Source of the DNA: Chlamydiota bacterium
GTDB lineage: Bacteria; Auribacterota; JACPWU01
NCBI GenBank assembly: GCA_016196885.1
Contig: JACPWU010000049.1
Coordinates: 1 to 31,185, forward strand
Direction of reading: 5' to 3'
DNA: 31,185 nucleotides
Notes under the pieces: model-generated
Told to the model about the DNA's origin: nothing
Seen by the model: only the letters and a program-made list of their open reading frames with translations
Databases searched by the model: none
Position numbers and translations under genes: made by a program
Shown: positions 1 through 31,185 of the stretch, in pieces
Numbering within the stretch: the first letter of the stretch is position 1
Layout: each line of letters begins with the position of its first letter

Positions 1-73
1 GAGCCGCTAGCTCATCAGGTAGAGCAACAGCCTTTTAAGCTGTGGGTGGTGGGTTCGAGTCCCACGCGGCTCA
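1..73 (+). tRNA. tRNA-Lys (anticodon UUU)
   Basis: Cloverleaf read by eye: acceptor GAGCCGC/GCGGCTC, D arm GCTC..GAGC, anticodon stem ACAGC/GCTGT with loop CTTTTAA, T arm GTGGG-TTCGAGT-CCCAC, discriminator A. CCA is not encoded. Confidence 0.9.
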
Positions 74-87
74 TTTCAACTTAAAGA

Positions 88-177
88 GTTCAAAAGTTCA
101 AAGGTTTAAAGGTTCAAAAGAGAGAAGGGTGCCGACCCCTTTGAACCCTTGAACTTTTCAACCTTAGAACCTTAAAC
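88..177. repeat. Imperfect long hairpin made of tandem 8-nt units, filling the tRNA-Lys/tRNA-Glu spacer
   Basis: Left arm 88-120 is GTTCAAAA GTTCAAAG GTTTAAAG GTTCAAAA. Right arm 138-177 is five reverse-complement units (CTTTGAAC CCTTGAAC TTTTCAAC CTTAGAAC CTTAAAC). Confidence 0.8.
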
Positions 178-178
178 A

Positions 179-251
179 GACCCCATCGTCTAGAGGCCTA
201 GGACATCACCCTTTCACGGTGATGACGCGGGTTCGAATCCCGCTGGGGTCG
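179..251 (+). tRNA. tRNA-Glu (anticodon UUC)
   Basis: Acceptor GACCCCA/TGGGGTC, D region GTCTAGAGGCCTAGGAC typical of tRNA-Glu, anticodon loop CTTTCAC, T arm GCGGG-TTCGAAT-CCCGC, discriminator G. Confidence 0.9.
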
Positions 252-260
252 CATTTCCCT
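234..260. repeat. 27-nt direct repeat, copy 1 (3' end of tRNA-Glu plus 9 nt downstream)
   Basis: CGAATCCCGCTGGGGTCGCATTTCCCT recurs exactly at 547-573. Confidence 0.85.
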
Positions 261-265
261 TTGCT

Positions 266-340
266 ATGAAAGTTCTTTTTGTAGTCGCCCGATTCATCGG
301 GCAGCCCCATAAATGGGGCGACTACAAAAAGGACTTTCAT
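266..340. repeat. REP/MITE-like compound palindrome, GTAGTCGCCC core family (copy a)
   Basis: ATGAAAGTtCTTTTTGTAGTCGCC ... GGCGACTACAAAAAGgACTTTCAT outer stem encloses two small hairpins, GCCCGATTCATCGGGC and GCCCCATAAATGGGGC. Confidence 0.8.
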
Positions 341-388
341 CGCACACGATGATCTCGAAAGATCATTGAAATTAATATTGCAAGAAAT

Positions 389-416
389 CTCAAAAGTGAT
401 CCTGTGATTTTGCTGC
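389..416. repeat. 28-nt direct repeat, copy 1
   Basis: CTCAAAAGTGATCCTGTGATTTTGCTGC recurs exactly at 591-618. Confidence 0.85.
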
Positions 417-546
417 CCAAACGAAAGGGATTCGAATAGGAGGCCCGACTGATATTAGCAAATCTGCCGGTGGCAGATTTGCAATTCCTTATGAGGGCCG
501 GGTGGCCGACCGGAATGCGAGGCCTCAAGGCCGAGCATGGAGGCGC

Positions 547-573
547 CGAATCCCGCTGGGGTCGCATTTCCCT
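547..573. repeat. 27-nt direct repeat, copy 2 (orphan duplicate of the tRNA-Glu 3' end; att-like scar)
   Basis: Identical to 234-260, but the upstream sequence cannot form a T arm or acceptor stem, so it is not a tRNA. Confidence 0.8.
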
Positions 574-590
574 CCGACACTGGAAGAAAA

Positions 591-618
591 CTCAAAAGTG
601 ATCCTGTGATTTTGCTGC
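591..618. repeat. 28-nt direct repeat, copy 2
   Basis: Identical to 389-416. It lies 17 nt after the att-like copy, against 128 nt for the first pair. Confidence 0.85.
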
Positions 619-707
619 TTGACACATTCTACGTTTTAGCCAAAATCATTTGTGTATTTAAATTACCTTAAATCGTTTTACAAACGAAATATAGAAATAT
701 AAGCACA

Positions 708-1499
708 ATGAATAAAATGTTTGGTCCCAGAGAGACGGAGGTTATTACCCGGCTCTCTTATGAGAAAACGGGCATTATTACCAATGAGCAATTTCAAAAG
801 CTCTTTGGTAAATCCATGCTAATTCGTCAAGTGATCTACCAGCTTAAGAAGAAGGGGATTTTGAAGCCCGTCAGAAAAGGGGTCTATTATTATTCGCCTT
901 TGGAAGCTGGGCCGTTTGGGAGCAAGATTAATGCTTATTTAATTCCACCTATTCTGTTTCCAAACGGAAATTATTATGTGGGTTACTCGACGATGTATAA
1001 CTTCTATGGATTTACGGATCAGATATTTCAAACGTTTTATATTCTAAATACGGCGTCTCAGAAAACACGCGTAATATGTGGTTCTCAGTTTAAATTGATT
1101 AAGATCCCTGCAAGTCGGATGTTTGGGCTTGAGAAGGTCAAAGTCCACGGATCAGAAATGATCGTGAGTGACCGAGAAAGGACGCTCATTGATCTTTTTT
1201 ATTTTCCGGATCCCGTTGGGGGATTGAAACCTGTATTTGAGATTCTAAAATCAGAAGTCAGGGAACAAAAAGTGGATGTGAGAAAATTTGTGAAGTACGC
1301 TCTTGGCTTTCCCAGTATTTCTACCCGTAAACGGATTGGTTATGTCCTAGAGAAATGCGGGATTCCGGAGACGATGCTAAAATCGTTAATAAAGAGTGCG
1401 GCTAAAACTTCGTTATGGCCTCTTTACGGTCCGAGGACGTCGCGAACGGGGGCAATCAATCAGAAATGGAAACTCATCATCGATGATACACGAAAATAA
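708..1499 (+). CDS. abiEi: AbiEi-family antitoxin / transcriptional regulator (type IV TA, COG5340-like)
   Basis: 263-aa ORF. N-terminal winged-helix segment (QLKKKGILKPVRKGVYYY) and C-terminal segment (SDRERTLIDLFYFP..GG, RKRIGYVLEKCG) match my recollection of the AbiEi family. It sits directly upstream of an AbiEii-like remnant. Confidence 0.75.
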   Translation: MNKMFGPRETEVITRLSYEKTGIITNEQFQKLFGKSMLIRQVIYQLKKKGILKPVRKGVYYYSPLEAGPFGSKINAYLIPPILFPNGNYYVGYSTMYNFYGFTDQIFQTFYILNTASQKTRVICGSQFKLIKIPASRMFGLEKVKVHGSEMIVSDRERTLIDLFYFPDPVGGLKPVFEILKSEVREQKVDVRKFVKYALGFPSISTRKRIGYVLEKCGIPETMLKSLIKSAAKTSLWPLYGPRTSRTGAINQKWKLIIDDTRK

Positions 1500-1912
1500 G
1501 GGTGAATTTTTAAGAATCCTCAATATCGACTATGATTCGGTTGTTCTGGACAAAAAGCAATCTATTAAACTTGAGATCGGTTTACGATTTAATCCACTCC
1601 TTGCGCCCGTAAAGCAAAAAGTGAACCATCAGTTTTTGCACCCTTTCACGAAAGAACCCTTATTTGACAGCGGAAGCGTGAACTGTCTTGCTTTGAAAGA
1701 ACTTGTAGCCGAAAAAATGCCGGGCAGCAGCTTTGAGAAAAACCATTGCCCCGCGCGATTTTTATGATCTCGATTTTATTCTGCGTCATGGATTCAATAT
1801 GGCTGACAAAGAAGAGATGGTGCTTTTTGATATATTGACTCTGGACGAACAGAAAAACTTTCATCTGGATACAGCGCTTTCAAGAATTAACAAAATAATG
1901 CAAAATGCATAG
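1500..1912 (+). pseudogene. AbiEii/DUF1814 nucleotidyltransferase toxin remnant (N-terminal half missing, +1 frameshift)
   Basis: Only the C-terminal part is present. Frame 1 gives ...KLEIGLRF...CLALKELVAEKM. After an extra C near 1717-1722 the homology continues in another frame (AAALRKTIAPRDFYDLDFILRHGF...) to the stop at 1910-1912. No NTase catalytic region is present. Confidence 0.7.
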
Positions 1913-1997
1913 ATGTTGGAGATGGTGAAAAACCGATCAGTATCAGGATCGCGCTGAGGAATTCATGAAAGTGTAGTTTAGAAGGATATTTATAGCT

Positions 1998-3391
1998 ATG
2001 ACAACAAATAGAAAACAACTTCACGAAAGATTGTGGGCAGCCGCGGAACAGCTTCGTGCGAATTTCGGTCTTAAACTCAACGAAATTTCGGAACCTATTC
2101 TAGGTCTGATTTTTCTTAAATTTGCCGATGTGAGATTCAAGCGAGCCCAAACAAACATGGTTGCGGACCGAAAAGAGACCTATTCAACACGCCCGCGGTC
2201 AGTCACCCCCGATCACTATAAATCACAAGGCGTCCTGTATCTTCCTGAGATTGCCAGCTACTCGTATTTAATGAATCTTGCGGAAGACAAAAATATTGGC
2301 AAAGCGATCAACGAGGCGATGAAAGCCATTGAAGCCGAAAACAGCGATCTTGCCGGTGTCCTGCCTCAGGATTACACCGCGCTCCACAAAAAAGCGGATG
2401 AAAACAACAAAATCTTGATAACCCTACTCAAGAACTTCAATCAAATCCCCGACGATATCGAGGGTGACGCCTTCGGTGAAATTTACGAATATTTTCTCGG
2501 TGAATTTGCGCGCTCAGAAGGCGCTAAGGGAGGCGAGTTCTTTACAGCGCAACCTATTGTAAAGCTACTTGTTGAGATTATTGAACCCTATCACGGACGC
2601 ATCCTTGACCCGGCCTGCGGAAGCGGCGGCATGTTTGTACAGTCGGCCAATTTTGTGAAGTCGCATTCCAATAAGAAAACGCAGGTGATGAACGAAGTCG
2701 CGCTTTATGGTCAGGAAAAAGGCACTAGTAATATTCGAACAGCTAAAATGAATCTTGCCATTCATGGCCTATCCGGCAAAATTGCGGAAGTGAATTCGTT
2801 TTATGAAGACGCCTTTAATAGTGTTGGTACATTTGTACTTTGTACTTGCCAATCCTCCTTTTAATGTCAAAGGCAAAGACAAAAACAAGCAAATTGTCAT
2901 TGATCCAGCCCGTATCAAGGGAGACCCTCGCTACAACTTGGGTTTGCCCCTGACTGGCAAAAATGAAATCAGCAACGCCAATTACCTCTGGATGCAAATG
3001 TTTGCCAGCGCCTTAAATCCAAAGGGGAGGGCAGGTTTCGTCATGGCTAATTCTGCCAGCGATGCGGGTAATAAAGAAAAAGAAATCCGTCAAAAGATGG
3101 TGGATGCTGGCATGGTGGATGTCATTGTGTCGGTGGGAACAAACATGTTTTTGAATGCGACGCTTTCTTGCACGCTTTGGTTTTTTGATAAAGGTGGCGA
3201 CACTTGATGACATTCGCGTCAATGACTATTCTCTTAATCCCGGGCGGTATGTAGAGATCATCGAAAATGAAATGAGCGATGTGGATTTTGAAGCACGTAT
3301 GAAAGAACTTATGAATGAATTTACAGGCCTCACTGCCGAAGCCCATGAACTTGAAAATAAAATCCAGGAAGACTGGGAGAAAATTTTATGA
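1998..3391 (+). pseudogene. hsdM: Type I R-M methyltransferase subunit HsdM, disrupted (7-bp duplication frameshift plus internal deletion)
   Basis: Motif I DPACGSGGMF lies in ORF 1998-2864 and motif IV NPPF in ORF 2803-3207, a different frame. The C-terminal NDYSLNPGRYV lies in a third frame (3155-3391). TTTGTAC is tandemly duplicated at 2832-2845. Confidence 0.85.
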
Positions 3392-3528
3392 AAAATAAAA
3401 TGATCGTGTCAGGTAAAGCGGAGTACGGAGCGCTGTTGGGAAAGGATTTTCTGTCGATAATCTTGAAAAAAGGTATCAACAATAAATCCCTTTTCTTTTT
3501 TTGAAGGGTTGATAATTGAGGTATTGAA

Positions 3529-4476
3529 ATGAAACTCGAACAAAAATTTGATCGGCAATTTTCGGAAATCGTAAGAATGATCCGCGAGGCTCGGTATCAT
3601 GCCATAAAAAGCGTGAATGCCGAGCTTGTAAAACTTTATTGGAGCATTGGTGAATATATCAGCAAGAAACTTTTATCTGCTGAATGGGGTGATGCTGTTG
3701 TGGATAGACTCGCCGCTTTTATCCAAACTAACCATCCTGAATTTAAAGGGTTTACCCGCCGCGGCCTTTATCGAATGAGGCAGTTTTATGAAGCTTACTG
3801 TCAAACTGAAATAGTGTCACCACTGTTGACACAAAAGCATCCCAAAGTGCCTGAGGTATTTAAGGACATATATGTTCTTGATTTTTTGAATCTGCCAGAA
3901 GCCCATAGCGAGAGCGATTTAAGCTGGAGTATTGTTGCAAACCTCAAAGATTTTATTCTTGAGTTCGGCAGGGACTTTACCTTTGTCGGTCAGGAATACC
4001 GAATTCAGGTCGGAGGAAATGATTATTTCATCGATCTTCTCTTTTTTCATCGAGGCCTCAAATGTCTAGTGATGGTTGAACTGAAAATAGATGATTTCAA
4101 GCCCGAATACCTGGGCAAACTGAATTTCTACCTCGAAGCGCTTGACCGGGACGTACGTAAACCGGACGAAAACCCGAGTGTAGGCATTATCCTGTGCAAA
4201 TCAAAGAACGAGGAGGTTGTGGAATACGCCTTAAGCCGTAATCTATCGCCCGCACTCGTGGCGGAATACAAGACAAAACTTATCCCCAAGCAAATTCTTC
4301 GTAAAAAACTCCACGAATACTTTTTGCTGGCCGCTCCTGAAAAGGAACAAATCATTCGCGAAGGCGGTCACGTGGCCGACAAAGCCCGCGTTGAGATTGA
4401 AAAACAGACGGGGGAAAGTGTGATTACGGGTATGCGTGCTCGCAAACTTTCAGAAAAAGATGGACGGAAAAATTAA
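3529..4476 (+). CDS. DUF1016/YhcG-type PD-(D/E)xK nuclease-family protein, possibly internally shortened
   Basis: N-terminal ARYHAIKSVNAELVKLYWSIGEYI and core FVGQEYRIQVGGNDYFIDLLFFHRGLKCLVMVELK match my recollection of the family. The segment between SPLLTQ and KDIYVLDFL looks shorter than typical members. Confidence 0.7.
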   Translation: MKLEQKFDRQFSEIVRMIREARYHAIKSVNAELVKLYWSIGEYISKKLLSAEWGDAVVDRLAAFIQTNHPEFKGFTRRGLYRMRQFYEAYCQTEIVSPLLTQKHPKVPEVFKDIYVLDFLNLPEAHSESDLSWSIVANLKDFILEFGRDFTFVGQEYRIQVGGNDYFIDLLFFHRGLKCLVMVELKIDDFKPEYLGKLNFYLEALDRDVRKPDENPSVGIILCKSKNEEVVEYALSRNLSPALVAEYKTKLIPKQILRKKLHEYFLLAAPEKEQIIREGGHVADKARVEIEKQTGESVITGMRARKLSEKDGRKN

Positions 4477-4568
4477 AATTTCAAGATTCAAATACCGGAG
4501 CCAAAATACGGGTGAAAGCCTAACGAGCAAATTGTGAGAATGGCTTATAATTTTAATGGAGAGGACTC

Positions 4569-5266
4569 ATGAATAAAGAAGAAAATTCCAGAATTGTTTT
4601 ATATGCCGATCCCGATGGGCAGATAAAAATTGATGTGCGATTTCAAGGTGAGACCGTTTGGCTTTCTCAGCCGCTGATGGCTGAGTTGTTTCAAACAACA
4701 AAACAGAACATAAGTCTGCATATTAAGAACATTGTCGAAGATGGTGAGCTTGTAGAGACTTCAGTTGTCAAGGATCTCTTGACAACTGCTGCTGATGGCA
4801 AATCGTATAGTACGAAGTTTTACAACCTGGATATGATTATAGCCGTTGGATACCGGATTAAATCGAGAATAGCTACGCATTTCCGGCAATGGGCAACCAA
4901 GGTCTTGCGTGAATACATGATTAAGGGTTTTGCCATTAATGATGAACGTTTAAAAAGCGGTTGAATCTTATCGTATCCATGTATCTCGATTATGCCGAAC
5001 TTCAGGCGGAGAACCAAAAAACAATGACCATGAAAGACTGGTCAATCAAACTGGATGCTTTCCTGCGTTTTAATGAAAAAGATGTCTTAACCAATCCTGG
5101 AAAAGTATCGGCCGAAGTGGCAAAAGAGCTTGCGGAAAAAGAATTTCAGAAGCACGAGGATAATTTAAAGAAGATCGAAGCGACAACGCCGGTCAGCGAT
5201 TTTGACAAACTGGTTGAGAAGACAAAACAGATTGGGAAAAAGGAAGCTAAAAAAAAGAAGAAGTAA
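4569..5266 (+). pseudogene. rhuM: RhuM-family gene with a large internal deletion and frame change
   Basis: The N-terminal third (ORF 4569-4964, ...IKGFAINDERLKSG-stop) and the C-terminal part (ORF 4961-5266, NLIVSMYLDYAELQAEN...) are in different frames. The central region expected for the family is absent. Confidence 0.7.
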
Positions 5267-5268
5267 CG

Positions 5269-5397
5269 ATGAGTATATATGTGGCCAGCAAAGCCCGCGC
5301 TGAGATCAAAAAAATGGGGGAAAGCGTGATTACAGATATGCGTTATGCGCTTTCGGAAAAGAAACCTGTGAAACCTTCTAGGAGAAAAATTATTTAA
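5269..5397 (+). pseudogene. 42-codon ORF that duplicates the C-terminal tail of the 3529-4476 product
   Basis: MSIYVASKARAEIKKMGESVITDMRYALSEK... parallels HVADKARVEIEKQTGESVITGMRARKLSEK at the end of ORF 3529-4476. The DNA segments 4372-4460 and 5281-5362 are visibly similar. Confidence 0.45.
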
Positions 5398-5410
5398 GTA
5401 CGTGGACTAA

Positions 5411-6460
5411 AAAAAATTAGGAGACATCTATCAATTTCAATATGGAAAGGGTAATACTAATCCAGACAATGGCGGGGTTTACCCTGTTTACGGAGCAGGA
5501 GATATAATCGGTTATTTCAATGAATATAACGGTGAAGATTCACCTGTAATAGGACACATAGGAGCGAATTGCGGTAAGGTTGTATTTGGAAAGGGTAAGC
5601 ATTTTGTTACTTATAATGGCGTAATGGCTTCAATAAAAAATGGTAATAATTCACTTTTTGGGTATTACACTCTATTAAGCAAAAATTTGACTAGATTAGT
5701 TAGGGGCAGCGCACAACCGTTTATTTCATATGATTTGCTGAATAATGTCGATATCTTCTTGCCAGATATAAACTCTCAGGGGAAAATTGCCTCTATCCTC
5801 TCTGCCTACGACGACCTGATTGAAAATAACGAAAAGCGCATCAAGGCGCTCGAGGAAATGGCCCAGCTTCTCTATACCGAATGGTTCGTAAAATTCAAAT
5901 TCCCCGGCCACGAAAAAGTGAAAATGGTTGATAGTAAAACTGAATATGGCCTTATCCCTGAGGGGTGGGCGATTGGTAAATTGGGAAATATAGCTAAAAT
6001 TATAAGCGGATATGCTTTTAAAAGTTCAGATTTTCAGAAAACCGGAATACTTGTGATAAAAATTAAAAATATTGAATTTGTCGATCAGCTCTTTGAGAGT
6101 CTTGTCGCCTTGGCAAAGGATTTGAACGAAGAGGAGCGGCGTGCGGTAAAAGAGAGCTTGAGCGAGGATGAATTGGCTATTTTTGATCTTCTGGTGAAAG
6201 AAAATCTAAATCCGAACGAAGTGGCCCAGATTAAAGGCGCGGCGCATGAACTTCTTTTAAATCTTAAACCCCTTCTTGTATCGCATTGGAGAGATTTTGA
6301 GACAAACCGCGCAGGAGTGAAAGTCACTATATTTGATTTATTATTGGATAAATTGCCGGAACCTACCTATACAGAACAAGATTGCAAACTAAAAGGTGTT
6401 GAAGTTTACAACTTTGTGTATGAACATTACTGGGACGCACAAAGTTTGGCGTGCGCTTGA
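5411..6460 (+). pseudogene. Fusion remnant: start-less HsdS (TRD1, central conserved region, start of TRD2) joined to the C-terminal domain of HsdR
   Basis: The frame opens after the TAA at 5408 with KKLGDIYQFQYGKGN and no start codon. The HsdS central motif ILSAYDDLIENNEKRIKALEEMAQLLYTEWFVKFKFPGHE is present. From about 6075 the sequence switches to HsdR C-terminal-type sequence (LSEDELAIFDLL...WRDFETNRAGVKVTIFDLL). Confidence 0.75.
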
Positions 6461-6480
6461 GAGTTGATTGAGAGGTCAGA

Positions 6481-8634
6481 ATGTCCCAAGTTAAAACAAT
6501 TTTAAAAACCCATTTTGGTTTTGACGAATTTCGTCTGGACCAGGAGAAGATCATATCTGCGGTCCTTCAAAAAAAGGATGTGGTTGCCCTCATGCCTACG
6601 GGTGGCGGGAAATCTCTTTGTTTCCAAATTCCGACACTTGTTTTCCCAGGTCTCACGGTTGTAATTTCTCCGCTCATCGCTTTCATGAGGGATCAGGTGA
6701 GCGCTCTGAAGTTAAACGGTATTCCAGCTGCTTTCTTAAACTCAACTTTGACTTGGAGTGAAGAATCAAAAGTCCTCTCGGCGGTTCGAGAGAAAAGGCT
6801 TAAACTTCTTTATTTGGCGCCGGAGCGATTTTTTGCGAGGGAGTCTCAATTTCTGGAATTTTTACAGTCCATCGATGTTTCTCTTTTTGCCATCGATGAG
6901 GCCCATTGTATTTCACAATGGGGGCATGATTTTCGTCCAGAATATTTAAGACTCTCGGTTTTGAAACACACTTTTCCGACCGTGCCAGTCATTGCCTTAA
7001 CCGCTACGGCGGATATTTTGACAAGGCAGGATATTTTAGAAAAATTAAATTTAAACAGGCCCGAAGTTTTTATTTCAAGTTTTGATCGAAAAAATATTCA
7101 TTATTTTATTGAAGCTAAAAAAGACGCTCGTCAAAAACTGCTGGAGTACCTGACTAAGCATCGTTCAGATTCTGGGATCATCTATGCTTTGTCGCGTCAA
7201 TCGGTTGAGGATTTGGCGGGAGAACTTGAAAAAAAGGGTTACTCAGTCAAGCCTTATCATGCGGGTCTTCCCAAAGATATCCGCGATGCAAATCAAGATT
7301 TGTTTATCCAAGATAAAATTAAAATCATTGTCGCGACCATCGCTTTTGGGATGGGCATTGATAAATCAAATGTCCGGTATGTCATTCACATGGACATGCC
7401 CAAAAATATTGAGAGCTATTATCAGGAAACGGGTCGCGCCGGTCGCGATGGACTGAAAAGCGACGCGATTCTTTTTTACAACCCAGGCGATGTCATGAAA
7501 TTAAAAAGTTTTGCTCAGATTGAGGGAAATTTTAAGCAAACCGAAATTCTTACCCAAAAATTAAACCAAATGGCGCGGTTTTGTGAATCGCGTACTTCCT
7601 GCCGGCGAAAATATCTCCTCAATTATCTGGGTGAGAATCATCCTGGAAACTGTGCTTCATGCGATGCGTGCCTCACCCAATACGAAAAGGTTGATGGGAC
7701 TGTCAATGCCCAGAAGGCCTTGTCTGCTGTTAATCAGCTCCGCGGAAGTTACGGTCTTAACTATGTGATTGATTTTTTACGAGGCTCAAAATCTCTCAAA
7801 ATGAAAGAGCCGCACAAAAAAATGCAGGGGTACGCAAGCGGCGCCTTGCTTTCAAAAGAGGAATGGCGAAGTTTGCTTCATGAAATGATTGAAATGGGGT
7901 ATCTCGCTCAAGAAGGTGAATATCCGACGCTGAGGTTGACTCCCAAAAGTGCTTCGGTGATGAGGAATGAAGAAAAAGTGATGTTGATTAAATTTGTCGC
8001 TCGTCAAAGTGTCTCCGAGTCTGAAATTCCCCACGAAACAGGCCTTCTTAATATTCTAAAAGCCCTGCGCTTGGATCTTGCCCGAAAAGCGAGTGTTCCG
8101 GCTTATCTTGTTTTTTCAGATGCAACGCTGATCGAGCTTTCGAGCTATTTACCTGACAGTATGGATGACTTAAAATTGATTTCGGGTTTTGGCGAAGCAA
8201 AGCTCAAACAGTATGGAGCCATTTTTTTAGAAGCCCTTAAGTCTTATTGTCGCGAACATCATTTGATTTCCCGTATTCATGAAAAGAAGGGCAAGAAAAC
8301 TTTTGCCAAAAAAATCAGCACTCCTGCCGGTCCATCTTTAACTAAGCAAGAAACTTTGCGTTTGTTTAAGAGCGGAAAACCGATTCAAGCGATTGCTCAT
8401 GAGAGGGACTTAAGCCCCTCGACGATTGAAGGTCATTTGGCAGATTTTGTTTTAGATGGAACGCTTAAGGTTGAACAATTAGTCTCGCGTGAAAAAGTTG
8501 TTCTTATTGCGGATGCTGCCAAACGGATCGGAGGAGAATGGCTTGCCCCTATAAAATCTGATCTGGGAGAACGTGCTTCTTATGGAGAAATCAGAGTTGT
8601 CCTCAATCATTTGAAATGGGTTAAGTTGAATTAA
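6481..8634 (+). CDS. recQ: ATP-dependent DNA helicase RecQ, with HRDC domain and an extra C-terminal helix-turn-helix region
   Basis: [14 protein letters not shown] (Walker A), [17 protein letters not shown], the Zn-finger cysteines [16 protein letters not shown], and an HRDC-like segment ([13 protein letters not shown]). The roughly 130-aa tail resembles the HTH extension seen in long RecQ forms. Confidence 0.9.
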
Positions 8635-8664
8635 TTTAAAATAAATAACTATTTTGGAGGTTTT

Positions 8665-9006
8665 ATGCTTTTCATTATCAAAATTCTTGTGTCGAGCGTG
8701 ATTATTGCGTTTACTTCCTGGCTTGCAGGGAAAAGGCCCGTCCTTGCGGGGTTCATTATTGCTCTTCCCCTTACTTCGATGATCGGCCTCTTTTTTTCGT
8801 ACGCGGAATTTCGCAACATGGAAAAGATCAATCAATTTGCCTCCTCTATTTTTGTGGCTGTCCCTCTTTCGTTGGTTTTTTTCCTGCCTTTTTTACTGAA
8901 CCGCTGGTTCAAAATGAATTTTCTTCTTTCATTTGCCTTGGGTGTTTTATTTGTGGGACTGGCGTATGGATTGTATGCTTATTTAGCTAAGATGAGGTGT
9001 TCGTAA
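8665..9006 (+). CDS. Small integral membrane protein (about 4 hydrophobic helices), family not recognised
   Basis: 113-aa ORF with a GGAGG Shine-Dalgarno 6 nt upstream. The sequence is strongly hydrophobic throughout. Confidence 0.55.
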   Translation: MLFIIKILVSSVIIAFTSWLAGKRPVLAGFIIALPLTSMIGLFFSYAEFRNMEKINQFASSIFVAVPLSLVFFLPFLLNRWFKMNFLLSFALGVLFVGLAYGLYAYLAKMRCS

Positions 9007-9322
9007 AAAGGGAGACCTCTGAAAATAAAGGTTTTTCAGAAGGTTAAATTCAACTCTTATTTCCAGTGGTCTGGTTTTTTTATTGTGCTCCCGCCAGGAA
9101 GATTTATTTCATTGGGTAGTTGACATGAAGTGAGATGCCTAAGCTTCATCTTCATATGAGAATGGGCAATAGATTTTAAGTATTCTGCTCTACGATTAAT
9201 GGGAATGATGACGCGTATATTTTTTGCTGGAAATGTCTCCTTAACGGCTTGTATAGATTAAAGCCATCAATATAGAACATGACTCTGTTCATATACAATC
9301 TCGGAGAAGAGTGGTGTTCGGA

Positions 9323-9354
9323 CAAAAAAAACCCAGCTTCACCGGAAGCTGGGG
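9323..9354 (-). terminator. Rho-independent terminator on the minus strand
   Basis: On the - strand: CCCAGCTTC-cggt-GAAGCTGGG (9-bp GC-rich stem) followed by T8 (plus-strand A-run 9324-9331). Confidence 0.7.
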
Positions 9355-9529
9355 CCAGTAAGATACGAGATCCTATTGGGATAGGATAAGATCATTCTAA
9401 TCATGTTAGAGGGATATGTCAATTGAAAGAAGGGGATTTTCATTATGATGCTTTCTCCGATTAAAATAGAAGTTATCTTTACATAATCTATTTATCTTCA
9501 ATAGGTTACATCCATCCTTCATTTGGCGG

Positions 9530-9557
9530 TTGAGTCACATGCGTTTATATGTATAAT
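9530..9557 (+). promoter_or_regulatory. Sigma-70-type promoter candidate for iscS
   Basis: TTGAGT (9530-9535), 16-nt spacer, TATAAT (9552-9557). GGAGG and the ATG at 9578 follow. Confidence 0.45.
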
Positions 9558-9577
9558 GAGGGTAGTTGGAGGGATCA

Positions 9578-10801
9578 ATGAGTGGAATGAAGTTCCCGAT
9601 TTATATGGACAATCATGCTACAACTCCTTTGGATGCAAGGGGTTTTGAAGAGATGCTCCCTTGTTTTAAGGAGGATTTTGGCAATGCGGCCAGCCGGTTT
9701 CATTTGCTCGGATGGCGGGCAGAGGAAAAGGTAGAGAAGGCGCGTGCCAGGATTGCTTCTTTGATAGGCTCAGCCGAAAATGAGATTATTTTTACCAGCG
9801 GGGCCACAGAATCAAACAATTTGGCTATTAAAGGAGTGGCTTGGAAATACCGAGAGCGGGGCAATCACATCATTACCTGTGTGACGGAGCATAAGTCTGT
9901 TTTGGACACGTGTAGGGTTTTAGAGAAACAGGGTTTTGAGGTGACGTATCTTCCTGTTGATTCAAAGGGCCTGCTAAATCTGGATCAAGTTCGCTCTTCG
10001 ATTCGCGGCAATACTATTTTGATTTCGCTCATGGCTGCAAACAATGAAATTGGAGTGCTTCATCCGATTGGGGAAATTGGTAAAATTGCGAAGCATGCAG
10101 GTGTGATTTTTCACACAGATGCGACGCAGGCTTTAGCAGAGATTGCGATCCATGTGGAGGAAATGGGCATTGATTTGATGAGTTTTTCTGCGCACAAGAT
10201 GTATGGCCCCAAGGGAGTCGGAGGCTTGTATGTGCGGCGTCACAACCCCAGGATTAAGTTGATGCCCCTTTTAGATGGGGGAGGTCATGAGTATGGGCTT
10301 CGCTCGGGGACCTTGAATGTTCCTGGGATTGTGGGATTTGGAAAGGCGTGTGAAATAGTGTGTGCCGAGCGGACGGAAGAAGCAAAGCGACTTCTTTCTT
10401 TACGCGAGCGTTTGAGAAAAGGCTTGATGAACGGGCTTACTGAAGTTTATGTGAATGGAGATTTAGAAAAACGTCTTCCCAACAATCTCAACATGAGTTT
10501 TGCTTATATTGAAGCCGAGTCTCTTTTGATGGGTGTTCGGGATGAGATTGCCTTGTCAAGCGGCGCGGCCTGTATGTCAGCGTTGGTGGAGCCCTCTTAT
10601 GTGTTGAAGGCCTTGGGGGTCCCGGAAAGGTTGGCTCACACGTCGGTGCGATTTAGTCTGGGGCGGTTTAATACGGAAGAAGAAGTAGATTATGTGATTC
10701 GCAGAATGGTAGACGAGGTTCGACGTTTGCGAGACGCATCACCGATTTATGAAATGGTCAAGCAGGAAACGGGTCCTCCTGTCCCTCCTCACCCCCACTG
10801 A
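9578..10801 (+). CDS. iscS: Cysteine desulfurase IscS/NifS family
   Basis: [35 protein letters not shown] (PLP lysine) and SSGAACMS (active-site Cys loop). The ATG at 9578 with GGAGG upstream is preferred over the TTG at 9566. Confidence 0.9.
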
Positions 10802-10974
10802 CGGCACATGTAGTTATAGCCGCTGTGGGGTCGGTGTCGGATTTGTGAATAGGGGTATGTTTGGGCTTGTGCCTCCACCTGCTGGCGCTCAGTGGGGGAC
10901 CCCCAGTCGGGCCACCCGCTAAAGTACATGAGTGGGGAGAAATTTTTATAGGTCAAGAAAGGGAAGGGTGAGGT

Positions 10975-11298
10975 ATGATTCAATTAACTCCAGGTGCCGT
11001 AGAAGAAGTAAAAAAAATGATGGAAAGGGAAAAGCGTTCCCAGGCGGGCCTGAGACTCGCGGTGAAAGGCGGAGGGTGTTCAGGCTATTCTTATTCCATT
11101 GATTTAGATGACCAGTCTAAAGAGGGGGATAAGGTTTTTGAATCCGAAGGGATCAAAGTATTCGTAGACGGAAAAAGCTACTTTCTCCTCAATGGAAGTG
11201 TTTTAGATTATACAAAAGGCACGATGGGATCTAGTTTTACATTTCAAAATCCAAATGCAAAGGGAAGTTGCGGCTGCGGAGCTTCTTTTAATGTGTAA
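10975..11298 (+). CDS. iscA: Fe-S cluster insertion/A-type carrier protein (IscA/ErpA/HesB family)
   Basis: 107 aa with GGGCSGYSY and the C-terminal CGCGASF motif. Confidence 0.9.
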   Translation: MIQLTPGAVEEVKKMMEREKRSQAGLRLAVKGGGCSGYSYSIDLDDQSKEGDKVFESEGIKVFVDGKSYFLLNGSVLDYTKGTMGSSFTFQNPNAKGSCGCGASFNV

Positions 11299-11380
11299 TG
11301 TTAGATGGGAGTGGTTAAAATTAAAAAAATTTTCTTATGGACATTAAACATTTAACATCAAACATTCAACATTAAACATC
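11288..11380. repeat. Hairpin made of tandem 7-nt units (ACATTNA and its complement TNAATGT)
   Basis: Left arm TTAATGT GTAATGT TAGATGG (11288-11308) overlaps the iscA stop codon. Right arm ACATTAA ACATTTA ACATCAA ACATTCA ACATTAA ACATC (11341-11380). Confidence 0.75.
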
Positions 11381-11386
11381 TCTTCT

Positions 11387-12388
11387 ATGGCGTCAGACCT
11401 TTTTTTCCAGTTAGGAAGTCTTTTTTTTCTTTTGGTTCTTGCCGCCTTTTTTTCGGGCTCTGAGACGGCCCTTTTTTCCTTGAGCACTGTCCGTGTGCAT
11501 CGCCTTCAAGAGGAAAAGAAAAAAGGGGCTTCCCTCGTCAGTCAAATTCTAAAAGAGCCGCGCAAGATTTTAGCGACCATTCTTCTCGCCAACCTTTTTG
11601 TCACTGTTTTGTCCACTTCACTCGCTGAAGGAATGAGTGTGAAATGGTTCGGCCCCCAGGGGCTTGAAATTTGCATTGGCGTGATGAGTTTGCTGATTTT
11701 GGTTTTTTGCGAGATTGTGCCCAAGGTGGTCGCGGTTTCCCATGCCGAGAGAGTGGCTTTGAGGATCGCTCCTCTTTTAAAATGGGTCATGTGGGGAGTT
11801 GCTCCCATCCGTATTTTATTTTTGAAAGTGGCCAATGGTTTCATTCATGTCCTTTTGAAAAATCGTTCTATCCCCCATAAAGATCCTGTTCATCGGGAGC
11901 AATTGAAGACTGCTCTTCAGATGGGGCATCAGGAAGGAATCTTACAGTTGGAAGAATTTAAAATGCTGGAAGGCATTTTGGATTTGAATGGGAGAACGGT
12001 TCAAGAGGTGATGACTCCTCGAGAGAAGGTAATGGCCTTCGAGCTTCAAACCCCCATCTCCAGTGTTTATGAGGTCTTGAAGCGAAAGCGCCTTTCAAGA
12101 ATTCCCGTTTATCGAAAAACTTTGGACGAGGTGCTGGGGATCCTTTATGCGAAGGATCTGGTGATGCAGGAGATTCTCGAATGGCGAGCCATTCAGGTTT
12201 ACGATCTTTTAAGAGAACCTTATTTTATATCTCCGCTCCTCGCGTTAGATCAATTGTTGAAAGAGTTTAAAATACGGCGTCTTCACATGGCCTTGGTGAA
12301 AGATGATGCAGGGAAATTTTTGGGGCTCATCACATTGGATGATTTGATGGGTTCGGTGATTGGAATGAAGACAGTGCTTCGTACTTAG
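11387..12388 (+). CDS. DUF21 + CBS-pair membrane protein (CNNM/CorC/HlyC-type), lacking the CorC_HlyC C-terminal domain
   Basis: N-terminal 4-TM DUF21 signature (FFSGSETALFSLS) followed by a CBS pair (VMTPREKV..., RIPVY, LGLITLDDL). Confidence 0.8.
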   Translation: MASDLFFQLGSLFFLLVLAAFFSGSETALFSLSTVRVHRLQEEKKKGASLVSQILKEPRKILATILLANLFVTVLSTSLAEGMSVKWFGPQGLEICIGVMSLLILVFCEIVPKVVAVSHAERVALRIAPLLKWVMWGVAPIRILFLKVANGFIHVLLKNRSIPHKDPVHREQLKTALQMGHQEGILQLEEFKMLEGILDLNGRTVQEVMTPREKVMAFELQTPISSVYEVLKRKRLSRIPVYRKTLDEVLGILYAKDLVMQEILEWRAIQVYDLLREPYFISPLLALDQLLKEFKIRRLHMALVKDDAGKFLGLITLDDLMGSVIGMKTVLRT

Positions 12389-12454
12389 GACTTCGAACAT
12401 CGTTATTCAATGCTTTCACGAAGTACGATGTTCGAAGTACGATGTACGTTTTTT
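12376..12454 (+). terminator. Rho-independent terminator whose arms are 7-nt unit repeats
   Basis: ACTTCGAACATCGT (12390-12403) pairs with ACGATGTTCGAAGT (12425-12438). An outer CGTAC/GTACG pair is followed by T6 (12449-12454). Right arm is CGAAGTA CGATGTT CGAAGTA CGATGTA. Confidence 0.75.
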
Positions 12455-12464
12455 AGGAGGCGAG

Positions 12465-13457
12465 ATGAGTTTTCTCGTAGGGTTAATTCTAATTGTTATT
12501 TGCCTGGGTCTTCAGGCTTTTTTTGCGGCCTTGGAGATTGCCCTTCTTTCCTGTGATCGCATTTACATTCGGCACCTGAGTGATCGGGGAAGTTTGAAAG
12601 CCCGATGGGTGAATGATTTTTTGGCTCGACCCGTAAATTATTTGGGCACGACAATGATCGGAGTCAATTTGGCAGTGGTCATCAGTGCTTCTATTACTGC
12701 TCATTTGACACGTCTTTTTGTTTCCGAGCGGGCCGCTTCTTTTGTGGCGACGGGTCTTCTTTGGCCACTGATCCTTCTCTTGGGTGAATTTATTCCGATG
12801 AGTTTGGCCCTCGCCTATCCCAATCAAATGAGTTTATGGGGTGTGATGGCTCTTAAGGCAGCCTATGGTTTTTTCTATCCCTTTGTTCGTTTGATTGATT
12901 TTTTTTCCCGCCTCATCAATCGCTTGCTGGGAGGAAGCCAGGATGCATCGGAATCTTCTTTCACGCGAGACGAATTGAGGCTTCTTTTTAAAGGTATTGG
13001 GGAGAAGATTTTCGACAAGTCTCAGGAGAGAATGATTCGAGGCGTTTTTGATTTTCATCGGGTGAGGGCGAGTGAAATCATGGTCCCTTTGAAGGAAATG
13101 GTTTCTTCCTCCGTCACTTCTACGGTAGGACATTTGAAGCGGAGGATCTTTGACTCGGCCTTTTCAAGAATTCCAATTTATCAGGGACTTCCTTCTCGGA
13201 TCGTGGGTGTTGTACATGCCTTGGATTTAATTGGTTTAGAGGACGACGTCTCAGTTGAAAAAATCATGCGACCTTCTATCAAGGTGGATCAGTCGAAACC
13301 GGTCTCGGAGATTTTTAAAATGTTGAAGATGGAACAAAATTATATGGCGATGGTGGTGGATCATCAGAACCGTGTGATCGGACTTGTAACGGTGGAGGAT
13401 ATTTTGGAAGAGGTCGTGGGAGAGATTGAAGATGAGTATGATAAAGAGGTTGCTTGA
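12465..13457 (+). CDS. Second DUF21 + CBS-pair membrane protein (paralogue of 11387-12388)
   Basis: AGGAGG Shine-Dalgarno, DUF21 N-terminus (FFAALEIALLS), CBS pair (IMVPLKEM, RIPIY, IGLVTVEDILEEVVGEIEDE). Confidence 0.8.
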   Translation: MSFLVGLILIVICLGLQAFFAALEIALLSCDRIYIRHLSDRGSLKARWVNDFLARPVNYLGTTMIGVNLAVVISASITAHLTRLFVSERAASFVATGLLWPLILLLGEFIPMSLALAYPNQMSLWGVMALKAAYGFFYPFVRLIDFFSRLINRLLGGSQDASESSFTRDELRLLFKGIGEKIFDKSQERMIRGVFDFHRVRASEIMVPLKEMVSSSVTSTVGHLKRRIFDSAFSRIPIYQGLPSRIVGVVHALDLIGLEDDVSVEKIMRPSIKVDQSKPVSEIFKMLKMEQNYMAMVVDHQNRVIGLVTVEDILEEVVGEIEDEYDKEVA

Positions 13458-13932
13458 TGTAAGGAATTTGTCTCTTGTTTGCTTAATTTTTCTGCTTTTT
13501 CCAAGACTTGCTCAGAGCGAGCAAGATGAACCGGTTGCTCTCCTTGCGAAAGTAGCCAAAAAATTAAATTGGCCCGAGAATGTTTTTATCGCTCCAAGAG
13601 ATTCTTCGGGAGTTCAAATTTATGGAATTGCAACGGTTCCTTTTCAAGATTTGACGCGTTCCAAGGAAAAGTCTTCTCTCCAATTGATTTTAGGCTCTCC
13701 GGAAACGATTCAAAAAATATTTCTCCGACATCAAAGAATTTATCGTCGGTTGGGCTTTCGTCTCGTATCTCTTGCCTCCATCCCATCTGCTTATCATGCA
13801 CTCCTTATCCGATGTACGGAGAATGGCGCACGGCTTTTAAAAAATAGCCTTCTCATCATCCAGGAAAATCCCTTTGAGATTCATTCTCAAGGATTCTGGA
13901 TTGGGGGAGACGCGAAGAGCCACTTCTTGTGA
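13426..13932 (+). CDS. Hypothetical secreted protein (signal peptide), no recognised family
   Basis: 168-aa ORF with the N-terminal hydrophobic segment LSLVCLIFLLFPRLAQS. Its last 96 nt overlap the convergent pilT 3' end, so the true stop or reality of the gene is uncertain. Confidence 0.4.
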   Translation: MKMSMIKRLLDVRNLSLVCLIFLLFPRLAQSEQDEPVALLAKVAKKLNWPENVFIAPRDSSGVQIYGIATVPFQDLTRSKEKSSLQLILGSPETIQKIFLRHQRIYRRLGFRLVSLASIPSAYHALLIRCTENGARLLKNSLLIIQENPFEIHSQGFWIGGDAKSHFL

Positions 13933-14958
13933 AATCAATTCCTGTTTCACCAATTCTAAAAGAGAATGATTGAAATCCTGCATACCCAAAGTCCTGCCGC
14001 CCCGAATGGCGTGGTGCATTTTGATGTCATCAGCCTGTCGAATGAGTTCTCGGACCGTTGCATCTACAATCATCACTTCAACGGCCGGGACACGCTGCAG
14101 CTCTTTGCGAGTCGAGGGGAGAAGCTTTTGGTTGATCACGGCCCTTAAATTAAATTGCAAGCTTTGCCGGATTTGGTAATGCTGGTCTGGCGGAAATAAA
14201 TCAATCATGCGTCCAATCGTTTGAGGGGCGTTCCCGCTGTGAAGGGTGCCAAATACCAAGTGACCTGTTTCAGCTGCATTCAGTCCAAATTGGACTGTTT
14301 CGGCGTCGCGCATTTCTCCAATTAAAATGATATCAGGGTCTTCTCGAAGGGCATATTTAAGACACTCTCCAAAGGATTTCGTGTCAATTCCTATTTCTCT
14401 CTGATTGATAAAGGCTTTTTTGTTTTGATAGAGGTATTCGATCGGGTCTTCAATCGTAAGAATGTGACAGGCTCGTGTTTGATTGATGTGTTCAATCATG
14501 GATGCCAGAGTAGTGGATTTTCCGCTGCCTGTGACACCTGCCAAAATTACCAAACCGTCATGAAATTCAGAAATGTTTCTTAAAACAGGAGGTAAATGCA
14601 ATTCTTCCAAAGTAGGAATTTTTGTTTGAACCAAACGTCCTGCCAGACTCAGATGGCCTCTTTGGAAAAAGAAATTGAGGCGCATACGTCCTTCTTGAGA
14701 CATGAAAAAACCATGGTCTAAATCTTTTTTCTCCAAAAGAAGGGCATATTTTTCAGGGGAAAGAATCTGCCTTGCCCAAAACTCCATTTTTTCCGGAGTG
14801 ACCGCTGGCATTTCTAATCGTTTAGGAACACCGGCAATGCGCAAAATCGGGGGGGAGCCTACTTGAAGATGCAAGTCAGAGGCTTTGAGTTTATTGAGGA
14901 ATCGAAACAAATCCTCGAAATTTTCAATCGGCTTTTCAAGCGCGATGGAATCACTCAT
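13837..14958 (-). CDS. pilT: Type IV pilus retraction ATPase PilT
   Basis: ASDLHL, Walker A GVTGSGKST, ILTIEDPIE, ILIGEMRD and GHLVFGTLH motifs. Confidence 0.9.
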   Translation of the reverse strand: MSDSIALEKPIENFEDLFRFLNKLKASDLHLQVGSPPILRIAGVPKRLEMPAVTPEKMEFWARQILSPEKYALLLEKKDLDHGFFMSQEGRMRLNFFFQRGHLSLAGRLVQTKIPTLEELHLPPVLRNISEFHDGLVILAGVTGSGKSTTLASMIEHINQTRACHILTIEDPIEYLYQNKKAFINQREIGIDTKSFGECLKYALREDPDIILIGEMRDAETVQFGLNAAETGHLVFGTLHSGNAPQTIGRMIDLFPPDQHYQIRQSLQFNLRAVINQKLLPSTRKELQRVPAVEVMIVDATVRELIRQADDIKMHHAIRGGRTLGMQDFNHSLLELVKQELISQEVALRVSPNPESLRMNLKGIFLDDEKAIF

Positions 14959-14995
14959 CTCCCCTATTATAATATAAAATAATGAAGGAAATGGA

Positions 14996-15114
14996 TAAAA
15001 AAAGGGTCAAGTAGCAAGGGTCAGGGGTCAAGAAAAAAAATACCTTTCAATCCGTGACCCATGACCCTTGCTACTTGACCCTAATTTGAGACTCTTGACC
15101 CTTGCCGCTTGACC
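14996..15114 (-). terminator. Very long hairpin of 7-8-nt units (GGTCAAG/CTTGACC) with a T7 tract on the minus strand, plus a third alternative arm
   Basis: GGGTCAAGTAGCAAGGGTCAGGGGTCAAG (15003-15031) against GTGACCCATGACCCTTGCTACTTGACCC (15053-15080), about 27/29 complementary. A further arm copy CTCTTGACCCTTGCCGCTTGACCC lies at 15091-15114. The plus-strand A7 at 14996-15002 reads as T7 after the stem on the - strand. Confidence 0.75.
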
Positions 15115-15120
15115 CTACAA

Positions 15121-15578
15121 TCATCATGCTCACAAATCCGATGATGCTGTAAATCACAGCCATTTTAATGATTTCAGACCATTCGATGAATAAAAGATGG
15201 CCGACCAGAAGGGATTTTAATTCTTCCCCGCCTTCAGGCGCTTCGGCTCAAGACGAGAATGACGGCTGCAGCAGAGATCGCGTAAACAATTCCAATGAGG
15301 GCTTCGTGAGGGACTTTGGGCTTTTGAAGTCTTGTCAGAGAAAAAATCACGGCTCCGAAAAAAGTAAAGATGAGTGCAATGACATAGCTCATCTGCGAAT
15401 GAAGCGAAAAACCGATCGCAAATCCGACTGTGGCTCCCAAAGCCGCGATTTGAGCCAGCGCGAGGTCTACAAAAATGACCCCACGCTCGATCACATGCAG
15501 TCCTAAATAGGCATGAATCCCGACCAGAATTAGGCAGGCAAGAAAAGGGCGGAACATCAGGCTCAAGAAGTCCATCAT
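15121..15578 (-). pseudogene. ABC-3 family metal (Zn/Mn-type) permease, frameshifted and 3'-truncated
   Basis: The first 114 codons are ZnuB/TroC-like (ERGVIFVDLALAQIAALG). After the stop at 15234-15236 the homology continues in another frame (PEGGEELKSLLVGHLLFIEWSEIIKMAVIYSIIGFVSMMI). It ends at the repeat hairpin, so roughly the C-terminal 40 percent is missing. Confidence 0.75.
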
Positions 15579-16522
15579 GATTTCGTTTCTCCATTTTGCT
15601 GAAGGGCTGTCATTAATTGACGAACGTTATAGTCTATCATGGAGATAGTGTCTTTTGCCTCTGGTAGTTCTCCGACATTTTGGCAGAGAATGATGACCTT
15701 GGCCCCTGTCGCTTTCGCGACTGCGTCCGCCGCATTGCTCGGGTAGTAATCGGAATGAATGATGCCCTTAATCCCTTTTTCTTTAATGCGGTTTTCAACC
15801 AACTCCACTTGCTTAGGTGTAGGAGGAATCCCGGGTTTAGGTTCCAAAAAAAGTTCGATTTTAAATCCCAAAAAACTCATGAGATAAACCCATGCATTAT
15901 GATAGGCAATGAATTCTTGTCCTTCATAGGGTTTTACTTGGGTCTTCCATTCAGAAATTTTGGGATTCAAACGATTCGAAAAGATCTCCAGATTCTGATG
16001 AAAGATGTTTTCATGCTGGGGATCTAGTGCACATAATTTATTACAAATGGTCTCAGCCATTTTTTTTGTGTTTTCTGGATGAATCCAATAATGTGGATTT
16101 CCATAAAGGTGAATATCACCAGCTGCCCTGGTGAGGGATGTGGTCGGAACCTCTAAAAGCTCAATCCCTTTTGAGAGATCCAACTCCTTGGATCCTCCTG
16201 GACACACCTCCGCATTGCCCGTTGCATCCACCAAGGGCCAACGCCAAGCCTCCAGGTCTAACCCTGCATGAACAAAAAGATCTGCGCGTTTTACCTTCAC
16301 CACATCACTTGGTTTTGCCTCAATGAAATGAGGGTTGAATCGAGGGGAGGCAATGTAGGATACATCGACGTATTCACCCCCAATTTGCTTCACCAAATCT
16401 GCAAAGGTAGACATTGTTGTGACTATTTTTAATTTTTCTTAAGCCCAGCTTATTGGCAAAGATCCCATGACACAATATACGACCAACAGTATCCATGTTT
16501 TTATAGTCCCCGCGGGACTCAC
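15575..16522 (-). pseudogene. ZnuA/TroA-family metal-binding lipoprotein/SBP interrupted by an in-frame TAA between signal peptide and mature domain
   Basis: The mature part (EKLKIVTTMSTFADLVKQIGG..., DIHLYGNPHYW) is intact. In the same frame upstream lies a signal-peptide-like segment (GTG 16522; SPAGTIKTWILLVVYCVMGSLPISWA), separated from it only by the TAA at 16439-16441. Confidence 0.7.
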
Positions 16523-16541
16523 CCCTCACAACTCACGACTG
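16494..16541. repeat. Composite repeat: TAGTCCCCGCGGGAC hairpin plus a CTCACNA 7-nt unit array
   Basis: CATGTTTTTATAGTCCCCGCGGGACTCACCCCTCACAACTCACGACT. Related to 19153-19200 and, in reverse complement, to 31031-31055. Confidence 0.7.
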
Positions 16542-16544
16542 CTT

Positions 16545-17873
16545 TTATTGAAGCTGATGTTTATGAACACCCACGGCTACAGTTCCCTGTAAAAAGATGC
16601 GGTTGTCATCGCTTCCATCTGCGAATTCAACATGTTGATATTGAAGTCTCCAGCGAGCAAATTCACTCTGATGAAATGTCAAATAAGCACTTCCTACGAT
16701 ATCGGCTTCATCGGGAGAATCTAAGGCAATGTCCGTTGGAATCACATAATCAAAACGGCCACCCAAGCTCCATCTTTGACTCAAGCGATAGTCTACAAGT
16801 GTGTAAAAGCCCCAGGGATTTTCTTCAAAAGATTCGGGGAGAAGTGCCTCGCCTTCTTCCCCCAGAGTTTCTTCAGCAGATGCTTTCTCGCTGCTGGCAA
16901 AGGCCTCATCTCTATTCTGAAAATAGAATTCACTTAGAACCTTCAGCCGATGAAGCGCATCCATATAATGAATCAAGGTTACATCGATCCCAAAGGCATG
17001 AACTTCATATTCAGAATCCTCATCGCTAGATCCTAGAAGATAAGTTCCACCCACTTCAAGGTTGGTGACATCTGATATATCCACAAAGTTCTTCAAATGA
17101 CTGTAAAAAGAGGGTCTGCGGCGAGTTTCACCAAAAAGAGTGCCGTCCTCTCCAATACCACCCTCCATGATTCCAACCGTTAAGTCATGCGTCACCACAT
17201 CCCACGGAAAGGGAATAAACCAAGAAAGCTCCAATCCTGTTCGGAAAAGGCCTTCGACACCAAAATAATTCTGAACGACCCAAGGTTCATCAATCGTCTC
17301 CAATGCATCACGGTGTAGGGCGCTGGCCTTACCCACTTTGGGTCTCATTCTTCCGACTCTTCCCTTCAATTCAAAGGGCAATCCCCAATAGGTGACATAG
17401 GCTTCTTCTATTGTTGGATCTTCAAAGTCAGAAAGCGTCAGTGTTGAATCAAAGCGTGCATAGGGATCAATGTCATGTGCAAAGACCAGTTCAAGCTCCC
17501 GCACACTGATTTTGTTATTGCCCTCGGCATCCTCTTTACTTTCGGAGATAGCTACAAGGACATCTGCCACAACACCGATTTCAGGATTAAAGGCTTGAAG
17601 GCCCTGTTTAAAGCTTCCTGTCCAGACGGAGGCTGGGGTTGATGGGGAAGGGGGAATGACTTCTGGCATGGGTTGTTGATTATTTTTTTCTAAAGCCTGA
17701 ATTTTTTCTTGCTGACTCTCAACTTTTTCGTTCAAGGCCTGAATTTGTTGAGACAAGTTTTTCATTTCCTCTCGCAAGGTTTTTAGTTCTTCAGCGGACG
17801 ATTCTTCCCCACAAGCTTCCTGAAAATTGCAAAGGGAAAAAATCAGAATGATGAGGTAAATTAATTTTTTCAT
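16545..17873 (-). CDS. Outer-membrane beta-barrel protein with signal peptide and N-terminal coiled coil (putative metal-uptake porin)
   Basis: Signal peptide MKKLIYLIILIFSLCNF, a heptad-like region (LKTLREEMKNLSQQIQALNEKVESQQEKIQALEK), then alternating beta-strand-like sequence rich in aromatic and Gly residues. It ends in a His-containing tail, GVHKHQLQ. Confidence 0.6.
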   Translation of the reverse strand: MKKLIYLIILIFSLCNFQEACGEESSAEELKTLREEMKNLSQQIQALNEKVESQQEKIQALEKNNQQPMPEVIPPSPSTPASVWTGSFKQGLQAFNPEIGVVADVLVAISESKEDAEGNNKISVRELELVFAHDIDPYARFDSTLTLSDFEDPTIEEAYVTYWGLPFELKGRVGRMRPKVGKASALHRDALETIDEPWVVQNYFGVEGLFRTGLELSWFIPFPWDVVTHDLTVGIMEGGIGEDGTLFGETRRRPSFYSHLKNFVDISDVTNLEVGGTYLLGSSDEDSEYEVHAFGIDVTLIHYMDALHRLKVLSEFYFQNRDEAFASSEKASAEETLGEEGEALLPESFEENPWGFYTLVDYRLSQRWSLGGRFDYVIPTDIALDSPDEADIVGSAYLTFHQSEFARWRLQYQHVEFADGSDDNRIFLQGTVAVGVHKHQLQ

Positions 17874-17907
17874 AAATTCCCCGTATCGTTTTTGAAATAA
17901 ATAAAAT

Positions 17908-18228
17908 TTATTTACAAAAAGAGAGGAGCGAGGGAGGTGCTCTGGAGAAAGGGGTGATCAGAAGGGGATTGTTGATTCGATGAATTTTTGTAGGTGAAAG
18001 ATAGGGTGTTATAACCCATTCCAGCGGAAAAATAGAAACTGTTTTAACATCCGCTGCAGAATGACCTTGCTGGATTCTGCATATGGAGCAATTGTGCTTG
18101 TGGTTGCTCAAGGAGGATTCTTCGTGTGTATGGGGAATCAGAACAGCAAAAGAAAAAAGGAGAACGCTGATGAGCACAAGAAAGGAAAGAATGTAATTAG
18201 AGTTCTTAATTCTCATGACAAAAAACAT
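17908..18228 (-). CDS. Small membrane-anchored His/Cys-rich protein (DUF2946-like)
   Basis: One N-terminal TM helix, then HTHEESSLSNHKHNCSIC, and SRAPP near the C-terminus. This resembles small proteins found beside metal-uptake outer-membrane genes. Family assignment is from memory only. Confidence 0.45.
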   Translation of the reverse strand: MFFVMRIKNSNYILSFLVLISVLLFSFAVLIPHTHEESSLSNHKHNCSICRIQQGHSAADVKTVSIFPLEWVITPYLSPTKIHRINNPLLITPFSRAPPSLLSFCK

Positions 18229-18290
18229 CCTACTCTTGGTAGATGAATTATCAAGTTTTTTGGCTTATGAAAAGAAACAAAAAGTATTAT

Positions 18291-18421
18291 AGGCATATGC
18301 ACTTGGCTTAAATGTCGTCCATTTGTAGTCGCCCGATTTATCGGGCCACGCATGGATTGCCCGATAAATCGGGCGACTACGCTTGACGGATCAAGAATAC
18401 TTGAGTCCAGTGTATATGCCT
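18291..18421. repeat. About 130-bp MITE/REP-like palindromic element, GTAGTCGCCC core family (copy b)
   Basis: Core GTAGTCGCCCGATTTATCGGGC (18325-18346) and its exact complement GCCCGATAAATCGGGCGACTAC (18359-18380). Outer imperfect inverted repeats are AGGCATATGCACTTGG... (18291-) and ...CCAGTGTATATGCCT (-18421). Confidence 0.8.
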
Positions 18422-18427
18422 GAAGCA

Positions 18428-19096
18428 TTATTTCAATTCTTCTGGATGGTGTTTCACCACCTTAGCTCCAACCATATAAATTACATCTTCCGCAATATTG
18501 GTCGCATGGTCGCAGATGCGTTCTAAATGGCGAGCGATGAGGAGAAGGGGGACGGCTCGGGGGACTGTGGTCATGTCTTTGCTCATGTAGTCATTGATCA
18601 ATTCTTCTTGAACACGGTTGCGCAGTTCGTCTGCTTGGGCATCAGAGAAAATAACTTTTTTAGCCAGGGCGATGTCTCGATGAACAAAGGCCTCGATGGA
18701 TTGTCTGACCATTTCTTGGGCGATTTTTGAAAGTTTAGGAATATCAATCAGGGGTTTTAGGAGAGGTTTGTCTGCCAGTTGCAAAACACGCTGAGCAATG
18801 TCCACGGATAAATCTGCAATGCGTTCCAGTTCTCCATTTAATTTCATGGCGGTGGTGATAAATCTTAAATCAATGGCCATGGGTTGATGAAGGGCCAATA
18901 AATCTACACATTTTTCTTCGATGCGCAATTCCCACTCGTCCACTTTACGGTCGTCAGCAATGATTTTAAGCGCGAGATTTTTGTTTTTTTTCTCCAAGGC
19001 CTGAATCGAATCAACAATGGCTTCTTCAGCCATGATGCCCATTTTTAAAACGTCTTGTTGTAGCTCTTTCAATTCATCATCAAAATGACGGTCCAT
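18428..19096 (-). CDS. phoU: Phosphate signalling regulator PhoU
   Basis: 222 aa with the two-repeat PhoU architecture (ERIADLSVDIA / ERICDHATNIAEDV). Confidence 0.9.
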   Translation of the reverse strand: MDRHFDDELKELQQDVLKMGIMAEEAIVDSIQALEKKNKNLALKIIADDRKVDEWELRIEEKCVDLLALHQPMAIDLRFITTAMKLNGELERIADLSVDIAQRVLQLADKPLLKPLIDIPKLSKIAQEMVRQSIEAFVHRDIALAKKVIFSDAQADELRNRVQEELINDYMSKDMTTVPRAVPLLLIARHLERICDHATNIAEDVIYMVGAKVVKHHPEELK

Positions 19097-19114
19097 CGTA
19101 TTCCTCCTGTGGAT

Positions 19115-19200
19115 AGTCGTGAGTCGTGAGTTTTTAAAGGTGTTTATTTTTTACTCACGACTCACCCCTCACGACAAGATTGTCATAGTCCCCGAGGGAC
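19115..19200. repeat. Intra-operon hairpin of 7-nt units (GTCGTGA/CTCACGA) plus a TAGTCCCCGAGGGAC hairpin
   Basis: GTGAGTCGTGAGT (19119-19131) pairs with ACTCACGACTCAC (19153-19165). The array continues as CCCTCACGAC, followed by ATAGTCCCCGAGGGAC (19185-19200). Confidence 0.75.
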
Positions 19201-19212
19201 GCACGACTGTTT

Positions 19213-19968
19213 TTATCCAAATCTTCCCGTAATATAATCTTCCGTTCTTTTGTCGTGTGGATTGGTAAAGATGTCTTGGGTTTTTCCCATCTCAATTAAT
19301 TCTCCCAAGAGAAAGAAACCGCTTTGGTCTGAGACGCGAGCGGCTTGTTGCATGTTGTGCGTGACAATAATGATGGTAAAATCTTTCTTGATCTCGAGCA
19401 TTAATTCTTCAATTTTTGCGGTTGAAATGGGGTCGAGCGCTGAGCAAGGTTCATCAAATAAAATGACTTGGGGTTGTACCGCCAAGGTTCTTGCGATGCA
19501 GAGCCTTTGTTGCTGGCCTCCAGAAAGAGAGAGGGCGTGATCGTTGAGCCTATCTTTGACCTCATCCCAAATAGCTGCTTTTTTAAGACTCTGTTCTGTA
19601 ATGTGTTCTAAAATATTTCTATCTTTCATCCCACGAATTTTAAGACCAAAGGTAATGTTCTCACGTATGCTTTTGGGAAAGGGGTTGGGCTTTTGAAAAA
19701 CCATTCCGATTTTATCACGAATATCAATGACGTCCCATTTCCCAGAATAGAGATCTGTGCCTTGGTAAAGAATATCTCCTTCTAAATGAAAACTCTTCAC
19801 CAAATCATTCATTCGGTTGAGACATCGGATAAAGGTGCTTTTCCCGCATCCAGAAGGCCCAATGAGGGCGGTGATGGTTTTTTCAGAAATATCTAAGTTA
19901 ATATTTTTCAACGCTTGCTTGGATCCATAAAAGGCGTTTAAATTTTTAATCTGAAATTCGTCGCTCAT
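19213..19968 (-). CDS. pstB: Phosphate ABC transporter ATP-binding protein PstB
   Basis: Walker [10 protein letters not shown], signature LSGGQQQRL, Walker B ILFDEP. The ATG at 19968 preceded by AGGTGG is preferred over the GTG at 19977. Confidence 0.9.
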
Positions 19969-19970
19969 TT

Positions 19971-20885
19971 TTACCACCTGATTTTTTTCTGATAACGTGT
20001 CCTTAAGAAAATCGCCACGGCATTCATCAAAAATGCGATTCCCAGCAAAATGATAATTCCCGCGGCCGCATCTTCAAAAAAACCTTTTTGGGGGCGAGAA
20101 ACCCAATTAAAAATTTGAATGGGTAAAACCGTAAAAGGATCGAAAAGCCCGTTCAGATGAAGAAAGGGAAATTGGCTTTGAAGAGGTGGAGCTGGTAGAA
20201 AGGCAATGTAAGTCAAAGCCCCGATCATGATCAGAGGAGCGGTTTCTCCAATGGCTCTGGACATGGCTAAAATGGTTCCCGTCATGATGCCAGGAAGGGC
20301 TGAGGGTAGAACCTGATGTCTGACGGTTTGCCATTTCGTGGCTCCGATGGCGTAGGCCGCCTCTCGAATCGAAAACGGAACTGCTCTTAAAGCTTCTCGG
20401 GTGGAGAGAATAATCATGGGGAGAATCAGGAGTGCCAAGGTGGCTCCCCCTGAAATGACACTTCTTCCCATGTGCATGAAGCGTACAAAAAGTCCTAGTC
20501 CTAAAAGTCCATAAATAATAGAAGGGACCCCTGCCAAATTGGCAATGTTTATTTCAATCAGGTTGGTGATTCGATTCTGAGGAGCGTACTCCTCTAGGTA
20601 AATCCCCGCCATGACACCCAAGGGGAAAGCAATCACGCTGGTTAAAGTCATAATCCAGAGTGTTCCGACCCAGGCAGAGAGAATGCCAGCTTCTTGTGGT
20701 TTGCGAGACGGAAAATGGGTGAGAAAATCCAGATTGAGGCGGCCCCATCCATCTTGAACAATGTCCAAAATCAGGGTCAGTAAAATGCCCAGGGCCAAAA
20801 GAGTCACTGAAAATCCCAAGATGAGAAACAGTTTATCGAGGGACTTGTTAAGTTTTTTTCTGTTCACACGTTGTTTCTCATTCAT
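19971..20885 (-). CDS. pstA: Phosphate ABC transporter permease PstA
   Basis: Multi-TM permease with an EAA-type loop ([15 protein letters not shown]), located between pstC and pstB. Confidence 0.85.
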
Positions 20886-21774
20886 ACGCTTCTCTAAATT
20901 TTTTCTTAAGTTTATAACTTAAAATATTAAGAAGAAAGGTGACACCAAAAAGGCTCATGCCTGTTGCAAAAATGGTTTGATATTCGATTGTTCCTGCGGG
21001 GGTATCGCCTAGACTGACTTGCACAATATAAGCGGTGACAGTTTCAATGGGGACCAGAGGATTTAAAGTGAGTCTGGGTTGTTGTCCCGCTGCTACAGCG
21101 ACAATCATGGTTTCTCCAATGGCGCGTGAAATCCCTAGGATCAGTGATGCTGTAATTCCTGAAAGAGCAGCAGGAAGGACAACACGCAATGCAACTTGCA
21201 GCCGTGTGGCTCCCAGGGCGTAAGCCCCCTCTCGAAGAGACATGGGAACGGCATGCATGGCGTCTTCACTGAGAGAAGAAATAATAGGAATAATCATGAT
21301 TCCCATGACAATTCCAGGACTCAAGGCATTAAACCCTGCTAAATCGGGAATTAACTTTTGTAAAAGAGGTGTGACAAAAAGCAATGCAAAATATCCGTAT
21401 ACAACGGTGGGGACCGCAGCCAGAATTTCTAAAATAGGTTTTACATAGGTTCTCATTCGGTTGGATGCATATTCGCTTAAGAAGACAGCACAGATGAGAC
21501 CAATGGGTATGGCAACAACCATCGCAATCAACGTGGTCAGAAATGTTCCTGCGAAAAGGGAGAGAATGCCAAAGTGTTTATCGACAAACATTGGCGTCCA
21601 CTGTCGATCGGTGAGAAAGTCGAAAATGGAAACCTTTTTAAAAAATTCATACGTTTCGAAAATAAGGATAGAAATAATGCCAAGGGTTGTGAAAATGGAC
21701 AAGAGGGCACTTAAAAAAAGTGCCCCCTCAACGCATTTTTCTCTAACAAGACTGCGAGATCTGAGCAAGATCAA
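20878..21774 (-). CDS. pstC: Phosphate ABC transporter permease PstC
   Basis: Multi-TM permease with an EAA-type loop ([13 protein letters not shown]). The TTG start overlaps the pstS stop codon. Confidence 0.85.
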
Positions 21775-22760
21775 GCTTCCTTCTTCAAGAGATCTTCAAT
21801 CTTGACGCCCGTTTGAACCCCGTGAAAAAGAGAACCTGTTTTTCTGGCTTCAAATCTTTTCCAGGCCAAAGGATAGGCTTGATCAGGCAGTGCAATGTAG
21901 CCCACTTCTTTGGACAAAGCTGCTCCCTGGGTCATGTAAAATTCAATGAATTTTACGACCTCAGGTTTTTCAGCAGATTTCTTGCTGACATAAATGAAAA
22001 GAGGTCTGGCTAAAGGTTGATAAATGCCGTCCAACACATTTTGATAGGTTGGAAGTTGTGGCCCTTTTCCATTCACATCATTTTCATCATCGATGGAGAC
22101 CAGTTTGAGTCGATCTTTGTTCTGCTCATAATAGGCAACGCCAAAAAAACCAAGTGCCAGAGGATCTGAGGCAATGCCCTGAACCAAGACATTATCGTCT
22201 TCACTGGCTGTGTAGTCCCCACGACTGGCCTTCTTCTGTTGTACCACAGCTTCGGTGAAATATTCATAAGTCCCCGAATCTGTGCCCGCGCCAAACAAAC
22301 GAATTTCCTTGTCAGGCCACTCGGGGCGAATCTGATTCCAACGGGTTATTTTCCCTTGGGCTGCAGGCTCCCATAGTTTCTTAAGTTCAGAGACAGTCAT
22401 GGAGGTCACCCAATCATTTTTAGGATTGACCACGACCGCCAGGCCGTCATAAGCAACAGGAAGTTCGATAAATTCAATCCCATTCTTAGAAGCAAGTTCT
22501 ACTTCTGTGGGCTCAATGGGGCGAGAGGCATCGCTGATGTCTGTTTCACCTAGGCAAAATCTCTTGAAGCCTCCACCTGTTCCAGAAATACCCACCGTTA
22601 CTTTCACTTCAGCATCCGATTTTTGAAATTCTTCAGCCACCGCTTCAGTGATCGGATACACAGTAGATGAACCATCAATCTCAATCATCTTTTGAGCATA
22701 GGTCAAAGAGGCGCTTGAAAAAATTGCCAAACCCAACAAACCTAAGATTAACTTTTTCAT
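21771..22760 (-). CDS. pstS: Phosphate-binding protein PstS
   Basis: Signal peptide [22 protein letters not shown], then GSSTVYPI and GISGTGGGF. The ATG at 22760 with AAGGAG upstream is preferred over the upstream ATG at 22805. Confidence 0.9.
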
Positions 22761-22858
22761 ATTTTTTCTCCTTCTTTTTTTCTTTGACTCCCTGACCCAT
22801 CGCACTGTGAGGAGGGGGTGGCATCCAACAGAATGCGATGGGCCCCAGTGGAGTCTTG

Positions 22859-23542
22859 CTAAAATTTAAATTTCAACTTTGTTCCGATTACATGAAAATC
22901 AATCCACTCATCGCCTTTCTCACTGGTTTGCCATAAATAATAGAGTTCCCCTTCGAGATGCTCGATGATTTTCATGCCCACGCCCACTTGAAGACGGTTC
23001 CTGTTAAAACCCGCATCTTCTTGGAAGAAAACTTCGTCTGCAATAAAAGGGTTGATTCCCAAGTGAGTCCATTTCCACGGGCTTTTCAAGGTCAGCTTAT
23101 TGCGATAGCGAATGGCGTCATCCTTCACTTCGAACTCGCGGAATTCAAGGCGATTTCGATCACTGATGTCCCATCCTTCCCATTTATGCTTCAAGGTCGC
23201 ATTGAGCATGGGGCGGTATTCTGTGAACCAATCATCATCCTCTTCCTTGGTGCTCGTGAAAAGTTCCCACACCTGGCGATAAGCTGGGGCGAGCTCCAAC
23301 CAATCAGTGATTTTATAAGCAATTTCCAGCTGGGTGTGTTGATAGTAAAATTCACTTACATTATCCCCAAATCGGAATTCTGCTTCCGCGTAGGCTTTCC
23401 ACTGATCGGTCATCTTTCCTTCAATTGCTTCGGTATTCCAGTATTGAAAATCCCCATCCCCATTTAATGTTGCCAGGAGAGGGGAAGTGCAACACATTAT
23501 TCCCAATCCCAATAACCACGCTTTTAAACTTCCTCGTTTCAT
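22859..23542 (-). CDS. DUF2490-type outer-membrane protein within the Pho cluster
   Basis: Signal peptide, alternating beta-strand pattern and a C-terminal ...KLKFKF. Overall resemblance to the DUF2490 family is from memory. Confidence 0.6.
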
Positions 23543-24297
23543 TTCATACTCCTTTCGTTGTTTTTAGTAATTGAGACAGCTTCGAAGGCTGTCTTTAGTT
23601 TTGACTCTACCTCTTCAAACTTGTAACCCAAACCCTTTACTGTTTTGATGATTTTGGGATGATCAGGATCTTCTTCGATCTTCTTTCTCAAGTTTCGGAT
23701 ATGAACGGAGATGTTGCTGTATTCGACAATTCTGTCTTCTCCCCAGACTTGATCCATCAATTGTTCATGCGTAATCAAAATGCCTGGATGAGATGAAAGA
23801 ATAGTCAAAATTTCTCGTTCTGTTTCGCTCATGGAAACAGAACGATTTTTTCGAGTCACACTGAAACTTTCTAAATCGATTGATAAATCTCCCATCACAT
23901 ATTTTCTTTGTGCGGGAATTTTTTCTTCAGAGCGTGACAGAACTCTTTTAACGCGTGCGACCAGCTCTCGAGGGCTGAAAGGTTTTTTGACATAATCATC
24001 GGCTCCCATGTCAAAACCCTTGATAATGTCTTCTGTCTCGGCCAAGGCGGTAAGGAGAATGACGGGCATGTCTTTGGTAGATGCTTCTTCTCGGAGGAGC
24101 TTACAGACCTTCCATCCATCAAGTTCAGGAAGTTTCAGGTCCAAGATGATAAGATCGGGCTTCTGGCTCTTGGAGATTTCAAGCGCCTTTTGGCCGTCTT
24201 GGGCTTGCAGCACTTCAAAACCTGCCATTTTCATGTGGAGGGTTACGAGCCCCAACAGCTCTTTTTCGTCATCCACAACCAAAATCGTCTTTCCCAC
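23539..24297 (-). CDS. OmpR/PhoB-family response regulator (GTG start), with no cognate kinase in the window
   Basis: Receiver domain (ILVVDDE, DLIILDLKLPELDG, KPF) and winged-helix output domain (LTILSSHPG..., IKTVKGLGYKF). It carries a roughly 25-aa C-terminal extension. Confidence 0.85.
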   Translation of the reverse strand: MGKTILVVDDEKELLGLVTLHMKMAGFEVLQAQDGQKALEISKSQKPDLIILDLKLPELDGWKVCKLLREEASTKDMPVILLTALAETEDIIKGFDMGADDYVKKPFSPRELVARVKRVLSRSEEKIPAQRKYVMGDLSIDLESFSVTRKNRSVSMSETEREILTILSSHPGILITHEQLMDQVWGEDRIVEYSNISVHIRNLRKKIEEDPDHPKIIKTVKGLGYKFEEVESKLKTAFEAVSITKNNERSMK

Positions 24298-24329
24298 AGT
24301 CAGAGTCCTTTCCTCGATTCTTGACTCTA

Positions 24330-24383
24330 ACTATAGCCAGGCCATGTGAAGGCGTCTTTAAGGTAAAGTGAATTTTCTGTGAA
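24330..24383 (-). promoter_or_regulatory. Pho-box-like array (four 11-bp-phased hexamers) plus a -10 element
   Basis: The minus strand reads TTCACAgaaaaTTCACTttaccTTAAAGacgccTTCACAtggcctggcTATAGT. The GTG start lies about 30 nt downstream. Confidence 0.55.
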
Positions 24384-24419
24384 CTGTAGGGGAGGGGGAA
24401 GTTTTTGAATCTAAGAGTT

Positions 24420-24839
24420 TTAGAAGGGAACCCTCTTTAAAAAAGAGTATTTTGAAAAATCAGAATCATGGGTAAAAATCTCTTTAATCCCGTTGTAACG
24501 TAAACAAAGAGCGATCCTTGCATCAAAGATCTCATTACCCCGCAAGGCTGGAATTTCATCCAAGAGGGTTTTAAGGTCCATCCACCAATCTTCAGATTCT
24601 TCCAGAATTCTCACCTGAAATCCCTCAATCCACTTTTTCATCAAATCAATTGCATGATCTAGGTCCAAAGGGAGGGGGAAGACTTTGCTGTGGGTGAGAA
24701 GTCTCAGGGTTTCTGCGATGTTGGTGTGAGTAGTCGCTAAAGGTTTTCGATTTTTCGAGAACCAATGCTGAACTTGAGAATGATCCTTCTGGGATTTAAC
24801 CAGAAAATCAATAATAACGTTGGTATCAAGGGCAATCAT
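24420..24839 (-). CDS. vapC: PIN-domain toxin VapC
   Basis: MIALDTNVIIDFL N-terminus (PIN acidic residue), with THDSDF near the C-terminus. The ATG overlaps the vapB TGA (ATGA). Confidence 0.8.
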   Translation of the reverse strand: MIALDTNVIIDFLVKSQKDHSQVQHWFSKNRKPLATTHTNIAETLRLLTHSKVFPLPLDLDHAIDLMKKWIEGFQVRILEESEDWWMDLKTLLDEIPALRGNEIFDARIALCLRYNGIKEIFTHDSDFSKYSFLKRVPF

Positions 24840-25069
24840 GTATCTAAAAAATCTATCCAATCCCGGCTAGATTTGAGATTGACTCGAGAAGGGCCACCCA
24901 GATCCACGGGTTTTACATCACGCGTCGGACTCTTTTTTTGATGCTTAAGAGATTCCCATCCGACTCTTGCCCAGAAGCTAATGGTTTCACTTAACGTTTT
25001 TCCCTGCCTCTGTGCTTCTCGTTGAGCAGCCCGAAAGAGATGGTCTTCAATGATCAAGCTCGTTTTCAT
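24836..25069 (-). CDS. vapB: VapB-type antitoxin
   Basis: 77 aa. The N-terminus MKTSLIIEDHLFRAAQREA is typical of small antitoxins. It is translationally coupled to vapC. Confidence 0.7.
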   Translation of the reverse strand: MKTSLIIEDHLFRAAQREAQRQGKTLSETISFWARVGWESLKHQKKSPTRDVKPVDLGGPSRVNLKSSRDWIDFLDT

Positions 25070-25076
25070 AGCGTCT

Positions 25077-25106
25077 ATGATAGAATATATATTCTATAAA
25101 AGTCAA
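25077..25106 (-). promoter_or_regulatory. vapBC promoter with an embedded 18-bp perfect palindrome (candidate operator)
   Basis: Minus strand: TTGACT (25101-25106), 18 nt, TATCAT (25077-25082). The spacer contains ATAGAATATATATTCTAT (25080-25097). The ATG lies 7 nt after the -10, suggesting a near-leaderless transcript. Confidence 0.5.
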
Positions 25107-25197
25107 GAAAATTAGAAAGGGGTGAAAAACAACTTAAATTTATTTCCAAAAATAAAAAATTATTCTTGGTCACGGTTTTTTAAATCGTTGAAAAATA

Positions 25198-25626
25198 CTA
25201 TTTTTCAAAAGCTCCCATTCGCTGTTTAGATTTTTCAAACAGGGCGAAAATTGCTTTGGCAAAAGTGTTTTTGATCAGAAGGGAAATTTGAGAAGCTTGA
25301 TCATCCGAATAAATATGAACAATTTCATTTCTCTTTTTAACCATCAGTGGGAAAATCTCTTCGTGCTTGGCATCAATCCATTTTAAATTAAAGGCCTCTT
25401 TGAAAGTGCTCAAAGGAGATGCAGTTTCAATGCCTTCTTCTAGAAGCAGTTCCTTGACAAATTTCCAAAGGCTTTCAAAAGTATACTCGAAACGCTTGGT
25501 TGAAATTTCGACCCAAATATCCTTCTCAAATTTTGCCTCGAAGTCGGATTGAAGGGCTTCTTTTAGTTTTGTGATCGCCGCTTCAAGGGTTTGATAAGAT
25601 CTCTGCAGTTTTTTCCGGTATGCCAT
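25198..25626 (-). CDS. hepT: HepT-type toxin (HI0074 nucleotidyltransferase substrate-binding family)
   Basis: 142 aa with an RX4HXY-type motif (RNEIVHIY). Confidence 0.8.
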   Translation of the reverse strand: MAYRKKLQRSYQTLEAAITKLKEALQSDFEAKFEKDIWVEISTKRFEYTFESLWKFVKELLLEEGIETASPLSTFKEAFNLKWIDAKHEEIFPLMVKKRNEIVHIYSDDQASQISLLIKNTFAKAIFALFEKSKQRMGAFEK

Positions 25627-25922
25627 AGTTCAATCTCCTGGGATGCTTCTTCCCTTACCTTTTCGTCTAGGGTTCGAAAATCTACAAAATCTATTTTCCT
25701 GAGTGTAGCGATATTATTGTTGAGCTCTTCCTCAACTTCAAGAAAATCCTTGGGTTTAATGTCGTAACGGCACAAAATGCCAATATCCATATCAGAGCTT
25801 GAGATGGCGTTTCCAACAGCATGGCTACCAAACAGAAAAACAACACACTCTTCTTTTTTAATTTTTTTGAAGATAATGTTCAGAATATTTTTCCTGTATT
25901 TTTGATAGGGAAGGGATTTCAT
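25563..25922 (-). CDS. mntA: MNT-type minimal nucleotidyltransferase antitoxin
   Basis: GSHAVGNAISSSDMDIGI (GSxxxGxxxxxSDxD motif). Its 3' end overlaps hepT by 64 nt. Confidence 0.8.
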   Translation of the reverse strand: MKSLPYQKYRKNILNIIFKKIKKEECVVFLFGSHAVGNAISSSDMDIGILCRYDIKPKDFLEVEEELNNNIATLRKIDFVDFRTLDEKVREEASQEIELWHTGKNCRDLIKPLKRRSQN

Positions 25923-25993
25923 AATTCAATCTCATCATATCATGAACCTGTAGGAACAAATGAGGATAAAAAGGATTTTTTGCCACACAATCT

Positions 25994-26097
25994 AATTCAC
26001 CCGAATCTTCCCAAACACGTGGAATGAAGTCACCTTGACATAGACTTTTTTCCCAACCCCGAAGCCACTTTCGTGGGCGACGCCTTTGGGGATTTGG
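25994..26097. repeat. 104-bp direct repeat, copy A: orphan duplicate of the cysA 3' end
   Basis: 103/104 identical to 27031-27134. The only mismatch is 26007 C against 27044 T. Confidence 0.9.
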
Positions 26098-26292
26098 CAT
26101 CAAATTATGTAATAATGTTGTTAAAATGACACCATATCCTATTGCTTTCGAATAGGTTTTGAAACCCAAGCTGATTACTCTTGAATTTCTTGTTAAAGAA
26201 GTGTTATGTTGCTCCTATAGGATATAAAGGTTCCGCCTCGATGACAAGGGCCCATGGGGCCCTCTCGAAAGAGTAGTCGGGGCGGTCGCTTT

Positions 26293-26973
26293 TTAGTAAT
26301 AGTAAGTCTTGCCCATTTTAAAAATATCGAACTCGCTTTTTACAGCTGCTTGAATAAGTTGATAAGACCTCGTATCCGTGCCTCCCCATTTTCTAAAAAC
26401 AGCCCAGTTCAAATAATCTACGATTTGTAAGTCATAGTTTGATTGTGATGGGTGGTGGAAGATGTAATATGTAACTGATGCGGGTAGCTTATTTGCAAGC
26501 ACCATTTTGATAGCTTTTTCAATAGCTTTTCTCTTTTTCTGAACTGGAATACTGTCTGTAAAGACGATCACTCTCTCAAACTCATTTAAGTTGTAATTTT
26601 TGAAGACATAAGAGAGAAGATATCCCAACATCTCTGGATAAAACCTTTCTTCTTTTTGCAAAGAAAAACCTGTTTTTCTTTTTTCAACAATAAGACTGTC
26701 AATCCTAGTCTCGTGAAGGTTGAATTCAATAATACTAAAAACAGAATTTCTAACGGCCTGACGGTCTTCTGATGCATGGAAGTACGCTATTTCAGTTCCC
26801 AATTCAATCAGATCGTATTTTAATTCATTGAGGTTTTTATATGCCTCAAAAGGTCTTTCTTTGGAAAGAGCTGTAAGAGTAAAGTATTTTGTTCCTGTAG
26901 GAGAAAAGTCTAGATTTCCGCCTTCATCCAAGAATAGATAGAGAATGCGTTTCTTGTCTTGTTCCTCTAGCAT
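26293..26973 (-). CDS. DUF3800-family protein (function unknown)
   Basis: 226 aa. N-terminal ILYLFLDEGGN, mid YFHASEDRQ and C-terminal LQIVDYLNWAV match my recollection of the conserved acidic positions of DUF3800. Confidence 0.65.
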   Translation of the reverse strand: MLEEQDKKRILYLFLDEGGNLDFSPTGTKYFTLTALSKERPFEAYKNLNELKYDLIELGTEIAYFHASEDRQAVRNSVFSIIEFNLHETRIDSLIVEKRKTGFSLQKEERFYPEMLGYLLSYVFKNYNLNEFERVIVFTDSIPVQKKRKAIEKAIKMVLANKLPASVTYYIFHHPSQSNYDLQIVDYLNWAVFRKWGGTDTRSYQLIQAAVKSEFDIFKMGKTYYY

Positions 26974-27028
26974 TTTTGAACCTTTGTATTCGGAAGAATT
27001 TCAAAATGAATATCATCTCACCCACGTA

Positions 27029-28084
27029 TCAATTCACCCGAATTTTCCCAAACACGTGGAATGAAGTCACCTTGACATAGACTTTTTTCCCAACCCCGAA
27101 GCCACTTTCGTGGGCGACGCCTTTGGGGATTTGGGCGATCAGGATAAAATCACCGTCATTTAATTTAATGTGAAGTTCTTCCAAGGCGCCTAAGAAGCGG
27201 GTGGATTGAATGGTGCCTGGCACTTCGTCTTCTTTTTCTTTTTGAGATGAAACGTATACATCGATGGGCCGAAAAAGAACAGTGGCTTTGGTCCTTTCTT
27301 TTAAATTGGTTAGAGGGATAAATTTGAAAGGTCCCCATTCTACGAGCCCATGCCGAACCATTCCCTCCACGCGATTGGTTTCTCCGACAAAAGTAGCCAC
27401 AAAGTCAGTGGCCGGTTCATTAAAAATAGTTTTCGCAGAGGCATCTTGCTGAATGGCCCCTTGATGAATCACCAAAATCCGGTCCGAGAGTTCAAAGGCC
27501 TCGTCCTGATCATGGGTGACCAAGAGGGTGGTGAGGCCCACTCGATCATGCAATTTTTTAAGCCAGGAGCGAAGCACCTTGCGAAGCCTCGTATCCAGGG
27601 CGCCAAAAGGCTCATCCAAAAGCAGCAATTTAGGTTCGGGCGCCAGGGCTCGTGCCAGAGCGACTCTTTGACGTTGGCCTCCTGACAATTGACTGGGCAT
27701 TCTTCCTTCAAACCCAGTTAAACCGACCAACTCCAGAAGTTGTTTTACCTTTTCGTCGCGTTCTTTTCGAGGAATTTTGCGAACCTTGAGTCCAAAGGCG
27801 ATATTTTCAAAAACGGTCATGTGCTTGAAAAGCGCATAATGCTGAAAAACAAATCCCACATTGCGTTCTTCGACCGGGATGTGAGTCACATCTTCGCTAT
27901 TGATCATGATTTGTCCCGAACTTGGAATTTCAAGACCTGCCACACATCTTAAAATAGTGGATTTACCGGATCCTGAAGGTCCCAGGAGTGAGACAAATTC
28001 ACCGTCCTCGACGGAAAATGAAACGTCATTGACGGCTTTAAACCCATTAAAATGCTTATGAAGATGTTGAACAGAGATACTCAT
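27029..28084 (-). CDS. cysA: Sulfate/thiosulfate ABC transporter ATP-binding protein CysA
   Basis: Walker A GPSGSGKST, signature LSGGQRQRVALARAL, Walker B LLLDEP, and a C-terminal TOBE-like domain. Confidence 0.85.
   Translation of the reverse strand: MSISVQHLHKHFNGFKAVNDVSFSVEDGEFVSLLGPSGSGKSTILRCVAGLEIPSSGQIMINSEDVTHIPVEERNVGFVFQHYALFKHMTVFENIAFGLKVRKIPRKERDEKVKQLLELVGLTGFEGRMPSQLSGGQRQRVALARALAPEPKLLLLDEPFGALDTRLRKVLRSWLKKLHDRVGLTTLLVTHDQDEAFELSDRILVIHQGAIQQDASAKTIFNEPATDFVATFVGETNRVEGMVRHGLVEWGPFKFIPLTNLKERTKATVLFRPIDVYVSSQKEKEDEVPGTIQSTRFLGALEELHIKLNDGDFILIAQIPKGVAHESGFGVGKKVYVKVTSFHVFGKIRVN
27031..27134. repeat. 104-bp direct repeat, copy B (last ~34 codons of the intact cysA)
   Basis: See copy A. 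This copy is contiguous with the rest of cysA. Confidence 0.9.
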
Positions 28085-28890
28085 ATTTTTTTATTTTTCC
28101 TCCACAGTTCTAAAAGGAATCGTCCTGCGAGTGACAAGGCAATGAGGACAACAGCGCCCGTGTAAGCCTCTTCCATGTGAAAATCAATGTAAGCATCATA
28201 AATATAAATGGGCATGGTTTGTGTCACCCCCGAAATGTTTCCAGAAATAATTAAAATGGCGCCAAATTCACCCAGAGCTCTGGAAAATGAAAGGGAAATC
28301 CCGTCTATGATTCCTTCTTTGAGAGAAGGAAGGGTCACCCATCGTAAGGTTTGCCAGCGGGAGGCGCCCAAGGTACGAGCCGCATCCTCCGCTTCTCGCC
28401 CAAGCTCTTCAAGCAAAGGGCCCACTTCTCGAATGATAAAGGGAAGGGTCACAAAAACAGTTGCCAAAATCATTCCGGGAAGTGCGAAGACAATTTTAAT
28501 TCCAAGCGGATCTAAGAGAGCACCTAAAAGTCCTCGGGGCCCATAAGTGCTCATAAGGGCAAAGGCACCAATGGCTGCGGGTGCTGCAAAGGGTAAATCC
28601 ACAAGACCGTTTAAAAATTTTCGCCCAAAAAATTTGTCTCTGACGAGGGTAATAGACGTTAAAATGCCTAAAGGAAGGGTGATCAAAAGAGAAAGACTGA
28701 CCACAAGACCTGTGTTTCTCAAGGCACACAGGGCATAATGAGTGGTTGAAGAGAGATAAAAAGTTTTTAACCCCGGCTTAAAAGCCTCCCACAAAAGATA
28801 AAAATTTGGGAAAATCAGCAAAACAAAAAGATACACCAGTGTGATGACAATCAGTAAAAATTTGATTAAATTTTTAGATTTTTTCTTCAT
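28081..28890 (-). CDS. cysW: Sulfate ABC transporter permease CysW
   Basis: Permease with an EAA loop (EDAARTLGASRWQT). The ATG at 28890 overlaps the cysT TGA (ATGA) and has GGAGGA upstream. Confidence 0.85.
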   Translation of the reverse strand: MKKKSKNLIKFLLIVITLVYLFVLLIFPNFYLLWEAFKPGLKTFYLSSTTHYALCALRNTGLVVSLSLLITLPLGILTSITLVRDKFFGRKFLNGLVDLPFAAPAAIGAFALMSTYGPRGLLGALLDPLGIKIVFALPGMILATVFVTLPFIIREVGPLLEELGREAEDAARTLGASRWQTLRWVTLPSLKEGIIDGISLSFSRALGEFGAILIISGNISGVTQTMPIYIYDAYIDFHMEEAYTGAVVLIALSLAGRFLLELWRKNKKI

Positions 28891-29708
28891 GGGATCATCC
28901 TCCTTTCCAGAGGGGCCTCGAAAAATCTCATGGTCCAAAGTAAAAGATAGGAAAGAAGGAGAACAACCACGGAGGCCGAGGCTGCTCCTTGAAAATCAAA
29001 TTGTTCAATTTTTGAAAAGATGTAGGTGGCTGCAACCTCTGTATGAAAAGGTTGTGTGCCGGCTACAAAAACAACAACCCCAAATTCACCTAGGGAACGT
29101 GCAAAGGTCAGCACAGCGCCCGAAATGATACCTGGGCGTATGACGGGGAAAATCACAGAAGTGAATATTTTAAACGGTCTTGCACCGAGCGTAATGGCTG
29201 CCTCTTCTTCTGTCGGATCGATCGAGCGCAAAAGGGGTTGAACAGAGCGAATGACAAAGGGGAGAGTTACAACGAGAAGCGCGATATAAATGGCAGACGG
29301 TTGATAAAGAATTGTAAAACCGTGGGTTTGTAACCAAGCTCCCAGGGGAGATTTTGGGCCTAGGAGTAGAGCGAGTGTCAGTCCAATGACCGAGGTTGGG
29401 ATGGCAAAGGGGAGATCAATCAAGGGATCAATCCATTTACGACCTGGAAATTTAAACCTGACCAATGCAAAGGCGCTGATCGTTCCCAAAATGATATTGA
29501 TTACAGTGACGATTCCGGCGGCCATGAAAGTGAGTCGAAACGCATAAAGGGCTTGAGGGTCTGTGAGAGATTGCCACAATTTAAGAGGTCCGTCTCTAAC
29601 GGCTTTAGAGAAAATCATGCCAATCGGAAGCGCGATGACGCTCCCTATATATAGGAAGACAAATGTGCGCTTCAGATAAGGGCCTGTTCGAGAAGAGCGC
29701 GGGGTCAT
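28887..29708 (-). CDS. cysT: Sulfate ABC transporter permease CysT
   Basis: Permease with an EAA loop (EEAAITLGARPFK), located between sbp and cysW. Confidence 0.85.
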   Translation of the reverse strand: MTPRSSRTGPYLKRTFVFLYIGSVIALPIGMIFSKAVRDGPLKLWQSLTDPQALYAFRLTFMAAGIVTVINIILGTISAFALVRFKFPGRKWIDPLIDLPFAIPTSVIGLTLALLLGPKSPLGAWLQTHGFTILYQPSAIYIALLVVTLPFVIRSVQPLLRSIDPTEEEAAITLGARPFKIFTSVIFPVIRPGIISGAVLTFARSLGEFGVVVFVAGTQPFHTEVAATYIFSKIEQFDFQGAASASVVVLLLSYLLLWTMRFFEAPLERRMIP

Positions 29709-29731
29709 ATCATGGTCACTCCATTCACCGA

Positions 29732-30745
29732 TTATTCCTTCCTTTCAGTGCGAACAATTTTTTCCCAGAGAGACCCGGGACCAAAAAATTCTTTGTCTAC
29801 CTTGGGCCATCCACCCAAGAACTCAATGTCAAAGGCGCTAGAAACTTCAGGATAGCGAGACGCATATTCCTTTTCAATATTTTTGTCAATGGACCTAAAT
29901 CCCCATTCTGACAAAATTCTTTGGGCTTGCGCCAATCTCAAGAATTCAACGAAGGCTTGAGCCACATCCTTCATCCCATGTTTATCGGCATAAGCATCTA
30001 CCACTGCGGCTGGATTTTCAACATAAATGGTAGAGGAAGGAGTGACGAATTCGATAGATTTTCCATACTTACGAAGAAGAAGTGCTTCGTTTTCGTAGGT
30101 AATCGCCACGTTACCGACCCCTCGCTCAAAATCTTGAATCGAGGCCCGTGCATTTTCAGCAAACGTGACCACATTTCGATAAAGAGCACGTAAGGCTTTT
30201 TCGGCATCTTCTGGAGAGCCTCCGTTCTTGAGAATGGCTCCATAAAGAGCCAGCACATTCCATCGAGCCCCTCCCGAGGTTTGTGGATTGGGAGTCAGCA
30301 CCTTCACACCCCTTTTCAGAAGGTCTGGCCAATCTTTTAAATTCAAAGGATTCCCGGGTTCCACTCTGAAGACCACCACGGATTTAGAAACGATTCCGTG
30401 TCCACTGGCATTCCAATCATGGGTGATGAGCCCAGATTTTTCAATGGAGTTGACATCGGACCAGAGTGATAAATAAACCACATCCGCATCAAGACCCGAA
30501 ATCACATTTCGAGCTTGGGTGCTAGAGCCGCCCCAAGAAAATTGAAATTCAATTTCTTCTCCAGAATGTTCTGCCGCCCATTTCTTGAAAAACGCAGGGC
30601 CAATCTCTTTTTCAATGGCCTCTCCTGGAGTAGAGTAGCCGACTAAAAATAACTTTCTTTTTTTAGAAGCCTCTTCTCCTTGAGCAAAAATAAAGGTATT
30701 GAAGAGCAATGCAAAACTTAAAAAGATAAGAAATTTCTTTTTCAT
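29732..30745 (-). CDS. sbp: Sulfate/thiosulfate-binding protein (Sbp/CysP)
   Basis: Signal peptide, then SWGGSSTQARNVISGLDADV and PNPQTSGGARWN, motifs typical of sulfate-binding proteins. Confidence 0.85.
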   Translation of the reverse strand: MKKKFLIFLSFALLFNTFIFAQGEEASKKRKLFLVGYSTPGEAIEKEIGPAFFKKWAAEHSGEEIEFQFSWGGSSTQARNVISGLDADVVYLSLWSDVNSIEKSGLITHDWNASGHGIVSKSVVVFRVEPGNPLNLKDWPDLLKRGVKVLTPNPQTSGGARWNVLALYGAILKNGGSPEDAEKALRALYRNVVTFAENARASIQDFERGVGNVAITYENEALLLRKYGKSIEFVTPSSTIYVENPAAVVDAYADKHGMKDVAQAFVEFLRLAQAQRILSEWGFRSIDKNIEKEYASRYPEVSSAFDIEFLGGWPKVDKEFFGPGSLWEKIVRTERKE

Positions 30746-30784
30746 AATGTTTCTCCTTAAAAGTTATTTTTAACCCCTCCAACT

Positions 30785-30829
30785 CCTCTTGAAATAAGGG
30801 GAGGGTACCCCCCTCTTATTTCAAGAGGT
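30785..30829. repeat. About 20-bp-stem palindrome in the sbp 5' region
   Basis: CCTCTTGAAATAAGGGGAGG-GTAC-CCCCCTCTTATTTCAAGAGG. The 14 outer bp are perfect and the centre is GGTACC. Confidence 0.8.
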
Positions 30830-30928
30830 TATAATCCCTGTGGGAAAGAGGGGCCGGGGGAGTTAATTTTTTCGCATGCAGTTGATTTTCCCTTAAAACG
30901 AAAACTTTAATTTCATTCCCAAAATATA

Positions 30929-30985
30929 ATTATAGACCTATGCACTTGACTTAAAGATGTCGTCCATTTGTAGTCGCCCCATTTA
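30929..30985. repeat. GTAGTCGCCC-family element, left part (copy c), apparently interrupted after 30985
   Basis: ATTATAGACCTATGCACTTGACTTAAAGATGTCGTCCATTTGTAGTCGCCCCATTTA parallels 18286-18340 with 3 substitutions and a 2-nt indel in the flank. The half-hairpin GCCCCATTTA lacks its partner. Confidence 0.7.
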
Positions 30986-31030
30986 CAAGTCAGTTCATTA
31001 AGTTTTATCCACTCAATTCTGACAGTACTA

Positions 31031-31055
31031 ATCCCACAGGGACTATAAAAACATG
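31031..31055. repeat. TAGTCCC-N3-GGGAY hairpin family, inverted copy
   Basis: ATCCCACAGGGACTATAAAAACATG is the reverse complement of the CATGTTTTTATAGTCCC-N3-GGGA pattern at 16494-16519. Confidence 0.7.
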
Positions 31056-31169
31056 GGATAAGGAGGCTCAACGAAATAGTACCGATCCTTAAAGAAGAAT
31101 AATCAAAAGGTACAAAACTACATCGTTAAAGAGATGATCCATGTACGGTGGAATATGGCCTCCTTAGTA

Positions 31170-31185
31170 TGGGGCCACGCATGGA
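31170..31185. repeat. Resumption of the GTAGTCGCCC-family element at the window edge (copy d)
   Basis: TGGGGCCACGCATGGA completes GCCCCATTTA|TGGGGC and then matches the spacer CCACGCATGGA of copy b (18346-18356). It is cut off by the window end. Confidence 0.55.

Follow-up and report, generated by a model that had tools for sequence, protein, structure and literature searches.

How should a spacer between two tRNA genes be read when almost all of it can fold into a hairpin, the arms of which are built from short tandem units? The question is raised by the first nucleotides of the window analysed here, i.e. a stretch of 31,185 nt from the genome under study (G000; a 2.23 Mb assembly in 66 contigs, with 44% G+C and 94% complete), where such a structure separates the genes for tRNA-Lys(UUU) and tRNA-Glu(UUC). 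On balance, we favour the reading that the hairpin represents a somewhat degraded copy of a gene-less, insertion-type foldback element, which is dispersed in the genome, evolves fast, is related to PF05635 cassettes and is co-transcribed with the tRNAs, and that it is not a terminator. Taken alone, the hairpin simply adds a further copy to a repeat class that is known but unexplained. Since the flanking tRNA genes are conserved, the same spacer can be read in many genomes, and it offers a natural assay site for the origin of the arrays, the maintenance of the palindrome and changes of period.

Layout and fold of the tRNA-Lys–tRNA-Glu spacer

The contig starts at the first base of tRNA-Lys(UUU) (positions 1–73, + strand; ARAGORN, ttt; Rfam RF00005, 66.8 bits), whose CCA is not encoded, and tRNA-Glu(UUC) follows on the same strand (179–252; ARAGORN, ttc; Rfam tRNA match), being the sole gene with that anticodon found in the assembly. 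The spacer of 105 nt between them, likewise described on the + strand, opens with a left flank, TTTCAACTTAAAGA (74–87; from the sequence and the spacer comparison), the initial bases of which resemble the start of the corresponding spacer in the sister-genus genome G001 (TTTCAATAAAG...). This is followed by a left arm of four tandem 8 nt units with the consensus GTTYAAAR, namely GTTCAAAA GTTCAAAG GTTTAAAG GTTCAAAA (88–119), by a loop region of 19 nt (120–138, as placed by the minimum-energy fold), and by the right arm (139–177), where five complementary units follow one another, CTTTGAAC CCTTGAAC TTTTCAAC CTTAGAAC CTTAAAC; the final one has 7 nt and leaves a single base (178) before tRNA-Glu.

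TRF reported period-8 arrays at 87–120 (4.2 copies, 84% matches) and 138–173 (4.5 copies, 75% matches), the inverted-repeat search paired 88–112 with 138–162 (repeat I5; 25 nt, 88% complementary), and the predicted fold of the spacer RNA has −29.4 kcal/mol versus −19.3 ± 3.2 for shuffled sequences (z = −3.2), with 1 of 200 shuffles being as good. The hairpin that the first-pass annotation had described in this spacer, with four 8 nt units facing five reverse-complement ones, is therefore real. Its stem, however, is shorter than the more than 30 bp proposed there: the minimum-energy structure consists of an outer stem of 20 bp (4+6+10, with two mismatches) and an apical stem of 6 bp (124–129/137–142), formed by the loop and adjoining bases, whereas the figure of 32 is reached only as pairable positions (32/45, G-U included) in the best ungapped register. 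Likewise, the right arm does end 1 nt before tRNA-Glu, but the stem does not, as the minimum-energy fold leaves the last 8 nt before the tRNA gene unpaired. The suggestion that periodic arms can pair in several registers holds, since registers 8 nt apart (i+j = 242, 250, 258, 266 and 274) each pair at more than 60% of positions, though one of them dominates the predicted ensemble (around 16 expected pairs, with 5.6 and 2.7 for two minor registers).

With its 20 bp outer stem, the spacer contains an inverted-repeat stem of at least 20 bp in a stable-RNA precursor, a feature that it has in common with intervening sequences. No direct repeat was seen flanking 88–177, and neither a clear target-site duplication nor a sharp limit of the element was evident at the locus, the spacer of G002, another genome of the same taxonomic family, not being alignable with those of G000 and G001; this counts against the dispersed-element explanation favoured here. 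Rfam gave no family match to the spacer, the only hits being microRNA-precursor look-alikes below threshold (27.9 bits versus a gathering score of 70).

A genome-wide class of inverted arrays

Four further loci of like architecture had been listed in the window, at 11288, 12376, 15003 and 19115, and all of them are present by TRF and inverted-repeat search. At 11288–11380, an ACATTAA array of 5.6 copies (11341–11379; TRF) faces about three TNAATGT units recognized in the sequence, while a heptamer hairpin of the CGTACTT/ACGAAGT type (12380–12448; inverted repeat I3, 29 nt, 83%; TRF) lies between two CNNM/CBS-type genes. The third locus is a heptamer hairpin of the GGGTCAA type that has an extra, third arm (14998–15116; inverted repeats I2, I4 and I11), and the fourth an AGTCGTG/ACTCACG hairpin (19105–19179; inverted repeat I7; TRF), whose loop bears a motif, TTTAAAGG[AT]RTTTATTTTTT, that is common to several unit families.

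Throughout G000, TRF reported 706 period-7 and 163 period-8 arrays after collapsing, and adjacent arrays of the same period form 138 reverse-complementary pairs versus 8 direct ones. When a strict detector of our own was applied to the genome and to three third-order Markov simulations, 504 period-7 arrays were observed versus 10–23 simulated, and 54 period-8 arrays versus 1–2, i.e. both periods are around 30 times commoner than simulated; periods 5 and 9–11 showed no enrichment over the simulations. A complementary partner (at least 12/14 matching positions, at most 120 nt away) was found for 344 of 558 arrays (62%), versus 8 of 558 (1.4%) with random partners as the control. Based on crude gene calls (ORFs of at least 100 aa), 66% of the arrays fall in the approximately 12.5% of the genome that is non-coding by this measure. 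The first-pass annotation had asked whether such structures would exceed randomized sequence and be enriched in intergenic DNA, and on both points they do.

At strict stringency, 200 hairpins were counted, a lower bound given that the detector recovers one of the five window loci listed above; 138 of them lie at co-directional, 21 at convergent and 11 at divergent junctions, and 21 inside crude ORFs. Dozens of unrelated unit sequences exist side by side in the genome, and the orientation of the loops relative to transcription is mixed (T-rich in 41 and A-rich in 28 of 138). The Lys–Glu spacer hairpin has the features of this class, namely head-to-tail units of 7–8 nt, multicopy dispersal in non-coding DNA and inverted pairing, and is one copy among hundreds of small palindromic repeats in gene and tRNA spacers.

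Comparison with described repeats

The oldest example of the heptamer repeat class is provided by the short tandemly repeated repetitive (STRR) heptanucleotide sequences of cyanobacteria, reportedly described by Mazel et al. in 1990. STRR are dispersed, non-coding tandem heptamers of heterocystous cyanobacteria, with several unit families per genome and mainly direct arrays. In their dispersal in non-coding DNA and their several families they resemble the arrays of G000, whereas their mainly direct arrangement sets them apart. In Nostoc, few inverted array pairs were found (Rehm et al., PMC4692102).

The first-pass annotation did not recognize the structure as a described repeat class. In fact, the paired inverted-array architecture is already published for Geobacter and Xanthomonas (PMC2700814, PMC4692102), although the class is poorly understood. 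Geobacter metallireducens harbours 24 pairs of sites on opposite strands with four tandem octanucleotides each (GTTGCTYN), and also paired heptanucleotide repeats of five units (MTYCTGA) (PMC2700814). These 'predicted global regulator binding sites' (classes 1–3; Aklujkar et al. 2009) are multicopy and mostly intergenic, have a variable distance between partners and are missing from the sister species, and the authors proposed putative binding by proteins of the IHF/HU type (PMC2700814). Their unit sequences differ from those of G000, and neither a saturation of tRNA spacers nor a link to PF05635 is reported there.

In Xanthomonas, 70–75 convergent pairs of GGGAATC arrays are able to form stem-loops (Rehm et al. 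2015, PMC4692102). The arrays preferentially have around four units, lie mostly between co-directional genes and are transcribed, and the number of units varies by species while their type is retained (PMC4692102). However, the one unit of Xanthomonas is G-rich and could form G-quadruplexes, whereas the GTTYAAAR units of G000 are A/T-rich without G-tracts and belong to one of dozens of families.

A further parallel is given by the TAACTGA repeats of Beggiatoaceae, where forward heptamer arrays stop a few nucleotides before start codons, including those in ribosomal-protein operons (MacGregor 2015, PMC4679880). The single-armed GTTYAAAR arrays of G000 resemble them in placement, but the Beggiatoaceae have one unit family and almost no inverted pairs (one case). 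REP/BIME elements and MITEs, in turn, are small, non-coding palindromes that occur in very many copies dispersed between genes, as do the G000 hairpins. The consensus sequence of REPs and MITEs is fixed, whereas in the G000 class the tandem 7–8-mer architecture is constant and the sequence varies by family. For the saturation of tRNA spacers and the shift of period between sister genera, we found no description in the literature.

The GTTYAAAR family in G000

Arms of the GTTYAAAR family occur 47 times at 34 loci of G000, about a dozen of which are two-armed hairpins. Three loci (C30:398, C53:23116 and C64:21314) have a homologous loop in common (GAAAAA..CTCCAAA..CATCAA), and the nearest paralogue of the spacer copy, C61:9120–9194, is 78% identical and has a shorter loop. 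Among the perfect arms, 21 of 37 consist of four units. The single-arm loci, around 20 in number, show GTTCAAAGG on the sense strand of the adjoining gene in every case (~20/20; binomial p = 2e-6) and mostly stop 2–12 nt upstream of a start codon, five of them lying within the tuf-rpmG-secE-nusG-rplKAJL-rpoBC-rpsLG cluster. Only in the GTTYAAAR family is the sense orientation strict; in the heptamer families, single arms are of mixed orientation with a mild excess of G over C (38 vs 19).

The tendency of arms to have around four units, known also from Xanthomonas and Geobacter, and the sense-oriented single arms just upstream of start codons would both suit binding sites at which an oligomeric protein recognizes units of DNA or RNA spaced 7–8 nt apart, comparable to the regulator binding sites predicted in Geobacter. 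However, dozens of unrelated units in one genome would require many such readers, and the spacer copy lies between two tRNA genes, where neither a promoter nor a ribosome-binding site is expected. As an explanation of the hairpin, we consider protein-binding sites very unlikely.

We also withdrew an argument for the copying of whole arms between loci, which was based on identical 32-mers at three loci, because the sharing of unit-variant order equals chance: there are four common unit variants, and 27 pairs of loci have a 24-mer in common versus 25.9 ± 5.6 after unit shuffling (permutation test). Whole-arm copying is thus not demonstrated, which counts against the dispersed-element explanation that we prefer.

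The same spacer in related genomes

Conservation of the tRNA-Lys(UUU)–tRNA-Glu(UUC) pair throughout the phylum allowed its spacer to be compared across 24 genomes. In 11 of these, the spacer has only 7–31 nt (7–28 nt in ten of them) and no such hairpin. In G002, which belongs to the same taxonomic family as G000, the spacer measures 31 nt and the hairpin is absent. For the close-sister comparison, a single genome was used, i.e. G001, from a sister genus within the same taxonomic family. Its spacer contains a 98 nt hairpin that belongs to the same family as the G000 copy but is built from 7 nt units (GTTTAAA GTTCCAA GTTCAAA / CTTGAAC CTTAAAC TTTGAAC TTTAAAC), so that periodicity is present at the orthologous spacer of the nearest relative. 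Elsewhere in the phylum, the spacer of G035 is occupied by an 88 nt hairpin of TAGCGKA units (−41 kcal/mol) and that of G034 by CACGAAG and CTAGYTA arrays.

Since unit number and length vary between relatives at the orthologous spacer, slippage-like dynamics, which the first-pass annotation had suspected, are real. Because the ribosomal and RNA-polymerase proteins of G000 are nearer to those of G001 than to those of G002 (rpoB, 87.5% vs 82.2%), the simplest history would be that the hairpin was gained in the common ancestor of G000 and G001 or lost in G002.

Transcription through the hairpin and tRNA processing

The scan of the spacer yielded no promoter-like site on the + strand and no terminator-like site on the + strand at 74–178, where the stem is followed by an A and then by tRNA-Glu. 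Since the spacer has no promoter-like site, tRNA-Glu(UUC) must be transcribed through the hairpin. An intrinsic terminator or attenuator after tRNA-Lys, a role that had been suggested in the first-pass annotation, is what a stable hairpin directly 3' of a gene might bring to mind. Yet the stem lacks a T-run, the sole tRNA-Glu(UUC) copy found starts 2 nt past the arm without a promoter-like site of its own, and class-wide, T-runs follow the stem in 23 of 138 cases (17%) on the sense strand versus 35 of 138 on the antisense strand. Termination or attenuation is therefore extremely improbable.

Among the co-directional tRNA–tRNA spacers of less than 400 nt (n=9), eight contain a periodic hairpin, whereas for gene junctions the figure is 170 of 1673 (Fisher p = 1e-7). 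A period-7 or period-8 hairpin lies at most 140 nt away from 23 of 41 tRNA genes, in most cases 2–17 nt from the end of the tRNA. The TAGGGNN family accounts for five of the eight spacer hairpins, and its two-armed loci adjoin tRNAs in 11 of 11 cases, versus 0 of 43 for the GTCGTGA family. The near-complete occupancy of the tRNA spacers is the main support for regarding the duplex as a selected RNA-level processing signal, recruited because it attracts RNase III or blocks exonucleases and thereby separates or matures the tRNAs. The proximity of hairpins to more than half of the tRNA genes and the family contrast are in line with this, as are the presence of an RNase III gene in G000 (C23:24967–25626; 250.6 bits) and the lack of encoded CCA, as a result of which the spacer would come off as a discrete piece.

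On the other hand, the hairpin is dispensable, given the hairpin-less spacers of the relatives described above, and because only 2 of 28 GTTYAAAR loci are near tRNAs, the spacer copy represents an unusual family for this context. The two arms of the spacer copy are also decaying independently (88% over 25 nt). Moreover, G-U and A-C mismatches in the stems are equally frequent on the sense, i.e. transcribed, strand (86 vs 75, p = 0.43), and we rejected selection on pairing at the RNA level on these grounds. The mixed orientation of the loops and the lack of a sense-strand excess of T-runs likewise give no indication of it. All in all, a selected processing signal seems unlikely to us as the reason for the hairpin; a role in tRNA processing is possible, whereas an obligatory one is excluded by the 11 of 24 relatives with short, hairpin-less spacers.

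What the hairpin-filled tRNA spacers do suggest is either tolerance, in that RNase III cleavage of a long duplex would be harmless in a tRNA precursor, whereas in an mRNA it might carry a cost, or a targeting of the elements to operons for stable RNAs. The occupancy of eight out of nine spacers, together with the restriction of TAGGGNN hairpins to positions beside tRNAs, could mean function or targeting, and this also counts against the dispersed-element explanation.

Probable relationship to PF05635 cassettes

Evidence on the affinities of the hairpin is given by the same spacer in two other genera. In G022 and G030, it is 618 and 577 nt long, respectively. A PF05635 gene lies inside it in both genomes (with scores of 79 and 79.9 bits against a cut-off of 33.8), and inverted heptamer arrays, e.g. 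GTTTCTC/GAGAAAC, flank the gene; in G014 and G038, PF05635 matches are located in or beside the spacer. PF05635 denotes the '23S rRNA intervening-sequence protein', i.e. the four-helix-bundle protein S23p, and of the 79 genomes of the phylum, 53 have genes for it, with a maximum of 14 per genome and 8 in G001. All 30 sampled PF05635 loci are bracketed by an inverted repeat (score 11–34, versus 7–10 for 30 shifted controls), the arms of which have a best period of 7 nt in 25 cases, of 8 nt in three and of 6 nt in two, with units that vary by locus. In addition, the 5' arm of the gene-less hairpins is purine-rich (61.6% of paired positions, p ~1e-38), and this strand-symmetric polarity is common to hairpins and cassettes. 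Our literature search found no published heptamer-periodic arms for PF05635/intervening-sequence cassettes.

Across the phylum, the Lys–Glu spacer thus exists in an empty state, with gene-less hairpins of various unit families, with the same family in another unit length, and with a full PF05635 cassette bounded by the same type of arm. This series ties the heptamer repeats, unexplained since 1990, to cassettes of the intervening-sequence type. Like the spacer hairpin, PF05635/intervening-sequence cassettes are insertions in stable-RNA operons with terminal inverted repeats and a stem of 20–30 bp. Unlike them, the spacer hairpin has no ORF (its loop has 19 nt) and resides in a genome without PF05635, and it lies between two tRNA genes, whereas intervening sequences lie in 23S rRNA helices (9, 25 and 45). 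A whole-genome search of G000 (94% complete) found no PF05635 gene that could have been the source of the element, which counts against our preferred explanation. Reading the loops as remnants of a deleted cassette ORF likewise lacks support, since a comparison with 28 PF05635 cassettes of other genera did not reveal the loop motif in their inner flanks.

Because the spacer hairpin has the same build as the inverted heptamer arrays that bound PF05635 cassettes in the phylum, we take it to be a probable gene-less relative of these cassettes, from which it may descend. As to the mechanism of spread, we infer that elements with arms of three to five tandem units of 7 nt (8 nt in the GTTYAAAR family and G000 lineage) would have inserted into, or grown within, transcribed spacers genome-wide. 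At the Lys–Glu locus, the two tRNAs would presumably be released from the precursor by RNase P, acting at tRNA-Glu, and by processing of the 3' end of tRNA-Lys. RNase III cleaves the intervening-sequence stems of Coxiella, Salmonella and Leptospira, in Coxiella in the middle of a 28 bp stem (PMC4990558). By analogy, it probably also cuts the approximately 20 bp stem of the spacer hairpin, and tRNA and rRNA operons would therefore tolerate such insertions. The arms would change through slippage of units, while template switching between them (quasi-palindrome correction) would preserve their rough complementarity, and the turnover of families may be fast enough for unit length to differ between sister genera.

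Change of unit length between sister genera

The difference between 7 and 8 nt units is not limited to the Lys–Glu spacer. Matches to (GTTYAAR)x3 number 4 in G000, 200 in G001, 0 in G002 and 5 in G003, whereas those to (GTTYAAAR)x3 number 77, 6, 0 and 0, respectively, and the family is found at about 100 loci of G001. By these sequence counts, the unit-length difference between the sister genera is genome-wide. Twelve GTTYAAAR loci of G000 were traced to the orthologous junction in G001, and five to six of these hold the family in both genomes, always with 8-mers in G000 and 7-mers in G001, i.e. the Lys–Glu spacer, tRNA-Trp–secE, rpsG–next, the junction upstream of a clpC-like gene and C40:17197. 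Three of the 12 junctions hold a different unit family in G001, and three are empty. Orthologous junctions without an element exist for the copies at rplK–rplA, rpsL–rpsG and C53:23111. With the family at around 5% of junctions, at least 5 common sites out of 12 correspond to p ~2e-4, a result that site preferences could inflate.

The variation in unit number and length at one site between sister genomes might also be taken to mean that each array arose on the spot, slippage having amplified a local seed of 7–8 nt (e.g. a Shine-Dalgarno-like AAAGG) and an inverted duplication having provided the second arm, with no transfer between loci. The random order of unit variants between loci fits such an origin, as does the rpsG spacer of the outgroup G002, which has one AAAGGTTCA copy where G000 has four units. 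However, one unit family occupies 34 loci in G000 and about 100 in G001, three loci have a homologous loop, and the change from 7 to 8 nt is genome-wide rather than local. Furthermore, slippage makes no inverted partner, yet 62% of the arrays have one. An independent origin at each locus is, in our view, quite improbable.

The shared sites allow two readings. Ancestral arrays common to G000 and G001 may have changed their period in concert, or the sites may be hot spots that are refilled by whichever unit variant is currently active. Based on the first of these readings, it is tempting to speculate, though we think it improbable, that the arrays are repeatedly rewritten by an active process, which would either copy from a template or tend to switch templates and might be connected with the Avd-like PF05635 proteins of the related cassettes. 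A change in the 'written' unit, from the 7 nt GTTYAAR to the 8 nt GTTYAAAR, would then show up simultaneously at many orthologous loci dispersed over the genome, both arms of the tRNA-spacer hairpin included. If true, this would constitute a new kind of concerted, genome-wide repeat homogenization in bacteria. At one further junction, C64:16565, which is counted among the five to six occupied in both genomes, a related GTKAAAA hairpin is located.

Arrays at tRNA genes and start codons

In the 2.23-Mb genome that contains the window, two-armed elements of TAGGGNN/CCCTANN heptamers were found only next to tRNA genes, i.e. at 11 of 11 loci, and fill five tRNA-tRNA spacers (Cn denoting contig n of this genome, among others C34:28926-29058, C36:24568-24682, C55:5774-5881 and 5954-6086, and C62:75621-75728). 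The ends of these hairpins are conserved, reading AAAGCAGGG ... CCCTGCATTT.

In the sister genome G001, GTTYAAR hairpins, the 7-nt form of the GTTYAAAR unit in the tRNA-Lys/tRNA-Glu spacer of the window, lie on both sides of tRNA-Lys (L077, G001:C51:3931-3999), and a second tRNA cluster sits among four more arrays of the family (L070, G001:C56:27800-28400). That the contig breaks off at base 1 of the window may be due to a repeat upstream of tRNA-Lys, like the GTTYAAR hairpin there in G001.

Single-armed GTTYAAAR arrays also occur in the window's own genome, e.g. at C17:10575, C22:17851, C4:44110 and C51:147, 514, 1826 and 12887. All are in sense orientation, and they usually end 2-12 nt 5' of start codons; five such sites are found in the ribosomal-protein/rpoBC cluster. 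These arrays may act as, or overlap with, ribosome-binding regions (AAAGG).

Arm polarity, loops and a terminator-like site

Across all 138 co-directional hairpins of this genome, the 5' arm is purine-rich (61.6 % of paired positions) on either strand, and the G/A-rich units are therefore always directed towards the loop. The gene-less hairpins share this polarity with the arms that bound the PF05635 cassettes (‘23S rRNA intervening-sequence protein’ genes) of the relatives (L031-L060).

Hairpins with the unrelated arm units GTCGTGA, GGGTCAA, TAAGTTG, CAGCGTA and CAGAATT have the loop motif TTTAAAGG[AT]RTTTATTTTTT in common, which occurs in both orientations relative to genes (e.g. window 19132-19152, C12:7233-7298, C63:5666-5722 and C53:56438-56504). 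In the spacer hairpin itself, the apical stem and the subsequent T-rich tract (AGGGGTCGGCACCCTT CTCTCTTTTG) at window 125-140 give a terminator-like score on the minus strand.

Second palindromic element and tRNA fragments

A palindromic element distinct from the spacer hairpin, with the core GTAGTCGCCC..GGGCGACTAC, lies immediately 3' of tRNA-Glu (window 262-344). Further copies are located at window 18325-18380 and in the rpoC-rpsL and rpsL-rpsG spacers of C51, the latter copy being nested within a GTTCAAAG array; the element is absent from the orthologous spacers (12-37 nt) of G001 and the outgroup relative G002.

According to BLAST, the 27 nt at the 3' end of tRNA-Glu (234-260) are repeated exactly around 300 nt downstream, at window 547-573, without a tRNA body, and this copy looks like an attachment-site scar. 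On the minus strand, C30:76-386 starts with the first 34 nt of tRNA-Lys (100 % identity to window 1-34), followed by around 236 nt of other sequence and then a tRNA 3' half with 90 % identity to window 34-74 and a mismatched acceptor strand. ARAGORN called no tRNA from these two halves, and a GTTYAAAR hairpin is located just upstream of them, at C30:397-486.

Follow-up and report, generated by a model that had tools for sequence, protein, structure and literature searches.

Insertion with long target duplication has been described for restriction-modification (R-M) genes (Nobusato 2000; Furuta 2010). The repeats that flank such insertions are 46-423 bp long, no mobility gene is present and the mechanism is unknown; the repeat is single-copy in the empty allele, overlap with a host gene 3′-end is frequent, and the examples come from a few proteobacteria, cyanobacteria and actinobacteria (PMC2853133). 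The function of DUF3800, a widespread protein family, is unknown; its members are found beside retrons, Cas12/Cas13 loci and eleven unrelated RNA motifs, of which DUF3800-IX (RF02968) is one (Weinberg et al. 2017; PMC5737381). An N-terminal DE and a C-terminal QxxD motif are the hallmarks of the family (PMC7736814), and its members are accessory to retrons and Cas12/Cas13 loci rather than transposases (PMC7736814, PMC10910872). The locus described here belongs to a metagenome-assembled genome (MAG) [GCA_016178005.1] and was analysed within the window, the whole stretch of 31,185 nucleotides. We lean towards the reading that it holds a horizontally acquired module of a DUF3800 gene and a small RNA, which was placed without a recombinase by insertion with long target duplication.

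Two direct repeats, at 25994-26097 (copy A) and 27031-27134 (copy B), are identical at 103 of 104 positions, which confirms the match on which the original prediction was built. Copy B, on the minus strand, comprises the last 34 codons of cysA and the first base of its TGA stop codon, and is contained in an intact cysA sulfate-transporter gene (27029-28084, minus strand) that predicts a protein of 351 aa with the Pfam domains ABC_tran and TOBE_2. cysA is the final gene of cysPTWA (27029-30745, minus strand), and the duplication leaves it intact. Copy A, also on the minus strand, is an orphan cysA 3′-end with no cysA body, in which the adjoining AG creates a TAG stop codon. The sole mismatch between the copies, at repeat position 14 (C at 26007 and T at 27044), is synonymous, exchanging the Lys codons AAG and AAA on the coding strand. 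Together with the TGA and TAG stop codons this makes three differences in all, and these fall within the 16 nt adjoining the cassette. The repeat boundary is exactly the first base of the stop codon, both here and in one related locus (L054). No third copy was found within the window, where the number of matches expected by chance is 0. With one mismatch in 104 positions the insertion looks recent, in line with the very recent event that had been proposed.

The 933 bp segment between the repeats (segment U, 26098-27030, minus strand) consists of a 57-nt leader, the DUF3800 ORF, a structured element and a 128-nt AT-rich tail. The DUF3800 ORF is the sole credible gene. At 36.4%, the GC content of U is lower than that of the window (43%) and of the cys operon (45%), a composition that is foreign as judged from base content. 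The tail (26098-26225, minus strand) lies between the element and copy A and is not conserved across loci; neither it nor the leader has significant similarity to 80 related loci or to the rest of the window in blastn and tblastx searches. Pfam scans of window ORFs and the Pfam tables of the source contig, which together cover most of the window, revealed no domain of an integrase or transposase. Downstream of the cassette are two toxin-antitoxin (TA) pairs, an MNT/HEPN-type pair (25563-25922 and 25198-25626, minus strand; Pfam Polbeta and NTase_sub_bind) and a ParD-like/PIN VapBC pair (24836-25069 and 24420-24860, minus strand; Pfam ParD_like, below its cut-off, and PIN). A duplication of a tRNA-Glu 3′-end is also present in the window, at 234-260 and 547-573.

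The DUF3800 gene (26293-26973, minus strand) predicts a protein of 226 aa that matches Pfam PF12686 (E = 2.5e-10; 41.7 bits against a cut-off of 21), with residues 12-195 covering profile positions 1-149 of 149. It is also matched by the PADLOC model DUF3800_VII (E = 2.7e-8). Both family motifs are present, DE as D16 E17 and QxxD as Q183 to D186, and are invariant among 35 homologues; the invariant acidic residues in the homologue alignment are D16, E17, D92, E97, D140 and D186. The assignment of a single-gene DUF3800 insert made in the original prediction is upheld. In the AlphaFold model (pLDDT 85) the protein is predicted to have an RNase H2-like fold. Among PDB entries, Foldseek ranked RNase HII (2dff, E = 1.3e-4) and human RNase H2A (3puf, E = 1.4e-3) highest, ahead of a terminase nuclease and PIWI domains, with TM-scores of only 0.38-0.48.

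A GC-rich region with several hairpins had been noted 3′ of the gene, and the structure is there; what had been missed is that it forms a conserved, covarying RNA of three helices. This element is 62 nt long (26226-26287, probably plus strand) and consists of a 9 bp helix P1 around two hairpins, with TTTTT following at 26290-26294. Its DNA identity is 80-97% across approximately 80 loci from more than 10 phyla. In the element alignment (A2), 15 of the 19 pairs show compensatory changes and 98.4% of the cells are paired, and none of 500 shuffled alignments matched this pairing. A covariance model finds one copy of the element per DUF3800 locus, directly 3′ of the stop codon, and has no match in approximately 45 cysA control loci. 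No other part of the cassette is as well conserved as this covarying RNA element, which is not a terminator-like oddity, and the DUF3800 gene and the element are conserved together as a unit across more than 10 phyla.

The cells of the alignment that are not Watson-Crick pairs are G.U when read antisense to the gene (19 versus 2), and the element is probably a small RNA read on the plus strand, antisense to DUF3800. The scan called no promoter or terminator on the plus strand near the element, the promoter-like matches being on the sense strand only; the U-run terminator was judged by eye, and a promoter from which the small RNA would be expressed may lie in the tail (26098-26225). Rfam searches of 4.5 kb with E ≤ 1 and of 181 nt with E ≤ 10 gave no relevant match, including to the DUF3800 motifs. 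The sensitivity of the scan is indicated by locus L017, in which RF02968 was recovered at 58 bits. There, a DUF3800 paralogue is followed immediately after its stop codon by the DUF3800-IX RNA, which is encoded on the other strand. This RNA of approximately 67 nt has a U-tail and an outer stem around two hairpins, with UA(G) at the junction. The element in the window has the same placement, inferred strand, size and topology, but its sequence is not matched by the Rfam models at E ≤ 10 and it accompanies a distinct, very tightly conserved protein subfamily. It would be the twelfth RNA partner of DUF3800, with clean, strong covariation.

Homologues of the DUF3800 protein that are 55-77% identical occur in many phyla, among them Chlamydiota, Omnitrophota, Planctomycetota, Verrucomicrobiota, Elusimicrobiota, Nitrospirota, Desulfobacterota, Acidobacteriota and Proteobacteria. 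Viral contigs gave merely 5 matches in 2.9 million, and the relatives in Gordonia phages are only 26% identical. Approximately a quarter to a third of the related loci are within R-M operons; by Pfam tally, HsdR is the downstream neighbour in 14 of 75 and HsdS the upstream neighbour in 10 of 76. These surroundings, and the MNT/HEPN and VapBC pairs that adjoin the cassette in the window, fit the stress or defence setting that had been suggested. A Phage_integrase match was found for one of 75 downstream neighbours. In 16 of 79 loci the ATG of the cassette overlaps the upstream stop codon as ATGA. Contigs of approximately 1 kb that contain homologues mark no cassette ends, as they stop inside the conserved element or have a coverage of 1.

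A survey for copies of host gene ends around the related cassettes, as had been proposed, found direct repeats of at least 50 bp flanking 8 of 65 cassettes, in comparison with 4 of 200 shifted control positions (Fisher p = 0.002), while 57 of the 65 are without a flanking repeat. At least 12 other genomes from independent studies have the same repeat-flanked architecture with diverged repeats. The repeats range from 55 to about 340 bp and are the ends of host genes, often hsdR 5′-ends or hsdM 3′-ends, that stop at the start or stop codon or no more than approximately 10 nt away from it. HsdR N-termini are duplicated in L016 and L040, HsdM C-termini in L006 and L066, and the end of a DRTGG-domain gene in L054. 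Each copy matches best its partner at the same locus. The leader varies between 5 and 340 nt and extra genes are inside U in some loci, whereas a tail of at least 40 nt is present at every locus. Between the stop codon and the downstream repeat lie 131-290 nt in those repeat-flanked loci that allow a clean measurement, which leaves out L006, interrupted by an N-gap. On these distances the cassette junctions are at no fixed position relative to the conserved core. Alignments between related loci break right at the end of the element and at the ATG.

Other cargo is found in the same kind of position. Arrays in L017, L020, L040 and L075 have HipA_2 with DUF3037, ORF6N and RhuM genes between copies of the same gene end, and the repeat-flanked insert in L016 includes an Nmad2 gene, which argues that the process is not specific to DUF3800. 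The related cassettes resemble the restriction-linked genes of type I R-M operons (such as prrC, rlo genes, RhuM and YhcG) in being wedged between hsdM/hsdS and hsdR, whereas the cassette in the window is beside cysA and TA pairs and not in an R-M operon. A duplication of flanking hsd gene ends around inserted genes was not found described in the literature searched.

The locus shares with insertion with long target duplication the direct repeats of more than 30 bp (104 bp here) and of variable length, the overlap with a host gene 3′-end, the lack of a mobility gene among the ORFs scanned, and the link with R-M systems. It differs in its cargo, a DUF3800-sRNA module (in arrays RhuM, HipA-like, ORF6N and others), in its spread over many phyla, and in that the present duplications hug start and stop codons and no empty allele is to hand. 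The closest cysA relatives are 54-67% identical, all too distant for site alignment, and none of 11 is followed by DUF3800. A scan of metagenomes with CysA gave no empty site in a close relative, and matches with exactly the same protein had only the same arrangement.

If the module was placed in this way, foreign DNA whose ends are arbitrary would have joined the chromosome while a target stretch, here the last 104 bp of cysA, was copied, which would leave the host gene whole and an orphan copy beyond the insert. We infer that the joining would fall to host recombination or repair, through a staggered break with fill-in, template switching, or a homology-anchored join combined with an illegitimate one, and that selection would retain only insertions that spare the flanking genes and permit expression of the cassette. 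Homologous recombination of the RecA type between the repeats would excise a 1037-bp circle made up of U and one repeat, and the same recombination would re-insert the circle at any homologous gene end; re-entry of this kind would also account for the arrays seen elsewhere. Of the two options for the mechanism in the original prediction, the duplication-based one fits these observations. The stop-codon boundaries and the ATGA overlaps count against it, being more precise than random joining predicts, and this precision would be explained only by selection or microhomology.

An entry of the Campbell type, in which the arrangement of U between two repeats pre-existed in the population and a circle or fragment with U and a cysA end recombined homologously with the resident cysA end, calls for no new duplication chemistry in the present genome, and we judge it unlikely. 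The placing of all three copy differences within 16 nt of the cassette is as it would predict, although three are too few for statistics, and arrays in which one gene end recurs beside different cargo would arise easily. It would also account for the sharp fall in identity inside the repeat beside the cassette in L006, as for a gene tail derived from the donor. A divergence gradient along the repeats, which would mark donor-derived gene tails, is evident in L006, L047, L075 and L055, whereas L016, L020, L040 and L066 have none or the reverse. However, such an entry only shifts to another strain the question of how a first cassette became linked to cysA, and no second cysA-linked cassette was found in the neighbour tallies of 80 genome loci or in the few homologue contexts that were checked individually. 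The same concentration of divergence beside the cassette in L006 counts against insertion with long target duplication, being easier to reconcile with import along with a donor gene tail than with a simple duplication in place.

The repeat could also be a product of assembly, with a chromosome that has a single cysA end and a small circle or another strain contributing U and the second repeat, stitched together by the assembler. The source is a MAG, and the 104-bp repeat is longer than most k-mers, though shorter than a read pair. A Logan contig assembled from the raw reads (SRR12113387, 1007 bp) corresponds exactly to 26068-27074 of the window. At one end it includes 30 nt of copy A, and at the other it runs 30 nt beyond the SNP of copy B. 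Such ends are forced branch points at k = 31 if the repeat and the SNP are real, and the contig is therefore independent support at the level of reads that links the SNP to U, within the limit that the k = 31 graph is identical for the integrated form and for an empty site accompanied by a 1037-bp circle. The gene order is the same in two assemblies, the diverged repeats in at least 12 other genomes are beyond what assembly can create, and a 1-kb circle bearing a cysA end would itself imply an earlier integration. We consider an artefact or a non-integrated form improbable.

A recombinase encoded elsewhere might have integrated the cassette site-specifically, using the cysA 3′-end for attB and a matching attP on the cassette. 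This was the other option of the original prediction and is not supported, given the different gene ends and unfixed junctions at other loci; we regard it as very improbable. Duplication of a gene 3′-end with restoration of the gene is the classic footprint of integrase-borne islands at tRNA, tmRNA and protein-gene 3′-ends, the window has its tRNA-Glu 3′-end duplication (234-260 and 547-573), and the visible portion of the genome is only 31 kb. However, no integrase or other recombinase gene is among the scanned window ORFs, and elsewhere the cassette is flanked by ends of unrelated genes, 5′-ends included, that vary in length and have no common core. As the duplicated ends differ by host, a site-specific system would require a new att site for each. 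A 104-bp block of identity without a core motif common to the loci is likewise atypical of att sites, and the junctions of the cassette are not fixed as those of a site-specific element would be.

An RNA-dependent nuclease made up of the DUF3800 protein and its RNA might itself carry out the insertion, cutting at gene ends and provoking long duplications. This might be suggested by an RNase H fold common to DDE transposases, RuvC-type nucleases and Argonaute PIWI domains, by the six invariant acidic residues (D16, E17, D92, E97, D140 and D186), by the position of the most-conserved RNA next to a variable stretch, loosely like a guide plus scaffold, and by the breakpoints between related loci at the element end and the ATG. 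We find it scarcely credible, given that the ends of U vary, at times with further genes taken in, that other cargo without DUF3800 is found in arrays of this kind, that 57 of 65 loci have no flanking repeat and that the family is an accessory of retrons and Cas12/Cas13 loci, not a transposase (PMC7736814, PMC10910872). If true, a unit of approximately 0.8 kb would be a new, very small class of self-mobilising element across bacterial phyla.

Integron cassettes were compared on account of similar features, namely promoterless single-gene units of approximately 1 kb with a folded 3′ element that is structured on the bottom (antisense) strand, and arrays with repeats between the cassettes. However, no IntI is among the scanned window ORFs, and identity with an integron cassette was rejected on the grounds that the element is a three-way junction without GTTRRRY or RYYYAAC and that the repeats between cassettes are host coding sequence and not attC.

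On the favoured reading, which ties the module to insertion with long target duplication, the footprint of that process is seen again at gene ends across many phyla, in some cases as arrays inside R-M operons. More speculatively, the gene-end copies could be portable 'homology att sites', with which RecA would build integron-like arrays of defence-type genes in R-M operons without a dedicated recombinase; we hold this to be possible rather than to be expected. If the process is general, defence-type genes would have a way into operons that needs no recombinase and leaves the operons unbroken.

The module may serve in defence or addiction as a nuclease with an RNA partner. It resembles TA systems with RNA antitoxins (type I and type III) in that a nuclease-like protein is accompanied by a convergent small structured RNA, amid TA and R-M genes, and in that the pair persists despite flanking repeats that are prone to deletion. 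It differs in that the toxins of type I systems are small peptides and the RNAs of type III systems are tandem repeats upstream of the toxin gene. The cassette is present in cultured isolates, in the chromosome of Actomonas aquatica and on Phaeobacter plasmids (among them pP14_b of Phaeobacter piscinae P14), which makes the relationship between the protein and the RNA testable at the bench.

The 3′ end of cysA is present twice, as two 104-nt copies at 25994-26097 (copy A) and 27031-27134 (copy B) that differ internally at a single position (26007 C versus 27044 T). The direct repeat described at this gene end is correct, and no third copy was found within the window, where none is expected by chance. 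Copy A is an orphan. Copy B forms the terminus of cysA, which is intact here (351 aa; 27029-28084, minus strand), encodes ABC_tran and TOBE_2 domains and is the final gene of a cysP-T-W-A operon. The repeat extends as far as the T that opens the stop codon, TGA in the intact copy and TAG in the orphan. The sole internal mismatch is synonymous, in a Lys codon, and all three differences between the copies (the SNP and the stop) lie within the final 16 nt adjoining the cassette. The 933 bp separating the copies contain one credible gene, 26293-26973 on the minus strand.

The window sequence is found on contig JACOUD010000001.1 of GCA_016178005.1, a Chlamydiae genome assembled from a metagenome. 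Independent assembly of the raw reads gave a Logan contig that matches window positions 26068-27074 base for base and agrees with the repeat, ending 30 nt inside copy A and 30 nt past the SNP in copy B. These ends are the branch points required in a k=31 graph by two repeat contexts and a real SNP, so the repeat was not created by the MAG assembler. On its own, a k=31 graph would look alike for an integrated cassette and for an empty site accompanied by a 1037-bp circle; integration is supported by the MAG assembly, by another assembly in which the genes have the same order, and by the reasoning from the read graph. DUF3800 is missing after cysA in all 11 of the nearest cys operons, which weakly favours insertion; the metagenome collection yielded no CysA closer than 67% identity.

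The possibility raised in the original prediction that DUF3800 genes elsewhere also carry copies of host gene ends was borne out in a search of 80 related loci for direct repeats with one copy on either side of the gene. Repeats of at least 50 bp were found in 8 of the 65 loci having at least 1 kb on both sides, versus 4 of 200 control positions moved 3-4.5 kb within the same loci (Fisher p = 0.002), and about 13 loci have flanking repeats when those with shorter flanks are included. All are coding gene ends. Loci L016, L020, L040 and L055 duplicate the 5′ end of HsdR, starting at the ATG or at most 7 nt away, and L006, L066, L019, L026 and L017 duplicate the 3′ end of an HsdM or methyltransferase gene. 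In L054, the repeated 3′ end of a DRTGG-domain gene ends on the first base of the stop, with copies carrying TGA and TAG, as in the window. The repeats are 55 to about 340 bp long and 85-94% identical, and each copy resembles its partner within the locus more closely than any other sequence in the data. The L006 copies (5659-5998 and 7062-7504) are 91-93% identical across the distal 248 nt, with likeness at the protein level only in the ∼92 nt adjoining the cassette, as if a recombination junction lay within the repeat and the cassette had arrived with the gene tail of its donor. This divergence near the cassette is not general among the loci.

DNA similarity between loci begins at or just inside the ATG of the DUF3800 gene and ends 67-96 nt past its stop codon, at the end of a conserved element (26226-26287 in the window). 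Pairs of loci with common upstream context diverge immediately after the element, and pairs with a common downstream hsdR diverge exactly at the ATG. The upstream repeat lies 5-340 nt from the ATG (691 or 1840 nt when other genes are included), and the downstream repeat 131-290 nt from the stop codon in loci that can be measured cleanly, L006 being excepted by an N-gap. The 57-nt leader and 128-nt tail in the window match neither the related loci nor the rest of the window. The ATG overlaps the upstream stop as ATGA in 16 of 79 loci (L004-L082, upstream ORF of at least 60 codons), and the L066 repeat takes in the first codons of the cassette ORF; both features suggest that the cassette may be expressed by translational coupling to whatever gene precedes it. 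The duplications keep to start and stop codons with a precision greater than random joining would predict. Some Verrucomicrobiota loci share ∼100 nt of the otherwise variable tail after the element (L052:3745-3850, L073:4862-4970, L059:6776-6830), with a possible micro-ORF of 9-12 codons (MxTTFSG..RP). Two short metagenome contigs with homologues of the gene (L084:804-860 and L086:892-934) both end 44 nt past the stop, inside the element, probably at an assembly break in sequence common to several cassettes in the sample.

Assignment of the 26293-26973 product to DUF3800 was upheld, with the whole Pfam model covered at 41.7 bits (cut-off 21). The protein has both family motifs, DE (N-terminal) and QxxD (C-terminal), and 35 homologues share D16, E17, D92, E97, D140, H173, H174 and D186 without exception, the acidic residues included. 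An AlphaFold model built from the alignment of these homologues (pLDDT 85) has RNase HII and human RNase H2A as its top solved-structure matches, with terminase nucleases and Argonaute PIWI domains next in rank, which agrees with earlier descriptions of DUF3800 as RNase H2-like (PMC7736814, PMC10910872). The PADLOC match is the DUF3800 protein of type VII retrons, and no established function for the family was found in the literature. The spread of this subfamily across phyla is striking, with full-length homologues (55-77% identity) in Omnitrophota, Planctomycetota, Verrucomicrobiota, Elusimicrobiota, Nitrospirota, Syntrophales, Acidobacteriota, Gamma- and Alphaproteobacteria and others. Cultured carriers include the Actomonas aquatica chromosome and conjugative plasmids of Phaeobacter piscinae, and the subfamily is nearly missing from viral contigs and phage genomes.

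The region after the stop codon, originally described as GC-rich hairpins, is a conserved, covarying RNA element. Its 62-68 nt show 80-97% DNA identity at the equivalent position in essentially all related loci, and are better conserved than the DUF3800 coding DNA. An alignment of 78 copies folds into an outer 9-bp stem around one short hairpin and one 7-bp hairpin, with invariant bases beside the hairpins, GACC at one flank and GGAACCTTT at the opposite one. Compensatory double changes occur in 15 of the 19 pairs and 98.4% of cells are paired, values matched by none of 500 shuffles, and shifting the partners abolishes the signal. Searching with a covariance model from this alignment gave a single copy at each DUF3800 locus, loci outside the training set and the two cultured strains among them, and no copy in ∼45 cysA control loci. 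Among non-Watson-Crick cells, C-A on the sense strand equals G-U on the antisense strand, and G-U predominates there (19 versus 2), so that the folded molecule is most likely read antisense to the DUF3800 gene. On the antisense strand a U run follows the outer stem in most loci, as read from its mirror A-run in 53 of 78. Simple scans called no plus-strand promoter or terminator near the element; strand, ends and expression of the RNA are predicted from sequence. A sigma-70-like match (TTGTCA-17 nt-TATCCT; 26219-26247, minus strand) lies inside the element on the sense strand, its TTGTCA almost invariant among loci, and could be an outward promoter or merely RNA junction nucleotides.

The element has no Rfam match, even at E≤10. 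Eleven unrelated RNA motifs of unknown function adjoin DUF3800 genes (Weinberg et al., PMC5737381), a group to which the window element most plausibly adds a new member. Locus L017 contains a second, different DUF3800 gene (3010-3733) with the curated DUF3800-IX RNA on the opposite strand directly after the stop (58 bits); this RNA shares size and topology with the window element (outer stem, two hairpins, UA(G) junction and U-tail). That gene is immediately preceded by a copy of the methyltransferase 3′ end.

Several loci form arrays, with three HsdR 5′-end copies in L020 (1432-4344), four in L040 (3399-7119), four methyltransferase 3′-end copies in L017, and five copies of the 3′ end of an unidentified gene in L075 (393-6925). 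Genes between array copies include a HipA-like kinase (HipA_2) with DUF3037, ORF6N, RhuM and a second DUF3800; the L020, L040 and L075 arrays hold a 255-aa ORF of no known kind, DUF3800, RhuM, HipA_2 with DUF3037, and Bro-N, the last within L075. The repeat-flanked insert in L016 includes an Nmad2 gene. The presence of other cargo indicates that the duplication process is not tied to DUF3800.

The insertion reading of the original prediction is right in outline, and the structure most likely belongs with 'insertion with long target duplication', known for restriction-modification genes, in which 46-423 bp repeats, often overlapping the 3′ end of a host gene, occur with no mobility gene and by an unknown mechanism (PMC2853133). 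What is new is a phylum-spanning cargo for this process. Site-specific integration, proposed from the duplicated cysA 3′ end, is unlikely: the cassette would need a different attachment site in each host, duplication affects both 5′ and 3′ ends, and the window ORFs that were scanned include no recombinase gene. Self-encoded transposition is unlikely, since insert ends vary and other cargo occupies the same sites. Under long target duplication, the cassette would be joined by host recombination or repair, possibly by a homology-anchored route as hinted at by L006, and selection would filter the outcomes; an insertion in a tight operon would survive only with both neighbours intact, which duplication of a gene end would secure. 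Homologous recombination between the two repeats could release a circle of the 933-bp segment plus one repeat, and its re-entry into any homologous gene end by the same reaction would produce arrays.

Co-localisation with defence genes, also envisaged earlier, was seen in about one quarter to one third of related loci, which lie inside restriction-modification operons; the remainder, like the window locus, are beside housekeeping genes. Among 75 genes next downstream, 14 encode HsdR, and among 76 next upstream, 10 encode HsdS; methylases and helicases also occur. Retention of an RNase H-fold protein with a structured RNA across phyla, placement among restriction-modification and toxin-antitoxin genes, and long persistence between deletion-prone repeats suggest a ribonucleoprotein nuclease, or a nuclease restrained by RNA. 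Such a module would serve defence or addiction.

The window is itself rich in defence and addiction genes. On the far side of the cassette are an MNT/HEPN-type pair and then a ParD-like/PIN (VapBC) pair, and at 708-1499 an AbiEi antitoxin-like gene precedes a short fragment resembling AbiEii (1396-1767). A decayed type I restriction-modification locus (1998-6460) retains HsdM fragments, a YhcG/DUF1016 nuclease gene, RhuM split between two ORFs, and part of HsdS. What is left of RhuM is flanked by a direct repeat of ∼66 nt (4372-4437 and 5281-5343, 55/66 identical) corresponding to the YhcG 3′ coding tail, which may be an older instance of gene-end duplication in this genome. Within 179-618, positions 234-260, which comprise the final 19 nt of tRNA-Glu and 8 nt more, are perfectly repeated at 547-573, 379-416 is repeated at 581-618 (95%), and a long hairpin occupies 262-344. 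This arrangement is an att-like or long-duplication scar, with only ∼130 nt between copies and no integrase nearby.
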